From Candidatus Babeliales bacterium (GTDB taxonomy: Bacteria; Babelota; Babeliae; Babelales; JANWKD01), in assembly GCA_963722075.1 (NCBI GenBank), contig CAVRJM010000001.1, positions 1,312,001 to 1,376,000 on the forward strand: 64,000 nucleotides of DNA. The letters are read 5' to 3'. Of the stretch, positions 1 to 64,000 are shown one piece after another (position 1 is the first letter of the stretch; every line of letters starts with the position of its first letter). The translations under genes were made by a program, and so were the position numbers. Below the pieces are notes generated by a model that saw nothing but the letters and a program-made list of their open reading frames with translations, had not been told where the DNA came from and searched no databases.

Positions 1-1764
1 GAAAAGGATCGCGTTGGATTAGTGGGATTAAATGGTAGTGGAAAATCTACCTTGTTAAAACTAATTGCAGATGCACTCACCACCGCCAATCCAGCTATTT
101 CTATACCAAAAACGAAAAAAATAGCCTATTTTCCACAAGAGATTGTTTTGCAATCAGATAAAACAATTTATGATGAAACATTTTCAAGTCGGCAGGATAT
201 TACTGATTTGCTTGCGCAAGCAGCACGCTTAGAAGAAAAACTGACCAATGCGTATGAAGATGCTGTTTTAGAAAAATATGTGGCGGTTCAAGAAAAGCTT
301 GCTCGTTTAAACGTGCATGAAGTAAAAGCAAAAGCAGAAGAAGTATTATTTGGGCTCGGGTTTACCCGTGAACAATTTGATAAGCCAGTCAATCAATTAA
401 GCGTTGGTTGGAAAATGAGAATCGTTCTGGCTAAATTATTGGTGCAAGATGCAGATTTTTACTTATTTGATGAACCCACTAACCATCTTGATATTGTAGC
501 CAAAGAATGGTTTTTACAATTTTTATTGAAATCTTCCTTTGGATTTATTTTAGTGTGCCATGAGCGCTATTTACTTAATAAAGCGTGTAGTTCTATTTTT
601 GAATTAGAACTTGGCAAAGGTAAAATGTTTACCGGTAATTATCAAAGATATCTAGAACTAAAAGAACGTGAATCAGCTATTCTTGAAGGTGCCTACGAAC
701 AGCAACAAAAACAGATCCAAGCAAAACAAGCAGTTATTGATCGATTCAGGGCAGGTACTCGAGCAAAAATGGCTCAAAGTATGTTAAAAGCGCTCGATAA
801 AGTAGAGCGAATCACCTTGCCACCAAAGCCTAAAAGCATTGCGATTGATTTTCCACCGATTGAATCATCAGCAAAGGTTGTATTACAGGTCAATAATGTT
901 GGCTATGCATTTAAAGATAAACCGCTTTTTAAGAACGTTAATTTTTCCTTAGAGCGGGGCGATAAAATGGCGCTGATTGCCCCTAACGGGATGGGTAAAA
1001 CCACGTTATTTAATCTTATTGCCGGTTGTTATCCGCTGCAGGAAGGTACGGTAACATTTGGTGATAGAGTTACCTTTGCACTTTTTGATCAGGATCAGAC
1101 CGCATCGTTACCGGCTGATAAAACTATTTTTCAGGCGTTGCAAGAAAGTTGTCCAACGGTGTCTACCAGCGTTATTCGTGGTATGCTTGGTGCATTTCTT
1201 TTTAGTGCTGATGATCAATATAAAAAAATCTCAGTGCTGAGCGGTGGTGAGAGAAATCGGGTGGGAATGATTAAGGTGCTTTTACAAAAAGCAAACTTAT
1301 TCTTGCTTGATGAACCAACTAACCATCTTGATATGCCTTCTAAAGAAGTGTTATTACAAGCGTTACAAGAATATAAAGGAACTATACTGTTTGTTTCACA
1401 TGATCAGGATTTTATTAATAAAGTAGCAAATAAAATTGCTGAGCTCACGCCACAAGGTGTTGCAGTATATACTGGCAATTATGATGATTTTGTATATCAA
1501 AAAAAGATGATCAATGCAGCGCAATCACAGCAACCTCAACAAGAACAGCGTAAAGAAGAAAAGAAAAAAAAAGCACAAACGTATATTTCAGTTGATACTA
1601 AATCATTAGAAAGTAAGCTTAAAAATTTGGAAAGATCGATAGAAAAAATGCAACTATCATTTGCTCAACTTATGTATGGCACGCCTGCATTTGAACAAGC
1701 ACAACAAAAGCTTAAAGATCTTGAAGAAGAGTATGAACAATTAATGGAAGAATGGGTTGGATAG
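1..1764 (+). CDS. ABC-F family ATP-binding protein (5' partial)
   Basis: Two ABC cassettes (GLNGSGKST / LSVGW / DEPTNHLD; APNGMGKT / LSGGE / DEPTNHLD), inter-ABC linker, C-terminal coiled coil, no TM segments; frame open from position 1. Confidence 0.92.
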   Translation, partial: EKDRVGLVGLNGSGKSTLLKLIADALTTANPAISIPKTKKIAYFPQEIVLQSDKTIYDETFSSRQDITDLLAQAARLEEKLTNAYEDAVLEKYVAVQEKLARLNVHEVKAKAEEVLFGLGFTREQFDKPVNQLSVGWKMRIVLAKLLVQDADFYLFDEPTNHLDIVAKEWFLQFLLKSSFGFILVCHERYLLNKACSSIFELELGKGKMFTGNYQRYLELKERESAILEGAYEQQQKQIQAKQAVIDRFRAGTRAKMAQSMLKALDKVERITLPPKPKSIAIDFPPIESSAKVVLQVNNVGYAFKDKPLFKNVNFSLERGDKMALIAPNGMGKTTLFNLIAGCYPLQEGTVTFGDRVTFALFDQDQTASLPADKTIFQALQESCPTVSTSVIRGMLGAFLFSADDQYKKISVLSGGERNRVGMIKVLLQKANLFLLDEPTNHLDMPSKEVLLQALQEYKGTILFVSHDQDFINKVANKIAELTPQGVAVYTGNYDDFVYQKKMINAAQSQQPQQEQRKEEKKKKAQTYISVDTKSLESKLKNLERSIEKMQLSFAQLMYGTPAFEQAQQKLKDLEEEYEQLMEEWVG

Positions 1765-1786
1765 GGGGCAATAAAATGCCCCCTTT
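1763..1786. terminator. Probable bidirectional intrinsic terminator
   Basis: AGGGGGCA-ataaaa-TGCCCCCT hairpin between convergent stop codons. Confidence 0.6.
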
Positions 1787-1788
1787 AT

Positions 1789-2568
1789 CTATTCAATAGC
1801 AAAATCAAAATAACTAGAATCTTGATTAGCAGGGTATGGCTCATTAACTAAAGTAAAATGCCACCATTCTTGATCATAATTTCTGAACCCATGTTTTTCC
1901 ATAACCGATTTTAAATAGGCACGATTTTCTTTTGCTTTTGCATCAATAAGTTCATTTTCTGTATGCGATGCGGTATCAAACAGATCAAAGGAAGAACCCA
2001 TATCTACCGTACCATCATCTAAAAATGTAATAGTAAACCCATCCTTGAGCGTACGATCTTGTTTTTCAATCGAATGTACTTTTTGACCCTCCTTTATAAT
2101 AGTAAGGTCTATAGTACTTCCTCTGGAATGGCCCGAGCGTTTAGCAACATAGCCAAGTTCAAATACTTTTGCTTTATCAACCCGTGGGTAGTATTCATCT
2201 TTTTTTACTTGATCAGTTTGGTCTTGGCTCCATTGTATAAAATTATTTACCGCTTGTTGTGGGCGGTATGCATCATAGATAACTAAACAATACCCATTTT
2301 TTTTAAGTTCTTCTTGAACTTTTTTTAATGCATTCGCCGCTTCTTTAGTAAGAACCACGGTAGATTTTTTATACCCGTCAACCGGTTTGCCAACAAAATT
2401 TTCATTACTAAAATAGCGCAGAGAAGTTTCGATAGAATCATCGCATTCATGCAGCTCAATAAACCCTTTTTCACGAGCTTCTTGAGTAATGCCATATATA
2501 AACCCGAACGTGATTATGCTAGAAAATAGAACAGCATACATGCGTTTTTTGAATGTGAAGGTCATCAT
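1789..2568 (-). CDS. ddpX: D-alanyl-D-alanine dipeptidase (peptidase M15, VanX/DdpX type) with N-terminal signal or anchor
   Basis: YDAYRPQ, SGHSRGSTIDLT, DMGSSFD and EWWHF motifs; AAGGAG RBS supports a start at 2568 rather than 2616. Confidence 0.9.
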   Translation of the reverse strand: MMTFTFKKRMYAVLFSSIITFGFIYGITQEAREKGFIELHECDDSIETSLRYFSNENFVGKPVDGYKKSTVVLTKEAANALKKVQEELKKNGYCLVIYDAYRPQQAVNNFIQWSQDQTDQVKKDEYYPRVDKAKVFELGYVAKRSGHSRGSTIDLTIIKEGQKVHSIEKQDRTLKDGFTITFLDDGTVDMGSSFDLFDTASHTENELIDAKAKENRAYLKSVMEKHGFRNYDQEWWHFTLVNEPYPANQDSSYFDFAIE

Positions 2569-2708
2569 AAGAGACTCCTTGTGTAAAGTTTGGTTTTTAA
2601 GGTCACCACGTAGCATAACGTAGAATTTTTAATTTGAAAAAGGCCCTCAGTGCTTACCTGGAAATGATGCTAAATTATGCTTCTGTCGATTATTTGCGTG
2701 TGATCATG

Positions 2709-2933
2709 TCATATGTTTTGTGCAGGTTGTTGGTCTTCAATGGGAATAGGTTTTTGAATATGTGAGGCGTAAATCAGTGCCCTAATTTGATAAATGCAAT
2801 ATCCTGCCAATGCAAAGCTGGCTATTTTAAGAACTATATACATTGGTAAATTATTACTAATTGCTTGGTCAATAAAAGGGGATTCGGGTGTTTTTTTTAG
2901 CGGCTGGATTAACGTAGATGGATGGGAATCCAT
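2709..2933 (-). pseudogene. Probable gene remnant (C-terminal TM segment) fused to a repeat fragment
   Basis: First 8 codons (MDSHPSTL) match the nested repeat at 53325-53348; the remainder resembles a C-terminal membrane anchor. Confidence 0.45.
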
Positions 2934-3032
2934 TAATTAATATCTACCCTTACATTGTTTTTACGAGCGTCTTCAGATACCATATATAATGCTAAAAATA
3001 TTTTTTTTGATAAAGGTTATCATTGCATAATT

Positions 3033-4214
3033 ATGAGTTCGCCTCTTAACGAATCTGTACAAAAAACATCTCTTCAATATATACAAGAAAATTTGTTTTC
3101 TACTTGGTTGGAAATTGATAAACAAGCATTAGAACACAACATCAAAAGTTATAAAAAAATAACCCAGCCAGCGTTGCTTGCATTGGTTATAAAAAGTAAT
3201 GCCTATGGGCATGGTATGCAAGAAATTGCAGCGCTCTGTGATAAAAATAATTTAGTTGATTATTTATGTACCGTTAACCTCTCTGAAGCCATTCAGTTAC
3301 GATCCAAGGGAATAAAAAAACCAATTGTTGCATTAAGCATTCTTGATGAAAATTTTGAAAAAGCGCTTTTTCATTCGATTGATGTTGCCGTGTATGATAT
3401 GCAGACGGTATTGCAATTAAATGCTGTGGGCCAAATAGCGCAAAAAAAAGTGAACATACATATTAAAATAGATACCGGGCTTTCACGCTTAGGGTTTTTA
3501 GTTAATGATGCGCTTCCTATCATAAAGCAGATATATCAATTGCCCTATATTACGATTAAAGGAATCTTTACTCATTTTGCGGAAGCTGAAAATAGTGATC
3601 AAACATTTACTAATCAACAAATTTCGCGCTTTACCATGCTTCTTGATACCCTGGAAAAAGAGGGGATTATAATACCATTGAAGCACAGTTCGTGTTCAGC
3701 AGCAGCGACAGCAAATTCGCTGAGCCATTTCACCATGGCGCGCGTGGGAATAGGTCTCTATGGGTTATGGCCATCACCTGAAAATAAGCACATAACCAAC
3801 AATATGCATCCTCATTTTTCGCTAAAACCAGTGCTCACCTGGAAAACGAGAATCTTACAAATTAAAGAAGTTCCGGCTGGCAGCTCAATAGGATATGATC
3901 GTACTTTTTTTGCTGAAAAACCAATGCGCATTGCCATTTTGCAAATTGGCTATTGGGATGGCTATGATCGGCAATTATCAAATAAAGGAATTGTTATGAT
4001 CAATAATCATTATGCTCGAGTGGTAGGCAGAGTTGCCATGAATCTATGTATGATTGATATTACCTCATTGCCAGTATCACTTAATGATGAAGTGATACTG
4101 TTGGGTAATTACCCGGGAGTAACGGCTGATGATTTGGCAGATCGTTGCCAAACTATTAATTATGAGATGGTGACGCGTATCAATCCGCAATTACCAAGAA
4201 TAATAAAAGATTAG
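3033..4214 (+). CDS. alr: Alanine racemase
   Basis: VIKSNAYGHG PLP-lysine motif, HIKIDTGLSRLG, IGYD, GYWDG, GRVAMN, TINYE; ATG at 3033. Confidence 0.95.
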   Translation: MSSPLNESVQKTSLQYIQENLFSTWLEIDKQALEHNIKSYKKITQPALLALVIKSNAYGHGMQEIAALCDKNNLVDYLCTVNLSEAIQLRSKGIKKPIVALSILDENFEKALFHSIDVAVYDMQTVLQLNAVGQIAQKKVNIHIKIDTGLSRLGFLVNDALPIIKQIYQLPYITIKGIFTHFAEAENSDQTFTNQQISRFTMLLDTLEKEGIIIPLKHSSCSAAATANSLSHFTMARVGIGLYGLWPSPENKHITNNMHPHFSLKPVLTWKTRILQIKEVPAGSSIGYDRTFFAEKPMRIAILQIGYWDGYDRQLSNKGIVMINNHYARVVGRVAMNLCMIDITSLPVSLNDEVILLGNYPGVTADDLADRCQTINYEMVTRINPQLPRIIKD

Positions 4215-4222
4215 TTAATTTA

Positions 4223-4717
4223 TTATTGTTTATCAAAATTCATGATAATAAGCGGATTTCCTAATGCAGCAACAAATTTTTGTAGATCCTGTGGCATTAA
4301 AACGGTGGTTGCATTATTTTCAAGCGGATGGCATCCAATTTGAGTTTGTTCAAAAATGCAAGAATCTAAAACAACTGAAACTTCATGATGAGTATCATTA
4401 ATGAGTGCAAGTGGCGTCACTGAACCGGGAGTTACTTTCAAATAACGCATTAATTCTTGTTCATTAGCAAAGCGAAGCTCTGGTGCGGATAATTTTTTGG
4501 CAACGTCTTTTAAGCGGATTGCGGTATCAAATAAAGCGGTAATGAGCCAAAAACGTTTTTTCTTGTCTTTTAAAAAGAGATTTTTCACATGCGTTGCGGG
4601 AACATGTGCAGTTGCTTGTGCTTGTTCAACGGTAAATACCGGTTCATGAACATAGGTTGTTGTTTCTATTGAAAGCTGTTGTAAATAACCAAATAGTTTT
4701 TGTTGGTTTTCGTTCAT
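4223..4717 (-). CDS. YbaK/ProX-family aminoacyl-tRNA deacylase
   Basis: H-P-VFTVE, KNLFLKDKK, VTPGSVTPLAL and HPLEN motifs of ProXp-ala-type editing domains. Confidence 0.88.
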   Translation of the reverse strand: MNENQQKLFGYLQQLSIETTTYVHEPVFTVEQAQATAHVPATHVKNLFLKDKKKRFWLITALFDTAIRLKDVAKKLSAPELRFANEQELMRYLKVTPGSVTPLALINDTHHEVSVVLDSCIFEQTQIGCHPLENNATTVLMPQDLQKFVAALGNPLIIMNFDKQ

Positions 4718-4847
4718 ACATATTTCTTATTATAATATTTCTATTAGAATTAATTTTAAAATTTTATTAACAAAAGTTGATCTCTTATAAAAAATGTTTA
4801 ATTTATTTAGTAATTATATTTTATGTTTTAAAATCAACAAGGTGTAT

Positions 4848-5276
4848 ATGTTTAAAAAATTTCTATTTTTATCATTAACATTATTCAATTTACATAATTG
4901 TCTTTCTATGAACACAAAAGAGCTTAAACAAACACGTATTCAAGAAGAAAATGGGAAGCCTTTTTATTCAGTAGAGTTTGAAGATACATGGGGTGATACC
5001 GATGCTCAAGCGCTATACAAATTTAAATCGCTCTATTCATTTTCAGAAAAGCCATCCTCTGAACTAGGTCAACTATTTTCTTCAAATGAAGATCATCGAC
5101 CATATCAACGGTTAATTGTAAACCGTCATTATGCACAATTACCATTTTATAAAAGACATGCCGGTAAATTTGGCTTGGGTGCAGGGTTATTGGTTGGCAT
5201 TTTTGGAATAGGAATGGCTTGTTCAGTTACCAAATTTTCAAATTGGTTATCAGAATGGAAAATATTTAATCCATAA
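4848..5276 (+). CDS. Hypothetical secreted protein with C-terminal TM helix
   Basis: Signal peptide MFKKFLF...CLS followed by MNT; Gly-rich hydrophobic C-terminus. Confidence 0.7.
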   Translation: MFKKFLFLSLTLFNLHNCLSMNTKELKQTRIQEENGKPFYSVEFEDTWGDTDAQALYKFKSLYSFSEKPSSELGQLFSSNEDHRPYQRLIVNRHYAQLPFYKRHAGKFGLGAGLLVGIFGIGMACSVTKFSNWLSEWKIFNP

Positions 5277-5796
5277 TTTTTATAAAGTTAAAAAAATCGT
5301 CAATTTCTTTGAATGATTTTAATATATAAATCTGTTTTTCATCTTTATATTCTTCAAGAATAGTTAAAATCATGTTTTTATAAAGTTTATTAAAATGCCA
5401 TACCCATTTTAGAAATTGTAAAAACTCAATACTCAATAATCGCTGTGGGCAGTTCTCAGGGCTGCCCGGAAGCACAATGCCTCTATTTAAGAATGCACGT
5501 TTTATTACGTACCAAATGCACTTGTAGCGCGGTACATCAAGAAAAATAATAACATTGGCATAAAAAGCTCTTTTATAAAATACCCGATAATAAGAACCTT
5601 CCATAATCCAGGAATCGCGCTCACATAATTCATCATGAATGGCATCAAAAACTTCAAATTCAATGCGTTTCCAATGAGGCTTCCAATAATATTGATCTAA
5701 ATGATAGAGAGGGAGATTATGTTTTTCTTTGAGTTTGAATGCAAGGGTAGTTTTGCCTGAGCCGGCACAGCCTATGATGGCTATTCTTTTAGTCAT
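5266..5796 (-). CDS. P-loop adenylate-kinase-like protein (topology modulation protein/FlaR type)
   Basis: GCAGSGKTT, HLDQYYWKP.W, WIMEGSY, IFLD.PR. Confidence 0.85.
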   Translation of the reverse strand: MTKRIAIIGCAGSGKTTLAFKLKEKHNLPLYHLDQYYWKPHWKRIEFEVFDAIHDELCERDSWIMEGSYYRVFYKRAFYANVIIFLDVPRYKCIWYVIKRAFLNRGIVLPGSPENCPQRLLSIEFLQFLKWVWHFNKLYKNMILTILEEYKDEKQIYILKSFKEIDDFFNFIKIMD

Positions 5797-5830
5797 ATTT
5801 TATATGAGTTTTGAGGAATTAATTCTATAA

Positions 5831-6055
5831 CTGGATTCTTACGGCCTAAAGCCCTCAGAATAACAGGATTTCTAATGATTGTCATACTAAGGAGCGTATG
5901 CGACGTAAGGATCCAGTGAATAAATAAATCAAACATTTTAATTTTAATTGATCGATTCGTAAACCGTGTCCGCCGAAGCCGATCAAGCGAAGGCTGGGTC
6001 GCAACCGATGGCTTTCGATCTATGTCGTCACGAGCCGAAGGCGTGGTGATCCAGT
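5831..6055. repeat. Cluster of family-1 palindromic repeats (5831-5864, 5881-5917, 6024-6055) plus a family-2 hairpin (5968-5997)
   Basis: GTCRT...ATCCAG units in both orientations. Confidence 0.85.
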
Positions 6056-6108
6056 ATTTTTATTAACCTTTGAGTATAATAGTTTCTGCAAAAATCAATA
6101 TACAGGAT

Positions 6109-6966
6109 TTATAATGCCATATCACAATAAACAGGGTGATGGTCGCTGGCAAATACGTCGCTCTGAGGAATTACACAATGAGTAATAACGGTAATTGGTG
6201 AAGTAAGGGTATCGCGCATTAAAATATGGTCAATCCATTTGTAGTTATCATAATACCATCCAGTTGCAGTATAATCAGGGCCTGATTTGTGTGTAGCAAT
6301 CTCTTTTACGTGAATAAAAGGATGGCAGATTTGTTTGATGGCTCCCTTAAATTCAGTATTAAAATCACCCATTAAAATGACTGGAATAGTAGGATCTTGC
6401 ATTCTTACATGGTCCATAATGGTATAAATGCCGCTCAATTGTGCTGCTCTGTACATATGATCTAAATGGGTGTTGTATACTATGATTTCTTGATCGGTAG
6501 CGTTTATTTTAAAATGCGCCATCGTACAAATACGGGGTAACCAACCGGTGAAAGGGGCATCCCAAGGCAACCATCCCAGTAAAGAATCAACCGTGTTAAT
6601 GAAAAAAGTTTCAGAAGAAAGAAGTGACAATACAGAAGTATTATAAAAGATAGGAGTATATTCATCCTTTGCTAATCCCCACCAGCTTGAGCCGCGACCC
6701 GTGCCACAATAACTAAAATGGGGCAATGCTTCAACTAAATCATTAATTTGGTCAGTAATAGGTTCTTGAAGTCCAATAAGATCTGGGTTTGTTTCTTGTA
6801 GGATGTTCACTACAAGAGGTAATCGATTGGACCATTCGTGTTGCTCTTGTTTTTCATAACCTTTACGACGAATGTTATAGGTCATAACTCGTAAAGGCAC
6901 TGCTAATGCGTTACTTGATAAAAAGAAAAAGGTGATAAAAGAAAGAATTGATTTTTTACATCTCAT
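6109..6966 (-). CDS. Secreted endonuclease/exonuclease/phosphatase (EEP) family protein
   Basis: MTYNIR, PDLIGLQE, NTHLDH, GDFN, IDHI, SDHHPV; signal peptide. Confidence 0.9.
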   Translation of the reverse strand: MRCKKSILSFITFFFLSSNALAVPLRVMTYNIRRKGYEKQEQHEWSNRLPLVVNILQETNPDLIGLQEPITDQINDLVEALPHFSYCGTGRGSSWWGLAKDEYTPIFYNTSVLSLLSSETFFINTVDSLLGWLPWDAPFTGWLPRICTMAHFKINATDQEIIVYNTHLDHMYRAAQLSGIYTIMDHVRMQDPTIPVILMGDFNTEFKGAIKQICHPFIHVKEIATHKSGPDYTATGWYYDNYKWIDHILMRDTLTSPITVITHCVIPQSDVFASDHHPVYCDMAL

Positions 6967-7179
6967 AATAACCTCACTATATAATTATTATATAGTATAA
7001 TTATAAAATGGCAACAATATGTGCTTTATCAAAATGAAATAATCTCTAATAGTGCAATCATGCAATGAACTATTTTGCGTAATTTCAAATATAAATTATA
7101 GATATGTGAAAATTTGACATGAAATTCTTTTTGAGTATAAAATAAAGCATAAAAAGCTATATTATTAGGGGAAAAAATC

Positions 7180-7866
7180 ATGTTGTTAAAGAAATATTGG
7201 ATGATGCTTTTTATAAGTATATTCTTTTTACCAAGAATACATGCAGACAATGCGCTTTCATCTCAAAAAATCATAGCAATATCATACCAGAAGATAATTG
7301 CACATCGGGATTGGAAATTAACATTTAAGAAAGCTGCGCGTGCCTTTAAAAAGATTTCATTAAAAGACCTTCCTAAAGGGTTTAAAGTAATGGGGGCTAC
7401 CTTAAAGAAGCACTTTAAGGGTGCAGAAATTAAATTGGATCAACTAATACAAGAATATTCCTTTTTAAATAAGTATAGAGAATTAATGTATGAAGTTGCT
7501 ACTGCAGCGTACCATGATGCGCACATGATTATGTTATTAGAAAAACTTAAAGCAAAAGGGGTGCTGCTCGTATTAGCAACTAATACACCGGCTGATTGGA
7601 TTGAATATCTAAAAGGGCATCAAGAGTGCTTTAAGCTTTTTGATCTATATTGTTTGGGTTCTGGTGATTTTGGTAGAAAGCCTGATTTTAAATATCTGCA
7701 GAATTTGCATGCCGCAGTTTCAAATGAGGATTCCCCCATTTTGATTATTGATTCAGATGCCCAAAATGTAAAAAAGATGCAATGTGATGAACTGAATATT
7801 CAATCAATACAATTTACAACACCGCAAGAGCTTGAAATACAGTTAATTGAACTTGGTTATTTATAA
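7180..7866 (+). CDS. HAD-fold protein with signal peptide, catalytic motif I degenerate
   Basis: LATNT, RKPD and IIDSDAQNV (motifs II-IV); no N-terminal DxD. Confidence 0.6.
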   Translation: MLLKKYWMMLFISIFFLPRIHADNALSSQKIIAISYQKIIAHRDWKLTFKKAARAFKKISLKDLPKGFKVMGATLKKHFKGAEIKLDQLIQEYSFLNKYRELMYEVATAAYHDAHMIMLLEKLKAKGVLLVLATNTPADWIEYLKGHQECFKLFDLYCLGSGDFGRKPDFKYLQNLHAAVSNEDSPILIIDSDAQNVKKMQCDELNIQSIQFTTPQELEIQLIELGYL

Positions 7867-7937
7867 TTTCTCTTTTTGTTTTTTATTAAACAATTAATTA
7901 TCATAGGAATAATTAATTTATTTACGATAGGGAAATT

Positions 7938-8282
7938 ATGATAGTAAGAAATTCACTGTTATTGGTTATTTTTTCATGTTGTGCAATTGACAGCTTATTG
8001 ACTATGGATAAAATGGAAATAAAAATTCAAAGAAAACTTTTTAAAATTGCGCGCAATCCATTATTAGTGGAATATCCAAATCAAACAGATCAGAAAGCTT
8101 TTTTACAATATAAAAAAGATCAAGAAATTGCTTTTGAAAGCGGTAAATTTTACACCTGTGAAATAATTAAGCATCCTACAGCTATAGGTTATTTATATAG
8201 CAAAATGTCGCAAGTATCTGATTTGAGGCGCATATTAATTGAATCTTTTTCTTACATAATATTTCCCGATGAAAAAAATTAG
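7938..8282 (+). CDS. Hypothetical secreted protein
   Basis: Signal peptide ...SLLT followed by MDK. Confidence 0.55.
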   Translation: MIVRNSLLLVIFSCCAIDSLLTMDKMEIKIQRKLFKIARNPLLVEYPNQTDQKAFLQYKKDQEIAFESGKFYTCEIIKHPTAIGYLYSKMSQVSDLRRILIESFSYIIFPDEKN

Positions 8283-9018
8283 TTCAGTTCACAATGAAGA
8301 AATAAAGGCAATAGTAAAATTACATACGGTAAAAGGACGTAAAGAACAAAAGCGCTTTTTTGCCGAAGGGTATACCGTATGTGCTACGTTAATTGCTGCT
8401 GGTTATAAACCACTGCAGGTATACAGCACCGAATTACTCTTACCCCAGGCACAGCAACTAGCAGGCGTGCGGTTCATAACCGTTGTTGATTCCATAGTGC
8501 TCGCCAAAATGTCGGCAGCGCAAACGCCAAGCGGTATTTTATCAGTATTTTCATTGCCATCAATGCCCGAACCAGCATTATTAAGTGCTGGCATAGTGCT
8601 CTATAATGTTACCGATCCGGGTAATATGGGTACCTTATTAAGAACATGCGCAGCCATGGGCAAAAAAACTGCCGTAATAATAGAGGGTGCCGATCCTTGG
8701 AGCCCTAAAGTGGTACAAGCATCAGCGGGAACGCTTGGTTTATTAGATATTTTTGAACTGAGTTGGCCGTTGCTAAAGATGCACCAGCGGGATTTGCAAT
8801 TGCATGCATTGGTATGCAAGGGCGGCAAAACAATTGATAAAAAGACACAGGATAATATACTATTTCTTGTAGGCAATGAAGCACAGGGGATTCCTGAACA
8901 TATTGTTCAAGAATGTGATCAACAAATTACCTTAGAAATGCCGGGTAAGATTGATAGTTTAAATGTTGCTGTTGCGGGTTCCATTGCGTTATATTTAGCA
9001 TGGTACACTTCTTCATAG
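8269..9018 (+). CDS. TrmH/SpoU family RNA methyltransferase
   Basis: DPGNMGTLLRT, GNEAQG, SLNVAVAG. Confidence 0.92.
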   Translation: MKKISSVHNEEIKAIVKLHTVKGRKEQKRFFAEGYTVCATLIAAGYKPLQVYSTELLLPQAQQLAGVRFITVVDSIVLAKMSAAQTPSGILSVFSLPSMPEPALLSAGIVLYNVTDPGNMGTLLRTCAAMGKKTAVIIEGADPWSPKVVQASAGTLGLLDIFELSWPLLKMHQRDLQLHALVCKGGKTIDKKTQDNILFLVGNEAQGIPEHIVQECDQQITLEMPGKIDSLNVAVAGSIALYLAWYTSS

Positions 9019-9031
9019 TGAAAGGTATTTT

Positions 9032-9421
9032 ATGAACTATATTTTATTACTAATGAGTCTGGCAATAATGACTTCTTCGTTACAAGCAATGAGATCTAAA
9101 GATGATACAAATCTTCCCAATAGAATTTACGGTAATAGCCGTGCAAATTCTGAAAATGAACCGCGTGTAGTAACGCTTCGTGTTTTATTAAATGCTAATA
9201 CCCACAATATTACTATGCAAGATCGTGAATTATTAACCGATTCTCCTTATTTGGTGCGCCCTCTTACTCGAGCGCAGCCTATATCAATGCAGTATAGATT
9301 ACCATGGATTCCGGGTACCCATTACAGGTCATTAGAAGATTGTTGTTGGTTAGGATTTTATTGTAGTGCTGCTGCAGGAATCGTGGGAATGGCATATTTA
9401 GCTTCGATGTTTGGTCAATAA
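9032..9421 (+). CDS. Hypothetical secreted protein with C-terminal TM helix
   Basis: Signal peptide ...LQA followed by MRS; hydrophobic C-terminus. Confidence 0.65.
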   Translation: MNYILLLMSLAIMTSSLQAMRSKDDTNLPNRIYGNSRANSENEPRVVTLRVLLNANTHNITMQDRELLTDSPYLVRPLTRAQPISMQYRLPWIPGTHYRSLEDCCWLGFYCSAAAGIVGMAYLASMFGQ

Positions 9422-9458
9422 AATGTCACACAACTACTATTTGGATGCAATATAAATA

Positions 9459-10760
9459 ATGGGTGGACATCATAAGTTATCATTTTGGACTGCCGTATTA
9501 GTTAATTTGAATGTAATGTTTGGTGCAGGCATATTCATTAATACTATATCGGTGGCCAAACAGGCAGGTTTTTTGGGATTCATAAGCTATTTGGTAGTAG
9601 CAATTCTTCTTATTCCCTTAATCATAGGTATGAGTCGTTTAATTGCGCTTTTTCCTAATGGGGGCTTTTATGGGTATGGTGCCCATACCATTAGCAAGGG
9701 CGTTGGTTTTTTTAGTGCATGGGCTTATTTTACTGGTAAATTAGCATCAGCGGCATTACTGGTTCATGTATTTTCAACGTTGATAGTATCATTATTTCCC
9801 GGGTACCTAGGAATATCAACTATTGCTCTTGATAGTATTATTATTTGTTTGTTTGCATGGCTCAATTTGCATCATATGAAAACAGGCAGAGCAATTATGT
9901 ATACCTTTATGGTTTTCAAAGTAGTGCCTATTCTCTTTGCTATTTTGAGTTGCCTTTATTTATATTCGTATTGGTCGGTGCCGGCCGATTTATTCTTATG
10001 GTCGGGAATACCTTATGCCATTCCATTGGTAATATTTGCTTTTACTGGTTTTGAAGTATGTTGTTCGTTAAGTAGTTCAATTGAAAATGCACAAAAAAAT
10101 GGACCACGCATTATTTTTTTAACGTATGGCTTAGTCGTTTGTACCACTATCATATATCAATTTTTTATGTTTCTTACCGCGGGTTCTTCTTTAATGGGTC
10201 AAGAAAGCTATTTAGGGGTTTTCCCAACACTATTGAGTTTATTATTTGCTGATAATTCTCTATTGGTGCAGCATGGTACGCACATCATTCATGTTGCAAT
10301 AGCGTGCGCTTCCCTGGGCGGAAGTTATGGCATATTATTTAGCAATCACTGGAATTTATATGCACTTGCTGAGCATAACCATACTTTTTTCCCTCAAATA
10401 CTTACCACTCTTAATAGTTATTCAATTCCGTTCTATTGCATACTAGTAGAAGCTATTCTTTGCATTTTTTATTTAGTGGTTACCCAAGCATCAGTAGTGA
10501 TATTACAACAGATTAGTGTGATGGGAAGTGTGCTTGCGTATACGATGAGCATGGTGGGACTTTTATATTTTAGCCGTACGCAGGATTCCTTCAATGGTCG
10601 TTATATAATATGGGGTGCCTTATTAAGCTGTTTATTATTTATAAGCTGTTGTGTAAGAAATTTTTATTATAATGGATTATATGCCTTTTATTTTTTCACC
10701 ATTATTTTAATTTTTGGCATTGGTATGTATTTAATTACCAAAAAGAAAGGTAGTGCGTGA
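9459..10760 (+). CDS. APC-family amino acid permease
   Basis: GAGIF in TM1, GGFY, FAFTGFE in TM6, about 12 hydrophobic helices. Confidence 0.88.
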   Translation: MGGHHKLSFWTAVLVNLNVMFGAGIFINTISVAKQAGFLGFISYLVVAILLIPLIIGMSRLIALFPNGGFYGYGAHTISKGVGFFSAWAYFTGKLASAALLVHVFSTLIVSLFPGYLGISTIALDSIIICLFAWLNLHHMKTGRAIMYTFMVFKVVPILFAILSCLYLYSYWSVPADLFLWSGIPYAIPLVIFAFTGFEVCCSLSSSIENAQKNGPRIIFLTYGLVVCTTIIYQFFMFLTAGSSLMGQESYLGVFPTLLSLLFADNSLLVQHGTHIIHVAIACASLGGSYGILFSNHWNLYALAEHNHTFFPQILTTLNSYSIPFYCILVEAILCIFYLVVTQASVVILQQISVMGSVLAYTMSMVGLLYFSRTQDSFNGRYIIWGALLSCLLFISCCVRNFYYNGLYAFYFFTIILIFGIGMYLITKKKGSA

Positions 10761-11923
10761 AATGGCTCTTGTTATGCTTAAATATAACAACTATTGTGTA
10801 TGGCATGGAAATTGAGGATGATAAAAATACTCAAAGCGAATGCCAATTACCGGCTGAAATTTTTTGTCTTATTCAAAAACAAGTAAATACGCGTCAGTAC
10901 TATACTATTAAATATTCTCCTGATACAGAAATTTTTAGCCCTAATAATAATAAGCTGGGGATTATTTCTCATGCAAGGGATAACCAACGATTTCAATTTA
11001 CAAATTTTGTTCATTATTCACCTGGATTTAATGATATGGAAGACCCGGGTTCTAAAACGGGTTTTATAGTTCATCATGAATTAGTAAAATTTCTATTTTT
11101 TGATGCTGGTTCTGGGGAGGCACATTTTGATGGTCCAAATGATGCTAATACATTTTTACTGAGTAATCCTATAAAAAATAGCAATGGAATCGTAGGTTAT
11201 AATATTTTTATGGCTTTTATAAAAAATAAGGATCAACGTAAAAAAATGCATCAGGATTGTTGGGATCGTTATTGCGATACATTTGATAACGCTATATTTA
11301 GGTGTGGATCTTTAACCGCTTTAGCATTATATAACAAGGACAATATAATTGCTTGTGCTGATAATTATGATTTAGACAAAAAGATAGCTCTTTATGATTC
11401 AACGGGAATCTTAATTACAGAAAGTGTTCTGCCTAAAAAGTATGGACTTTTAAAAAAGTTATCATTTTTAACTCATCGTACTTTGTTTGGATTAACGCAA
11501 AAAGGGCGATTGATTACTGTAGCGTTTCATGAAGCCTCGGGTACCTTAACTATCCATAAACAAAGAATAAAAGCAAACAATACCAAAGTTAAAGTACAAA
11601 ATTTTGCGGTGGATCCGTGCCATCTTGGGCAATTACTGTTGCTCCTGGAAGATAATCGGTTGTTTTTAGTGAACATTAAAAAACCTGCTATTGAATCCTT
11701 TTATATATTAAATACTGGTCCAATAGAAAACCTCTGGTTTTATAATGATAAAGTTGGGTATCTAGAAAAAGATTCAATTAAAGATAATAAAGCGACGTTT
11801 GTTACCTTTGATCTGTATCAATTTGTTAATGAACATGAGGTTAATAATAAGCATGCTAATGAATATTTGACTAAATTGGTAGAAAAATTTATAGATGATG
11901 ATAGAAATAGAAAACATAACTAA
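10757..11923 (+). CDS. Hypothetical secreted protein with possible F-box-like N-terminal motif
   Basis: Signal peptide ...VYG followed by MEI; QLPAEIFCLI motif; beta-rich C-terminal region. Confidence 0.6.
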   Translation: MKWLLLCLNITTIVYGMEIEDDKNTQSECQLPAEIFCLIQKQVNTRQYYTIKYSPDTEIFSPNNNKLGIISHARDNQRFQFTNFVHYSPGFNDMEDPGSKTGFIVHHELVKFLFFDAGSGEAHFDGPNDANTFLLSNPIKNSNGIVGYNIFMAFIKNKDQRKKMHQDCWDRYCDTFDNAIFRCGSLTALALYNKDNIIACADNYDLDKKIALYDSTGILITESVLPKKYGLLKKLSFLTHRTLFGLTQKGRLITVAFHEASGTLTIHKQRIKANNTKVKVQNFAVDPCHLGQLLLLLEDNRLFLVNIKKPAIESFYILNTGPIENLWFYNDKVGYLEKDSIKDNKATFVTFDLYQFVNEHEVNNKHANEYLTKLVEKFIDDDRNRKHN

Positions 11924-12005
11924 ATGTCATTTAATAAAATTTATTTAGCTAAAAAGGTTATTTTGTTTCTTATTCACTTATCTTGATCGAAGAATTTTAC
12001 GTTAC

Positions 12006-13070
12006 CTATCTGATCTTGAGCGTCAGCAAAGCAAATAAGCACAAAATAAGCGAAATGATACCAAATCGCACCGTAATTTTAGATTCTTGCCACCCTAATA
12101 ATTCAAAATGATGATGAAGGGGGGCCATTTTAAAAATGCGCTTACCAAAATATTTAAATGATACTACTTGCATAATAACTGATACGGTTTCCATCACAAA
12201 AAGACCGCCTGAAATTACTAAGAGCAGTTCTTGTTTTGCAAGAATAGCCATAAGAGCTAATGCGCTTCCCAGTGCTAATGATCCGACGTCTCCCATAAAT
12301 ATTTGTGCTGGATAGGTATTGTACCACAAAAATCCTAATGAGGCGCCTACTAATGCGCAACCAATGATGGTAATTTCTGAAGAATGTGCGTACGGAATAT
12401 GTAGGTAATAGGCCAATAAAAAATGGCCAGCAATGTAGCAAATTAAGGAATAGAGCGCAAAATTAGGAATCAATGAACCGATGGCAAGTCCATCCAAGCC
12501 GTCAGTTAAATTTACGGCATTACACATGGCAACTAAAATGAAGGCAACCCAAGCGATATAAAAATAACCAAGATCAATAGTGAGATTTTTAAAAAACGGG
12601 AAACTGATAAAAGCTTGGTTGGGGTTATGAGCATAAAGGCAGATAGCTATAATAAGCGCAAATGTTATTTGTAGTAGAAATTTGCTACGAGCCGATATTC
12701 CTTTCTTTCGCTTAATTTTGAACCAATCATCTAAAAAGCCAATGATACCAAATCCTGTGATGCAGGCCAAAAACAGTAATACCGTATACTGAAGCAGATT
12801 ACACCATAATAAGGATGAGAAAATAACCGTGGCAATAATAAATATACCCCCCATAGTGGGCATATTGTTTTTAATTTTATGTGCCTCGGGTGTCCATTCT
12901 CGTACGTTAGTGCGAAAAAATTGTTGAGACTTATTAATAAACCAATTACCAAAGATAAATGAAAAAAAAAGGGAGGTAAGGAGTGCTGCTATGGCACGAA
13001 AACTAACATAATGAATAACATTAAAAATGGAAAAAGTATGTTTTAGATAATTTGATAAATGATATATCAT
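12006..13070 (-). CDS. mraY: Phospho-N-acetylmuramoyl-pentapeptide transferase
   Basis: PTMGG, GFLDD, NAVNLTDGLDGLA, FMGDVGS, APLHHHFE. Confidence 0.97.
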   Translation of the reverse strand: MIYHLSNYLKHTFSIFNVIHYVSFRAIAALLTSLFFSFIFGNWFINKSQQFFRTNVREWTPEAHKIKNNMPTMGGIFIIATVIFSSLLWCNLLQYTVLLFLACITGFGIIGFLDDWFKIKRKKGISARSKFLLQITFALIIAICLYAHNPNQAFISFPFFKNLTIDLGYFYIAWVAFILVAMCNAVNLTDGLDGLAIGSLIPNFALYSLICYIAGHFLLAYYLHIPYAHSSEITIIGCALVGASLGFLWYNTYPAQIFMGDVGSLALGSALALMAILAKQELLLVISGGLFVMETVSVIMQVVSFKYFGKRIFKMAPLHHHFELLGWQESKITVRFGIISLILCLFALLTLKIR

Positions 13071-13143
13071 AGTAAGCTTTCAAAATTAATATTTTTTGGT
13101 TTACAAAATTACTCAAAGCTTAATAATAAGGCTTAAGAATGAT

Positions 13144-13342
13144 GTCGTTGCGAGCTTGTCGAAGCAATCCAGGTTCATTTAATATTTGGTAATTTATTCT
13201 TGTTTACTGGATCCTTACACTCCGTTCAGGATGACATTCACAAGCCTCCCCGTCATTCTGAGGCCTTTGGCCGTAAGAATCCAGTGATAAAATGATTTCT
13301 AATAATAATCAAGCCTGGATTGCTTCGCAGGCTCGCAACGAC
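13144..13342. repeat. Four family-1 repeats arranged > < > < (13144-13173, 13206-13235, 13252-13285, 13314-13342)
   Basis: GTCGTTGCGAGCTTGTCGAAGCAATCCAGG and variants. Confidence 0.9.
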
Positions 13343-13633
13343 ATTTCTTTGGAAATTGTATATCCTTTGAGCAAAATTTCTTTCGTATTTAAATAAGCAA
13401 AGCTCAATGTGCTTTTAGTTCTCATTATAGCAATTATTACAATTGTTGCTGCGGATATTTAAAGAAAAGCGAGACATGGTCATATTTATAATTTCTCTTT
13501 GGAAATAAATAATTTATTAATATGGCTAAAAGGGCTGTTGAATACCCCCTTTTGACAATAAAAGTGAGCTATTTAAACTATTAAGTATGCTAGTTTCATC
13601 TACATAAGATATGATATCGGAGGAAAACTAACT

Positions 13634-14074
13634 ATGAAATCGAGTTATTTAGGTAAAGCAGGAAAGTGTGGAGCGTTGTTTTTATTACTGTATGGTACTA
13701 TACCATCCACCAACAAAGCAGTACCCATAGCAAGTACTGCTATGGTAACCTCAAGCAACGATGCGAAATCACCTGGCCAAGAATTTATTGCTGAACTGAG
13801 AAAGTTTTGCAATGACTTTAAGGATACCACTTCTTTTAGCAAGTTTTGCGTAAAACTTGTAACCTTTCTTGAACAATATGCAGCCGCTATTAAAAATGAG
13901 TTTCCTACGCTTAGTATCCAGGAGCTTATAAAAGCACTCAAAGATGTTCAAAATAAAACTAGCTCTATGATGATAGGGTTTAAACTACATCCGTTTTTTA
14001 AAGAATTACCACATGACCTGCAAGATGTTTCTAAATGGCGAGCGGCCCTGAACAGGCGGTTGTCTCTGCAATAA
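13634..14074 (+). CDS. Hypothetical secreted protein
   Basis: 146-aa ORF, GGAGG RBS, N-terminal hydrophobic stretch; TTGACA-like -35 at 13552. Confidence 0.7.
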   Translation: MKSSYLGKAGKCGALFLLLYGTIPSTNKAVPIASTAMVTSSNDAKSPGQEFIAELRKFCNDFKDTTSFSKFCVKLVTFLEQYAAAIKNEFPTLSIQELIKALKDVQNKTSSMMIGFKLHPFFKELPHDLQDVSKWRAALNRRLSLQ

Positions 14075-14147
14075 ATCTATTTCGATTATGGATAAGGGGA
14101 AATGGAGGCCTTTTAACATCAATTGAAATCTTACGCTAGATACGATA

Positions 14148-14186
14148 CCATTATCTCTAGGAGAAATCTTAGGGATAATGGCTTTT
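14148..14186 (+). terminator. Hairpin with short U-tract upstream of mnmG
   Basis: CCATTATCTCTAG...TTAGGGATAATGG followed by CTTTTT. Confidence 0.45.
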
Positions 14187-14198
14187 TAGAATGATATC

Positions 14199-16004
14199 AT
14201 GGCAAAAACTGGTTCATATGATTTTGATGTAATAGTAGTAGGTGGTGGGCATGCTGGTATAGAAGCTGCTTATGCATCTGCTCGTTTAGGGTCAAAAACA
14301 TTATTAATTACTTTAAATTTAGATCGTATTGGCTATATGCCGTGTAACCCTGCAATTGGCGGGGTGGGCAAAGGACATATTGTATTTGAAATTAGCGCCT
14401 TAGGCGGCTTAATGCCTAAATTATGTACGCAAACATATTTGCAAGCGCGTATGCTGAACACCAAAAAAGGGCCGGCGGTTCAAGGATTGCGATTACAAAT
14501 TGATAAACATGCTTATAACGATCATGCCAAGCAAACATTAGAACGAACGGAAAATTTACAGATTATTTCTGGCATGGTTGAATCCTTATTTCTTGATAAT
14601 AAAGGTGCAATTTGCGGCGCCAAAACGCGTGAAGGGGTAGAATACAGTGCTGGTGCTGTTATTTTAACCACCGGTACGTTTTTAAATGGCGTGGTGCATA
14701 TTGGCAAAAATAATTATTCTGCTGGTCGCCAAGGGGATGAAGCGGTTCCTCATTTAACATCATTTTTAAATAAATTGGGTTTAATAACCGGTCGATTAAA
14801 AACAGGAACACCACCGCGCTTATTGCGCTCAAGTATTGATTTTTCTCAATTAGATATGCAAGCGCCAGATAACTTGAATCATCTTTTTGAATTTCATCCG
14901 CATACCGTTACCAATAAGCGCGATTGCTTTATTGCGTATACTAATTCTAAAACCCATGAAATAATAAGAAAAAATTTACCTTTATCTGCCATGTATAGCG
15001 GCAATATTAAAGGTATTGGACCGCGTTATTGCCCGTCTGTTGAAGATAAAATTGCGCGCTTTCCTGATAAAACAGCGCATCATATTTTTGTAGAACCAGA
15101 AAGTGCTTCAAGTGATGAGATTTACCCAAACGGTATTTCTACTTCATTGCCATTACCGGTGCAACTTGAAATGGTACATTCGATTGTTGGATTTGAACAA
15201 GCGGTTATTGTGCGTCCTGGCTATGCGATTGAGTATGATTTTGTGCTTCCTGATCAATTATCCCATACATTAGAAGTTAAAAAAGTTCCCGGTCTTTTTT
15301 TGGCGGGTCAGATTAATGGCACTACCGGCTACGAAGAGGCGGCCGGCCAAGGAATTATGGCGGGAATCAATGCTCATTTGAAAGTACATAGATTGGCGCC
15401 GTTTATACTTGATAGAAACCAAGGATATATTGGCGTTATGATCGATGATTTGGTTACCTTAGGTGTTGATGAACCATATCGTATGTTTACTTCTCGTGCT
15501 GAACGGCGTTTAACATTGCGGCAGGATAATGTGTTTTTACGATTAGCTGACACCAGTTATAATTTAGGCCTTATTGATAAAACTATGTACGAAGCTATTC
15601 AACAAGAAAAAGCTATTGTATCTGATACCATAACGCAACTTAAATCGGGAAAAAATAGCTGTGATATTTTGCAATTATTAGGCAATCAAGAAGAGCATAA
15701 ACAGAAGCTTAATGAATTTACGGATGGCAAATTATCCAACCGATTACTAGAAACAATTTGGGCTGATATACGGTATGAGCCCTATTTAAAACGTGAAGAA
15801 AAAGAAATAGAAAAGTCAAAGGTATATCAAGAGTTGAATATTCCCGAAAGCTTTAATTATAGCATTATTCCCGGTCTTTCTACGGAGTTAAAACAAAAAT
15901 TAACTAGGCATAAACCCAAAACAATTGCGCAAGCAATGCTTATTACGGGAATGACACCAGCGGCAATTTCGCTGCTTATCTTTAAGGTTCGAGAACATCA
16001 ATAA
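14199..16004 (+). CDS. mnmG: tRNA uridine-5-carboxymethylaminomethyl(34) synthesis enzyme
   Basis: GGGHAG, MPCNPAIGG, RLKTGTPPR, GPRYCPS, AGQINGTTGYEEAA, EPYRMFTSRAE. Confidence 0.98.
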   Translation: MAKTGSYDFDVIVVGGGHAGIEAAYASARLGSKTLLITLNLDRIGYMPCNPAIGGVGKGHIVFEISALGGLMPKLCTQTYLQARMLNTKKGPAVQGLRLQIDKHAYNDHAKQTLERTENLQIISGMVESLFLDNKGAICGAKTREGVEYSAGAVILTTGTFLNGVVHIGKNNYSAGRQGDEAVPHLTSFLNKLGLITGRLKTGTPPRLLRSSIDFSQLDMQAPDNLNHLFEFHPHTVTNKRDCFIAYTNSKTHEIIRKNLPLSAMYSGNIKGIGPRYCPSVEDKIARFPDKTAHHIFVEPESASSDEIYPNGISTSLPLPVQLEMVHSIVGFEQAVIVRPGYAIEYDFVLPDQLSHTLEVKKVPGLFLAGQINGTTGYEEAAGQGIMAGINAHLKVHRLAPFILDRNQGYIGVMIDDLVTLGVDEPYRMFTSRAERRLTLRQDNVFLRLADTSYNLGLIDKTMYEAIQQEKAIVSDTITQLKSGKNSCDILQLLGNQEEHKQKLNEFTDGKLSNRLLETIWADIRYEPYLKREEKEIEKSKVYQELNIPESFNYSIIPGLSTELKQKLTRHKPKTIAQAMLITGMTPAAISLLIFKVREHQ

Positions 16005-16017
16005 AAAAGGGTTCATT

Positions 16018-16227
16018 ATGAAATACCATCTTCCATTACTAACATTAATTTGTTGCTTGGTAGTAATGAGTCATAGTATGGATAATAGTAGGCAAGAGCG
16101 TGATAAAAGAAATCAAAAAGCTCAGGCAGAATGTCAGGCAAAGCGTAAAAAAAAACCTGACAGAACCGAAGAGGAACTAGCCCAAGATGCTATTTATATT
16201 GCAACTTTAAATTGTATTTTAATGTAA
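16018..16227 (+). CDS. Small secreted hypothetical protein
   Basis: Signal peptide ...SHS followed by MDN; basic KRKKK; C-terminal CILM. Confidence 0.6.
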   Translation: MKYHLPLLTLICCLVVMSHSMDNSRQERDKRNQKAQAECQAKRKKKPDRTEEELAQDAIYIATLNCILM

Positions 16228-16232
16228 AGTAA

Positions 16233-16895
16233 ATGATGATTAAAAAAAGATCTTTTTTTACCAGAAATAGTTTTTTTGTTTTTATTTTAACCTTTTATAG
16301 CGTGCTTTTTATAGAATATGTTTTTACAACCAAAGAATTAGCAGCTTTAAAAATTGAAGAGGAGCTTAAAGAACAAGATGCAGTTCCGTTACTTGATGAT
16401 TCCATTTTGACCATGGAGCCATTAAAGCCTAAAAATGAAGTAGTTGCCCTTACTCCAAGAAAAGAAGCAGTACCGGTAATAAAAACGGCATCAAGTCTTA
16501 CCATAGCACCAGAAAATAAAAAAAAACCTATAACGCAACAGCACGCTACTGATCATGAACGTATTGTTACCATATGCAATGATATTACTCAAGATATGGT
16601 TACCTATAAAAAACATTGGTCAGGCCATCATGCGCCGTCAAAATTTATAGTAAAAGTAAATGATCAAGAATTAAAAAAGGGCGTGCCGACACCGGTGAAA
16701 GTGGTTGATGACAACGTGCGAATTTCTTATAGCTATGAATTTCGCGCCATGGGATGTGTGTATCGCACTGGTGGAAGAAATCTTGAATATAAGATTCCAA
16801 AAAAAGTTGAACAATGTAGTTCAACTTTTTCCTGGGATGCCCCCCATAATTTGATTCTTGAGCATGGACAATTAGTTGCGGTTACTGATTTTTGA
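16233..16895 (+). CDS. Hypothetical membrane-anchored protein
   Basis: N-terminal TM, low-complexity linker, beta-rich C-terminal domain. Confidence 0.7.
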   Translation: MMIKKRSFFTRNSFFVFILTFYSVLFIEYVFTTKELAALKIEEELKEQDAVPLLDDSILTMEPLKPKNEVVALTPRKEAVPVIKTASSLTIAPENKKKPITQQHATDHERIVTICNDITQDMVTYKKHWSGHHAPSKFIVKVNDQELKKGVPTPVKVVDDNVRISYSYEFRAMGCVYRTGGRNLEYKIPKKVEQCSSTFSWDAPHNLILEHGQLVAVTDF

Positions 16896-16976
16896 ATAAT
16901 TCTCTTATGTTTATAAAACTTTTATCGCTTACAAATGAGATCTACCTTGAGCCTTAGTGTAACGAATTGGAAAGAT

Positions 16977-17094
16977 GTCGTTGCGAGTTTACGAAGCAAT
17001 CCAGGCTCATTTAAAGTTTTCTAGTTTGCTGATAAATTTTTTAATTGTTTAAATAATTGATATTTCTGGATTGCCGCGCTTCGCTCGCAACGAC
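16977..17094. repeat. Inverted pair of family-1 repeats with AT-rich spacer
   Basis: 16977-17005 (+) and 17066-17094 (-). Confidence 0.9.
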
Positions 17095-17265
17095 AGCCTG
17101 TCTTTATTATTGTAATTTGAGGCAAATTTTTTTATACATTGCAAATAAGCTTCCAGAGAACCCATTAAATAAGTTTATTGAGTTTTTTCAGTAATATATG
17201 CTATTATTAAATTATCGATAAAAACAGCATATAAATAGCAAGAATCGCTTAAAAAATGAGAGGTT

Positions 17266-18717
17266 ATGAAAGCCTATTTTAAACATCTTTATTTATCATT
17301 TTTATTATTTTCTTGGTTTATTCCGTATGACCTTTTTTCCAATGTAACTGTTTACAATATCCCTAGAGAAAGCAATTTGGTTGATATTTCTGCAAATGAG
17401 AATATTCAAGATACCATAGAACTAGGTGTTAAAAGCTTTATAGAAGGTAAAAGAAATATTGGAAGAATTAGTTATTTAACGCCGCGAGAAGTTCGAGCCC
17501 TATTTTCCAATAAAGTTAAGGAGTTGTATGGTGAAAAAAAGGGTAATGAAATAATTAATAACTATTTTACTGATGATTATTTTGGTAGAAAAAGAGAAGT
17601 CGAAGAAGAAAAATCGCCGTATCAAATAGTTCAAGAAGATCCTTATTTAGCTACGCATATATATAATGCTTTAGGGTCTCCTACAAATAAACCTGGTAGG
17701 GAAGGTACTATGGAAGAGGCGCGAAAAAGATGGGGTATAGAAACTTTGCTTTTAACACCTCAAGAAGTTTTTGAGGCATTACCAGATTATGTGACAAATA
17801 GATTAAATCTTACATCGGGAACATTTGAAGAATTTAAGGAAAAATACCCAGAAAAGGCAAAAGTAATTTTTTCTAAAGATTTTTTTATCCCAAGGGATCC
17901 TGCAGCGCGTAAATCTTATTTTTTAACGCATTCATTTGGATTTTTTGATCAACAATTAGTTGCTGATATTTACATAACAGCAAAAAGAATCATGGGATTA
18001 ACTAAAAAGGGTGATTACATTATTATTTTTGGTAATACTCCCTATTTTGTAGGAAGAGCATTATCTAAATTAATTTCTTTAGACCCAAGCAATGAAAATT
18101 ATCGAGAAATTATTGAATTCCCGTTTTCAGGTTCGCCTAATAGAGTGAGGCCTTTGAGTTTTCCCACTTATAAAGATATTGTAACTTCAGAGCGATTGAA
18201 ATATTTACAAACTAGATTGAAGAAAGTTGGTTTATCACCAGAAAATAAAAATTTGCAAAAACATGGAATTTATTTTCTTGATGTAATTGCAACTGGAAGT
18301 GGTGTTGCATATACGATTGAAGAAATATTACGATCATTTATTGCTGCAGATCAGCAAATTCCAAATATTAATATTATATCATTAAATCAAATTGATATAC
18401 ATAAGGAAGAAGACCAAAGAAATGCTCAAATAGCTGAAACAGACGCATCTGATGGGGATGAACTTACGTTATTTTTTCCTAGTAAATTTAACCCTCATTT
18501 TGCAGTGGATGCATTCGTTATTTATTTGCCGCGTCATGGAATGTTAGATATTTTGCCATCAACTGAATGGCGTATTTTCCCTGAATATAATGCTGCTTTT
18601 TGGGTTCCTGAGTATGATTACTTATTACATTGGCCGCAAACTGAAGTTGCTCATATATTACTTCAATTTTTTGATGCGAACCTTGAACATATTATGAAAC
18701 AGGATACTGGCAAGTAA
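17266..18717 (+). CDS. Hypothetical secreted protein, possible PRTase-like C-terminal domain
   Basis: 483-aa ORF, GAGG RBS, signal peptide; IYFLDVIATGSG resembles a PRPP-binding loop. Confidence 0.7.
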   Translation: MKAYFKHLYLSFLLFSWFIPYDLFSNVTVYNIPRESNLVDISANENIQDTIELGVKSFIEGKRNIGRISYLTPREVRALFSNKVKELYGEKKGNEIINNYFTDDYFGRKREVEEEKSPYQIVQEDPYLATHIYNALGSPTNKPGREGTMEEARKRWGIETLLLTPQEVFEALPDYVTNRLNLTSGTFEEFKEKYPEKAKVIFSKDFFIPRDPAARKSYFLTHSFGFFDQQLVADIYITAKRIMGLTKKGDYIIIFGNTPYFVGRALSKLISLDPSNENYREIIEFPFSGSPNRVRPLSFPTYKDIVTSERLKYLQTRLKKVGLSPENKNLQKHGIYFLDVIATGSGVAYTIEEILRSFIAADQQIPNINIISLNQIDIHKEEDQRNAQIAETDASDGDELTLFFPSKFNPHFAVDAFVIYLPRHGMLDILPSTEWRIFPEYNAAFWVPEYDYLLHWPQTEVAHILLQFFDANLEHIMKQDTGK

Positions 18718-18831
18718 TATGAGGTATCTTATTATTATTTTTGCTTTAAGTTATAATGAATACTGTCATCATAGAAAATTGCAAGGCAGTAACAGTTGAA
18801 GTGCCAAAAATTTAAAGGTTTATTTACTTAA

Positions 18832-18903
18832 TGGATTGCTTCGTAAACTCGCAATGACGTCTAGTGGGTTGTCATTAGGAGCCGGCGGGAGTAGTGATCC
18901 AGT
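18832..18903. repeat. Family-1 repeats (18832-18858 minus; degenerate 18871-18903 plus)
   Basis: TGGATTGCTTCGTAAACTCGCAATGAC; GTCATT...GATCCAGT. Confidence 0.85.
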
Positions 18904-18929
18904 AATTAAAGAGAAATATAATTATTCCA

Positions 18930-19703
18930 ATGTATCCAAAATTACTACATATTTACGGTCCTTTTTTTGTACAAAGCTATGGTGTATGTATAGCGTTAGG
19001 GTTAGTGCTTTATACCTGGTTACTGTTCAAGGATCCCATTCGTAAGAAACTCGTAACTGATGATCAGTTTCACACCCTGCTATTAGCAGGGGTGTTGAGC
19101 GCATTGTTGGGCGGTAGAATACTCTATTTTCTTACCGAAGAACCACTGGGATCGTTAAGAGAGTTTTTTGAAGTATGGACCGGAGGCTTTGCCGTATTAG
19201 GTTCGGTGTTGGGGGTATTGGTGGTACTTTCATATTTGTTAAAAAGCTATAAATTACCGGTGCTTCTATCTCTTGACCGGGCTGCGTTATATGGGCCATT
19301 ATTGCAAGGAATTTCGCGCATTGGCTGTTTTTTAGCCGGGTGCTGTTATGGGAAGATAACGAACGTAAGCTGGGCTATTACCTATACTGATCGTGACTGC
19401 TTGGCTCCTTTGCACGTTGGCCTACACCCGACGCAATTATATAGTGCATGTTCCTTATTTCTTATTTTTTTCCTATTAATCTATGCGCAGCGTGTATTAA
19501 AAAAAGATGGCCAATTATTCCTATTATATTTAAGCTGTATGAGCTTTGAACGGTTTTTTAATGATTTTTTACGTGCCGACCGTTCTTTTTTTGGTAATTT
19601 TATCTATTCTAATCATCAACTTATAGCATTAGCAATTGGTATCATTTCTATAACCTGCTTGGTATTTCGTTCAAGGAAAGCCGTTGGTGCCCACGGATTA
19701 TGA
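18930..19703 (+). CDS. lgt: Prolipoprotein diacylglyceryl transferase
   Basis: SYG, GGRILY, RIGCFLAGCCYG, HPTQLY. Confidence 0.93.
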   Translation: MYPKLLHIYGPFFVQSYGVCIALGLVLYTWLLFKDPIRKKLVTDDQFHTLLLAGVLSALLGGRILYFLTEEPLGSLREFFEVWTGGFAVLGSVLGVLVVLSYLLKSYKLPVLLSLDRAALYGPLLQGISRIGCFLAGCCYGKITNVSWAITYTDRDCLAPLHVGLHPTQLYSACSLFLIFFLLIYAQRVLKKDGQLFLLYLSCMSFERFFNDFLRADRSFFGNFIYSNHQLIALAIGIISITCLVFRSRKAVGAHGL

Positions 19704-21472
19704 ACACAAATATTTTTAATTATATTAAAAATAGAATTGCGATTCTTGAGATTGTTAATAATTATACGACGGTAAAAAAAACGGGCCAATATTGGAAGGG
19801 TGCCTGCCCATTTCATAGTGAAAAGACGCCTTCATTTACGGTAAGCCCTGATAAAAATATCTTTTATTGTTTTGGTTGCCACAGTGGTGGAGACGTTATT
19901 ACCTTTATTGCCAAAGTTGAAAATATTACTCCTTTACAAGCAGTACATCATTTAGCCGAGCAATATTCTATTGATATACCACAGCAATTAGATGCTTATA
20001 AAGATCAAACCAACCTAGAACAAAAAAAACATTATTGGCATGTATGCCAGCTGGTGGCTCAATGGTGCCATGAAAATCTGCTTAAATCGACCCCAGCCAT
20101 GCACTATCTTAAAGAGCGGGGATTAAGCAAGGATTCATTATCGTTATTCATGCTGGGGTACTTCCCCAAAGGAATGCGGGAGCTTAAAGGACTTTTGGAA
20201 TTTATTAAACCATACCATTATCTTGCACAAGATCTTATAGAAGCGGGTATCTTGAGTGAAGGCAAAACGCAGCTCTATTCTCCTTTTGAGGATCGCATCA
20301 TGTTTCCCATCAAGGATTATCTAGGAAGATTTTGTGGTTTTGGGGCGCGAATTTTTAATGCAACTGATGAGCGCTCGAAATATTATAATTCAAAAGAAAA
20401 TAGCTATTTTTTAAAAGGGTCACTTATTTTTGGCTTTGATTCAGCAAAACAAGCTATTCAAAAGGCTGATGCGGCTTTTTTGGTTGAAGGCTACATGGAT
20501 TGCATTGCTATGGTGCAGCATGGATTTACTAATACGGTGGCAACCCTGGGTACAGCCTGTACGCTTGAGCATTTAAAACTTATGGCGCGGTACACCTCAA
20601 CGGTCTACGTGGTCTATGATAGTGATTTGGCAGGGCAAAATGCCATTTTACGGTTGGTTGAATTGTGTTGGCAGGTGAATCTGGAATTAAAGGTGATACA
20701 ATTGCCGCGGCATGAAGATCCTGCTTCTTATTTACAAAAGAACCTGGATTTTACTCAATTACTGAAGGATGCGCAGAATATTTTTACCTATTATATTCAG
20801 CACATGGGTGCAGATTTTGAAGGAAAACCACTTAATGAAAAGGTACGCCTAACCCGGCATTTATTAAAGATAATTCTTCAGGTTGCTGAGCCGCTCAAAC
20901 AGGATTTCTTATTGCAAATGGCCGCTAAATCCTACCAAATACCCTTTGATACCCTGAAAAAAGAGCTTCTAAAGAGCGGTGAACGGGCGTCAGATAAGCC
21001 CGAAACAGCCGCAACAAGCTCAGTGGCTACGGCTTTGCCGGAATCTTTATCCTTGAAAACAAATTCAGAATTGGAAAAAAAATTATTTTCTGTTATAATA
21101 AATAACGTGGGGATCCTTCAGGAAGAGGATTGGCATTTTATTGATTACTTTAATGGCCCATTGCAGGATATTTTAAAGAATATAAAACTTATAAAAAGTG
21201 AAAATCCGTCCCATGACTTTATCAATTTTTTTGAATTGCTGAGTTCGGAGCAAAAAAGTGTGGTGAGTAAATTATTAGTAGAATTTCAAGAATATACTCA
21301 TGAAAAGAACTTTGCACACCTATTTACGCAATTTCAAAAACAACACTGGAAATCATTGATGGCGGTTTTTAAAATAAAGCTTGCTAAGGCTGAGCAAGAA
21401 GGAAATAAAAATTTAACACAAAAACTGCTGCACGATCTGCAAAAAGTTAAAAATAAATTTAAAAATATCTAA
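19700..21472 (+). CDS. dnaG: DNA primase
   Basis: CPFH...CFGC zinc finger, KYYNS, VEGYMD and YDSD (TOPRIM). Confidence 0.97.
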   Translation: MNTNIFNYIKNRIAILEIVNNYTTVKKTGQYWKGACPFHSEKTPSFTVSPDKNIFYCFGCHSGGDVITFIAKVENITPLQAVHHLAEQYSIDIPQQLDAYKDQTNLEQKKHYWHVCQLVAQWCHENLLKSTPAMHYLKERGLSKDSLSLFMLGYFPKGMRELKGLLEFIKPYHYLAQDLIEAGILSEGKTQLYSPFEDRIMFPIKDYLGRFCGFGARIFNATDERSKYYNSKENSYFLKGSLIFGFDSAKQAIQKADAAFLVEGYMDCIAMVQHGFTNTVATLGTACTLEHLKLMARYTSTVYVVYDSDLAGQNAILRLVELCWQVNLELKVIQLPRHEDPASYLQKNLDFTQLLKDAQNIFTYYIQHMGADFEGKPLNEKVRLTRHLLKIILQVAEPLKQDFLLQMAAKSYQIPFDTLKKELLKSGERASDKPETAATSSVATALPESLSLKTNSELEKKLFSVIINNVGILQEEDWHFIDYFNGPLQDILKNIKLIKSENPSHDFINFFELLSSEQKSVVSKLLVEFQEYTHEKNFAHLFTQFQKQHWKSLMAVFKIKLAKAEQEGNKNLTQKLLHDLQKVKNKFKNI

Positions 21473-21481
21473 AGGAATAGA

Positions 21482-23469
21482 ATGATTAAAAAAGTAATAA
21501 AGAAAAATGAAAGTCACGGTGCTAAAGGTCCTAAAAAGAGTAAAAATCTGATTGAAGAAGAGGCACCTAAAAAAGGTCAAAAAGCGGTATTAAAAGAAGT
21601 TCCGGGTGATGAAGAATCATTTGATCCTACCGCACGCTTAGAAATTAAAAAAGGATTGATTGAGCCTTTATTAGTTAAAGGGAAAAAGCTTGGTTATTTA
21701 ACGTATGAAGAAATTATGGAATTTAGCCATAAGCATCACTTATCTGACCAAGATACCAATTCAATCATGCGTCTTTTTGATAAAGAAAACATTGATTTAT
21801 TAATGCAAGAAGAGCTGGATACTAATTCACCTGATATACATGATTATGAAAAAGATGATGAGCCGCTTAAAAGCAAAAATTTAAAAGAAAAATTTGAAAA
21901 TTCATTAGATATTGATTCTGATGAAGATTTGATTGAGGATGAAGAAGATACAGAAGCGGAAGATGAAGAGCGCCTTGCCGCTATTAAAGAAGCGGTATCT
22001 TCAACGCAAATAGCCGATGGGGTAAAATGCTACTTACGTGATATCGGTAAAATTCCTCTCTTAAATAAGAAAACTGAAACGGTTATTGCTGAGCAGATCG
22101 CTAGTGGTAAAAAAGGATCTATTGAAGCAATTTCAAAATTTCCTTTTATTCATAAAGAATTCGTTTCTATTGGTGAGCGTTTACAAAAAGATTCTATTGC
22201 ACTTAAAGATGTGATTCAATTTTCTGAATTCGATCAAGAAAACTTACCAAAGGTGCAAGAAGAAAAAGATGCCTTACTGGCAACGATAAAAACAATTGCT
22301 GATTTGATTGATAATGAAGAAAAAATATATCGATCATATCGAGGAAAATTGGATACCGATGCTAAAAAGAAAGAGATGCTTGATAAGGTTAAGCAAAATA
22401 AAGAAAAAATTGCACAGACTATTCAATCAATTAAGGTCGCCAATAAACTTATTCGTAAATTAGGTAACCGTATCGAAAAAGCGGTAACTAAAATTAACGA
22501 AAAGAATCATGACATTGATCTGAGCAAAGAGAAAGTTAGTCTCTTACAGCGAAAAAAAGCAGCGCCAGAAATTCAAGCAGAGATAGAAGAACTTGAGCGT
22601 TCAATTCGTTCCTCTCAAAAGATTATTAAAAAATATGAAGGAGAGATGGGATTAAACCAAGATCTTGTTATTAAATATTATACGCAGCTTAAAATAAGTC
22701 AGGTAAAAGATAAACGTGCTAAAGATGATCTTGCTAAAGCAAACTTACGCTTAGTGGTAAATATTGCAAAAAAATATATAAACCGCGGACTCCATTTCCT
22801 TGATCTTATTCAAGAAGGTAATATTGGTTTAATGAAAGCGGTGGAAAAATTTGAGTTTGAACGAGGCTATAAGTTTTCTACATATGCCACTTGGTGGATT
22901 CGTCAAGCAATTACCCGTGCTATAGCAGATCAATCACGTACGATTCGTGTTCCAGTCCATATGGTGGAAACCTTAAATAAGATTAACAAAATTAAAAGAA
23001 TCTTTGTGCAAGAGCATGGCCGTGAACCAACGCATGCCGAGCTTGCTAAAGAATTAAATATTGATGAAAAGAAAATCAAAAATATTATTAAGATCTCTAA
23101 AGAGCCTATTTCACTTGAAACCCCAGTAGGTGATAGTGAAGATGCCTTTATTAAAGACTTTATTGAAAACGAAGATGAATTTTCACCCGCTGATACCGTA
23201 GCAGTAATGATCTTAAAGAACGTGTGCGAGAAGTGCTTAAAACATTAACACCGCGTGAAGAGAAGGTACTTAAAATGCGTTTTGGTATTGACGTAGCGTC
23301 AGAGCATACACTTGAAGAAGTGGGTAAAGATTTCTCAGTAACGCGAGAACGTATTCGTCAAATTGAAGTTAAAGCATTACGTAAATTACGTCATCCATCA
23401 CGAAGCAAAAAATTAGAATCGTTTTTTGATAAAGAATTTGATAGCATTTCAAATGATTCTATTGAATGA
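21482..23469 (+). CDS. rpoD: RNA polymerase primary sigma factor, split by a 1-nt deletion near 23203-23205
   Basis: Regions 1.1-3 in ORF 21482-23248 ([29 protein letters not shown]); region 4 in ORF 23224-23469 ([16 protein letters not shown]); follows dnaG. Confidence 0.93.
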
Positions 23470-23501
23470 CGCATTTATTGAAAAAAAGGTAAAAAAGAAC
23501 A

Positions 23502-24809
23502 ATGGAACCTGATCATTTTTGGGGATTATTATATAGTGAAATTGCTGGGTTTATTATTGCAATAATAAGTTGCGCTTTATTCTCTTTTTTAGAAACAACC
23601 GTAACGGCGTTGCGGCTTTTTAAATTAAAAGAATTAGCTACTTCTGCCAAACGATACAAAACCTTATTAGAGACGCTCGAAAATAATCCTCATCAGGTTT
23701 TGATTACTATCTTAATTGCTAATAGTTTAGCAAATGTTACCGCGGCAGCTTTAATTACCACTATTACTGAGCAGATTTTTTCGCGTTTACATCTTTCTTC
23801 TGGGTTAGGATTTTCGGTGGGTATTGGATTTGGCACCTTTGCAATATTACTGTTTGGCGAAGTTATTCCTAAAAACTTTGCAAAGCTGCATGGTGAAAAG
23901 CTATTTAAATCGGCCTTATGGATTACTAATATTACTTTTTACATACTGTATCCATTTGTAAAATTCTTAATTGCACTTTCAGATTTTTTTGTATCATATG
24001 TAGGTGGCAGAGCCGAATCAACCGAGCTTGTTACTTCTGAGCGTGAGATTCGATTTTTGATTGATTATATTAATAAAAAAGGGCTTATCGAAACAGAAAA
24101 AACAGAAATGCTCCAAAGTATCTTTAATTTTGGCAGTAAGCCCGTTAAAGAAATTATGGTTCCTATGATTGATATTATTATGGTCAGTTCAAAAGAATCA
24201 TTAAAGGAAGCGCTTACTACCTTTTCTACCTATCAATTTTCTCGTATGCCTGTTTATGAAGATAACCCCGATAACGTTATTGGGTTAATTTATCAAAAGG
24301 ATATTTTTACGCTTCTTTCAAAGGGAGAAGATAAACCGCTCATTGACCTGGTGCGGCCTATTATTTTTGTACCAGAGAATATGAAAATTAATCAGCTATT
24401 ACGTCAATTTAAGGTAGAACGTATGCATATGGCTATGGTTATTAATGAATATGGCAACAGTACCGGATTAGTTACCCTTGAAGATATTCTTGAAGAAATT
24501 GTGGGTGAGATTAATGATGAATATGAAGAAATTACTGAAAAAATAGTTTCATTAAAAGAAGGCGGTTGGCTTGTTGATGCTACCGTCGATTTAGAGACGC
24601 TTAGTAATCTGCTGGGCATTAATTTTGAAGTTGAAGATGCCTTTACCTTAGCAGGTTTTTTAATGGAGCAGATGCAGCATTTGCCTAAAAAGGATGAACG
24701 GATTTTATACCATCACTATTATTTCCACGTACAAAAAGCCAGCCATAAGCGCGTAATTCAGGTATGGATTTATAAAGAGAATAGTGCTGATAAGAATGCC
24801 ATTATATAA
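23502..24809 (+). CDS. CNNM/CorC/HlyC family (DUF21-CBS-CorC) transporter-associated protein
   Basis: LFSFLET, FGEVIPK, FSRMPVY, VTLEDILEEIVGEI. Confidence 0.93.
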   Translation: MEPDHFWGLLYSEIAGFIIAIISCALFSFLETTVTALRLFKLKELATSAKRYKTLLETLENNPHQVLITILIANSLANVTAAALITTITEQIFSRLHLSSGLGFSVGIGFGTFAILLFGEVIPKNFAKLHGEKLFKSALWITNITFYILYPFVKFLIALSDFFVSYVGGRAESTELVTSEREIRFLIDYINKKGLIETEKTEMLQSIFNFGSKPVKEIMVPMIDIIMVSSKESLKEALTTFSTYQFSRMPVYEDNPDNVIGLIYQKDIFTLLSKGEDKPLIDLVRPIIFVPENMKINQLLRQFKVERMHMAMVINEYGNSTGLVTLEDILEEIVGEINDEYEEITEKIVSLKEGGWLVDATVDLETLSNLLGINFEVEDAFTLAGFLMEQMQHLPKKDERILYHHYYFHVQKASHKRVIQVWIYKENSADKNAII

Positions 24810-24821
24810 TAAGATCGTATT

Positions 24822-25100
24822 ATGAAAAATGTGTCTGTTGGGATAAGCGATTTTAAGAAACTTATCACTGGAAATTATTATTATGTCGATAAGACACTGT
24901 TAATTAGAGAGCTATTTGAAAGCCCTGGAATAGTACAATTAATTCCCCGTCCGCGTCGGTTTGGCAAGACGCTTAACCTTTCCATGTTAAAATATTTTTT
25001 TGAAAAAACCGAAATTGATAATAGTGGCCTTTTTACGAACACCAAGATTTGGCATGATGAGCAATATAGAAAACTGCAAGGAAAATATTCGGTAATCCTT
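24822..25100 (+). pseudogene. Truncated AAA-ATPase-like (PF09820-type) protein
   Basis: GISDF..L....YYVDKT, RPRRFGKTLNLSML, GKYSVI; family similarity stops abruptly near 25097. Confidence 0.8.
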
Positions 25101-25483
25101 TATTGGCCGCTGTTAAATAAACTTCTTTTGCATAGTCTTGTGATTGGAAATAATTTTGTTGTTTTGCTTCTGGAAAATATTTTTTATAGAAATCTATGTA
25201 GAGGTCCAATCCTTTTTGGAGCAAATTTATAAATATGGGGTTTGTCAGTTTTTGGTAGTTTGCTTAAAACTTCTGCATAATGGGCATTTACTAATGCAAT
25301 TTGCCGAATACAATCATGTGCTTCAACCGCTTTTTTAAATTCTTCTTGATACAGTTCTTCATTATTTTTAAGTTCTCGTCTCAGTGCAAAATGTTCTTCC
25401 ATAGGATTGCTGCTGGTAATAGGCGTGGATGTGGATTCACAGTCTTGCATGCAATAAGGAGATACAGAAAATAAGATACTCAT
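25095..25483 (-). pseudogene. Frameshifted and 3'-truncated secreted hypothetical protein
   Basis: ORF 25184-25483 appears to continue in the 25033-25224 frame (LQKGLDLYIDFY...AANKG) up to the junction with the AAA remnant. Confidence 0.5.
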
Positions 25484-25560
25484 TAGTTATAAAGGAAAAA
25501 GGCGTTATTTACAATGCTTTATGTAAAAGTTTGCTGTTTTTTTAAAGAATAAATTTGTAT

Positions 25561-28311
25561 TTATAGAATATTTTGTAACCAAGAATAATGTGGTTGCTTT
25601 TTTAATTTATCCAATTCTTGTTGATGTTCTAGAGATAATTGAGCGCCATATTTTTTTAATATTCTAATAACTTTTCTAACTTGCCTTCGTTCCAAGTAAA
25701 ATTCCATATCCCATCCTTCGTGCATATATTGAATTAGCTCTCGATATTTATTAAGTAATAGTTCTGATTGCAAATTTGAAGAAATGCCATATGAACACAA
25801 TAATTTAATCTTTTTTAAACCATCAGCATCATCGCCAAACGTAAATACTCTTTTTACAAATTCTTCGTCTTGATTATAGCCGGCATCTAAAAATAATTTA
25901 AAAATTTCTTCTTGAGTGTATGATGATAAATTTAGATTAAAATTATCCGCTGATGGCTTGAAATTAAGCACTTCTTTTAAAAAAAGATTAATTTTTGATA
26001 AAGCAGCTTGCGGATTATGATCATGTTTGCTCCATGAAGCCTCAAGCAAAAGTCTATCTATAATTCTATAAGATTGAGCACCCATATTCAGTAATTCTAT
26101 AAATTCAGATAGTTTGTTTTTGTAAAGTGTGTATTCCAATAGATTATATGCAGTCACGGATCCAGGGATATTAGAATTAACGGATTTAGAAAGCTCATCC
26201 GCGATTGTTGTGTTTAAATAATCGCTATTTTCTGCGTTATAGTTAAAAATTCTTTTCAGGGATTCTTTTTGTTCTTGATGGGATATTTGTAACTGCGAAT
26301 GCCGTTTTAACGGTAATAAGTTTTTAAAAATAAGAGCATCAATTAAGTGATTTTCTCCATATTTAAACCTACGAAGTAACGATTTAACCTCGTTAGTATC
26401 TAGAATGATGTCCAATTGTTCTTGTTGAGGTAAATAATAAATAAGCCCATCAATGAATATTTTTTCTTCCCCAGAAAGGTCCTGCCTAAAAATTTTTTTT
26501 AGTAAAGGGATATGATTTTTTAAATACTCCTCAAATCGCTTATCTTTTAAATGAATTTTATAACGAATAATTGCCTTAATGACTGACTCGATAAAATGTT
26601 CATCATTAGGAAGACTTTGCATTAAACTGAATGCTAAATCAAAAAAAGCAGGAGAATGCTTATAATAAAATATCTCATTAATAACCAATAGTGCTTGATT
26701 GGGATCATGTAATGGTTGGCTAATAAAGTAATGATACAAAACTTCGTCAGATGAAGTTTGGCACCGCTCACGTGGATTCAATGCAGTAAGGCAACTTAAA
26801 TTTTGTTTTGTTAACGGATTAAGTTCATAATCTTTTGCATTAAGAAAGGTCAAACAATAAGGAGAGCCATATTTTGAATCTTTTTTTCTTAAATCTTTTA
26901 TAAACGTATGCCCGGGAACGATAGTTAATAGCAATTTATCAGACTGATTCTTTTCAGTTATGGTAATAGTAATGGTATTATGTTTAGCTTCAATATCATT
27001 AACTGGTTGGAATGTTATTTTCCTGCGATGATCAGAAAGAGCTTCACCTAATTCTTGGAAGGTGGTCACCTTTATATTCAACAAGTAATTAAACAGATTG
27101 ATGACATTAATCGCTGATGAACGAATTTCATAATTACCGCGAACATATTCTATAGTTGGACTATCTGAAACGGTATTCATCCATGCTTGGCCGGCACCAC
27201 GTACCAAGGTGCTATCTTTTTGATTATTAACTGAGTCAAAAGAGCAATAATCAATATAAAATTGAATTAATTCTTGACGTGGGCTGATTGTATCGGGGAG
27301 CATTGAAAGGTCAAACGAACTATCCTTATGGTTTACTAATAAACGGTTAAAAATACTCCGCATTGAAGTTTCAAAACAATCCGGTGCTCTGTTTTGTGAA
27401 TCGCCATATGCATAAGCACTTTGAATTACTTGAGGAGGATATACATTTGCATATTGTTCTTTAATAGTAGTAATGATTGTTTGCTCATAATGATCAGTAG
27501 CAAATCCTATAGGATTTGTTTGACTATAATTTTGTTTAAAGTTTTCTAAAAATTCAGCGTATTTTTGTTCTGTTTCATTGGAATAATGGTCAGCTATTAA
27601 TTGTTGCGCATTATTTGATTCTTTAAAAACGGGTAGATGGTTATGAAGTGACTCTAAATATTGTACCGGCTCTTCTTTTTTATTGGCTTTAAGATGTAAA
27701 AAGCCTAACAGTGATGATTGCGTACTATGTGGTAATAAGTGCTTTTTATGTTTGCTTTCCTGGGCAGCTTTTTGTATGGTATCAAGAACGGCGTTAATTT
27801 TAGCTAAACTAGCTCTATCAGCAACTCTATTATGCTCATCTTTCCATTGCTGGGCAATGTTATCTTTCGTTTTATCAAAAGTATTATTCTGTAAGCTTCC
27901 TATAATGGTCCCTACTAGGCGCGGGTTTAATGAGTAACAAGGGTTACTTTTATTTTGAGTTGGCCTAAATTGATCATCGCGCAAGTGGAATAATCCTGTT
28001 TTTTCATCTGATACCAATTTTGTTAATGCATCTTGCTCGCTGCCATACTGATATAATCGTTTTAACCATCCACTTTCAGCGAGCGCTGCACCATGAATAG
28101 GGGAAAAAGGCTTTGCTTCATCAGTAAGCCCATTATAAAGATGCTTTAAGTGATCATGATGGAGTGAGCGGGTTCTGGAAAATGAAAAAGGAGAAAAGGC
28201 ATTAAATAAATTTGAAATAGTTTTTCGAGAACGGGCAGTGATACGACTCATAGCCCAGGCTGCAGGGCTAGTGGATAGTAATAACACTATTAAAAATTTA
28301 TAAAAAGACAT
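25561..28311 (-). CDS. Large secreted hypothetical protein (putative effector)
   Basis: 916-aa ORF, GGAGG RBS, signal peptide ...AWA then an Arg/Ser-rich segment; degenerate ankyrin-like C-terminus (LLNMGA, FLDAGY, LKKYGA). Confidence 0.8.
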   Translation of the reverse strand: MSFYKFLIVLLLSTSPAAWAMSRITARSRKTISNLFNAFSPFSFSRTRSLHHDHLKHLYNGLTDEAKPFSPIHGAALAESGWLKRLYQYGSEQDALTKLVSDEKTGLFHLRDDQFRPTQNKSNPCYSLNPRLVGTIIGSLQNNTFDKTKDNIAQQWKDEHNRVADRASLAKINAVLDTIQKAAQESKHKKHLLPHSTQSSLLGFLHLKANKKEEPVQYLESLHNHLPVFKESNNAQQLIADHYSNETEQKYAEFLENFKQNYSQTNPIGFATDHYEQTIITTIKEQYANVYPPQVIQSAYAYGDSQNRAPDCFETSMRSIFNRLLVNHKDSSFDLSMLPDTISPRQELIQFYIDYCSFDSVNNQKDSTLVRGAGQAWMNTVSDSPTIEYVRGNYEIRSSAINVINLFNYLLNIKVTTFQELGEALSDHRRKITFQPVNDIEAKHNTITITITEKNQSDKLLLTIVPGHTFIKDLRKKDSKYGSPYCLTFLNAKDYELNPLTKQNLSCLTALNPRERCQTSSDEVLYHYFISQPLHDPNQALLVINEIFYYKHSPAFFDLAFSLMQSLPNDEHFIESVIKAIIRYKIHLKDKRFEEYLKNHIPLLKKIFRQDLSGEEKIFIDGLIYYLPQQEQLDIILDTNEVKSLLRRFKYGENHLIDALIFKNLLPLKRHSQLQISHQEQKESLKRIFNYNAENSDYLNTTIADELSKSVNSNIPGSVTAYNLLEYTLYKNKLSEFIELLNMGAQSYRIIDRLLLEASWSKHDHNPQAALSKINLFLKEVLNFKPSADNFNLNLSSYTQEEIFKLFLDAGYNQDEEFVKRVFTFGDDADGLKKIKLLCSYGISSNLQSELLLNKYRELIQYMHEGWDMEFYLERRQVRKVIRILKKYGAQLSLEHQQELDKLKKQPHYSWLQNIL

Positions 28312-28326
28312 ACAACCTCCTAATTT

Positions 28327-29535
28327 TTATTGCTTCAGTTGATTTAATTGTTTGGTAACTTCCGTAGCCATTTTTTTTAATTCAGGATCATAATTAAAAC
28401 GATCGGGATGAAATTGGCTCACCAGTTTTAAATAAGCGGTCTTAATTTCTTCATCGGCAGTGATATAAGAAAGCCCCACCAGAAGATTTGTATTGAGTTT
28501 CTTATTATTTTTTATTTGGGTAAATAAATGATACACCGCCTGTTCAGTTGAATTTTGGTATTTGTTTTCATCAAAATTAGTGAATTGTTGTGCTGATTCA
28601 TACTTAGCATAGTTTGCAGTATTAGATTGATAACTTTTAGATTCTTGGGCACGGTTTTTTTGTTGAGCGGGTATATCTAAAACATTATATAAATCATGAC
28701 ATTTATTGGTGGTAATAGTTTCTTTACAAATAACGGTTTTATATTCTTCGATATATATTAAATCGCCCTTGCGATATGTTACCCTTTTACATGGTTGCAT
28801 AAGAATGGAAAGTATAACTTCGTAAATATGAACATTCTCGTAGTTATATTCTCGAAGAGCAGCATTACGTGCTTCTTTTATTTCTATATAATATTGAACT
28901 AAATCGCCCGGTTCAAAATAGAGCTGTAATTTTTTTAAAGCACCAATATTGAGTTTGCGTACTGCCAATCGTAATGCTTTTTTATTAAGGCGAGCGCCAT
29001 ATTTTAACAAGGTGCTTATAAGAGCCTCTTGCTTTTCGGGAGAAAGATGTTTGCTTAAAAAGACCGCATGGTCGAGCGCGGTTGATCCCATTACTCCCGT
29101 GCGATGATCAAGACAACTATTAAGTAAGTTGGCATCACGCATTTTTTGTACTAATTCTTCAAATGAAAGATTGGCAAAAAAAGAGCACTCTTTACCTTGT
29201 GTTTTAGCTGCAAAGGCGTCCAAAAGTTCATCATGGTATTGTTGTGTTGATTTAAAGTAGGATTTAACGTGTTCCCATATAGTTTGTTGTGGCTTTGAAT
29301 ATGAAAATAATCTGCGTGGCGCAGGATTAGTAAAAGGAGCTTTTTGTTCATTATTATAGCCAGAAAAAGTCCATAAGGTTCCTAAAAAGATTTTAGATCG
29401 ATTATTGAAAGGGTTAGAAGGCCTAAAAATGCTCGAAAGAGAAGCAGTAGATCTTGGCCTGGTAACTTTATTCATTCCCCAGCTATAGGTAGAAATAAAT
29501 AGAAGGAATAAGATAATAAACTTATAAAAAGACAT
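28327..29535 (-). CDS. Secreted ankyrin-repeat and C-terminal DnaJ-domain protein
   Basis: GSTALDHAV...LLKYGA ankyrin; EIKTAYLKLVSQFHPDR J-domain; leader shared with the adjacent gene. Confidence 0.8.
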   Translation of the reverse strand: MSFYKFIILFLLFISTYSWGMNKVTRPRSTASLSSIFRPSNPFNNRSKIFLGTLWTFSGYNNEQKAPFTNPAPRRLFSYSKPQQTIWEHVKSYFKSTQQYHDELLDAFAAKTQGKECSFFANLSFEELVQKMRDANLLNSCLDHRTGVMGSTALDHAVFLSKHLSPEKQEALISTLLKYGARLNKKALRLAVRKLNIGALKKLQLYFEPGDLVQYYIEIKEARNAALREYNYENVHIYEVILSILMQPCKRVTYRKGDLIYIEEYKTVICKETITTNKCHDLYNVLDIPAQQKNRAQESKSYQSNTANYAKYESAQQFTNFDENKYQNSTEQAVYHLFTQIKNNKKLNTNLLVGLSYITADEEIKTAYLKLVSQFHPDRFNYDPELKKMATEVTKQLNQLKQ

Positions 29536-29728
29536 ATAAACCCCATTTAGTTATTTATTGTGTATAAATATAAAATAAATTAAAATTTGCTATTTGTCAA
29601 ATAATATAGGATTGGTAGAAAATGGGAGATTTTATTTGTTTTTTTGTTAATGCAAATTGGACAGAAGAAAAGGGTTCTTATAGACTACAATTTATACAAA
29701 AAATAGGTCGTTTTGATAAAGGATTATA

Positions 29729-30865
29729 ATGAAAAAGCTCTTATGGTGCATAGGGTTATTTGGATTATTGCCAATGGTTTATTCAATGGATGAAGAACAG
29801 CTTCAAGAAACGGTTATTGGCATTTCATATGAAGATCTACCAGTTGAATTACATTTCCATATTGCTAAATGTATCAGTGATGATATTGTTTCGGGGATTG
29901 AAAATTACCAGCAATTTCAAAAAGCACTTGATGCTTATAAAGTATTAGTCAATATTGGTTTAGTATCTCATTATCATGATGAACTGGTTAAAAGCCTTCA
30001 TATTCCTGCCAACTTTCCCCTCAATATTTCTTCTGATAATGCTTTAACAGAAATTGATGAGCAATTAGCTAAAAAATCACGCCAGAAGGAAAATGTGATT
30101 GGCTTAAAAATACATTTGTTGGCGGAAGAATTAAGGCAATTTCCTGATCTTAGCACTATTGATGAAAAAGTATGTTCCGATGATGAAACGCGCGGTTTTA
30201 TTCGAAAAGGGTTGGTTACCTTATTGAGCAGGGAACTATATAAACATCCTCATTTTGATAAGGGTCTGTTCTCGAAAGAAAATATTGAGGTTCTTTCAAC
30301 AAAAAATATATCTCCTGATTTTACTATTCAAGGTAAGCCATTATTGTTTTACTCAATGATGCTAGGCGATTGTGTTATTTGCGCTGATATAAGAAAAAGA
30401 GAGGAAGAACTTGGGTCTAGAAAAATAGATCGAGCAAAACATTATATATTTTATTTTTGTCCTCCTTATCGTGATAGATATCATTGGATTACTGATGTTT
30501 TTGGGGAAGAATACCCTGACTATCATTTTTTAAATACCTACTATGAAAAACAAGATGCGCAATGGGCAGAACGGAGAACAAAAGGGACATATGATATATA
30601 TCAGCAATCTAACATATGTTTATTGAGCCACACAGAAAAAAAGGCTGATCAGCTGTATGATGGGGATGAAAATGAAAAACACAAAAAGAGAATTGGGGAG
30701 AGCTTTTTATTTTTACAGGATTTTATGAAATCTGGTGGTACCGTTAGTAAGGTATATGGATTGACTCTCGAGGATGAATACATCAAAGATGCGATTGATG
30801 CTTTGAAGTTTGCCATAAATAAAGATGGTGTAGAATCTGTACAAGAAGCGGATCCAGCTTCATAA
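29729..30865 (+). CDS. Secreted hypothetical protein with F-box-like motif
   Basis: Signal peptide ...VYS followed by MDE; YEDLPVELHFHIAKCI. Confidence 0.7.
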   Translation: MKKLLWCIGLFGLLPMVYSMDEEQLQETVIGISYEDLPVELHFHIAKCISDDIVSGIENYQQFQKALDAYKVLVNIGLVSHYHDELVKSLHIPANFPLNISSDNALTEIDEQLAKKSRQKENVIGLKIHLLAEELRQFPDLSTIDEKVCSDDETRGFIRKGLVTLLSRELYKHPHFDKGLFSKENIEVLSTKNISPDFTIQGKPLLFYSMMLGDCVICADIRKREEELGSRKIDRAKHYIFYFCPPYRDRYHWITDVFGEEYPDYHFLNTYYEKQDAQWAERRTKGTYDIYQQSNICLLSHTEKKADQLYDGDENEKHKKRIGESFLFLQDFMKSGGTVSKVYGLTLEDEYIKDAIDALKFAINKDGVESVQEADPAS

Positions 30866-30913
30866 AGATCATATTTATTAATTTTATTCAAATAAATACC
30901 ATAGATTAACCAT

Positions 30914-31501
30914 CTAAAAAGTAAAACGAGCTAACTCTATATGAAATCCCTGATTTGAGGAAAATAAAATCAATTCATGTTTTCCCAATAAAAAATTATC
31001 CGAATAGTTTTTTATTGTGGAAGTTAGGATGGGCATGCTTTCTTGTTGGAACTTTCTCAAGTCTTTAGAAAAAGTGTTTTGTAATCGTGCTAGTGTAATA
31101 TGTGGTAAAAAAGCATTTGCATTTTCGTTTTGTCCAAATTGCTGAGTAAACAAAGTATATATATGTGATAAAACAGGCGAAGGTTGGGTTATTATTGCGA
31201 TTACTCCATGCTGCCCGACAAACTCTAATTTTATAGGCGAGCGGTAATCATATAATGAATAGGGCCCATATTGATGCATGTGCGTAGTAATACTATGTTG
31301 GCACTGTTCAATCAAGGCAGGAATCTCCATTTCTTGCCGTGGGCCAAAAAAATATATGGTCATATGCAATTGTTTTTGTAAGCGGATTGTAAGATCATAT
31401 TTTGTTAAAAGAGCTATTAGTTGATGTGCCAATACTTGTTGCAACTCTTTAAAAACTTCTTGATCGTTAAATGAAAGAGCAATGAATACATTTTGGGCCA
31501 T
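30914..31501 (-). CDS. 2H phosphoesterase (ThpR/LigT-like RNA 2',3'-cyclic phosphodiesterase)
   Basis: FIAL, LHMTI.F and FLPHITLAR (two HxT motifs). Confidence 0.85.
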   Translation of the reverse strand: MAQNVFIALSFNDQEVFKELQQVLAHQLIALLTKYDLTIRLQKQLHMTIYFFGPRQEMEIPALIEQCQHSITTHMHQYGPYSLYDYRSPIKLEFVGQHGVIAIITQPSPVLSHIYTLFTQQFGQNENANAFLPHITLARLQNTFSKDLRKFQQESMPILTSTIKNYSDNFLLGKHELILFSSNQGFHIELARFTF

Positions 31502-31540
31502 ATCGGTTCCGTACGAGGCGCTTAGTGTTCACATTTTAAA

Positions 31541-31741
31541 TTATAATTTAGTGGACCACCAGAGTAATGCTGCGGTGATGATTGCATTAGTGATAATTGC
31601 CACAATATTTAATTGGGAAGTCCATGTTAGAGAAAAAAATTGTATTGGCAGTACATGAAAATAACTGAGCATAATATGGCTTAAAGTATGGAAGGCTTCG
31701 ACTCCAGCAAAAAAGATCACGATTTCTTTTTTTGACCACAT
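31541..31741 (-). CDS. Small two-TM membrane protein
   Basis: AAGGAG RBS before MWSKKE; two hydrophobic helices. Confidence 0.7.
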   Translation of the reverse strand: MWSKKEIVIFFAGVEAFHTLSHIMLSYFHVLPIQFFSLTWTSQLNIVAIITNAIITAALLWWSTKL

Positions 31742-31814
31742 AAAAATTCTCCTTTTAGTTTTTGCACTCATTATGCACTAGCATTTTTTATGAAATCAAT
31801 ATTTTTCAACATTT

Positions 31815-31982
31815 GTCATCCTGAGCCGCGTGAGCGGCGTGAGGATCCAGTATAAAAATAAAAAATCAAAATTTTTTTTGAAATTACAAGGAGTGATTTA
31901 GTTACTGGATCCTCACGTCACTTCGTTCCTCAGGATGACATTCGTATGTTTGTCATTCTGAGCGTTAGTGTAAGAATCCAGT
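31815..31982. repeat. Three family-1 repeats > < > (31815-31851, 31904-31939, 31952-31982)
   Basis: GTCATCCTGAG...GTGAGGATCCAGT and variants. Confidence 0.9.
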
Positions 31983-32028
31983 GATAAATAAAATACCTTA
32001 TAAAAATAAAGAACACAGAAAAATACTA

Positions 32029-33411
32029 TTATCTAAAGGGTGCCTGTGCAATAAAATCTATATATCGATACGCACTATTTCGTAACGTACGTGTATAGGT
32101 TTTAAAATCAACTTCAAAAAGACCAAATTTCTTACCATAACCCATGTCCCATTCAAAATTGTCCATGAGGCTCCAATAATAATATCCTTTAACATTATAA
32201 TGCTCATCAATTGCTTGTTGTACTGCGCCTAAATACTCAATAAAAAATTGTTCACGCAAGGTATCATCATGATCAGCAATACCATTTTCGCTAATAAAGA
32301 TAGGAAGTCCGGCTTTAGAAACAACTACAATTGCATCATATAATCCTTTGCCATGCAGTGGATATGGCATATTGGTCATTGTTTCATGATCATGGCATGA
32401 TGGTACCACGTTAAATGGATTTGTAAGGGTTGGCTCATGTTTGATAATCACATGCGAATAATAATTCAACCCAAAAAAATCGAATGGTTTTTTACCGCCG
32501 GGGGCTTTATAGGTAAAAAATGAAGGGGCTAGTTGATCAATCCCTTTTGGTAGGAATGCTGAAACTAATTGAGGAGCCCAGGGTTTAATTTCAAATGTTC
32601 CCGTTGTGCAAAATTCGATAACCGTTTCATTCAATAAATAATTAAAGAGATAGCCGGGAAAACGCTCTAAAATATTCCAGGCATTATACGGTTCAAACAT
32701 TAAATATGAGTGCGCAATACCAATGTGTGTTTCTTTAGTACCCGCCATTTTTTTGAGGGCATAATACACATGGGTATGTGCTTTCATTAAATTTCTTAAT
32801 ACTTTCAAACCTAATAGGGGGTTAATGTTACCCGGCGGATAGGCGCCTCTGAAATAGGCTTGCAATAATAAAACCGTTGGCTCATTGATGGTGCACCACA
32901 GAGATACTTGGTCGCCAATCGTTTCGTATACTTTTTTACTGAAACGAACGAAATACGGAATGTTTTCTTCTTTTTCAAATCCGCCCTTATCTTCAAACCA
33001 TTGAGGCACCGTGAAATGATACAAAGTTACAAATACTTCAATTCCATTATCAATAAAGGCTTGAATGTAGTTGCGATAATAGGCAAGTGCTTCTTGATTA
33101 AAAACACCCTCGTGAGGCTCTATAATACTCCATTCAATTGAAAGACGTACATGCTTAAGGCCTAATTGCTTGATAAGCTGAATATCTTCTTGATAACGGT
33201 TCCAATGATCGCAGGCAAATCCTGATTGTTCATTATTTTCGATGGAACCATCTTTTTTTTCCCATCGCGCCCAATTACTATTTGGAAATTGATTTGCGCC
33301 ACAATTTTGATAGGCCGAAAGGGATATTCCCCATTTAAAATCAGTGGGAAAAGGTAATGAGAAAATGCTATTAAAAGCAACTAGCGATAAAAAAAATAAT
33401 TGTTTAAACAC
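32029..33411 (-). CDS. Glycoside hydrolase family 1 (beta-glucosidase) with signal peptide
   Basis: FP.DFKWG, RLSIEWS, TINEP (acid/base), ISENG (nucleophile), WSLMDNFEW. Confidence 0.93.
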   Translation of the reverse strand: MFKQLFFLSLVAFNSIFSLPFPTDFKWGISLSAYQNCGANQFPNSNWARWEKKDGSIENNEQSGFACDHWNRYQEDIQLIKQLGLKHVRLSIEWSIIEPHEGVFNQEALAYYRNYIQAFIDNGIEVFVTLYHFTVPQWFEDKGGFEKEENIPYFVRFSKKVYETIGDQVSLWCTINEPTVLLLQAYFRGAYPPGNINPLLGLKVLRNLMKAHTHVYYALKKMAGTKETHIGIAHSYLMFEPYNAWNILERFPGYLFNYLLNETVIEFCTTGTFEIKPWAPQLVSAFLPKGIDQLAPSFFTYKAPGGKKPFDFFGLNYYSHVIIKHEPTLTNPFNVVPSCHDHETMTNMPYPLHGKGLYDAIVVVSKAGLPIFISENGIADHDDTLREQFFIEYLGAVQQAIDEHYNVKGYYYWSLMDNFEWDMGYGKKFGLFEVDFKTYTRTLRNSAYRYIDFIAQAPFR

Positions 33412-33598
33412 AATAACTCCATAAATACAATAATATTATTATTTTTAAGAATACATGAATGATTTATAATGTAAATTTATTTATTTCTTTATTTTCAAAT
33501 TGTATATTTAAATAAAATATTGTATTTGATAAGCATTTTTTTTACGGTAGCTTAGAGGATTGATGAGGTAGTGCATAGTTTATGGTGAGTGTAATGGT

Positions 33599-33887
33599 AT
33601 GAATATAAAAAAGAAAAAGAAGAAATATTGGGTGAAGAAGGTGCAAGAAACGTCTTTTGCGATGGATTTGCCCGAGGGAATTTTTACGTGGCCGGCACAT
33701 GAGATAGCCGTCGGATTAAAAAAGGCGGTTTTGGCAAGTAATCGAACAAAAGGAACCAAATTCCAATCAGCTATGTCGATGCTTAATTATTATATTAATC
33801 GAGCGGGTAAAAAGTTACCGGCTTGTAGATAAAAAAAGATTGGAGCAAGCAAAGATAGAATTACGAAAAATTTTTAATAAAATATAA
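33599..33887 (+). CDS. DUF3175-family protein, frameshifted near 33820
   Basis: FQSAMSMLNYYINRAGK motif; the C-terminus DKKRLEQAKIELRKIF lies in another frame ending at TAA 33887. Confidence 0.75.
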
Positions 33888-34011
33888 AGTTTTAACATTA
33901 TTGACTTTTACTACTGGCGTTTCTAATGTGTAAGTAACATTTTAACATGAGTTTGATATAAACTTTATCCTCCCCGAATCAAATTCATGTGTTTTTAAAA
34001 AAGGAGAAGCA

Positions 34012-34389
34012 ATGAAACGTCTATTTTTTTTAGTATCTGTTATCGTATTATCATATTCATCGTTATTTAGCGCATCACGGACTCTCTATAAAAACGGACA
34101 ACCCGTTACTGATGTACAGGAAATAAAAAGAGCGGTTAGTGAATTTAAAGAACGCGATTATTTTATAGTTAGTAACGTTGTTGGCATGGTGGTTAATTTA
34201 ATAAAGTTATTACAGGCTGATAATTATCCTGAAGAAAAACAATGTTCTTATAATTTTTTAAATGGTGTTATTAATTTAGTCAACTCTATTACCCGTTCAG
34301 TATTGACACCTGATCAAAAGGAAGAGCTTGTTCATGAAATTATAATGATATGTAGAAATGCTGCACATCATGCCCCAAAATATCAATAG
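34012..34389 (+). CDS. Hypothetical secreted protein
   Basis: AAGGAG RBS, signal peptide. Confidence 0.7.
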   Translation: MKRLFFLVSVIVLSYSSLFSASRTLYKNGQPVTDVQEIKRAVSEFKERDYFIVSNVVGMVVNLIKLLQADNYPEEKQCSYNFLNGVINLVNSITRSVLTPDQKEELVHEIIMICRNAAHHAPKYQ

Positions 34390-34407
34390 CGTTTGTGTTA
34401 CATTGGC

Positions 34408-36528
34408 ATGAACCGTGTTTATATTTTTTTTGTATGCGTATTATTTATAATACCCCTGAATGCACAAAAATTGTTGCTCATTGATACTGGGTTTAATGAC
34501 CCTTATCATTACCATAATTTTTCCTTGTTGGCACGATCAGTGGGATTTGATCCGGCTATTGTTCCTTTTTATGAAGTTACCCCGACACTTATCAATCAAA
34601 GCAATTGCATAATACTTGTAATTGATGAAAATGCGGCACATAATTTTTTTCTTCATACTGATGCTGATCTGCTTGTTCAAAAAATGAAGAATATCTTTGA
34701 ACTATTAAAGCAACAGGAAAGTAAGCTTGTATGTTTATGGTTTCCTTCAAAAATGGGAGAGTCAATTAAAGAAACGATCGATCATGCATTAGCGATTACT
34801 AAAGCTGCATGCGCAATTCCTCATTCCTTACAGGGGCAGCTGCCTGCATTTTTTAAATTTCTATTTCAACCTGATTATAAAAGAAGTAGTGAATATCATA
34901 CCAGTTTATTAACTAAACATGATCACACCAAGAAAAAGATGGTGCTTCCCTATAAACCCCATATGGTAGTACGAAGGTGTTCAAACGATATCATTAGTAC
35001 CACCTTACCACTAGGAGCATTTCCGTTAGGCTGGTATGGAGCACATCCGCATCTCAATATGCAGTTTTTTATTACTAAAACGAGTTTAATGACCTTTGCC
35101 GAAATAACGGAGCAGTTTACCTATAATCCATTTGATTTTGCAACGCGTCTTAAAAAATTAAATGAACTTCAACAGCTTTTAGACGAATTATATAATGCAT
35201 TGCTTTTAGGAAAAATATCAACTGGTACCCATTTACAAAAACCGCCGTTACCAGCGATATTTAATGAACAGCAGGTAATCAATGAAAAAAACAATGCTCA
35301 GGCATTACGTGCTTATGAGATTAAACATTCGCTTTATGATTGGATTGATAAACAAAAAATATGGGCAGGTCTTATCACCCTTGATGCATACAAGAATAAA
35401 GAGCAAGAAGCTGCAGATACCTTATTATCATCGGGACTTAATCTGTTATGGGTTGAATTATGTCCTGAATTATATTTAAGTAAAAATGGGGTTAAAAAGG
35501 ATCAAAAAGATATTTTTTGGCAGCAACTGGCACAATTTACCAATGCATTATATGAAAGAGCGCTTATGCGTAATCAGCGGCCGCCATTTTTATATGTTGG
35601 GTTTGAGCTTACCGGTAACTTTAATGAAACAATAAAGAACCCAGTGGTAGATTCTTATGGAAAAGTATACACAAAAATACCATCTCCCTTTGATTTTGAG
35701 CAGGTATGGAATAAAGAATTGCTGGAGCCGTTAGATATACTGGTACGCGATTGGTCAAAATATAATAACGTGCCAATTTCGGGTATTTTTCTAGATTTTG
35801 AAATGTATCATGCTAAAAACCAAGCAAGTCAATATAATGCGGATATGGATTTTTCTGATTGTGCATGGACATTATATTGTAAGGTTACTAAACAACGGCA
35901 TGCTGCACTCTTAAAAGCACATGATGCACGTATTTCTTTTTTAATGAAACAAAACAAATGGAAAGAATATTTTTCTGTTTTAGAAAATGAAGCTTACTTG
36001 CTAGGCAAAAAAATCAAAGAGCATATAAAGAAAATAGTACCGCAGGCGCTTATTGCAATATACAATATTTATCCTCCTTATAACTGGTTTTATAATGGAA
36101 TGATTGGTGGATTAAGTAGCCCGCAAGAACCGGCTCTATTAGCTACATTTAATAATGATTTTTATTCTCATAATCGGATGTTTCGTGCTCATAAGATTTA
36201 TGCCTATCATATGCCCGTATTTTTGTTATCTAAATTTAAAGAACCAGCTGATTTTGAACTTATTAATACGGTAGGGATGCCATTTCATGATGGCGTATGG
36301 TTTAATCGAATCTCTCGCCTACAAGAATCACGAAACCCAAAAGATTGGTCATGGGATTTTGGCGTTGAAGTTACGCCATTATCTACTTCTGTTTTTACTA
36401 AACAGCTGGCAAAACATATGAGCACTATACAAGAGCACGCAGCACCGCATACTAAAAATAATACGCAACCGATAATCCCGCTAAATAACTGCTGGGCGTT
36501 TGAGGAACACGCGAATAGAAAGAAATAG
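34408..36528 (+). CDS. Large secreted hypothetical protein, possible glycoside-hydrolase-like TIM barrel in the C-terminal half
   Basis: Signal peptide MNRVYIFF...LNA; GLNLLWV, PSPFD, GIFLDFEMY pattern. Confidence 0.65.
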   Translation: MNRVYIFFVCVLFIIPLNAQKLLLIDTGFNDPYHYHNFSLLARSVGFDPAIVPFYEVTPTLINQSNCIILVIDENAAHNFFLHTDADLLVQKMKNIFELLKQQESKLVCLWFPSKMGESIKETIDHALAITKAACAIPHSLQGQLPAFFKFLFQPDYKRSSEYHTSLLTKHDHTKKKMVLPYKPHMVVRRCSNDIISTTLPLGAFPLGWYGAHPHLNMQFFITKTSLMTFAEITEQFTYNPFDFATRLKKLNELQQLLDELYNALLLGKISTGTHLQKPPLPAIFNEQQVINEKNNAQALRAYEIKHSLYDWIDKQKIWAGLITLDAYKNKEQEAADTLLSSGLNLLWVELCPELYLSKNGVKKDQKDIFWQQLAQFTNALYERALMRNQRPPFLYVGFELTGNFNETIKNPVVDSYGKVYTKIPSPFDFEQVWNKELLEPLDILVRDWSKYNNVPISGIFLDFEMYHAKNQASQYNADMDFSDCAWTLYCKVTKQRHAALLKAHDARISFLMKQNKWKEYFSVLENEAYLLGKKIKEHIKKIVPQALIAIYNIYPPYNWFYNGMIGGLSSPQEPALLATFNNDFYSHNRMFRAHKIYAYHMPVFLLSKFKEPADFELINTVGMPFHDGVWFNRISRLQESRNPKDWSWDFGVEVTPLSTSVFTKQLAKHMSTIQEHAAPHTKNNTQPIIPLNNCWAFEEHANRKK

Positions 36529-37270
36529 TGCCTAATATACCAGCATGAAAATAAAAATTTTTATAGAAATAACGTACCGTTGGTCCGATATACGCAGCGT
36601 GTCCGCCAGTGGTTGGGTCAATAACACCGTTGACGCGATCTGCTTGTTGATAAAGGCCAAAAAATTCCAATAAAATGGTTAGATAATGATCATGATGGCA
36701 AAAAGTTCTACCGCCTCCCCAATCATATAAAATAAAGCTGCCTGTTTTACGCTCTTCATGTTTACCTACGCCAATGAACCATAAATCAGAAAAATAAAAC
36801 CAATTTAGCGTCATCATATCTTGCATAATACCTACAAAACCGTTAAATGCTTTTAAGCTAAATAAGGTAACTTGGCTAATGGTAGTAGTTGGAAAACCAA
36901 AACCGCTGGTTACAATAAATCTATATTGAAAATCATCATAGCGTTTAAAATACAGGCGATAATTAAACTGCATGGTAAAGTCACCAAGTCCAGTAGATGG
37001 TTCTCCTTCTACGACTGATTTTTTACTTACAACCGCTAAATTAGGTAATATAGTCAGATTTTCGGTGACCCCATAGATCATATAATTAAGCAGAAAATAA
37101 TTGGGTTGTACGGTATTTTCAAAAAAAAATACTTCTTCCAATTTAAAGGTGTTTTTATCTATAACGCTATGTAAAGGACCAAAAAGAGAATTTATCGTAT
37201 ATCTTAATAATGGACAATCGGCATTAATGGATGAGATACTCAGTAGTAAAAGAAGTAACAGATGCATCAT
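36452..37270 (-). CDS. Putative outer-membrane beta-barrel protein (paralog 1)
   Basis: Signal peptide, amphipathic beta strands, YGVTE, GLGD, DPTTGG...GP.VR, C-terminal AYYF. Confidence 0.7.
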   Translation of the reverse strand: MMHLLLLLLLSISSINADCPLLRYTINSLFGPLHSVIDKNTFKLEEVFFFENTVQPNYFLLNYMIYGVTENLTILPNLAVVSKKSVVEGEPSTGLGDFTMQFNYRLYFKRYDDFQYRFIVTSGFGFPTTTISQVTLFSLKAFNGFVGIMQDMMTLNWFYFSDLWFIGVGKHEERKTGSFILYDWGGGRTFCHHDHYLTILLEFFGLYQQADRVNGVIDPTTGGHAAYIGPTVRYFYKNFYFHAGILGTISFYSRVPQTPSSYLAGLSVAYYF

Positions 37271-37383
37271 TTCTCGTCTCTTTTTTTGATTAGTTATTAT
37301 TGAGTTTTATATCATTATTTAATTAAAGATTAAAGTTTTGTTTTGGAGAACCTTGCTCAATTGATCAGAATTTACAAATGTTC

Positions 37384-37506
37384 GTCATCACGAGCTTTCC
37401 GTCGTCGCTTTTTACTTTGATAATATCAATTTATCCTTCTTTATAAGCTATGCCGGACAAGGCGTGGGGACTGCGTCCGCCGAAGTTTTAACGAAGGCTG
37501 GATCCA
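37384..37506 (+). repeat. Family-1 repeat carrying two nested family-2 hairpins
   Basis: Closely matches the reverse complement of 58666-58754, with an extra AT-rich insert in one loop. Confidence 0.85.
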
Positions 37507-37527
37507 TTAATAAAATTCATTACCTTA

Positions 37528-38376
37528 CTAAAAAGTATATGCTATAAGTCCACCAATAAAATATTTAATATCCTCAGCAGTTTCTTCTCGTACAAAACGT
37601 GAAACGATATATTGAATGCCGCCTTGAATTAAAAAGGATTTAGTTTCAAGGCGAAGCGTTGGTCCTGCCAAAAGAAGGTTTGAGCCGGTAGTAAGATCCA
37701 ATGAGCCATTAACCCTATCGGGCAATGAAAAAAAATCACTCATTTCTAAAAAACAAGTGAAATAATGATTGCTTTTAAAACAAAATATATGGCCAACCCC
37801 AATATCAAACAAGAGTAAATTGCCAAATTTTATATGATTTTTTTTTGTATTAATAATGCTGCCAAAATCAGTATAAATATACCATCCGTCAATTGACATG
37901 GCATCTTGAACGATGCCTAAGAAAAAATTAGTTCTGTTAAAGCTATAAAAAGTTCGTATTGCAACCGTTGAGGTGGGAAAATGTATCCCTGCTATTCCAA
38001 TAATTCTATAACGATGATTATTTGTTTCGTTTTTATAAAGTAAGTAGTCAAAATCTAAAAAAATATCAGCAAGACCGGTTTTTGGTCCAGGAAATTTGGT
38101 TGAAGTTTGACTATATACAGGGATAGTAAGAATTCCGGTAAGTTTTTCAGTAATACCATAATAGGCAAGTGTGCCGACAAAAGTTCCTGAATGTGGCTTT
38201 TGGTTAATAAAAAAAAATTCTTCACCTATACCAAATTCATATTTTGGTAAAATGGTATGGCCGAAGCTAAATAACGGTCCAATTCCCTCGGGTGCCAGAT
38301 GCGTACAATTCCAACCTAGCATGTTATGAAAGATTGAAAGAAAAATAAATAAAATAAATGTTTTGTTTTTGTACAT
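37528..38376 (-). CDS. Putative outer-membrane beta-barrel protein (paralog 2)
   Basis: GPLFSFG, YYGITE, GLAD, DLTTGSN...GPTLR, C-terminal AYTF. Confidence 0.7.
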   Translation of the reverse strand: MYKNKTFILFIFLSIFHNMLGWNCTHLAPEGIGPLFSFGHTILPKYEFGIGEEFFFINQKPHSGTFVGTLAYYGITEKLTGILTIPVYSQTSTKFPGPKTGLADIFLDFDYLLYKNETNNHRYRIIGIAGIHFPTSTVAIRTFYSFNRTNFFLGIVQDAMSIDGWYIYTDFGSIINTKKNHIKFGNLLLFDIGVGHIFCFKSNHYFTCFLEMSDFFSLPDRVNGSLDLTTGSNLLLAGPTLRLETKSFLIQGGIQYIVSRFVREETAEDIKYFIGGLIAYTF

Positions 38377-38516
38377 GCTTTGCAATATTGCTACTGAATG
38401 GTTTAATTGTTTTTTATGGTACTGCAATAGGTAATATAATACAAGTAGGAGAACATATTATTTATTGGCTGGGTCCTTACGTTCCGTCTCCATTGAACTC
38501 GTTGCATCAATTTATT

Positions 38517-39692
38517 TCATAATGCCGTAATATGAAAGAGCTGGGTGAATTTATCTAAAATAGTAGTCCGTTTTTGAATCCAAGATGGTAAAATTCGTTG
38601 TGCATATTCAATAAAATCATTTAATCCAATGCCCAGTTGATAGTTGCTTACCTGATCATAAATTTTTTCAGGGAAAGCAATGCCAATACCAAATAAATGA
38701 GGGGCAATAATTCCTGAAGAACCATCATAATGATCATATAAGGTGTAATCACCATTGATAGGTGGTAATTGATTTCGCTCAAAGCCAATAGCGTAAATTA
38801 TTTTATTACAAATGGGGAGCCATGCATCTAATGCTGCTGGATTATTGAAAAGACGTATGAGATGTGCGGGGGGATTTTTTTCTAATACATTCATTGCCCA
38901 ACGCGCTGTTTCTCCTTTTAATCCCGCTTCACTTTCAATAATAATCCCGCTCGGGTTTTCAATAGCATATTGAATTGGTTTATTGTAAAAATTAATAATT
39001 CTTTTTACCGAAAGCTCTGAAAGATATTTTAAAATTAAAATTGCTGAATGAGCGCTGCCAATCACTGCTATTGAATCGGTGGCGCATACTTGTGCTTCTA
39101 ACACTGTTTTATCAAGCGCCATATCAAGAGGAATTTGTGTTGCATTGGCGGTATATTGAAGGGTTTTAGGATGAGAACCAGTAGCGAGCACTACATTGTG
39201 TGCAAAAACCAGATCATTTTCGATTCCTATTTGCCAGACATCATTATTAAAATCGAGTGAAACAAGATTACTTTGAATGGAAATGACTTGTGCGCGCAAG
39301 TAGTTGGTAATATCTTGGAGCGGATCAACTATAATTTTAAGCTGATATTCCTTCTCAGGATCATGAGCATATAATTGTGCAATAGAAGGCGTTTGTATTT
39401 GTTGAAATGTTTTACAGCATTGGAGAAATTCTACAAAATATTTGGTTTGAGTATTACTGGGGACATTGGGGTAATATTCGCCTAATCTTCCCACTTTAAA
39501 TTGAGGGTCAATCCAAATAATAGTATCAGCAGGAACTCCTAAATCAAGTAATAGACCGACCGTGCTAATACCTGCACAGCCAGCGCCAATGACAGCCCAG
39601 CCAGCGTATTGAGGTTTTATGTTTTCTTGGGTGTAAAGTTGACATCCGGTTACTAAGATAAGAAATAGTGTGCCAATAAAGAAACGATTCAT
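38517..39692 (-). CDS. FAD-dependent oxidoreductase with N-terminal signal
   Basis: AVIGAGCAG, LATGSHP, IGSAHSA, YAIGF. Confidence 0.85.
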   Translation of the reverse strand: MNRFFIGTLFLILVTGCQLYTQENIKPQYAGWAVIGAGCAGISTVGLLLDLGVPADTIIWIDPQFKVGRLGEYYPNVPSNTQTKYFVEFLQCCKTFQQIQTPSIAQLYAHDPEKEYQLKIIVDPLQDITNYLRAQVISIQSNLVSLDFNNDVWQIGIENDLVFAHNVVLATGSHPKTLQYTANATQIPLDMALDKTVLEAQVCATDSIAVIGSAHSAILILKYLSELSVKRIINFYNKPIQYAIENPSGIIIESEAGLKGETARWAMNVLEKNPPAHLIRLFNNPAALDAWLPICNKIIYAIGFERNQLPPINGDYTLYDHYDGSSGIIAPHLFGIGIAFPEKIYDQVSNYQLGIGLNDFIEYAQRILPSWIQKRTTILDKFTQLFHITAL

Positions 39693-39784
39693 ATTTTTCC
39701 CCTACATGAAAAAAACTTTTATTAATCTTTATTGAGTTTATAAAAATTTGATTTGTTATTTCAACCTCAGGAGATATAGTGGCG

Positions 39785-40633
39785 TCAAAATCGCATAGCT
39801 GCGGCAAAAGCGGAGCGGAAATTGGTAGGATCTAGCTGAGGACGTTTATTATGTTTAACCCATGGGTATTGTATGCCAAGTTGCAAAATAAAATGATCGC
39901 GTGAACAACGAAGAGAGGGCCCAATAAAAATAGTATTACCACCAGTTGTATAATCGGTGACACCAGCTACTTTTTGTGATTTTTGGTACTGACCACTTAT
40001 TTCCAGATCAGCTCCTAAGTAAAAATCATCACGCATAATAATGCGATGGGCAAAACCGGTTTGGTAATAAAAAAGAAAGCCAAAATTATTGCCATGTTTG
40101 CTGGTAGGAATAAAAATGCCAAAAAACATATATTGAAATATATTTCGCGTAGCGATACTTTCAGTAACGCCGGCAAAGTAGTTCATTGATTTGGTTGTTT
40201 GTAATGAAATAATCTGTGAAGTGTTGGTCGGAAAAATGAGTCCGCCAATGAGCGTAGTTCTAAATCGAAATTCATCGGGAATATGGTACATATAAGGGAT
40301 ACCTTCAAGTTCTATACGTGTATTGGCAAGCCCACGACCATTTACTCCCGTTTGAAAGTTTTTTGCAATTATTGGCTGCTTTAAAACAAAAGTTAGATAA
40401 TCGGTTATACCATAATAAAAATGGTTATGGATTAAAAGAATTGAATGAAAATCAGTTTCGGTATAGGCATAAATTTGCCGATACACAAAACCGTTTTTTT
40501 GTTGAACATTTTGCCCAAAAGAAAAAAGAGGACCCGGTCCGGAAGCATATGGTAAATGGTCAGGACCAATAAGACCAAAAATAGTAGGGATAAAAACTAA
40601 ACTTAACAGAAAAAAAAATTTAATATGATTCAT
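39785..40633 (-). CDS. Putative outer-membrane beta-barrel protein (paralog 3)
   Basis: GPLFSFG, YYGITD, GLAN, DYTTGGN...GPSLR, C-terminal F. Confidence 0.7.
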   Translation of the reverse strand: MNHIKFFFLLSLVFIPTIFGLIGPDHLPYASGPGPLFSFGQNVQQKNGFVYRQIYAYTETDFHSILLIHNHFYYGITDYLTFVLKQPIIAKNFQTGVNGRGLANTRIELEGIPYMYHIPDEFRFRTTLIGGLIFPTNTSQIISLQTTKSMNYFAGVTESIATRNIFQYMFFGIFIPTSKHGNNFGFLFYYQTGFAHRIIMRDDFYLGADLEISGQYQKSQKVAGVTDYTTGGNTIFIGPSLRCSRDHFILQLGIQYPWVKHNKRPQLDPTNFRSAFAAAMRF

Positions 40634-40753
40634 TACAGAGCTCAATTTTTAAGTATTATAGAGATTTGTGCTTAGTTATAACATGTCTTTGATACGCAGT
40701 CTACAAGGCAGATAAAGAAAAAAAAGATTCAAAAACGCATTAAAAGGAAAGAT

Positions 40754-41419
40754 ATGAAGAATAATCTATTTTTTTACATCACTCTCTATAGAAATCTATT
40801 AAAAAGCTCATTTCAAATGATGCGTGGCATTTGGAAGATTGGTCATTTACCCGGTCCTGTAGTAACTATTTTTGGCGGTTCTCGTTTACAAATGAAAAGT
40901 CCTTATGCGGCTGAAGCACACGAACTTGCAGGACTTTTAATCCAACACAACATTTCTATTATTACCGGCGGCGGTCCAGGCATTATGGAGGCGGCGAATT
41001 GTGGCGCAACACATGCTGAAACAAAAAAAACCACCGCGCGGTCAATAGGTATTACCGTGAAGGGTTTAGAACAAGAAATGTTTAATATGTGTGCACAAGA
41101 AAAAATGCTGGTTGATTATTTTTTTGTACGTAAATGGCTGATGATTCAATATGCTGATGCATTTGTTTTTTTTCCGGGCGGATTTGGCACCTTAGATGAA
41201 TTTGGCGAAGCGATAACCCTTATTCAAACGAAAAAAATTGCTGGGGTGCCCATTATTTTATTTGGTAAAGATTTTTGGGATCCGTTCGTGCACTGGTTAA
41301 GAAACTCGCTTTTGCCGCAAGGGCTTATTTTAAAGGAAGATTTAGAAAATATTAAAGTCACGGATGATATTGATGAGGCATTTGAATTACTTAAAGTGCA
41401 TTGCCAAGCATGTCGCTAA
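40754..41419 (+). CDS. LOG-family nucleotide phosphoribohydrolase (TIGR00730 type)
   Basis: ITGGGPGIMEAAN, FFVRK, PGGFGTLDE. Confidence 0.92.
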   Translation: MKNNLFFYITLYRNLLKSSFQMMRGIWKIGHLPGPVVTIFGGSRLQMKSPYAAEAHELAGLLIQHNISIITGGGPGIMEAANCGATHAETKKTTARSIGITVKGLEQEMFNMCAQEKMLVDYFFVRKWLMIQYADAFVFFPGGFGTLDEFGEAITLIQTKKIAGVPIILFGKDFWDPFVHWLRNSLLPQGLILKEDLENIKVTDDIDEAFELLKVHCQACR

Positions 41420-42048
41420 CTAATAACATTCAATTTAGTAAGTTGTTGTAATAATTGTCGTGTTGATTTAAAAACAATGCTGGTGATGCCGTGCTGTTGA
41501 GCGGCAATTACATTTTTTGGCTTATCGTCGATAAAAATCATCTGATGTGGGTTGATATTATATTTTTGTAAAAACAATCGATAGGCATCTTCATGAGGCT
41601 TTGCCAGCCAATCATTAGAAGATTCAACATAATGAATGCCATCAAAATGGTTAAAAAAATGCTGATAAGAGCCATACAGTTTTTGATAGGTTAATGATCC
41701 TATATTTGAAAAAATGTATATTTTATAGCCTTTTACCTTTAGTAGATTAATTAAAAGAAACATTTCCTTCATGGGTAATAGTACATTGGTAAGATCTATA
41801 ATTGTTTCCAGATAGGGAATAAGGCGCGTATGTTTTTGGCTTAATTTTATTAAATATGCTTCGCTCACACGGGTTACTAGCAGCATTTTAAGAGCATCAA
41901 TAATAAATGAAGGGGTTAATAACAGCGCAATAAATTTACCCTTATTATCCATATAGGCTAATGCTTTAATCACCTGCCAATAATTACGCTCAAATAAGAC
42001 ATCATGCAGATCAAAAACAATAATGTTTCTTTCTTCTGATTTCATCAA
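41416..42048 (-). CDS. HAD-family hydrolase
   Basis: VFDLHDV, FSN, KPH, FIDD...NV. Confidence 0.85.
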   Translation of the reverse strand: MMKSEERNIIVFDLHDVLFERNYWQVIKALAYMDNKGKFIALLLTPSFIIDALKMLLVTRVSEAYLIKLSQKHTRLIPYLETIIDLTNVLLPMKEMFLLINLLKVKGYKIYIFSNIGSLTYQKLYGSYQHFFNHFDGIHYVESSNDWLAKPHEDAYRLFLQKYNINPHQMIFIDDKPKNVIAAQQHGITSIVFKSTRQLLQQLTKLNVIS

Positions 42049-42186
42049 AAAAGTACCTTTTTAAAAAAGCCGTTTTATAAGGCTTATTTACCTGTAATAT
42101 GGGCATCCCAGTTATTAGCATAGGTAAAAATACCATAATAAAGGAAGATTTTACCTTCAAATCGTCCCCTTATATCTGTTGTTTAT

Positions 42187-42214
42187 TTGACAATTTGAAA
42201 ATAATATATAAAAT
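42187..42214 (+). promoter_or_regulatory. Putative sigma70 promoter for the effector trio
   Basis: TTGACA-16 nt-TAAAAT upstream of AAGGA RBS and ATG 42254. Confidence 0.4.
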
Positions 42215-42253
42215 ATCTTATATAGATCTAGTATATTTCAAATAAGGAAAAGT

Positions 42254-44707
42254 ATGAAATTTGTAACTTATTTTATATTGTTATTGAGTGTTATTATGGG
42301 GGGTTATTCGAGGCTAAAGGCCATGGAAGCACCTACTGATCATAACGAAGTAGAAATAGTATTTGAGAATAACCAAAAGGGTTATTTTAACAGGCAAATA
42401 TTAGGAATATCTGAAACATTGGCGCAACATCATTTGCCCTATCTTGAACCAGGACAGCAATTATTATTGAATGATTCCAATTGCACCATTTATAAAGAAG
42501 ATTTTGAATCAGTGATATATCCATTAATGCAAGCCGTAAAACAACAAGATATGCAAGAAATACAAGATATTTTAGGAAATTGCGATCTAATCAAAGAATT
42601 TGATAAAAAACATTACAAACAAGTAAAAAAAACCATTAGGTTTTTAGGTATTAAAAATAGAAGAATAAATCAATATAGTAATGGCAAGCGTACATTTGCC
42701 CAAGCATTCATACTGCCAAAAGAAACGGTTTATAAAAAGCAGGTAATAAATAAAGAAGAAACTAAACAATTAGAACAAGCAGAAACTGCATTACCAGTAA
42801 TTAAATTAAAAAAACCGGGTAGCACTACCTTGGGCGCATTAAAAATGACCCCGCAAGCATTGCCTTACTTCTCAACCGTTAGAAAATGGATGGAAGAAAA
42901 AGATTCAGATGCTAAAGCAATTTGCATCTTTGAAGATGATATTTCATTAGAAAATTTAAAAAGAATCAATAAAATTATTCCATTATTTTCTCAAGAAAAA
43001 AGTGAATTAGTTCCTTGTATAGTTAAAATGTTAGATTCTTTCAATTTAAAAAAGAAAGATATTCGTAGTCTTAAAGGTGCTGCCTTCTTCTTAGGATGCG
43101 AGCAATTAGTAAAAGCGTGCCAGAAGGTATTAATAAAAAAAATAATATATAAAAACAGTAAGAAGCATGAAATAAAATTAAAAAATGCTGGAGATGTTAC
43201 CATTGGTATTCTTAAAATGACGCCGGAAGCATTACCCTATTTTCCAGTATTACGAGATATGTTTGCAGTTGATGAGGGCGCGGGGGTACTTTCAGAACAA
43301 CAAATTTCGCTTGAAATAGTGAACTTCTTGAATGAACTGCTTCCCTTATTTTTCCCAAGACCGCTTGAGGAATTAAAAAAAGATATACATCAGATATTGA
43401 AGCGATGGCTAAATAATGATGAAACAATTCAATTGTTAAATGCAGCAAATTTTTTAGGATGTGAACCATTGATGGAATGTTGCTGTACAGTCCTTTCTGA
43501 AAACCTATTGCTATTGAGAAATGCTAATAATAAAGAAGCAATAAGACAAATAATTGACTCATTAAATCTTGATTTGAGGGATTTAGTATGCAGTCAGCTC
43601 GGTCAACGGATTATTGCCATTAAAACTCAATGTATTATACAAAAGGGTCTAAATACTCCTAATTTTTCAGATATTACTATTACAAATGATGGAACATATA
43701 TCGCTGCCTATAGACCTCATGAAATTCATATTATAAACACCAAAAATGGGTGGTCGAACATAATACGTTGTGGTCAAACAGCGGTTGAATTACTATTTTT
43801 AGCCGATGGAACCTTGGTGAGCGAATCTCCCGGTGTAATAAAATATTGGCAAATAGCTGATAGGCTTCCTACAAAAAAGTTTACAAAACCAAAGGGTAGC
43901 TGGTATGGACAATTGTCAGCAAATGATGGGGCTTTTATTATTTTAAAAAATGGTCTCTTAGATTTTTATTATGATAACAATAATTATAAATGTAAATTTT
44001 CTTATGGCGGTAGAATCTTTGATATTTCTTGCGATGAAAAGTTAATAGCTTTTGCGGGATATAAGTATGTAAGAATTGTTAGAAAAGAAGATGACGAATA
44101 TAAAGAATGTAAATTGATTCCATTAGAGGAGGGACATGGTTTTCCCGTCCCTCTATTTTCACCCAGTGGAAAATGGTTAGCTATGTTCGATAGCAAGTTC
44201 GTTGAAGATATCTTTTATATGGTTGATATGGCAACAGAAGAAATAAAATATGCAATTCCTGTTAGAACGATACCTGATGCTCAATTTAAATTTTCATCAG
44301 ATGATAATTTTATAGTTAGATTTTCAACGAATGTATCAGGAGCTCCTATAGAAATCTATGATGTACAAACAGGTGAACGTATTTATACTTTACCAAACCT
44401 TTGTAAACTTCAACATCTTTGTATATCCCCTGATTCAAAATTATTAGTAACGGTATCAGAAAATTTGATTAAGCCTCCTCTGGGTGGTGCTAAACAAGAG
44501 ATAGTTTTTACGAATTTACAAACGGGCAACAGTTTGTCTGAATTTTTTTATCAGCCTCAAGATGACCAGCCCATAGATTGCATTGTTTTTTCACCCGATA
44601 GTAAATCACTTATATTTGGGACAGATACTGTTTATAAAATGGATATAAGGCCAAATTTTAATTCCTTAGAAACAGAAGATATCATCAACGAATTGTTTAA
44701 GAAATAA
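42254..44707 (+). CDS. Secreted Skp1/BTB-like and WD40-repeat protein (duplicated Skp1-like domain)
   Basis: LKGAAFFLGCEQLVKAC and LLNAANFLGCEPLMECC; FSPSGKWLA, ISPDSKLL, FSPDSKSL propeller blades. Confidence 0.75.
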   Translation: MKFVTYFILLLSVIMGGYSRLKAMEAPTDHNEVEIVFENNQKGYFNRQILGISETLAQHHLPYLEPGQQLLLNDSNCTIYKEDFESVIYPLMQAVKQQDMQEIQDILGNCDLIKEFDKKHYKQVKKTIRFLGIKNRRINQYSNGKRTFAQAFILPKETVYKKQVINKEETKQLEQAETALPVIKLKKPGSTTLGALKMTPQALPYFSTVRKWMEEKDSDAKAICIFEDDISLENLKRINKIIPLFSQEKSELVPCIVKMLDSFNLKKKDIRSLKGAAFFLGCEQLVKACQKVLIKKIIYKNSKKHEIKLKNAGDVTIGILKMTPEALPYFPVLRDMFAVDEGAGVLSEQQISLEIVNFLNELLPLFFPRPLEELKKDIHQILKRWLNNDETIQLLNAANFLGCEPLMECCCTVLSENLLLLRNANNKEAIRQIIDSLNLDLRDLVCSQLGQRIIAIKTQCIIQKGLNTPNFSDITITNDGTYIAAYRPHEIHIINTKNGWSNIIRCGQTAVELLFLADGTLVSESPGVIKYWQIADRLPTKKFTKPKGSWYGQLSANDGAFIILKNGLLDFYYDNNNYKCKFSYGGRIFDISCDEKLIAFAGYKYVRIVRKEDDEYKECKLIPLEEGHGFPVPLFSPSGKWLAMFDSKFVEDIFYMVDMATEEIKYAIPVRTIPDAQFKFSSDDNFIVRFSTNVSGAPIEIYDVQTGERIYTLPNLCKLQHLCISPDSKLLVTVSENLIKPPLGGAKQEIVFTNLQTGNSLSEFFYQPQDDQPIDCIVFSPDSKSLIFGTDTVYKMDIRPNFNSLETEDIINELFKK

Positions 44708-44720
44708 ATGGGGCAATAAA

Positions 44721-46865
44721 ATGAAAAAAATTAACCTAGTACTCGCATTATTTGCATGTAATTCGTTGCTTGCCATGGAAGCACCCAGCTCAAATGAATT
44801 AGTAGAAATAGTATTTGAGAATAACCAAAAGGGGCTTTTTAGTAGAGCAGTGTTAGAAGTATCTAAAACGCTGAATGATTATTATTTACCCCATATTTCT
44901 TCAGGACAGCAACTATTATTATGTGGTGGTCTTAATGGTTCTGTTTTTAAAGACGATTTTGAATTATACATATACCCCTTAATGCAAGCCGTATATAATA
45001 ATGACGAAAATGTTATACACGATATTAGATTTAATATTGATATATTATCTATGGATGATTCAGAAAACGGGGATATTAGAAGTAAACGAGTTAATAATGT
45101 CGTCAGATTTTTAGATGTGGGTATCTTCTTAGATGATGAAGAGCAACAAGGAACTAAACGCTCATTTGGTGAGGCTTTTGAAGCAGCGTACAAGTTGCAA
45201 GAGCCCGTTTGCAAAAAAGGTAATTATCAAGGTAGCCAACCCGATTCTCCAATAGCGCCACAACAGGAACCTGGTGATAATGTGGCCATCTTAAAAATAC
45301 CATTACTTAATGAACAAGATGAGCAAATTGATACCCTTGTATTGCCAAAAGAAGTGTTACCATTTTTTTCAGTCTTAAATAATCTACATGAATCATCTAT
45401 TGCAGGGGCCATGGAGCTATTGGAAAAAAATATTTCGCCTTTGATTATCAAAATATTAAACGATCTTACGCCATTATTTTTATTTAAGGTATCAGAAGAT
45501 GACTTAAAAAAAATGATGAATGAAAAATTGAAGTTGATGGGTAATAATCAAGTAGTTCAATTATTAAAAGCGGCGGATTATTTAGGATGCGAACTTCTAA
45601 TGGATGTATGCTTTACCATTTTATCAAACAATATAAGAGCCTGCCAAAATGAAAAAGAAAAAATGATTAAAGAAGTGGTAGGTCCGTTTGATAATAATTT
45701 ACGTAGTATATTATGCGGACATCTGGCTGAAGATGTTGTTTTTACTGTTGAACCCGTGAATATTAATGGGATTGATAAAAACCATCATATTACGAGTATT
45801 GCAACATCTTATGATGGAAATTATATTGCAATATATTCCAATGAAACAAAAAAAATATATATTTTAAATGCTCAAACTAAAAATGTAATTAATACAATAA
45901 ATAGTTCTCAAAAAGATGTTAGTCTACATTTTTTAAGAAATGGCAACTTATTAAGTAAATCTCCTTGTGTTATTAAATATTGGAATATTAATCGAAAAAA
46001 ATCTCTCAATTCAATAAAAATTCCAAATGGAACAGAGATGACAAGGATTTCCCCTGATGGTGAGATTTGTGCGGCAGTGAATGAAATGGGGTATGTACAA
46101 TTATTATCCCAAAACTCTCAAGAAAATGTTTCTTTAGGGAATTTAGTTAACAATGCTCATTGTCGGGGTAAAAATGTCCATGATTTAGTTATTGCTCCTG
46201 ATAACAATGTTATGGCTGTACAACAATGGGCAAAAGTTAATGATGTATTTGTTAGAAAATATAAAGTTATCGATAAACAAAAAAATATAACAAGAACTTG
46301 GAAGATAACAGATGATTCTAGGAATTTTGGAGGGCTTTGTTTTTCGTATAGAGGAAATTTATTGGCATCTTCTTCTTTAAATAATCTTACTATTAAAGAT
46401 TTAAAAAAAGGAAACGATTGGGAGTGCATTTTTCCTTTGGGAGTGCCTGAAGGGAAAATTAAATTTTCACCTGATGATGCTACCGTAATATGCTATAAAT
46501 TAAATAAACCAGCTAATATAGACATATTTAATTTGAGGGATAATTCATCCTTTACGATTAGTGATCCAGCTATTTTACAAGCGATGGCGATTTCTCCGGA
46601 TAGTTCTTTATTGGTATTGGCTTTTAGTTATCCTAGCGTTGGCGATAAACCCTGGCAATCAATAGAACTTTATAGTTTAAAGAGGAAAGAAGCTGTTTAT
46701 AAAGATGTAGTGAAATGCGATTATTTAATTGAAGAGCTTACCTTTTTACCAGATGGCAAATCGCTTATTTGCGGGTCTGATAAATTATATTTTATTAATA
46801 TAAAAAAAACAGATTTTGATTTTTTAGAAACAGAGGATGTTGTAGAGCAGCAATTATTTAATTAA
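44721..46865 (+). CDS. Secreted Skp1/BTB-like and WD40-repeat protein
   Basis: LLKAADYLGCELLMDVC; SYDGNYIA, ISPDGE, FSPDD, FLPDGKSL. Confidence 0.75.
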   Translation: MKKINLVLALFACNSLLAMEAPSSNELVEIVFENNQKGLFSRAVLEVSKTLNDYYLPHISSGQQLLLCGGLNGSVFKDDFELYIYPLMQAVYNNDENVIHDIRFNIDILSMDDSENGDIRSKRVNNVVRFLDVGIFLDDEEQQGTKRSFGEAFEAAYKLQEPVCKKGNYQGSQPDSPIAPQQEPGDNVAILKIPLLNEQDEQIDTLVLPKEVLPFFSVLNNLHESSIAGAMELLEKNISPLIIKILNDLTPLFLFKVSEDDLKKMMNEKLKLMGNNQVVQLLKAADYLGCELLMDVCFTILSNNIRACQNEKEKMIKEVVGPFDNNLRSILCGHLAEDVVFTVEPVNINGIDKNHHITSIATSYDGNYIAIYSNETKKIYILNAQTKNVINTINSSQKDVSLHFLRNGNLLSKSPCVIKYWNINRKKSLNSIKIPNGTEMTRISPDGEICAAVNEMGYVQLLSQNSQENVSLGNLVNNAHCRGKNVHDLVIAPDNNVMAVQQWAKVNDVFVRKYKVIDKQKNITRTWKITDDSRNFGGLCFSYRGNLLASSSLNNLTIKDLKKGNDWECIFPLGVPEGKIKFSPDDATVICYKLNKPANIDIFNLRDNSSFTISDPAILQAMAISPDSSLLVLAFSYPSVGDKPWQSIELYSLKRKEAVYKDVVKCDYLIEELTFLPDGKSLICGSDKLYFINIKKTDFDFLETEDVVEQQLFN

Positions 46866-46879
46866 TAAATGGGGAATAT

Positions 46880-48040
46880 ATGAAAATAGTTACCATACTA
46901 GGAGCTTTATTAATTGGCAATTCGTTAATTGCCATGGAAGCTCCTATTAACCATAAAGAATTAATAGAAGTACTATTTGAAGATAATGAAAATGGAATAT
47001 TTGATAAAGCGGTGTTGGAAATATCACCAACATTAAGAAGTAGGTCGTCACGTTTATCACCAGGAAGCCCATTAGGAATAGATGGTAAAAAACGTTACGG
47101 GATAAATAAAGAAGATTTCGAAGAATTCATTTATCCTTTAATGCAGGCTTTATATGAAAAACGATCTACAGAATATTTTCAACCTAATCTTGATAGGCTT
47201 GCTCGAAGTGATGGGTATGGATATTCGAGAGCATGGAGCATTTATCATGCAATTAACCATTTGCAACTGCAAAACCGTACTACTTTATTACAGCCACCAG
47301 ATCCGCTGTATAATAAAAGACCACTTGAGATGGCATCTAAAAAGATTTTTGAGCCTCGTAAGCTTTCCACTAAAAAAAATAGTTCTACTGATGAAGAAGA
47401 AAAATTCTTAGCATGGTTGCAAGATCAGAAAGATGATGATTTATTAACTGGATTGCTTTCTGATGTACAAGACAACATGAAGAATGTAGGCAATCAAAAT
47501 GGGAAAGCTATTGACCAAGGTGATTCCCCTGTAGATTTTAATGGATATGATTTGGTAAATAAAAATAACGTTGTAGATCAAAATATCTTGGAACAAGAAA
47601 TAAGAATACCAGTGGCGGACGAGGAAGGAAGACAAGTAGGTATGCTTAATATACCAAAATATTTGCTACCATATTTTGAGCAATTATATAATCAAATCGG
47701 TATTAATGAGACATGGGAAACGGCGCCATTAATAGATACACTAGTTTCCGCTTCGATCATTCCCTTATTGAATACTCTTTTTCCGTTGATGAGTGGAAGT
47801 GATCAATCCATAATAAAAAATATACAAGATAAGCTAGAAAATGAATCAAATGATACGCTCGTCGCATTATTGATAGCAGTAGATTTTCTTGGCGGTGAGC
47901 TTATAACTGAGGCGAGTTTAATAATATTAGCCAAAAAAATAACTCTATTAAAAGAAATAGGTAACACGAAGGAAATAGAAAGGTTAATAGATAACTTACC
48001 AATACATTTATGCAGATCATTACCAGCATATTTCGCCTGA
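46880..48040 (+). CDS. Secreted Skp1/BTB-like paralog lacking the WD40 region
   Basis: Shared AMEAP...EVLFEDN...IYPLMQA N-terminus; LLIAVDFLGGELI. Confidence 0.72.
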   Translation: MKIVTILGALLIGNSLIAMEAPINHKELIEVLFEDNENGIFDKAVLEISPTLRSRSSRLSPGSPLGIDGKKRYGINKEDFEEFIYPLMQALYEKRSTEYFQPNLDRLARSDGYGYSRAWSIYHAINHLQLQNRTTLLQPPDPLYNKRPLEMASKKIFEPRKLSTKKNSSTDEEEKFLAWLQDQKDDDLLTGLLSDVQDNMKNVGNQNGKAIDQGDSPVDFNGYDLVNKNNVVDQNILEQEIRIPVADEEGRQVGMLNIPKYLLPYFEQLYNQIGINETWETAPLIDTLVSASIIPLLNTLFPLMSGSDQSIIKNIQDKLENESNDTLVALLIAVDFLGGELITEASLIILAKKITLLKEIGNTKEIERLIDNLPIHLCRSLPAYFA

Positions 48041-48131
48041 TTGTAATTCAACTCAAATAGTCTTCTAGTGCTCGCTACAAAAAATAGTATCGAAGAACTT
48101 TTTAATTAATAGAGCGATTTTCCTAGATTAC

Positions 48132-48176
48132 AAAAAAGAGAATCATCCTATACTACACAAGGATGGTTCTTTTTTT
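48132..48176 (+). terminator. Intrinsic terminator after the effector trio
   Basis: GAATCATCCT...AGGATGGTTC followed by T7. Confidence 0.55.
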
Positions 48177-48192
48177 ATAGTAAAGGATTTAT

Positions 48193-48585
48193 ATGATAAC
48201 AATAATTTTTATTTTAGCTGTTATTGGTTTTTGTATTTCATTATATACCTATTTGCTGGAGAAAAAAGTTAAACAAAATCCAGGGTATAAACCGGTCTGT
48301 GATATTTCAGATAAAATATCATGTACTAAGCCTATGAAAAGCGCGTATGCTAATATTTTTTACATTTCAAATGCGTTAGTGGGAATGGTTTTTTATGCGG
48401 TAATGGCAGTGGGGGCATTCTTAAATTTGCATCAATTACTTTTTATTCTAGCTTGTATTGGCTGCATAGGATCAATAGTATTAGCCTATTTCCTTTTTTT
48501 TAAAGTAAAATCATTCTGCTTGTTGTGTACCTCACTCTATATTATTAATGCATTACTATTATATATGACTTATATACATCGGTAA
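48193..48585 (+). CDS. Vitamin K epoxide reductase (VKOR) family protein
   Basis: CDISDKISC loop cysteines, S.YA, CLLC active site, 4 TM. Confidence 0.9.
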   Translation: MITIIFILAVIGFCISLYTYLLEKKVKQNPGYKPVCDISDKISCTKPMKSAYANIFYISNALVGMVFYAVMAVGAFLNLHQLLFILACIGCIGSIVLAYFLFFKVKSFCLLCTSLYIINALLLYMTYIHR

Positions 48586-48587
48586 AT

Positions 48588-49289
48588 TTACCAATGCATG
48601 AGCGTGCCATCATAGCGATAAAAAAGCTGTTCTAGTGAACGCGGTGCATTTATAATAACCTTTTTCATGCCCAAAACGCTGGTGGTAGTATCAATTTCAG
48701 CATGCGGGCCTCCCATAGCAGTTCTTACATGCCCCGGATGCAACAAAAGTACTTTAACATTTTGATCATACGTATCAATGGCAATGCTTGCCATAATACT
48801 ATTAAGCGCTGCTTTGCTGGCGCGATAGGCATATGCATCTTCGATGGAAGCGTGTTCTTTAAGAATATAGGAAATGCTACCCATGCGGCTTGAAATTGAA
48901 ACAATTGTTTTTAAGTTGCTTTTTATAACGTTATTTAAAAAATATTTCGTTACTAATAAAGGGCCAACTGCATTTACCGTAAATACGTTGATCATCATTT
49001 CTTTGGTAATGGTAGCCAGTTCTTGGTCTCGTCCAAAAATGCCGGCATTATTAATAAGAATGTCGATCGGTTCGGTTTTTAATTGATTAGCAAGAATAGA
49101 TAATTGATTCTCATCAGTGACATCCAAGGGAAGGAGTACGATATTATTATGGCGGTAAGCGAGTGATTGCAATTCTTCTAAAGGGCCATGTGGATAATAG
49201 GTAGCAAATAGTTTGTAAGAATCTGGCGCATACTGCTTTACAAATTCTAATCCGATGCCGCTATTGGTTCCTGTTATAAATACATTCAT
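48588..49289 (-). CDS. Short-chain dehydrogenase (C-factor/CsgA-like SDR)
   Basis: TGTNSGIG, INNAG, SSRMGS, YRASK, HPGHVRT.MGG. Confidence 0.92.
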   Translation of the reverse strand: MNVFITGTNSGIGLEFVKQYAPDSYKLFATYYPHGPLEELQSLAYRHNNIVLLPLDVTDENQLSILANQLKTEPIDILINNAGIFGRDQELATITKEMMINVFTVNAVGPLLVTKYFLNNVIKSNLKTIVSISSRMGSISYILKEHASIEDAYAYRASKAALNSIMASIAIDTYDQNVKVLLLHPGHVRTAMGGPHAEIDTTTSVLGMKKVIINAPRSLEQLFYRYDGTLMHW

Positions 49290-49422
49290 ATTTTTATACT
49301 CAATAGTTAATTTTAATCACTATATAAAATGAAATGATGAGTGCGCAATATTAAAATTGATTGTATTATTTAAAAATGTAAATTGTTGTAGAATTTATAC
49401 TCAAAGTTTATGAAAGAATGCA

Positions 49423-49523
49423 GGATCACCATGGTCCGTCTATGTTAAAACTTCGCCGGACAGGCGCTTGCTATTACGGAATCCGTCGTAGCCTTGGCGA
49501 AGTCGGACGCGCTTCTCGTGACG
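49423..49523 (-). repeat. Family-1 repeat carrying two nested family-2 hairpins
   Basis: Internal segment closely matches the reverse complement of 53261-53337. Confidence 0.85.
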
Positions 49524-49539
49524 TCGAAAGTCGAAAGTC

Positions 49540-49895
49540 GTCGTTGCGAGCTTGCGAAGCAATCCAGGTTATAATAATTAGATAAGAAACATATGAAACG
49601 CCCTGCTGTTTATTCTTTATGGCAAATAAAAAAAATGGAACCCTTTACACCTGAGTAACAGGAAATATAATTCAGCGAATTTTTCAACATAAAAATAATA
49701 AAGTCGAATTTACTAGCAAATATAATTGTAAAATGCTTGAGTATGTTGAATTTTTTGGTGAAATGCAAACTGCTGTTATGCAAGAAAAACAAATAAAGGC
49801 TGGCTCTCGTTCAAAAAAGCTAATACTTATTGAATCGGCAAATCCAATGAGAGATTTGTAAATTGCCTGGATTGCTTCGACAAGCTCGCAACGAC
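49540..49895. mobile_element. Candidate element: inverted family-1 repeats (49540-49568, 49866-49895) enclosing a GIY-YIG nuclease gene
   Basis: GTCGTTGCGAGCTTGCGAAGCAATCCAGG ... CCTGGATTGCTTCGACAAGCTCGCAACGAC directly flank the gene. Confidence 0.65.
49593..49861 (+). pseudogene. Stand-alone GIY-YIG nuclease pseudogene
   Basis: Manual translation MKRPAVY/frameshift/MANKKNGTLYT*VTGNIIQRIFQHKNNKVEFTSKYNCKMLEYVEFFGEMQTAVMQEKQIKAGSRSKKLILIESANPMRDL; frameshift near 49614-49618, TGA at 49652. Confidence 0.88.
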
Positions 49896-50041
49896 AACTT
49901 CTTCTAAATACATGTATTTTAATACTTTGAGTTAATTGTATAATTCTTCAAAGACTTGGTATACCTAGTTAGTCTATCAATATCGTATGCACATTATATG
50001 AAATATACACGTTATTCAAGCGTTTTCTGGAACTTACCTTA

Positions 50042-50701
50042 TTATAATAAATTTTTTAAATCTAATTCTGCATATGAATCAATAATTAAATCAGATTCCT
50101 GTACATATTCTCGATTTTTACTGGAATTAATACCAATACAAAACATGCCAGCTCCTTGTGCCGCTTTAATGCCATGCGCAGAATCCTCAATAGCAATACA
50201 TTCTTGGGGATCGATGCCTAATTTTTCTGCTGCATAGAGGTAGATGGCTGGATCTGGTTTGCATTTATTATTCACGTGTGAAATGCCGTAAATATGTTCT
50301 CCAAAATAGTGCTCTAATTGGAGTGCTTGTTTAGTAACCAGCACGGTAGCATCATCAGCGTTAGTGGCAACGCCATTTTTAAGATTATGTTGTACTACTT
50401 TTTTATGAAACTCCAAAAAGCCATCAATAAATTTTACCTGTTTTTTGTATAATTTAACGGCGTTATTTGATTTTTCTTGTACTAATTCTTTAATTGGCTC
50501 TTGCAAATTAAAGGTGTTTTTAATGATGGTGCACGTTTCGTGGAGTGCAAGTCCACGTATTTGGCGTTGTAATGGGCAATTGTCACCGGGCTGATATTGG
50601 ATGCCGCGCGCGGTAATTAAATCAAGGGTTGCTTGACGCCAAATGTCTTCGGTATCGATAATGGTACCGTCCATGTCAAAAATAATTGCTTTATATTTCA
50701 T
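50042..50701 (-). CDS. HAD-family phosphatase (beta-PGM/CbbY-like)
   Basis: FDMDGT, ATN, KPDPAIY, IEDS..GI.AA. Confidence 0.92.
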   Translation of the reverse strand: MKYKAIIFDMDGTIIDTEDIWRQATLDLITARGIQYQPGDNCPLQRQIRGLALHETCTIIKNTFNLQEPIKELVQEKSNNAVKLYKKQVKFIDGFLEFHKKVVQHNLKNGVATNADDATVLVTKQALQLEHYFGEHIYGISHVNNKCKPDPAIYLYAAEKLGIDPQECIAIEDSAHGIKAAQGAGMFCIGINSSKNREYVQESDLIIDSYAELDLKNLL

Positions 50702-50792
50702 ATATAAAATCCTTTTATATCCAGTTGTTGATAGCGATGATTGTTGTTATAGTAATACGTATATTGTTTTTCTTTTATTGTAGGTAGTAATT

Positions 50793-51464
50793 ATGGTAAA
50801 TAATTATATTTCAATCTGTTTTAAAACCGTTTGTTCATATCTACTTCTTGAATTATCAGGATATCTTAAAGGTAGTTATGTGGTGGGAACAAAACGGCTT
50901 TTTTTCTCGGGTATTAATTGTTCAGGCCCCTTAATAAATAGGTTTAGCGGTATAGGCGCCTTACTTTTATATACTATACGGCACTTATTAGTCTTTAGTG
51001 CTGGAAATCCATTTTTCAATCCTTTAGTATACCATATTCCTACCTTTATTGCATCAGCCTATTGGTATAGCACAAATAAAGCAGTCCGGTTGCTACTGCC
51101 AGCGGCTTGTATGGCTGCTTTCATACTGCATCCGGTTGGCTATCAAGCGTTTTTTTATTCAGGGTTTTGGTTGATTCCTATGATCATCCATCTATTACCA
51201 GTAAGAAACCCTTTTTTAGAAGCGTTGGGTACCACCTTTATAGCGCATGCGATAGGTTCAGTATTAGTACTTTATATGAATCCGCTCCCAGCAGCAATGT
51301 GGCTTAGTTTAATGCCCGTTGTTGTTATTGAACGATTATTATTTGCAACAGGAATGACCTGTATATATTACGCAGCAATTACTATTAAGCGATTAATAGA
51401 ACAGTATGAATCACCTATTTACCCGATACAGGGATATACCTTCATTAAACGATTAAAGGCATAA
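50793..51464 (+). CDS. Multi-pass membrane protein of unknown function
   Basis: About 6 TM segments; FILHPVG, FWLIP, LGTTFIAHAIG, ERLLFA. Confidence 0.7.
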   Translation: MVNNYISICFKTVCSYLLLELSGYLKGSYVVGTKRLFFSGINCSGPLINRFSGIGALLLYTIRHLLVFSAGNPFFNPLVYHIPTFIASAYWYSTNKAVRLLLPAACMAAFILHPVGYQAFFYSGFWLIPMIIHLLPVRNPFLEALGTTFIAHAIGSVLVLYMNPLPAAMWLSLMPVVVIERLLFATGMTCIYYAAITIKRLIEQYESPIYPIQGYTFIKRLKA

Positions 51465-51465
51465 T

Positions 51466-52155
51466 ATGATAAATCATATTGCATTTATTATGGATGGTAA
51501 TAGAAGATGGGCAAAGAGACAGGGGCTGTTACCTTTTTTAGGGCATAATAAAGGAGCGCAAACTATTCAGCATGTAGTTGAATTTTGTTTAAAAAATAAT
51601 ATTAAGTACAGTTCTTTATATGCATTCTCACTGGAGAATTTCAATCGTTCTGCGCAAGAAATTACGTATCTTTTTGATTTATTAATTAATGAAGCGCATA
51701 AAAAATTGCCAGTTTTTCTTGAAAATAATATTAAGGTTCGTTTTATTGGTGATCGTTCCCTATTTCCTGCTAAAATTATGGCAACTGCGCAAGATATGGA
51801 AGAAAAAACTGCCAACTGTTCAGCATTAAATCTTAATTTTCTTTTTTGTTATGGAGCACGCCAAGAAATTATGGCCGCAGTAAAAACATGCGTTGAAAAT
51901 GTTAAAAAAGGTCTTATTGCATTAGAAGATATCACGGATGATCTGTTTAAAAAATATTTATGGACCGGTGATATTCCCGAACCAGAACTTATTATACGCA
52001 CGAGCGGTGTTAAACGATTGAGTAACTTTTTATTATATCAGGCAGCGTATAGCGAATTTTGCTTTCTGGATTGCTTATGGCCTGATATCACCCAAGAACA
52101 TATGCAAGGTGCCCTTGATAGTTATTTAGAAACCAAAAGAAATTTTGGTCATTAA
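51466..52155 (+). CDS. uppS: Undecaprenyl diphosphate synthase
   Basis: HIAFIMDGNRRWA, YAFSLENFNR, IIRTSG..RLSNFLLYQ. Confidence 0.96.
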   Translation: MINHIAFIMDGNRRWAKRQGLLPFLGHNKGAQTIQHVVEFCLKNNIKYSSLYAFSLENFNRSAQEITYLFDLLINEAHKKLPVFLENNIKVRFIGDRSLFPAKIMATAQDMEEKTANCSALNLNFLFCYGARQEIMAAVKTCVENVKKGLIALEDITDDLFKKYLWTGDIPEPELIIRTSGVKRLSNFLLYQAAYSEFCFLDCLWPDITQEHMQGALDSYLETKRNFGH

Positions 52156-52157
52156 CG

Positions 52158-53117
52158 ATGATAACCGTTGTTGGCGAAGGCGCCTGGGGTACGGCAGTAG
52201 CAACCGTACTTGCTTATAATAGACAAGCAGTCTTTTTATGGTGCAATGATCCGCAAGTAAAAAAAAGTATCGAAACAACACGCTATAACGATCGTTATCT
52301 ACCGGGTGTTTTTTTGTCTGAATTAATTATTCCTGTTACGGATTTACCAGAGGCAATTAGAGAAAGCTTGTGGATTTTTGAATCTACGCCAGTTCAATTT
52401 TTACGTTCAGTACTTAGTTCTCTTGATAAAAAAATTGTTGAAGATAAACGCTGGGTGGTGTTAAGTAAGGGAATAGAGAAAGATACCTTATTATTACCAA
52501 CGCAGCTTATTAATGAACTTTTTAATACTACCAACTATGTAGTGATGTTTGGCCCTAGTTTTGCGCATGAGTTAGCCAAGCAACAATTAACCGCCGTTAC
52601 ATTGGCAACTGATAATGGTGCGCTTGCACAAGAGGTACAGAAAATAGTAACGACCGATTATTTAAAGACATTTATGAGCGATGATATGATTGGTGTGCAA
52701 TGTGCGGGTGCCTTTAAAAATGTACTGGCGCTTATAGTTGGCATACTTGATGGGGCTGGATGCGGTGATAATACCAAGGCATTTGTGCTTACGCGCGGCT
52801 TACAAGAAATAATTCAATTATCTGAGCAGCTTGGTGCACATGCGCAAACCTTCTATGGCCTTGCGGGTATTGGCGATCTGGTGTTAACAGCGTATGGTAA
52901 ATCAAGTAGAAATGTCATGGTAGGTCAAAAAATGGGTAAAGGGCAGAGTCTTGAAATGATATTGCAAGAGACAGGAGCGATTCCTGAAAGTATTAATACC
53001 TTAAAATCTATGCGAGAGCTTATTATAGAAAAAAAACTTACCTTGCCGCTTTTAATGGGTATATATGATATTGTTTTTAATCGATTGAGTGTCGAGCAGT
53101 TTTTGAAAAAGATTTAA
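52158..53117 (+). CDS. gpsA: NAD(P)H-dependent glycerol-3-phosphate dehydrogenase
   Basis: GEGAWGTA, SKGIE, GPSFA.E, KNVLA, GIGDLVLT...SRN. Confidence 0.95.
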   Translation: MITVVGEGAWGTAVATVLAYNRQAVFLWCNDPQVKKSIETTRYNDRYLPGVFLSELIIPVTDLPEAIRESLWIFESTPVQFLRSVLSSLDKKIVEDKRWVVLSKGIEKDTLLLPTQLINELFNTTNYVVMFGPSFAHELAKQQLTAVTLATDNGALAQEVQKIVTTDYLKTFMSDDMIGVQCAGAFKNVLALIVGILDGAGCGDNTKAFVLTRGLQEIIQLSEQLGAHAQTFYGLAGIGDLVLTAYGKSSRNVMVGQKMGKGQSLEMILQETGAIPESINTLKSMRELIIEKKLTLPLLMGIYDIVFNRLSVEQFLKKI

Positions 53118-53165
53118 TTTTTATATATTCAGTGCATATTCAAATTTGGTAAATAAATCGCCATT

Positions 53166-53346
53166 GTCATCCTGAGCGTAGCGCGGGAATCCAGAAAATC
53201 CTTGTCGTTGCGAGCTTGTCGAAGCAATCCAGTAGTAAAATATATCATTGTCATTCCGAGTGCGTCCGACTTCGCCAAGGCTTCGCCGGATTCCGTCAAT
53301 AGGCGCGCCTGTCCGGCGTAGTTTTAACGTAGACGGATGGGAATCC
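53166..53346 (+). repeat. Three tandem family-1 repeats (53166-53194, 53204-53233, 53250-53346), the last with two nested family-2 hairpins
   Basis: GTCRT...ATCCA units. Confidence 0.9.
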
Positions 53347-53393
53347 ATTAAATAATTAACATCAAAATTTTTCTATGGCCTAATACCGGCCGG

Positions 53394-53890
53394 GTATGAA
53401 AATATTGCATGCCCAATATTTTCAATACAAGGGCAAATAAGAGAAGGATCTCTTATTTATCTCTCTTGATCGCAAAAAAGGCCGGCCCTCGCACATCTAA
53501 CGATGTGCTGCAGACCGTTCGACGGTTTTGCTCGAAGGCCATTTGATTTTATCCATTGTTTGCAGCCTTCGCTTTGCCAGCTACGGCTGATTCAGTTCCT
53601 ATCCGTCTTTCGCTAAAGCTTCGACGTGACAAGCGTCTTTATCCCACCATAACCTTGGCAACGGCAGAACGGAATGACGATATTGCCGTAATTGCTATTT
53701 TTTCTTTATGGATTAGGTTGCATTAAAAGTGGAATAGTTGAATAAATAAAAAGTCCGGTAATGCGTCGTGCACCCGAAGTGTTAATGCGGAGCGTTAATC
53801 ACGTGTGGTGCATATACGCATGGGAGAGCAGTCCAGCAGCATGCTGGCGCCATTTTGTCCACGGTATTTTGGGCGAGCAAAATACCGGGC
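53394..53890. mobile_element. Possible degenerate non-coding element bounded by inverted terminal hairpins, with a nested repeat cluster (53563-53678)
   Basis: Hairpins 53398-53423 and 53862-53887 share a TTGC..GCCCAA core in opposite orientations. Confidence 0.4.
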
Positions 53891-53999
53891 TTGCAGAATT
53901 AGAATAAGATTCAATAGTTTGGGTTGGTTCGCAAGCGATGTCCGCCGAACAAGATCGAATAATTATTTATTATCTTTATCAATAAATTTAAAAAATAAT

Positions 54000-54443
54000 T
54001 TATTGATACCACTTCTTATAAATGCCAAAACCAGTAGTGCATAATGCAGCTACAATTAATACATCGCCAGGCATTAATCGATGTGATATCCAATTAGTGA
54101 GAATCAAATAGGAATCAGGATATGCGGTACTCCACACGCCATGCATTCGGTTATTACGTTTATAAAAAGGTAGACGTAATTCGGTAAAATTTATATCGTC
54201 AGTATTATGCGGATCATTTTCGATATGTTTTTTAATGCAACGTGCTACCGAATCATCTTCAATCTTGAAGTAGCAATTCCCTTCTTTTCTCTCTTTGCCT
54301 CGATATTCATCGAATAATTGAATGCCATCAATAAAAAGAAAACTGAACGCCTTGTTGCAATAATCCTTAAAAGTTAAGTTAGCGTGTAAAGAAGAAAATA
54401 AAAATATAATGAAAAATAATATTTTATAAAATTTAATATACAT
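54000..54443 (-). CDS. Hypothetical secreted protein with C-terminal TM
   Basis: Signal peptide ...LHA; C-terminal hydrophobic helix followed by KK. Confidence 0.65.
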   Translation of the reverse strand: MYIKFYKILFFIIFLFSSLHANLTFKDYCNKAFSFLFIDGIQLFDEYRGKERKEGNCYFKIEDDSVARCIKKHIENDPHNTDDINFTELRLPFYKRNNRMHGVWSTAYPDSYLILTNWISHRLMPGDVLIVAALCTTGFGIYKKWYQ

Positions 54444-54499
54444 ATTAACAATATATCAAAAATTAAGAGTGTTATAAATAGATATATTTGCTACTCTTT

Positions 54500-54593
54500 G
54501 TCATCTTGAGGAGCCTAGCGACGTAAAGATCCAGTAATAAAATAAGAAAAATAATATAACTGGATTCTCACGGCCTAAAGGCCTCAGAATGAC
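54500..54593. repeat. Inverted pair of family-1 repeats
   Basis: 54500-54535 (+) and 54559-54593 (-). Confidence 0.9.
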
Positions 54594-54595
54594 AT

Positions 54596-55300
54596 TTAGG
54601 TTACATATAAGTGCACCTGAAATGGTTTCTTTAAATCTAATAATGAACCGGCCAATGGTTTCTGGTCAATAACCTTGCATCTTTTACATTGATGAGTTGC
54701 TTCAGCTGGATGCGCATGAATAATCGTATATTTAATGGAATGCTCATCAAGAAATGATTGTACCTCGGTAACGAGCCGTTGTTTAAATGAAGGCAGTACT
54801 ATTGGTTTATGACTGGTGTCTTGTGAGAGGTATATGATCATACGGTTATCAATGAGCGGTTGATTCGGTTCAGGAATTTGTCCGATACAACTGTGTGCTG
54901 GGTAATGATGCGAAAAATAATGATAACTTACCAGAATATTGTTTTCTGCTGCCATGCGTTCAATTTCATCTTTAGTTTTTTTATGGAAATCGGGAACTAT
55001 TTTTGTGGGTGGTAATTTTGAAATAACTAAAAAAACTGATTGATGAGCACGAATTTTTCGCGCGGGAACAGGAATTTGATTTATAATAGTGCCAGGAACA
55101 AGGGTACTATCTTCTTTTTGGGATAAAACGCGCGCATTAAGATTATGATCAGAAAGAATTTGCAGTGCGTTAGTGAGATTTTTGCCTATTAAGCACGGCG
55201 TTTCAAATGAAGAAGGGCTTAAAAAATAGTAAAAAATAGCATAACTTGCAATAAAAGATACAAAAGGGAAAAACCAAAGAAATCGATTTACATGAATCAT
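54596..55300 (-). CDS. PASTA-domain protein
   Basis: N-terminal TM; three PASTA-like repeats (P.LIGK...GTIINQIP, PDF...IGQIPEP, PSF...VIDQKP.AG); start moved to 55300 because the ORF-track start lies inside rnpB. Confidence 0.85.
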   Translation of the reverse strand: MIHVNRFLWFFPFVSFIASYAIFYYFLSPSSFETPCLIGKNLTNALQILSDHNLNARVLSQKEDSTLVPGTIINQIPVPARKIRAHQSVFLVISKLPPTKIVPDFHKKTKDEIERMAAENNILVSYHYFSHHYPAHSCIGQIPEPNQPLIDNRMIIYLSQDTSHKPIVLPSFKQRLVTEVQSFLDEHSIKYTIIHAHPAEATHQCKRCKVIDQKPLAGSLLDLKKPFQVHLYVT

Positions 55301-55316
55301 AATAATATGAGAGGTT

Positions 55317-55660
55317 AAAGGTAAGCTTATAAGCCGGATTCTGTACTTTACTAAGTAAAGTGGCAATCATCTATCTAGGCGACATACCCGCATGCTTAAT
55401 AGAACGAAAAACTACATGCTTATTTTGTCTTGCTCCAAGTAGGGTTTACCCCACATAATTCATTACTGAATTATGGCGTACGCTCTTACCGTACATTTTC
55501 ACCCTTACCGCTAATTCTGTTAACGGCGGTTATTTTCTGTGGCACTCTCCATGGATTTACATCCCCCTTAATTGAATTACTCTCTTAAGGTACTTTTTTC
55601 GTTAGGAGTCCGGACTTTCCTCTTTTACCCGAAGTAAAAGCGATTGCCCCGCTTACCTTT
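55317..55660 (-). ncRNA. rnpB: RNase P RNA
   Basis: Minus strand: GAGGAAAGTCCGG, AGTGCCACAGAAAA, GGTAAACCC, GAGCAAG, TAGATAGATGATTG, ACAGAATCCGGCTTAT; P1 formed by AAAGGTAAGC/GCTTACCTTT. Confidence 0.95.
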
Positions 55661-56092
55661 AAATAAAAATTTCAACATACTTGATAATATTACTATATTA
55701 ACACAAATAGTATAAAAAGTATAGGTTTCTATGGGTGTATAATGAAAGAACCAGCCCTTTAAAAAATAGGTAAAAAGCAATACGCATACAAATACCATAT
55801 AGATAGGTATACAGGCATCTTCATAGAGATAAGGTCGAAGATAAAAAATAATTGCTGAAATAATGATCAATGGTAAAAGTGCAATGCCAAAATGATCTAT
55901 TTCTAAAAAAAGCTCAGCAGCAATTAACACGCTTAAAAAAATAATGGAAGGGAATTTAAATGATCCTAACAGTGCGATAGAATAATACGATAATAAAAAA
56001 CAAAAAAATTTTTTTTCAAAAAAACCGTATAAAATAATATCTAGAAAAAAAAATAACAATGCATAGCCATAAAACAATATATTTATTGGCAT
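55625..56092 (-). CDS. Hydrophobic membrane protein, possibly MreD-like
   Basis: 155 aa with about 5 TM segments, near PASTA and PBP genes; family call is tentative. Confidence 0.55.
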   Translation of the reverse strand: MPINILFYGYALLFFFLDIILYGFFEKKFFCFLLSYYSIALLGSFKFPSIIFLSVLIAAELFLEIDHFGIALLPLIIISAIIFYLRPYLYEDACIPIYMVFVCVLLFTYFLKGWFFHYTPIETYTFYTICVNIVILSSMLKFLFKGKRGNRFYFG

Positions 56093-56203
56093 AATTATTT
56101 TACCTTATCTCTTTTTAATTTAACGTTATATTGACAAATAATATTATTCAAGTAAATTTTAGTTGTTGTTAAGTTTGATATTTTTTATTATCTAGGAGTT
56201 TAA

Positions 56204-56623
56204 ATGAAAAAACAAATTACCTTAACTGTTCTTGGTGCTATGTTATTTACTGGCTCGGTATTTTCTACAAAAGCTGAAGAACCAACTACTTCTGCAACAG
56301 AAACAAAAGTAGAGACAACGGCGGCGGTTGTTGCTCCTACAGCAGCAAATTCAGGCGCAGAAGCAACAGCAAGTGCGCCGGTAGAACCTAATGCAAGTGC
56401 TACAACTGCAACAAATACCACTGATGCTGCAGCAAGCACAAAAACTGATTCTTCTATCGCTACCAAAACCGAATCTTGGTTAAATAAATTAGGAAGTAAT
56501 TTAAAAACCTATAAATGGCATATCGCGGGTGGTGTAGCTGTAATTGCGGGTGCTTACATAGCATTCAAATTGTACCAAGCATACAACGAAGAAGAAGTTG
56601 AACAAGAAGTACAATTAGTCTAA
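56204..56623 (+). CDS. Secreted Ala/Thr-rich protein with C-terminal membrane anchor
   Basis: AGGAG RBS, signal peptide, low-complexity linker, TM then acidic tail. Confidence 0.8.
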   Translation: MKKQITLTVLGAMLFTGSVFSTKAEEPTTSATETKVETTAAVVAPTAANSGAEATASAPVEPNASATTATNTTDAAASTKTDSSIATKTESWLNKLGSNLKTYKWHIAGGVAVIAGAYIAFKLYQAYNEEEVEQEVQLV

Positions 56624-56692
56624 TTAGTTTAAGACAGTAATACCTGTCAGAATTAACATTATTGTAACTTAACGACAATTATAGAAATTTCG

Positions 56693-56720
56693 ATAGGGTC
56701 GCAGCATGCGACCCTATTTT
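56693..56720 (+). terminator. Intrinsic terminator
   Basis: Perfect 11-bp stem ATAGGGTCGCA-gca-TGCGACCCTAT followed by TTT. Confidence 0.75.
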
Positions 56721-56727
56721 GGTAATT

Positions 56728-58617
56728 ATGATTCATATACTTCGTTATTTAGCTTTTCTTTTTGTTTTATTCCTTTCGGTTATAACCAGTTTATTTTTCT
56801 TTGTTATTCATCATCATTGGATAGATTTTTCATCATTGGAACAGTATTATCAAGGGAAGCCTTCAATTGTACTTGATGACGAAGGCAAAGAATGGACTCG
56901 CTTTACCTACGATAAACGCAAATCGGTTGATATTACTATGTTGCCTGAGCATGTCATACAGGCATTTATTGCAGCTGAAGATCACAATTTCTTTAATCAT
57001 CCGGGTATTTCATTAAAAGGTATAATCCGTTCATTACTCATAAATGTATATCACGGCAAAATTGTACAAGGAGCAAGTACCATAACGCAGCAATTGGTAA
57101 AGTTACTGTTTACTGATTCACGGCGTACCTTAATGCGCAAATTTAAAGATCAATTTTTGGCGGTATTAGTGGAGCGGCAATTTACCAAAGATCATATTTT
57201 GCAATTATATCTTAATAATATTTGCTTTGGTTGTGGCATTTATGGCATACAAGCTGCCAGTGAACGGTTTTGGAGTAAGCCTGCACATGAATTAACGGTT
57301 GATGAAGCGGCATTGCTGGCAGGGGTTGTTAAAAATCCTTCTCATTATTGCCCGCTTTTATATCCCTTATCTGCCCAAAAAAGAAGATCGATAGTGTTAC
57401 ATTCCATGTTGCAAATGGGTTTTATTACTAAAACAGAATATGAATTATACAAAAATAAATCGTTAGAATTAAATATCCCCCAGATAGCCTGTATTGCACC
57501 ACATTTAAAGGAACATATTCGTATTTATTTAGAAGAAAAAGTTGGTAAAAAGAAATTATATACCGGCGGGTTGATAATTCAAACAACCGTAAATAGTTTT
57601 ATACAAAAAAAGGCGATGGAAATTTTTCATGAACAAATAAAGCTGTTACGTTCCGGTAAAATGAATTGTGTTGATGGTGGTGTTATTACTATTGAAGGAA
57701 AAACCGGGCATATTAAAGCATGTGTCGGCGGTTATGATTTTAATGCTTCGCAATTTAATAGAGCTTTGCAAGCGCGCCGACAACTCGGGTCAATATTTAA
57801 GCCTATTATTTTTACCATTGCCTTGCAGCAGGGAATGAATTTTGCTCAAACAGAATTAGATGAACCTATAGAAGTTGTGCAATCAAATAGCTCATGGAAA
57901 CCACGAAATGCTATACGAAAATTTGAAGGCGAAATGACGTTGGCGCGCGCATTGGCGCATTCCAATAATATTATTCCAATTAAGACCTTATTATCGGTTG
58001 GATTTGATCCGGTGATAGCGCTTGCCCGCAAATGTGGATTACCAGAAAATATTCAACGGTATCCTTCTTTAGGATTAGGATGTGTTGAGGGGACACTTAA
58101 AGAAGCAGTAGGAATGTTTAATGTATTTGCACAAAATGGTATGTATATCGAGCCCTATTGTATACGATGGGTTAAAGATGAATGGGGTACTAAAATTCTG
58201 AATTATAAACCTCAAAAATATATAGTTATTTCGGCACATGAAGTGGGGCAAGTTGCTAAAGTGCTTGCTATTGGTATGGAGCGTGCGCGAAAAAAATATA
58301 AAGATAAAGAATGGCTTGCAACTGAAGCAATTGGAAAAACAGGAACAACCAATGATTCACGAACATGCTGGTTTGTTGGTGCAACACCTGATTTTACGAC
58401 GGCATGTTATATTGGTAATGATGATAATTCGCCGTTAGGAAGTAATGTGTTCGCTGTTTCTACCGGTTTTCCTATTTGGAAGAATTTGCATAAGGTATTA
58501 CCCATCACAAAAAATAAATTTTCCTACGATCCATCCTTAAAGGAAATTATTATACATGCACGAACGGGTCAACCATGTACGGTAAATGATCCGGAGGCAT
58601 TTACTATTTTTGTATGA
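56728..58617 (+). CDS. Class A penicillin-binding protein (PBP1A family)
   Basis: Transglycosylase EDHNF and GASTITQQL; transpeptidase SIFK, SNN, KTGT. Confidence 0.93.
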   Translation: MIHILRYLAFLFVLFLSVITSLFFFVIHHHWIDFSSLEQYYQGKPSIVLDDEGKEWTRFTYDKRKSVDITMLPEHVIQAFIAAEDHNFFNHPGISLKGIIRSLLINVYHGKIVQGASTITQQLVKLLFTDSRRTLMRKFKDQFLAVLVERQFTKDHILQLYLNNICFGCGIYGIQAASERFWSKPAHELTVDEAALLAGVVKNPSHYCPLLYPLSAQKRRSIVLHSMLQMGFITKTEYELYKNKSLELNIPQIACIAPHLKEHIRIYLEEKVGKKKLYTGGLIIQTTVNSFIQKKAMEIFHEQIKLLRSGKMNCVDGGVITIEGKTGHIKACVGGYDFNASQFNRALQARRQLGSIFKPIIFTIALQQGMNFAQTELDEPIEVVQSNSSWKPRNAIRKFEGEMTLARALAHSNNIIPIKTLLSVGFDPVIALARKCGLPENIQRYPSLGLGCVEGTLKEAVGMFNVFAQNGMYIEPYCIRWVKDEWGTKILNYKPQKYIVISAHEVGQVAKVLAIGMERARKKYKDKEWLATEAIGKTGTTNDSRTCWFVGATPDFTTACYIGNDDNSPLGSNVFAVSTGFPIWKNLHKVLPITKNKFSYDPSLKEIIIHARTGQPCTVNDPEAFTIFV

Positions 58618-58665
58618 TTTTTTTGTAACTTTCTTAAATCAATACAGTATGAATGATCTTATTAA

Positions 58666-58798
58666 TGGATCCAGCCTTCGTTGAAACTTCGGCGGACACA
58701 GTGCCCACGCCTTGTCCGCCATAGCCTTGGCGACGGCGGAAAGCTCGCCATGACGACTGTGATTCCTATTGTCATTCCGAACGAAGTGTGGGAATTCA
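58666..58798. repeat. Nested family-1/family-2 composite (58666-58754, minus) plus a family-1 unit (58771-58798, plus)
   Basis: Reverse complement matches 37384-37506. Confidence 0.88.
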
Positions 58799-58954
58799 TT
58801 AATTAATACATCCTTTAATATTCGTTAATATAACTCTTTATATTGTACGGACTTTTTGATGTGATTGCTTGGCCCAAAATTATTAAAATTATTGATTACA
58901 TATCAATAATTTGCGCATGGTTATTAAAAATTGCCACCGTTAAAAAAGGAAATA

Positions 58955-60649
58955 GTGATAATTTTATTATTTTTTTCATTTCTTGCTGGTTTAGTAACCG
59001 TTCTTTCACCATGTATTTTACCAATCTTGCCATTACTGCTTGGAAGTGGTATTGGTCAAGGTCCTTATAAGCCGCTCGGGGTGATTATTGGGTTGATTCT
59101 GAGTTTTTCTTTTTTTACTCTCACCTTAACCGCTCTTGTGGAATTGTTTGGTATTTCACCGGACTTATTACGGTATCTAGCTATTTTTATTATGATCTTT
59201 TTTGGCGTTACCTTGCTTTTTCCAAAATTGGAACAATTATTGGTAAAATATTTTTCAAAAATTGGTCAAATGGGAAGTCTTTTGCAACAAAAATCTGCAT
59301 TTGCGGGTACTGGGCTTTTGAGCGGATTGATATTGGGTGTTGCACTTGGCCTGATTTGGACGCCATGTGCAGGGCCAATTTTAGCTGCAATTTCAACGTT
59401 GGCGGCAACCAGAGCGGTAAGATTTAGTACTGTTTTAATCACCTTATTCTATAGTATCGGCGCTGCCTTACCGATGTTTTTAATTGCCTATGGTGGCAGT
59501 AAAATTATTAAATCAACAAGTTTTTTGAGTAAATATGCTGAATCAATTCGAAGATTTTTTGGATTTTTAATGATTATTGCTGCTTTAGCGATTGCATTTC
59601 ATGGAGATATTATTTTACAACAGATTACGCTTAAATATTTTCCATCAGTAATCATCGAAGATAATGCATTAGTAAGAAAAGAACTTGAAAAGATAACAAT
59701 ACAAGATGAAAAGCGTGGTAAGGGTGAGGATGTTAATGAAAAAGTTCCTGAATTTATAGGTATTTCTGGGTGGATTAATTCAATTCCTCTTTCTATAAAT
59801 GCTTTGCGTGGCAAGGTTGTGCTCGTGGATTTTTGGACCTATAGTTGCATAAATTGTATTCGAACTTTACCGTTTTTAAAAAAATGGTATGCGGCTTATA
59901 AAGATAAGAATTTTGTTATTGTTGGGATGCATACACCAGAATTCGCTTTTGAAAAAATTCCTAAAAATGTTGAGGATGCGGTGAAGCGATTTGGTATTGA
60001 ATATCCTGTTGGGCTTGATGGTGATTATAAAACATGGCAAGCATATCATAATCATTATTGGCCAGCTCATTATCTAATTGATCAACAAGGAATAATCAGA
60101 GAACGTTATTTTGGTGAAGGTCATTATGAGGAAACTGAAAATAGAATTCGTGAATTACTTGGGCTTGGTAAAAAGTATGGCCAAAAGCCATCAGAACAGG
60201 TGAAAAAAGGAGAAACACACGAGATCTATCTTGGCTTTGCTCGCGGGAATAACTATCAACCCGGACAAGTAATTAAGAAAAATCAGTTTGCAGATTATTC
60301 ATATCAACATGCACTTGAAGCAGATCATATTGGTCTTAATGGATTGTGGTATGTTGCGCAGGAATATATTCGATCAGAAAGTGAAATGAGTAGAATTGAT
60401 CTTAATTTTATGGCTAATCGTGTTTATATGGTGATGCAATCTGATAGTGCAGCTGTTATTCAGGTAAAGCTTGATAATCAAGATGTACCAGAAAAATATC
60501 GCTCAGTTGATATGAATGAAAAAGGAGAAATTCTTGTGCATGAACCGCGTATGTATGACATTCTTAATCTTCAAGGTTATAATGGCCGCCATACGTTAAG
60601 CATTATTTTGCCTAAAGGGGTATCACTGTATACGTTTACTTTTGGCTAA
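58955..60649 (+). CDS. dipZ: DipZ-type protein (CcdA/DsbD membrane domain, thioredoxin and C-terminal domain)
   Basis: SPCILP, WTPCAGPIL, FWTYSCINC, HTPEF, N.YWPA, FTFG; GTG start after AAGGA. Confidence 0.9.
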   Translation: MIILLFFSFLAGLVTVLSPCILPILPLLLGSGIGQGPYKPLGVIIGLILSFSFFTLTLTALVELFGISPDLLRYLAIFIMIFFGVTLLFPKLEQLLVKYFSKIGQMGSLLQQKSAFAGTGLLSGLILGVALGLIWTPCAGPILAAISTLAATRAVRFSTVLITLFYSIGAALPMFLIAYGGSKIIKSTSFLSKYAESIRRFFGFLMIIAALAIAFHGDIILQQITLKYFPSVIIEDNALVRKELEKITIQDEKRGKGEDVNEKVPEFIGISGWINSIPLSINALRGKVVLVDFWTYSCINCIRTLPFLKKWYAAYKDKNFVIVGMHTPEFAFEKIPKNVEDAVKRFGIEYPVGLDGDYKTWQAYHNHYWPAHYLIDQQGIIRERYFGEGHYEETENRIRELLGLGKKYGQKPSEQVKKGETHEIYLGFARGNNYQPGQVIKKNQFADYSYQHALEADHIGLNGLWYVAQEYIRSESEMSRIDLNFMANRVYMVMQSDSAAVIQVKLDNQDVPEKYRSVDMNEKGEILVHEPRMYDILNLQGYNGRHTLSIILPKGVSLYTFTFG

Positions 60650-60762
60650 AGAATAAAACACCAAAACTGTTTTTTTGTAAACCTTCGACAGAACCTAGCT
60701 AAATTAATGATGATTTTTTTAGTATAGGGCCATATAGAATTTGATTTAAAAAAGGATTGCAT

Positions 60763-62682
60763 ATGAGCGTAAAAAAAGTGAATTTTTATATTTTATTTTT
60801 TTTAATTACCAACATGTTTTCAATAATAAGATCTGATTTGCAAGATTCTATAAATAGCCTCAAAAATAGCTGGGACGGTGGAAAAAACTTTGTAGAGGGT
60901 ATGGTACGCGGTATAGTAGGTTCAGTAGGGGTTTGCTTTGAAGCTGATTGGTCACATTGCGTATATAGTCCGCGCATATGGAATGATTCACCAGGAGTGA
61001 TTTTTGTAGCTAAACAAGATTTAACTAAAGTGTTAGGTGCTGGATTTTCCGGTGGTTTAACGCGGCAGCAAGCCTTGTGGCCTTATACTGATACGGGAGC
61101 AGGTGATGGATCATGGTGGCATGAAGATTTAAATTTTATTTTGTGGTTATTACGGGCTAAAAATAATGGTGAGGATGAAGGATATTCTCAATATAAAACT
61201 AAAGTAAAAGATTATGCAGCAAAAGGAAGCGTTGTTCCTGGGTTTGGCTCAGCAATTGGTGCATTGGCTGGTAGCATTGTTACCACTGAAGAAATGGAAA
61301 AATATAGTTTTTTTGATAAAAAGCTTTCGCAGAGCCATGGCGATCCCGATAATTGGTATTATTATAGGGCATATACCTACCAAGGACAGCTTAAAGGCGA
61401 ATATTTAGGTATCAAAACAACAACACCTGAATTTAATGGCGTTTTTTATAACAGCTCAAAAGAACCCATTACGCTTGAATTTGCTAAGGATTCACAAAAT
61501 TATAAGGTGTTACTTGAAGCGGGCACCTTTAGCTTGCTTAATTCATCTTCATCAGTAACCAATTCAATTCGGCCTCCTGCCACACAAGAGCGTGCCTTTA
61601 CCTTTTACCAAGCAGACACGGTGATAGCTGCAATGCCAATTCGAGCAGAAGGAATTTGCAATATGCAAGAAGATGCTACTACTAAAAAAATGGTACCGGG
61701 TGCTCCTATGGTGTATACATATGAAATTGCTGATACGCAACAAGGACCGCAAGTTAGTTTGCAAGGGTTAGCTATTGGTAATTACGATCAACCCTTTGAT
61801 ACAACTGATCCTCAAAAAAGTGTGGTGCGTGATATTAATCCAATGCATTGTCATTTTTGGTATCAATCGGCGGCTCAGGCGCAAGCGGCTGCAAAAAGTG
61901 ATCAATTGTACTTAGATATTCCGGTACCATTATGGATTTTTTACAAAACAGCAGACTATAGTTATCAACAAAAGGTTAAACCGGAAGATGTTATTGATTT
62001 TAGTCTTATTCGTCCGCGCTTATCGGAAAAAAATGCCTGGTTATATGTAGTTGGCATCCAAACGACTGATGATACCAAAGCGGTACAGTTTTTAACTCGG
62101 TTAGCTGATGGTGTTATTGGTCAAGATTTAAAGGAACCAGTAACCGCAATAAACAATTTTAATGAAAATATGGTGTTGGTTAAAACATTACCAAATACGC
62201 ATGGGCTTATTGATGATAGCGCCGGCTCAGGAGTTAAGGGGTTTGTATTACTAGCAGATAACGTTACACCGCGCGGTGTTGGATACGGTCCTTTTTATTA
62301 TCAAATTAATCCTTGTATCGTGCAATTAGATCAATTAGCATCACTGCTTAGTTCCTATTTAAATAGTTCTTTATTTGCCAGTGCTGATGCGATGAATCAA
62401 GAAATAAATAAAAAAATTACCCAATGGGTTAAGCTTTATCCAACCGATAATAAGACCGTTGCATCCCAGCTTACTGATTTACTGACACAAAAAGGAATTG
62501 ATCAAATAATTACAAACACGGCAGCGCCACAGCGTACACTCAATGAATATGGTAAACAAGGAGTTACCACCTTAACATCCGGGCCAGTAAGTATTGCCAA
62601 TATACCAACCTTATATCAAGCGGGTTCTAATTTATATGTATACAATTTGGGAGCAGTCCCTGCTGGTTGGCCGAGTAAGTAG
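60763..62682 (+). CDS. Large secreted hypothetical protein
   Basis: About 640-aa ORF, N-terminal hydrophobic segment, glycine-zipper-like GSVVPGFGSAIGALAG. Confidence 0.75.
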   Translation: MSVKKVNFYILFFLITNMFSIIRSDLQDSINSLKNSWDGGKNFVEGMVRGIVGSVGVCFEADWSHCVYSPRIWNDSPGVIFVAKQDLTKVLGAGFSGGLTRQQALWPYTDTGAGDGSWWHEDLNFILWLLRAKNNGEDEGYSQYKTKVKDYAAKGSVVPGFGSAIGALAGSIVTTEEMEKYSFFDKKLSQSHGDPDNWYYYRAYTYQGQLKGEYLGIKTTTPEFNGVFYNSSKEPITLEFAKDSQNYKVLLEAGTFSLLNSSSSVTNSIRPPATQERAFTFYQADTVIAAMPIRAEGICNMQEDATTKKMVPGAPMVYTYEIADTQQGPQVSLQGLAIGNYDQPFDTTDPQKSVVRDINPMHCHFWYQSAAQAQAAAKSDQLYLDIPVPLWIFYKTADYSYQQKVKPEDVIDFSLIRPRLSEKNAWLYVVGIQTTDDTKAVQFLTRLADGVIGQDLKEPVTAINNFNENMVLVKTLPNTHGLIDDSAGSGVKGFVLLADNVTPRGVGYGPFYYQINPCIVQLDQLASLLSSYLNSSLFASADAMNQEINKKITQWVKLYPTDNKTVASQLTDLLTQKGIDQIITNTAAPQRTLNEYGKQGVTTLTSGPVSIANIPTLYQAGSNLYVYNLGAVPAGWPSK

Positions 62683-63474
62683 TTATACTAAACCTTCTTG
62701 TTTTGCTTTTTCATAAAGTTGCATTGCTTCTGTATGTATTTGATAGTGTGCGTTCCAAAATTTTACTATTACTGCTTGTTGTTGGTTCGAAGTTAACTTT
62801 TGGACTACCGGTTTGGAATCTGCTGCATTTGGTAACTCGTCAACGGACATATATTTAAGAATGGTAAAAGGGTCATGGTCAATTTTTTTTAAACAGCTTT
62901 TACACTCCCTATATTGTAATGAGAGGAGTGCTAAAATATGGGGGTACACGTTATCTTTATTTTGAAACATCCACTTATATTCTTTTATTGCTTTTTTATA
63001 AAGTTCTTTAATTTGTGGTATATATTCCTGAGCTTTTAATTGGCAATATTCCTCATATAATGAACGTATTCTTGTTAAAATATTTTTAGAGTGAGCAAAG
63101 TAATCTTTAAGAGCAGAATCAGTTGCATTTGTTTCTAAGAAAGTTAACAAATTGATATATCCTGATGTTCCTTGATGATATGATTGAAAGGCGCAGCCTA
63201 CATTATTGGAATCTTCACGAATACGGTGAATGAACTTCGATATGCTATATAATGCTTTTATAGCCTTTTTTATATTTTCCACCGGCATGCTTTTAGCATG
63301 TGAGGCAAGAAAATCTATTTCAAAATAAGCGAGTTCAGTTAGTAATCTCACTGTTCTATCACTATATATTAATAATTGTGGCTTGCTGGAAGGCTGCTTA
63401 GGATCTTCCATGCTATAAGCAAAAAAGATAGCAGAAAAAAAGAATAAGCTAGCAGTTTTTATTTTATAATTCAT
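62683..63474 (-). CDS. Secreted alpha-helical hypothetical protein
   Basis: Signal peptide ...AYS followed by MED. Confidence 0.75.
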   Translation of the reverse strand: MNYKIKTASLFFFSAIFFAYSMEDPKQPSSKPQLLIYSDRTVRLLTELAYFEIDFLASHAKSMPVENIKKAIKALYSISKFIHRIREDSNNVGCAFQSYHQGTSGYINLLTFLETNATDSALKDYFAHSKNILTRIRSLYEEYCQLKAQEYIPQIKELYKKAIKEYKWMFQNKDNVYPHILALLSLQYRECKSCLKKIDHDPFTILKYMSVDELPNAADSKPVVQKLTSNQQQAVIVKFWNAHYQIHTEAMQLYEKAKQEGLV

Positions 63475-63527
63475 AATAAAGTCCCTATTAAACGTTTTTG
63501 ATTTTGTAGAAAGTGTTTTCTATATTT

Positions 63528-64000
63528 CTAATTATCGGTAGAAGAAAGGAGCCCCTCTAGCTCTGCTCTTTTCCTTAAGGTATCGACCTTATCGGATATT
63601 TTTTTTGCTTTTTCAGCATATTTTACCAATGAATTTTTGCGCTTTTCTTCTTTAAATTTAATAATTAATTCTTTACCAAAAGTAGTAAGTATAGAATCGG
63701 GATTGCAAATGGGAAATTTTTCCAAGACTTCTATAGATTTTTCAGAATCTCTTGTTACGATTGCCAAGAGATTCTTACATTCTTGATTTATTTTTGTAAT
63801 ATGCCAATCCACAATGGTGTTAGTGGCTTTTTTAGTGTTAAAATGACGTTCAATCCGTTCCAGCAGTGATTTAACTTCAGGAGCATAGCTTAACGATTTA
63901 AGCGCTCGATACTTCTCATATTGTGTATGTAATTGAAGTAAGAAAGCCTCGTGTTGAGAAAAATATTGTATTACCCAGGTGTTTTCTGAGGATTTTTCTT
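63528..64000 (-). CDS. Hypothetical protein, 5' partial; paralog of 62683-63474
   Basis: Frame open to the window edge; YFSQHEAFLLQLHTQYEKYRALKSLSYAPEVKSL aligns with YFAHSKNILTRIRSLYEEYCQLKAQEYIPQIKEL; both end near (A)xxEGL. Confidence 0.7.
   Translation of the reverse strand, partial: EKSSENTWVIQYFSQHEAFLLQLHTQYEKYRALKSLSYAPEVKSLLERIERHFNTKKATNTIVDWHITKINQECKNLLAIVTRDSEKSIEVLEKFPICNPDSILTTFGKELIIKFKEEKRKNSLVKYAEKAKKISDKVDTLRKRAELEGLLSSTDN

Follow-up and report, generated by a model that had tools for sequence, protein, structure and literature searches.

We propose, from sequence comparison, that two adjacent genes of a Babelota genome encode proteins that are quite likely exported through Sec, released into the host cytosol, imported into host mitochondria through TOM/TIM23 and cleaved by MPP, with a probable enzyme (P0001) and a J-protein (P0002) as the cargoes. 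The leader on which this proposal turns is an optional insert of fixed position between signal peptide and domain, and it recurs on three unrelated cargo families across the phylum, a wider design than was reported in a preliminary description of this DNA. That description had suggested routing into host mitochondria, and the comparative evidence is in favor of it, as the leader is optional, its R-2/R-3 site is fixed, it sits on unrelated cargo and it is found on a signal-less Coxiellaceae homolog.

Both genes lie on the minus strand of the window, the 64,000-nucleotide stretch of DNA that was analyzed, with 15 bp between them, and their arrangement suggests that they are probably co-transcribed as an operon. 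A promoter scan gave hits at chance level (21 vs 22.7 ± 4.3). The coordinates given previously for the pair took in all of P0002 but covered P0001 for its first 52 codons only. The features are the following, in window positions:

28327..29535, minus strand: gene 2, P0002, 402 aa, with signal peptide, Met21, leader, ankyrin-like middle and C-terminal J-domain
29476..29535, minus strand: predicted Sec signal peptide of P0002, residues 1-20 (sequence and hydropathy heuristic)
29308..29475, minus strand: presequence-like leader of P0002, M21-L76, 56 residues (composition)
29302..29316, minus strand: R74-R75-L76-F77-S78 of P0002, with a predicted MPP R-2 cut after L76 and R-3 product after F77
28921..29088, minus strand: ankyrin-like helical stretch of P0002, about residues 150-205 (weak lead)
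28330..28491, minus strand: three-helix C-terminal J-domain of P0002, with HPD 376-378 at 28402-28410
28312..28326, minus strand: 15-bp gap between P0002 and P0001, with an AGGAGG ribosome-binding site (sequence)
25561..28311, minus strand: gene 1, P0001, 916 aa, with signal peptide, Met21, leader, C-x-E/His domain and helical C-terminal half
28252..28311, minus strand: predicted Sec signal peptide of P0001, residues 1-20, ending A-W-A (sequence and hydropathy heuristic)
28165..28251, minus strand: presequence-like leader of P0001, M21-S49, 29 residues (composition)
28159..28170, minus strand: R48-S49-L50-H51 of P0001, a predicted MPP R-2 site exactly where the conserved domain begins
26872..27456, minus strand: probable papain-fold Cys-His domain of P0001, residues 286-480, with Cys312 at 27376-27378, Glu314, and His468 at 26908-26910

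As described previously, both proteins start with MSFYKF and carry a 20-residue hydrophobic signal-like segment followed by Met21, seen in the sequence and by a hydropathy heuristic. By the same means they have the basic n-region, the hydrophobic core and the small residues at -3/-1 of Sec substrates cut by SPase I (A-W-A↓M and S-W-G↓M). The heuristic is our own and not SignalP; it mislabels P0034, P0051 and P0070, which are signal-less by eye, and misses P0013, P0038, P0052, P0053 and P0140, which do have signals. A small residue and then Met follow the signal in 198 of the 511 heuristic signal-peptide proteins genome-wide, against a background of 6%, so Met21 alone is uninformative on mitochondria, and we rejected it as a mitochondrial marker. 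The two N-termini are related to each other (43% over 44 aa), which means that the leaders of P0001 and P0002 are not two independent inventions.

According to the accessible part of a recent account, presequences are 10-70 aa long and Ser/Thr-rich, without acidic residues and with an R-2/R-3 site (PMC12895284). The leaders resemble this in composition, being Arg/Ser/Thr-rich, net positive and acid-poor. As had been claimed, that of P0001 is free of acidic residues from M21 to H52 (32 residues, D53 being the first), and that of P0002 has a single one (E63) between M21 and W87. There are 5 Arg, 1 Lys, 7 Ser and no acidic residue in M21-S49 of P0001 and 6 Arg, 3 Lys, 7 Ser and 1 acidic residue in M21-F77 of P0002; the chance level is low, with only 64 of 37,796 internal 32-residue windows of the proteome (0.17%) combining no D/E with at least 4 Arg. 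MPP-type motifs close both leaders, R-S↓L-H in P0001 and R-L↓F-S in P0002. Leader lengths of 29 and 56 residues fit the 10-70 range, their N-terminal position depending on the heuristic-predicted cut before Met21. In helical hydrophobic moment neither leader exceeds its own shuffles (0.56 vs 0.49 ± 0.14 for P0001 and 0.50 vs 0.46 ± 0.13 for P0002), and neither protein has a transmembrane helix after its leader.

Comparison of members with and without the leader was possible in the P0001 family (149 of 150 representatives listed), where the distance from the signal core to the domain is bimodal: 63 members have 1-12 residues there, 42 have at least 19 and 3 fall between. Met+1 is present in 30 of the 42 leader-bearing members against 1 of the 63 leaderless signal-bearing ones, and R-x-hydrophobic stands at the leader/domain junction in 32/42 against 0/63, compared with 11% of windows inside leaders; the motif is absent from the scored window in 10 of the 42 rows, in some through anchor error. 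The consensus around the junction Arg is Q/P-K-R-S/T-I/L (56 rows), with S/T-I/L-V/Y/L/H after it. Leaderless members have a mature chain that begins at position -1 (A↓E-I-P) and leader-bearing ones have Arg at -3, so that an R-2 cut would give both the same mature start, with Arg at -2/-3 of that start in a fixed position. The 42 leaders contain 10.8% R, 8.9% K, 9.9% S, 9.3% T and 1.7% D+E, in contrast to 3.3% R and 11.8% D+E in the domain, and 29 of them are acid-free; P0100 and P0102 are acidic inserts among these rows. Both sequence and length (15-96 aa) vary widely, and amphipathicity is slightly over that of shuffles (mean z 0.34, 27/42 positive, p 0.03). On the family tree the leader state changes only four times; the 42 members are therefore not independent and Fisher p-values are overstated, the independent replicates being the three families. 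Taken together, the comparison supports the view that a presequence-like composition and a predicted R-2/R-3 site have been kept in the same place across long branches.

At least 5 of 21 Babelota families have the leader. In a second cargo family, unrelated to P0001, a basic acid-poor leader is present in 12 of the 14 members with signal and Met, as opposed to 3 of the 17 without Met, and a hydrophobic helix often follows it. Relatives of P0002 came from the phylum genome search alone, no homolog having been found in the 5.8-billion search, and the leader was seen by eye in six of the seven non-housekeeping matches with a complete N-terminus. Their motifs include RTFSS, RYYST, RLYS and RYFAT, a full-length relative in genome G003 having R-T-F-S-S-S, and one J-domain relative (L114) has the signal and no leader.

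Within the P0001 family, a clade of 18 rows (SH-like support 100, FastTree) carries the leader without a signal, as judged by eye. One of them, P0077 (L051), comes from an uncultured Coxiellaceae genome that encodes DotH/IcmK, and its leader is truly N-terminal, the reading frame being closed by a stop five codons before the Met. Another clusters with a Gammaproteobacteria protein, although cluster membership gave a taxon for just 1 of 30 proteins looked up. The upstream start was checked for 1 of the 18 rows and the taxon named for 2. Further signal-less rows of the family probably result from gene calls cut short at Met+1, as shown for P0024 by L032. The family tree was built with FastTree, unrooted and without a clade test, so we claim no direction of transfer as shown. 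The viral contig scan found no relative of P0090. Named homologs place the genome under study in Babelota/Dependentiae. Two T2SSE ATPases and a secretin represent the T2SS in it; FHIPEP, VirB4 and DotH/IcmK, one marker family each, were not found at 99% completeness, so the T3SS or T4SS that a type III/IV effector presupposes was not seen by these markers. A search of this genome for mitochondrial carriers likewise gave no match, but neither did any control, which makes that result uninformative.

Several other explanations of the leader could be considered. It might be a tag for host crossing or secretion, PEXEL- or RxLR-like and read by another protease, with the effectors in the host cytosol or vacuole; we regard this as improbable. 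A signal followed by about 25-35 residues and R-x-L is the PEXEL/RxLR layout, and the step out of the periplasm calls for a second tag somewhere. However, R-x-L-x-[EQD] stands at the junction in 1 of the 42 leaders and no acidic dEER-like stretch follows, and PEXEL/RxLR identity was rejected on these grounds; moreover, the 63 signal-bearing relatives do entirely without a leader, the Dot/Icm genome keeps it on a protein without signal peptide, and the lack of acidic residues extends across the whole leader and is not confined to the motif. Less probable still, the leader might serve the bacterium itself, as a propeptide or an aid to folding (it could, for instance, inhibit the Cys-His enzyme) until the protein cleaves itself or a bacterial peptidase cuts it. 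SpeB and interpain, two papain-fold proteases among the weak fold matches of P0001, are made with propeptides, and the genome has an M16 peptidase, but this only M16 protein lacks a signal peptide, a similar leader sits on unrelated cargo without a protease domain, the majority of signal-bearing family members are leaderless yet keep Cys and His, and leaders differ too widely in sequence and length for such a role.

We give slightly less credit again to the idea that the leader is a stretch of basic, disordered sequence that acts as a spacer or binds membranes and has no targeting role. The unremarkable hydrophobic moments agree with it, basic peptides of random sequence may resemble presequences, and the second-family leader often precedes a hydrophobic helix, where positive flanks are expected, although P0001 and P0002 have no such helix. 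A spacer would not account for the constant place of the R-2 site where the domain begins, so much more frequent there than inside leaders, the coupling of the leader to Met+1, and the bias for Arg over Lys in an AT-rich, Lys-rich proteome. Targeting to another host organelle, a plastid or a mitochondrion-related organelle, is in our view the least probable of these readings. Plastid transit peptides are likewise Ser/Thr-rich and acid-poor, but R-2/R-3 sites and early Arg fit mitochondria rather than plastids, and entry into a complex plastid needs the host ER, by which point the bacterial signal would already have been cut. In the available text of one study, putative hosts include algae-related protists, whereas amoebae and a heterotrophic stramenopile are the hosts known (PMC12172432).

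P0001 is a probable papain-fold Cys-His enzyme according to its structural model, in which the domain has a pLDDT of 94.8 and Cys at a helix start after Asn/Asp and His at a strand start, the positions of the papain fold (clan CA). Cys312 is conserved in 99/99 family members, Glu314 in 97/99 and His468 in 94/99. The fold matches are weak (Z 4.3-5.7, rmsd 4.1-5.3 Å, identity at most 13%) and of the USP/SpeB protease type, and of the 50 rows listed, 17 match the whole domain, every one of them papain-fold. The best are deubiquitinases, still with Z below 6; a deubiquitinase substrate is not expected in the mitochondrial matrix. Foldseek searches of the PDB found nothing at E≤0.001 with either model, and Pfam had no match at cut-off for P0001, TraM and PhoU_div being rejected as identities because both fell under it. 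The J-domain with intact HPD ascribed to P0002 was borne out for the motif, at residues 376-378, but the domain is truncated and lacks the usual fourth helix. Its Pfam DnaJ match (359-398, E 4.7e-5) scores 23.8 bits, below the 27.8 cut-off, and spans profile positions 12-51 of 63, the chain stopping at residue 402 after helix III. HPD is retained in all six J-bearing rows of the alignment of relatives. Residues 150-205, approximately, are conserved in relatives and match mostly ankyrin clusters in the Atlas at 0.83-0.87, below the 0.9 mark, as are all Atlas leads for P0002 (ankyrin and ankyrin+DnaJ); no Pfam Ank match was found in this protein.

J-domains and Hsp70 are a textbook pair, and the following sequence of events can be envisaged. 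Signal peptidase would cut before Met21 in the bacterial envelope and expose Met21 with the Arg/Ser-rich leader, and the proteins, probably folded by then, would cross the outer membrane and any vacuole by type II secretion or in outer-membrane vesicles. The host would then read the leader as a mitochondrial presequence, with import via TOM/TIM23, and host MPP would clip it at the conserved R-x↓hydrophobic site. In the matrix, P0001 may act as a papain-fold Cys-His enzyme, with protease or related acyl-transfer chemistry, and the HPD J-domain of P0002 may recruit mitochondrial Hsp70, with the ankyrin-like region choosing the client.

On balance we lean toward a broader idea, a phylum-wide Babelota code in which signal-peptide removal would expose a eukaryote-like Met start on about 40% of secreted proteins, with a swappable host-organelle address after it. 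Its class of true MPP-cleaved presequences would carry several effector families (a new papain-fold one, J-domain proteins and a membrane-anchored one) to the host mitochondrial matrix without T3SS or T4SS, and at least one effector would have moved between Babelota and Dot/Icm gammaproteobacteria with its export signal changed and its mitochondrial address kept. Babelota are widespread obligate protist parasites, and a readable mitochondrial address would yield a list of candidate organelle-targeted effectors for any Babelota genome, testable in yeast without bacterial genetics. Such an address is missed by standard signal-peptide annotation, since the usual input of presequence predictors is the full-length N-terminus. 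If the proposal is true, export through Sec followed by a type II-like or vesicle-borne step can deliver proteins into the organelle matrix, a delivery we found described for type III/IV effectors only, such as Ats-1. One Babelota isolate, in the accessible part of its report, has signal sequences on close to half of its proteins, mostly of unknown function, and wraps itself in the host mitochondrion, a remodeling not seen in amoeba hosts (PMC6561590). The link to Chromulinavorax-type remodeling is only an analogy, given the lack of such remodeling in amoebae and a leader spread over at least five families.

Literature searches, with few subscription journals within reach, found no description of the signal, Met and presequence architecture, and the known systems resemble it in part. 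Apicoplast/complex-plastid, PEXEL and RxLR leaders also place a second basic targeting segment after a signal peptide, but act via the eukaryote's own ER, and the PEXEL fifth-position rule fails in Babelota leaders (1/42), which also have no dEER-like segment. Among the cargoes, the P0001 domain shares Cys/His placement with TssM (8pz3), USPL1 (7zju) and SpeB (4d8b), at the Z scores given above and with no Pfam match. Pam18/Tim14 and DjlA place the J-domain at a terminus of the chain, as P0002 does at its extreme C-terminus; unlike theirs, the P0002 domain is below the Pfam cut-off, stops after helix III and lacks a membrane anchor, and the N-terminal part is unrelated.

Eukaryotic MPP-cleaved presequences, as far as the part of the account available to us describes them, share with the leaders their length, Arg/Ser/Thr content, lack of acidic residues, Met start and Arg 2-3 before the mature start (PMC12895284); the leaders differ in being bacterially encoded and exposed by signal-peptide removal, with amphipathicity weakly supported. 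MceB and MceC of Coxiella burnetii are likewise effectors of an intracellular bacterium that reach mitochondrial subcompartments and need a free N-terminus, but they are Dot/Icm substrates, and the accessible part of the text does not describe a Sec signal, Met and presequence layout for them (PMC7950127). A precedent among bacteria is Ats-1 of Anaplasma phagocytophilum, a type IV effector that, in the portion of the report available, enters via TOM and has an N-terminal presequence cleaved in mitochondria near an Arg at -2, long as in P0002 (cut between residues 45 and 60) (PMC2824752). Ats-1 is described there as a single T4SS substrate with the presequence at its translated N-terminus, whereas the leader found here is masked by a Sec signal, exposed as Met+1 and distributed over at least three effector families and at least five Babelota families.

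The two genes are real ORFs on the minus strand of the window.

28327-29535, minus strand: ORF call for P0002, 402 amino acids
25561-28311, minus strand: ORF call for P0001, 916 amino acids

As the preliminary description had it, both start with MSFYKF and continue with a 20-residue signal-like segment and Met21. We also confirmed the acid-poor leaders proposed to follow: M21-H52 of P0001 is free of acidic residues, its leader ending in R48-S-L-H, and the leader of P0002 has E63 as the lone acid in M21-W87 and contains the motif R74-R-L-F-S. Acid-free 32-residue stretches with at least four Arg are rare in the proteome of this genome, G000 (64 of 37,796 internal windows), and the N-termini of P0001 and P0002 are homologous (43% over 44 residues). 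The ORFs are separated by 15 bp with an AGGAGG site inside. P0002 continues with an ankyrin-like middle region (a weak match) and a J-domain with an E value of 4.7e-5, under the Pfam cut-off, and the chain stops after helix III. Elsewhere in the window, an RpoD-like sigma factor is split near its C-terminus into two overlapping frames (21482-23248 and 23224-23469, plus strand), which is a frameshift or assembly error. A short ORF just downstream of P0001 (24822-25232, plus strand) carries GxxDF...RPRRFGKT and then breaks off; it resembles the start of an AAA-ATPase-like protein and is a probable pseudogene.

G000 is 1.47 Mb and 99% complete, and the named homologues listed for a housekeeping protein near the genes come from Candidatus Babeliales or Dependentiae (62-65% identity). 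It encodes two T2SSE ATPases and one secretin, and searches of G000 for FHIPEP, VirB4 and DotH/IcmK found none, in agreement with the available passages of two reports, in which type II secretion is the sole system detected in Babela (PMC4378268) and is conserved across the phylum (PMC4776705). For Chromulinavorax, the available text of Deeg et al. describes 44% of proteins as signal-bearing and reports mitochondrial wrapping, without the word "targeting" (PMC6561590).

With E<=0.001 as cut-off, the P0001 family comprises 2,472 representatives; it is present in 97 of the 261 phylum genomes compared, all within one order. We analyzed the 150 representatives that were listed, minus the fused protein P0092, and 108 rows had a heuristic signal. 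In 63 rows (leaderless) the signal core is followed by the domain 1-12 residues on, and in 42 (leader-bearing) at least 19 residues on, a comparison that excludes 3 intermediate rows and 41 without heuristic signal. The 42 leaders are rich in R (10.8%), K (8.9%), S (9.9%) and T (9.3%), with 1.7% D+E, and the domain has 3.3% R and 11.8% D+E. Met directly after the signal (Met+1) occurs in 30 of 42 leader-bearing members vs 1 of 63 leaderless ones, and R-x-hydrophobic at the leader/domain junction in 32 of 42 vs none of 63, the same pattern matching 11% of windows inside leaders. Positions -2/-1/0/+1 read A|E-I-P in leaderless members, and the leader-bearing sequence is Q-K-R-S/T|I/L. Since its Arg sits at -3, an R-2 cut by MPP, the processing peptidase of mitochondria, would free the domain where signal peptidase frees that of leaderless relatives. 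The position of this Arg is the strongest point in the alignments for reading the leader as a putative presequence. The composition and R-2/R-3 features of the leaders are those given for presequences in the consulted part of PMC12895284, and among MitoFates features the MPP site and Arg content rank highest, according to a quotation in an excerpt of PMC13684279. Amphipathicity counts against this reading, being barely over shuffles (mean z 0.34, p 0.03 for the 42 leaders) and not significant for P0001 and P0002. A FastTree tree of 143 rows, with 6 unclear rows dropped, has only four changes of leader state; the family therefore shows a leader kept across long branches rather than gained independently many times. 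In P0033, the junction is duplicated in tandem (GARSLH twice), giving two predicted MPP sites.

An 18-row clade (support 100), judged by eye, starts directly with the leader and groups with four signal-plus-leader rows (support 99); the heuristic mislabelled three of the 18. One row of the clade, P0077, is encoded at locus L051 of an uncultured Coxiellaceae genome that has DotH/IcmK (E 1e-81), and an in-frame stop lies five codons upstream of its Met. Another row clusters with a protein named from Gammaproteobacteria bacterium, a taxon being attached to these 2 of the 18 rows and not to the other 16. The simplest reading of these sequences is that the leader stays put, being read by the host, and the export signal may swap along with the secretion system. 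Another six rows without a signal lie scattered through the signal-plus-leader rows and are probably gene-call truncations, as shown for P0024, or heuristic misses.

The same kind of leader precedes unrelated cargo. A second effector family, with five paralogous genes in G000, is matched in 47 of 261 genomes; among its 34 ORFs with closed 5' end, 3 of them without heuristic signal, a basic leader carrying no more than one acid is found in 12 of 14 with Met+1 vs 3 of 17 without Met. Proteins of the unannotated effector family L059-L062 have a signal and a presequence-like leader; they also carry a hydrophobic helix, and their conserved C-terminal domain contains F-[IV]-H-G-Q, which we take to resemble ADP-ribosyltransferase motifs; a Pfam search of this family gave no match.

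G000:C1:1384520-1386856, 561953-563998, 557373-559793, 559921-561963: unannotated effector family (L059-L062)

P0002 has a full-length relative in genome G003 (E 3e-43) whose diverged leader contains R-T-F-S-S-S, two N-terminal relatives in genome G001, and several more that match at the terminal J-domain only. On inspection by eye, a leader is present in 6 of the 7 non-housekeeping hits whose N-terminus is complete (the exception is L114, and L115 is cut). All six J-bearing rows of the alignment keep HPD, and each chain ends just after helix III. Leader-bearing members were found in f1, f3, f11, f17 and f19 of the 21 taxonomic families.

A hydropathy heuristic assigned a signal without further membrane helix to 511 of 1,266 called G000 ORFs; in 198 of them the core is closely followed by a small residue plus Met (6% of downstream windows fit this pattern). 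Since Met+1 is also frequent in loci of other Babelota genomes (30 of 73, a sample skewed toward the families searched), Met21 is a general feature. Just 13 of the 198 continue past Met with at least 25 acid-free residues; P0001 and P0002 are in this set, which also contains some false signals or membrane proteins. E, D, Q or N follows Met in 147 of the 198. Eukaryotic starts of this type keep Met and are NatB-acetylated, and the G000 pattern may either mimic such N-termini or serve as a mark of secretion. In four secreted proteins (G000:C1:394994-396304, 397169-398560, 975617-977773 and 977783-980461) the signal is directly followed by M-K-R-[KRPS], which resembles nuclear localization signals and is perhaps another kind of address in the slot used by the leader. 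In two secreted M48 peptidases, members of the family of mitochondrial OMA1, Met+1 is joined by a short run of basic residues and a hydrophobic segment rich in Gly (L067, G000:C1:940036-941004, and C1:1146031-1147026), and mitochondrial membrane targeting is possible for them. The secreted J-domain proteins L076 and L078 (G000:C1:1064190-1065518 and 308100-310160) and two neighbors have Met+1 starts that are acidic, and their J-domain is N-terminal; they are therefore presumably cytosolic counterparts of P0002.

The P0001 domain model has a pLDDT of 92 (94.8 for residues 286-480), and Cys312, Glu314 and His468 are conserved in 99, 97 and 94 of 99 rows. Foldseek against PDB gave no match for this domain, and VIA-align scores are within the noise range (Z 4.3-5.7); all 17 whole-domain matches among its 50 rows are papain-fold proteins (TssM, USPL1, SpeB, USP18, USP30 and others). 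These results point to a probable Cys-His enzyme with a papain-like fold. One viral structural match, to Yasminevirus, a giant virus (BFVD A0A5K0U8Z2, E 1.6e-6, TM 0.65), suggests that the modeled family may be common to Babelota and amoebal giant viruses.

Most likely, these effectors would undergo Sec export with signal cleavage, leave the cell via type II secretion or vesicles (the least certain step), be imported by TOM/TIM23 with MPP cleavage, and act in the mitochondrial matrix. A PEXEL/RxLR-type tag fails its motif, which is found at the junction of 1 of 42 leaders. A propeptide would leave the unrelated cargo unexplained, and the single-copy M16 peptidase of G000, which is without a signal, also argues against it, while a basic spacer would not account for the fixed Arg site.

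The design of Sec signal, Met and presequence-like leader is real, phylum-wide and directly testable. Our literature search, which covered few subscription journals, found no description of Sec signal, Met and presequence in bacteria, and literature of the same scope, including the available parts of PMC12172432 and PMC13462478, yielded no signals in Babelota for targeting to mitochondria. Cleaved presequences are already known from bacterial effectors: Ats-1, as described in the passages seen of PMC2824752, has a cleaved presequence like those predicted here but is a type IV substrate, and Coxiella effectors, according to an extract of PMC7950127, show N-terminus-dependent targeting and are type IV substrates.

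Follow-up and report, generated by a model that had tools for sequence, protein, structure and literature searches.

The locus examined here raises the question of how a small nuclease gene comes to lie between two inverted copies of a dispersed repeat, and of whether the enzyme is what spreads that repeat. The preliminary description of the window (the whole stretch of 64,000 nucleotides analysed, from a genome designated G000) had reported at this place a stand-alone GIY-YIG gene, tightly bracketed by repeats and decayed, and had suggested that its product serves the hairpins as a RAYT transposase serves REP sequences. The features on which this proposal was built are clearly present. Specifically, three-frame translation yields MKRPAVY in one frame and MANKKNGTLYT, a stop and VTG...MRDL in another; the ATG at 49593 lies 24 nt past the left repeat, the stop codon ends at 49861 and the right repeat follows 4 nt on. 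The two flanking repeats are inverted and nearly identical (94% identity over 35 nt). When the read-through, with X at the stop, was searched against PF01541, it scored above the cut-off (E=1e-6). By comparison with an intact paralog of the same genome, the window copy carries a 2-nt insertion following the AVY codons (about 49614), a TGA (49652-49654) in place of the motif Gly and a loss of about 24 nt at the 3' end, which takes the C-terminal Trp; Y6, Y17 and E64 are retained although the gene is broken. What lies here is thus an Ssn cassette in decay, with the GIY-YIG gene set between a hairpin and its inverted counterpart (see below), and the window's own nuclease copy is dead.

Coordinates of the cassette in the window, of the elements around it and of the two other Ssn paralogs of the genome.
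Feature	Position	Strand	Remarks
ssn pseudogene (GIY-YIG, SsnA-type)	window 49593..49861	+	2-nt frameshift near 49614; TGA 49652-49654; C-terminal deletion
Left CGTC-tagged bulged hairpin repeat (SRM-like)	window 49539..49568	+	tag faces away from the pseudogene
Right TGTC-tagged bulged hairpin repeat	window 49866..49896	-	tag faces away from the pseudogene
Degenerate CGTC-type repeat, different stem variant	window 49421..49523	-	head-to-head with the left repeat
'Type B' hairpin pair, unrelated family	window 49435..49508	.	in the loop of the degenerate repeat 49421..49523
Right outer extension, with homology to a MITE-like element end	window 49897..49968	-	CTCAA motif 49924-49932; degenerate terminal repeat near 49960-49968
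Left outer extension remnant	window 49375..49420	+	CTCAA motif 49397-49406; terminal repeat unrecognisable
Intact Ssn paralog	G000:C1:1398408-1398695		96 aa; Y6, Y17 and E64 all kept
Third Ssn paralog	G000:C1:140112-140399		open frame; second motif Tyr changed to Asp, and Gly to Arg

A contig from a public sequencing run reproduces window positions 49542-49764 with zero differences; this run is possibly the source sample, hence the agreement is not independent. Among the public-run contigs over the window region we observed neither an empty nor an intact allele, and the sole joint encountered most probably belongs to a further copy of the repeat; none of the sequencing runs listed for the region was an RNA run. 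An Rfam scan of 49300-50050 gave no score near a gathering threshold, and a scan of the region for promoters and terminators gave matches at chance level only.

In G000, PF01541 has eight matches, namely three close paralogs, one long ORF labelled UvrC-like by eye and four genes of another subfamily. As tblastn query we used the 94-aa SsnA orthologue of N. gonorrhoeae, whose identity is confirmed by the occurrence of both published ssnA qPCR primers (PMC11893778) in its locus. The window copy was matched at E=1e-17 over 85/94 aa and the other two copies at E=5e-25 and 3e-24, and the remaining GIY-YIG genes of G000 gave no match at E<=1. The paralogs are 44-51% identical to the Neisseria orthologue and all three match at E<1e-10 over >75% of the SsnA length, the test used here for Ssn membership. 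Judged by its sequence, the window protein is an Ssn family nuclease of the SsnA type. Because the three paralogs match Neisseria SsnA inside the criterion of PMC11893778 itself, the proposal of a nuclease paired with the hairpins is a rediscovery of the published Ssn/SRM system. An NCBIfam search of the protein returned no family, a PDB sequence search only 1zg2 (E=0.005), and a search for the Neisseria ssnA primers in metagenome contigs no match; a single-sequence AlphaFold model of the intact copy (pLDDT 63) was set aside.

Chenal et al. 2025 (PMC11893778) describe SsnA as a 94-aa GIY-YIG protein that is specific for single-stranded DNA in both binding and cutting, the cut being placed a few bases to the 5' side of a CGTC-tagged hairpin. 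The Neisseria enzyme frees a 20-nt piece of the test oligo, that is, cuts 4 nt 5' of the CGTC tag, and cutting of single-stranded DNA beside the hairpin is demonstrated for four homologues, 42% of Ssn homologues being hairpin-flanked on both sides. Their Discussion already contains the IS-like NTS-ssnA-NTS layout and a 'selfish, domesticated' hypothesis, the RAYT/REP analogy is drawn as well, and the question of past or present mobility of NTS-ssnA-NTS is left undecided. In that study each genome was scored for its single best homologue; the one Babela row found in its table has zero counts and no ssnA, and a search of the main text for paralog, bulge, tRNA and Di Nocera gave no occurrence. 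Our literature search, which left subscription journals mostly outside, retrieved no other paper on Ssn and none showing Ssn mobility.

The system of G000 resembles published Ssn and its NTS/SRM hairpins (SsnA, CDD cd10448) in its single-domain GIY-YIG protein (96 aa here, with Tyr/Tyr/Glu kept in the intact copy), in the placement of the gene between inverted CGTC-tagged hairpins and in the hundreds of hairpins found elsewhere. It differs in that the hairpin, with its short basal stem, GA/GWR internal loop and variable upper stem, is missed by the SRM pattern, that the tags point outward, that three copies per genome occupy unrelated sites and that the cassettes are nested with two other repeat families. 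What is added here is this undescribed bulged hairpin variant, together with comparative evidence on cassette movement: one clade of paralogous cassettes, diverged under purifying selection, at sites empty in the closest relative. Also added are the repeats' tracking of the nuclease, with one exception, and not of IS200 TnpA, and the nesting of the cassette with two other repeat families, among them a MITE-like end that offers a rival carrier.

A stem-checked search of contig C1 returned 217 copies of the bulged hairpin repeat, compared to 2-3 in each of three Markov-3 simulations. Each is built from a CGTC/TGTC tag, a 5-bp basal stem, a purine-rich internal loop (GA/GWR), a variable upper stem and a CCA tail. 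The three variable basal-stem pairs covary, being Watson-Crick in 217/243 basal 3-bp stems, and define at least ten stem variants. Dispersal of the repeat, in about ten clusters in the window, is as originally described; what had been taken for one and the same repeat is in truth a family of stem variants, and the gene-less pair at 54500-54593, presented as the gene-flanking repeat, carries other variants. Nor are the copies at the gene good palindromes: their folding does not surpass that of shuffled sequence (z about 0), and they have a short covarying basal stem with an internal loop. The stem variant that flanks the gene (the cognate variant) is present in about 80 copies in the genome; the remainder, roughly two thirds of the 217, belong to stem variants for which G000 has no matching gene. 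All but 14 of 231 repeats are intergenic, those 14 lying inside ORFs. The published degenerate SRM search pattern has 2 matches on C1, against the 217 bulged repeats; the left window repeat needs 4 substitutions to fit it, and the right one is unmatched even with 4. Because this pattern is a search tool built from 29 genomes (PMC11893778), we assign the protein to Ssn and call the repeat SRM-like, a variant and not a strict SRM.

A further family to be compared is that of the CGTC-tagged REPs of Di Nocera, De Gregorio and Rocco 2013 (PMC3733652), whose families 1-4 have 8-9 bp stems and 4-5 nt loops; no dedicated transposase was reported for them, and their spreader is left open. The CGTC/TGTC tag, AT at the stem base, the CCA tail, the head-to-head and tail-to-tail dimers and the intergenic location are common to both, whereas the 5-bp basal stem, the internal loop and the variable upper stem set the repeats of G000 apart from that description. 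Tail-to-tail dimers, rare there, are common here (44, against 31 head-to-head), and here a GIY-YIG gene is the partner. In 26/31 head-to-head dimers the spacer measures 9-21 nt, and such tight spacers look as though a new copy were inserted immediately 5' of a tag already in place.

In G000, all three paralogs are bracketed by one common repeat variant with tags outward, and a strict repeat pattern brackets (within 100 nt) only an ssn copy among 1247 ORFs. Enrichment at homologous genes is evident in the best 80 of 151 homologous Ssn loci, which come from many phyla: in this set 28/80 have repeats on both sides, tags out, and 54/80 on at least one side, with distal controls at 2/74 and 2/72. 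The nearest repeats are oriented tags-out at 26 of these loci and tags-in at 6, while 12/80 have no repeat within 160 nt; the published SRM pattern matches at 2/80. In Neisseria, the nearest hairpins point the opposite way. Direct duplications of at least 60 nt flank 32/77 homologous loci compared to 0/62 distal controls, and five of the six inspected proved to be dimers of the repeat, a result that could arise from clustering by itself.

Among 41 related genomes, seven are repeat-rich (at least 6 bulged repeats), and the proposed tracking of repeat number with the nuclease is seen in six of these, which have an Ssn match at E<1e-15, but not in G006, with 17 repeats and no Ssn match. One of the six, G021, has only a divergent ORF and fragments, one fragment being repeat-flanked. 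Four further genomes carry Ssn genes beside perfect-stem hairpins, which fall outside the counts of the bulged-repeat pattern. The 41 genomes are kin and not independent, so that the counts are descriptive.

These data also bear on the explanation by which the repeats owe their spread to a RAYT or IS200 TnpA, two of them having come to enclose the GIY-YIG gene accidentally. G000 does have one Y1 transposase, as do 5/7 repeat-rich genomes in total; this sole Y1 gene, however, sits 4.7 kb from the nearest repeat, with hairpins of its own, and Y1 transposases are present in 15/34 repeat-poor genomes and missing from 2/7 repeat-rich ones. In addition, the bracketing of GIY-YIG genes recurs across many phyla, and no CGTC-flanked tyrosine transposase was found in PMC3733652. 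This explanation is largely refuted, and we regard it as very improbable indeed. IS200 TnpA is not the partner of the repeat, and the preliminary description was right in part about the GIY-YIG enzyme as a RAYT-like hairpin factor: the dedicated repeat partner is there, but the interiors of gene-less pairs are not detectably gene-derived and some lie inside a MITE-like element.

We then compared the cassette sites between relatives. The three Ssn cassettes of G000 lie at unrelated sites, all of which are without a cassette in the same-genus genome G001. At the window's site, between HAD and VKOR genes, these two genes are about 45 bp apart in G001, with no cassette and also without the short-chain dehydrogenase (SDR) gene. 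The ligase-tmk site is a 92-bp gap without a repeat in G001, holds one repeat in G003 and a repeat pair in G004, and at the nusB site G001 has other genes in place of the cassette. Conversely, the close cassettes of G001, G003, G004 and G038 are repeat-flanked in 9/9 cases, each in a different neighbourhood, and one of these sites is a bare 41-bp gap in G000 and another a gene-less pair. Left and right ends within a cassette are usually of a common stem variant, two of the nine relatives' cassettes have 56-58 nt ends that are 98% identical, the ends are mosaic among copies, and no fixed-length duplication was seen. All together, the Ssn cassette unit has likely spread as selfish DNA; the evidence is comparative, and no movement as such was observed.

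In a quick tree (91 columns, 53/95 branches open), the three paralogs form one clade (SH-aLRT 99). They diverge by dS about 1 with dN/dS 0.12-0.14, their flanking repeats meanwhile being nearly identical. On these estimates, the three cassettes appear to be old duplicates, long under purifying selection, of which the window copy was recently broken. The same tree was considered as a link between hairpin type and Ssn clade, perfect-stem loci grouping with Neisseria (support 82), and was found too weak for this.

The explanation we favour, and hold to be somewhat better than an even chance, is that the window carries the decayed copy of a cassette whose intact enzyme nicks single-stranded DNA outside the tag, so that repair of the nick multiplies hairpins and occasionally copies the whole cassette. 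The intact enzyme would recognise the bulged hairpin and nick single-stranded DNA just outside its tag; with tags outward, two nicks would fall outside both ends of the cassette, on opposite strands. Repair of a nick by template switching between hairpin copies would raise the number of hairpins and, from time to time, carry a copy of the entire cassette to a new site. Such spread would be a homing-like copying through repair, in preference to cut-and-paste, because rejoining of DNA by a hydrolytic GIY-YIG enzyme is not known, and nick-primed template switching is our best guess for movement by a hydrolytic nicking enzyme. The tight head-to-head spacers, the mosaic ends and the variable direct duplications suggest copying by repair and template switching at nicks, not precise excision. 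Against spread by nicking and copying stand the repeats of G006 that lack Ssn, the two thirds of repeats without a matching gene, the 12 repeat-free loci among the best 80 of 151 and the reversed hairpins of Neisseria.

In having an enzyme gene flanked by its own hairpins, many gene-less pairs and recognition of single-stranded hairpin DNA, this scheme parallels the REPtron (RAYT, HUH, IS200/IS605-type, with GTAG REPs/REPINs), from which it differs in fold, chemistry and tag; no HUH/Y1 gene is flanked by the repeats here. HUH enzymes form a covalent tyrosine link and can rejoin DNA, whereas GIY-YIG enzymes hydrolyse it, and HUH peel-and-paste entails cuts on the same strand, unlike the opposite-strand nicks proposed for Ssn. 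Free-standing GIY-YIG homing endonucleases (T4 Seg family) are likewise small genes that would spread by break-and-repair copying; these cut double-stranded sites lacking the gene, have extra DNA-binding domains and have no dispersed hairpin family. A bolder version, which we put forward tentatively and would not call probable, takes hairpin-ssn-hairpin, about 360 bp in length, as an autonomous mobile element needing only a hydrolytic single-strand nickase and host repair, with no transposase or recombinase. It would supply the mobiliser so far missing for CGTC-tagged REPs; every paralog would drive a stem variant of its own, and a new hairpin would be placed where the nick is made, immediately 5' of an older one.

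A different origin of the spread may be considered in view of what lies outside and between the hairpins. Cognate repeats form 24 adjacent tags-out pairs: the gene lies in 3, a further 2 are >800 nt long, and the other 19 enclose AT-rich interiors of 47-257 nt. These 19 interiors show no significant likeness to the gene (lowest empirical p 0.02-0.04, in 3/19, uncorrected). Gene-less pairs as deletion derivatives of the gene, which a classical IS/MITE pair would have, along with fixed ends and a target duplication, are not supported by this comparison. Cognate heads often have an outer extension of 30-95 nt ending in a terminal-repeat motif; a CTCAA motif occurs at 26/83 cognate heads compared to 5/140 heads of other variants and 3.8% of random windows. 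It could be supposed that hairpins and cassettes are passengers of a DDE-type transposase acting on this MITE-like terminal repeat, or of ordinary repeat recombination, with Ssn binding or cutting the hairpin without causing its spread. Six gene-less pairs do have mutually homologous interiors (71-85%), with homology running 40-95 nt past the hairpin heads; the terminal repeat bounds elements of 160-410 bp in G000, G001 and G015 and occurs in 7/41 genomes; the right flank of the window cassette aligns with the end of such an element; and G000 has 15 DDE_Tnp_1 matches. The terminal repeat is nevertheless found on just 13/83 cognate heads and one end of the intact cassette, and is absent around 9/9 cassettes of G001, G003, G004 and G038, 4/4 others of the order and 80/80 distant loci (the best 80 of 151). 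We found no intact transposase that has this repeat, and a search for the repeat in viral contigs gave 6 loci, none with a transposase, which we read as chance; a decayed fragment beside the terminal repeat in G019 resembles, by eye, an IS5-family transposase. Such hitch-hiking, moreover, leaves the tracking between repeats and Ssn unexplained. We consider it unlikely as the main explanation: since the terminal repeat is missing from the relatives' cassettes and the distant loci, it doesn't explain the general pattern. Part of the spread in G000 may nonetheless be hitch-hiking in a MITE, because cognate heads and the window flank carry MITE-like ends.

Some observations on these elements may be added. 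MITE-like elements lie at G000:C1:149747-150147 and 1377448-1377860 (with L233, L237 and L238), and the family holds different hairpin repeats inside in different genomes. Seven of the DDE_Tnp_1 matches have identical scores (G000:C1:143790 and six other places) and are likely one recently active IS.

The purifying selection on the paralogs is compatible with a host function too, and a host could keep Ssn to cut incoming or exposed hairpin-bearing single-stranded DNA, tuning recombination as in Neisseria, extra copies being decaying by-products. This role is demonstrated in N. meningitidis (PMC11893778), and it would fit a genome in which one copy is intact at the above dN/dS and two of three are damaged. 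It is less easily reconciled with the patchy distribution, with several separate Ssn lineages in one order and with the lack of a conserved locus across 12 cassettes. As an account of the pattern described here we judge it improbable, though it can coexist with spread by nicking and copying.

The type B hairpins form a second family, lodged in CGTC repeat loops in 28 cases, which cover 8 of the stem variants. In the window they lie at 49435-49508, 53265-53337, 37447-37516, 58656-58740 and about 5960-6010, and the first of these is matched 27 times in the genome. Another stand-alone GIY-YIG family stands directly behind tRNA genes in 3/4 G000 copies (L002, L003 and L004, at G000:C1:371244, 1122058 and 1112723; L008), and a tRNA or tmRNA gene is upstream in 51 of the 57 homologous loci scanned (57 of 80; L141-L220). 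The type B motif, located between the tRNA genes and this second family, is upstream at 61/72 loci, compared to 2/63 downstream and 1/80 Ssn loci (the best 80 of 151). CGTC and type B are, in this respect, two nuclease-linked repeat families, nested one in the other; a literature search on the tRNA-linked family found no paper.

This group of genomes offers matched material on mobility, with several cassettes per genome, empty orthologous sites, and an intact enzyme with its own hairpin variant in about 80 cognate gene-less copies. In addition, as the published SRM pattern misses a large bulged-hairpin branch, Ssn/hairpin pairs are undercounted, and such pairs are candidate tools for cutting single-stranded DNA with new specificities.

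Finally, three minor observations concern the records and the neighbourhood. The 2.17-Mb Neisseria gonorrhoeae record L140 (NZ_CP119140.1) is filed as a plasmid and looks like a chromosome. The SDR gene (window 48588-49289, minus strand) separates the cassette from the VKOR gene; searched in four relatives, in which the HAD and VKOR genes can adjoin, it gave no match at E<=1e-20. Elsewhere, window 42254-48040 (plus strand) holds three tandem paralogous ORFs (817, 714 and 386 aa) with signal-like N-termini and a common MEAP start, the first two of which end, by eye, in propeller-like repeats.
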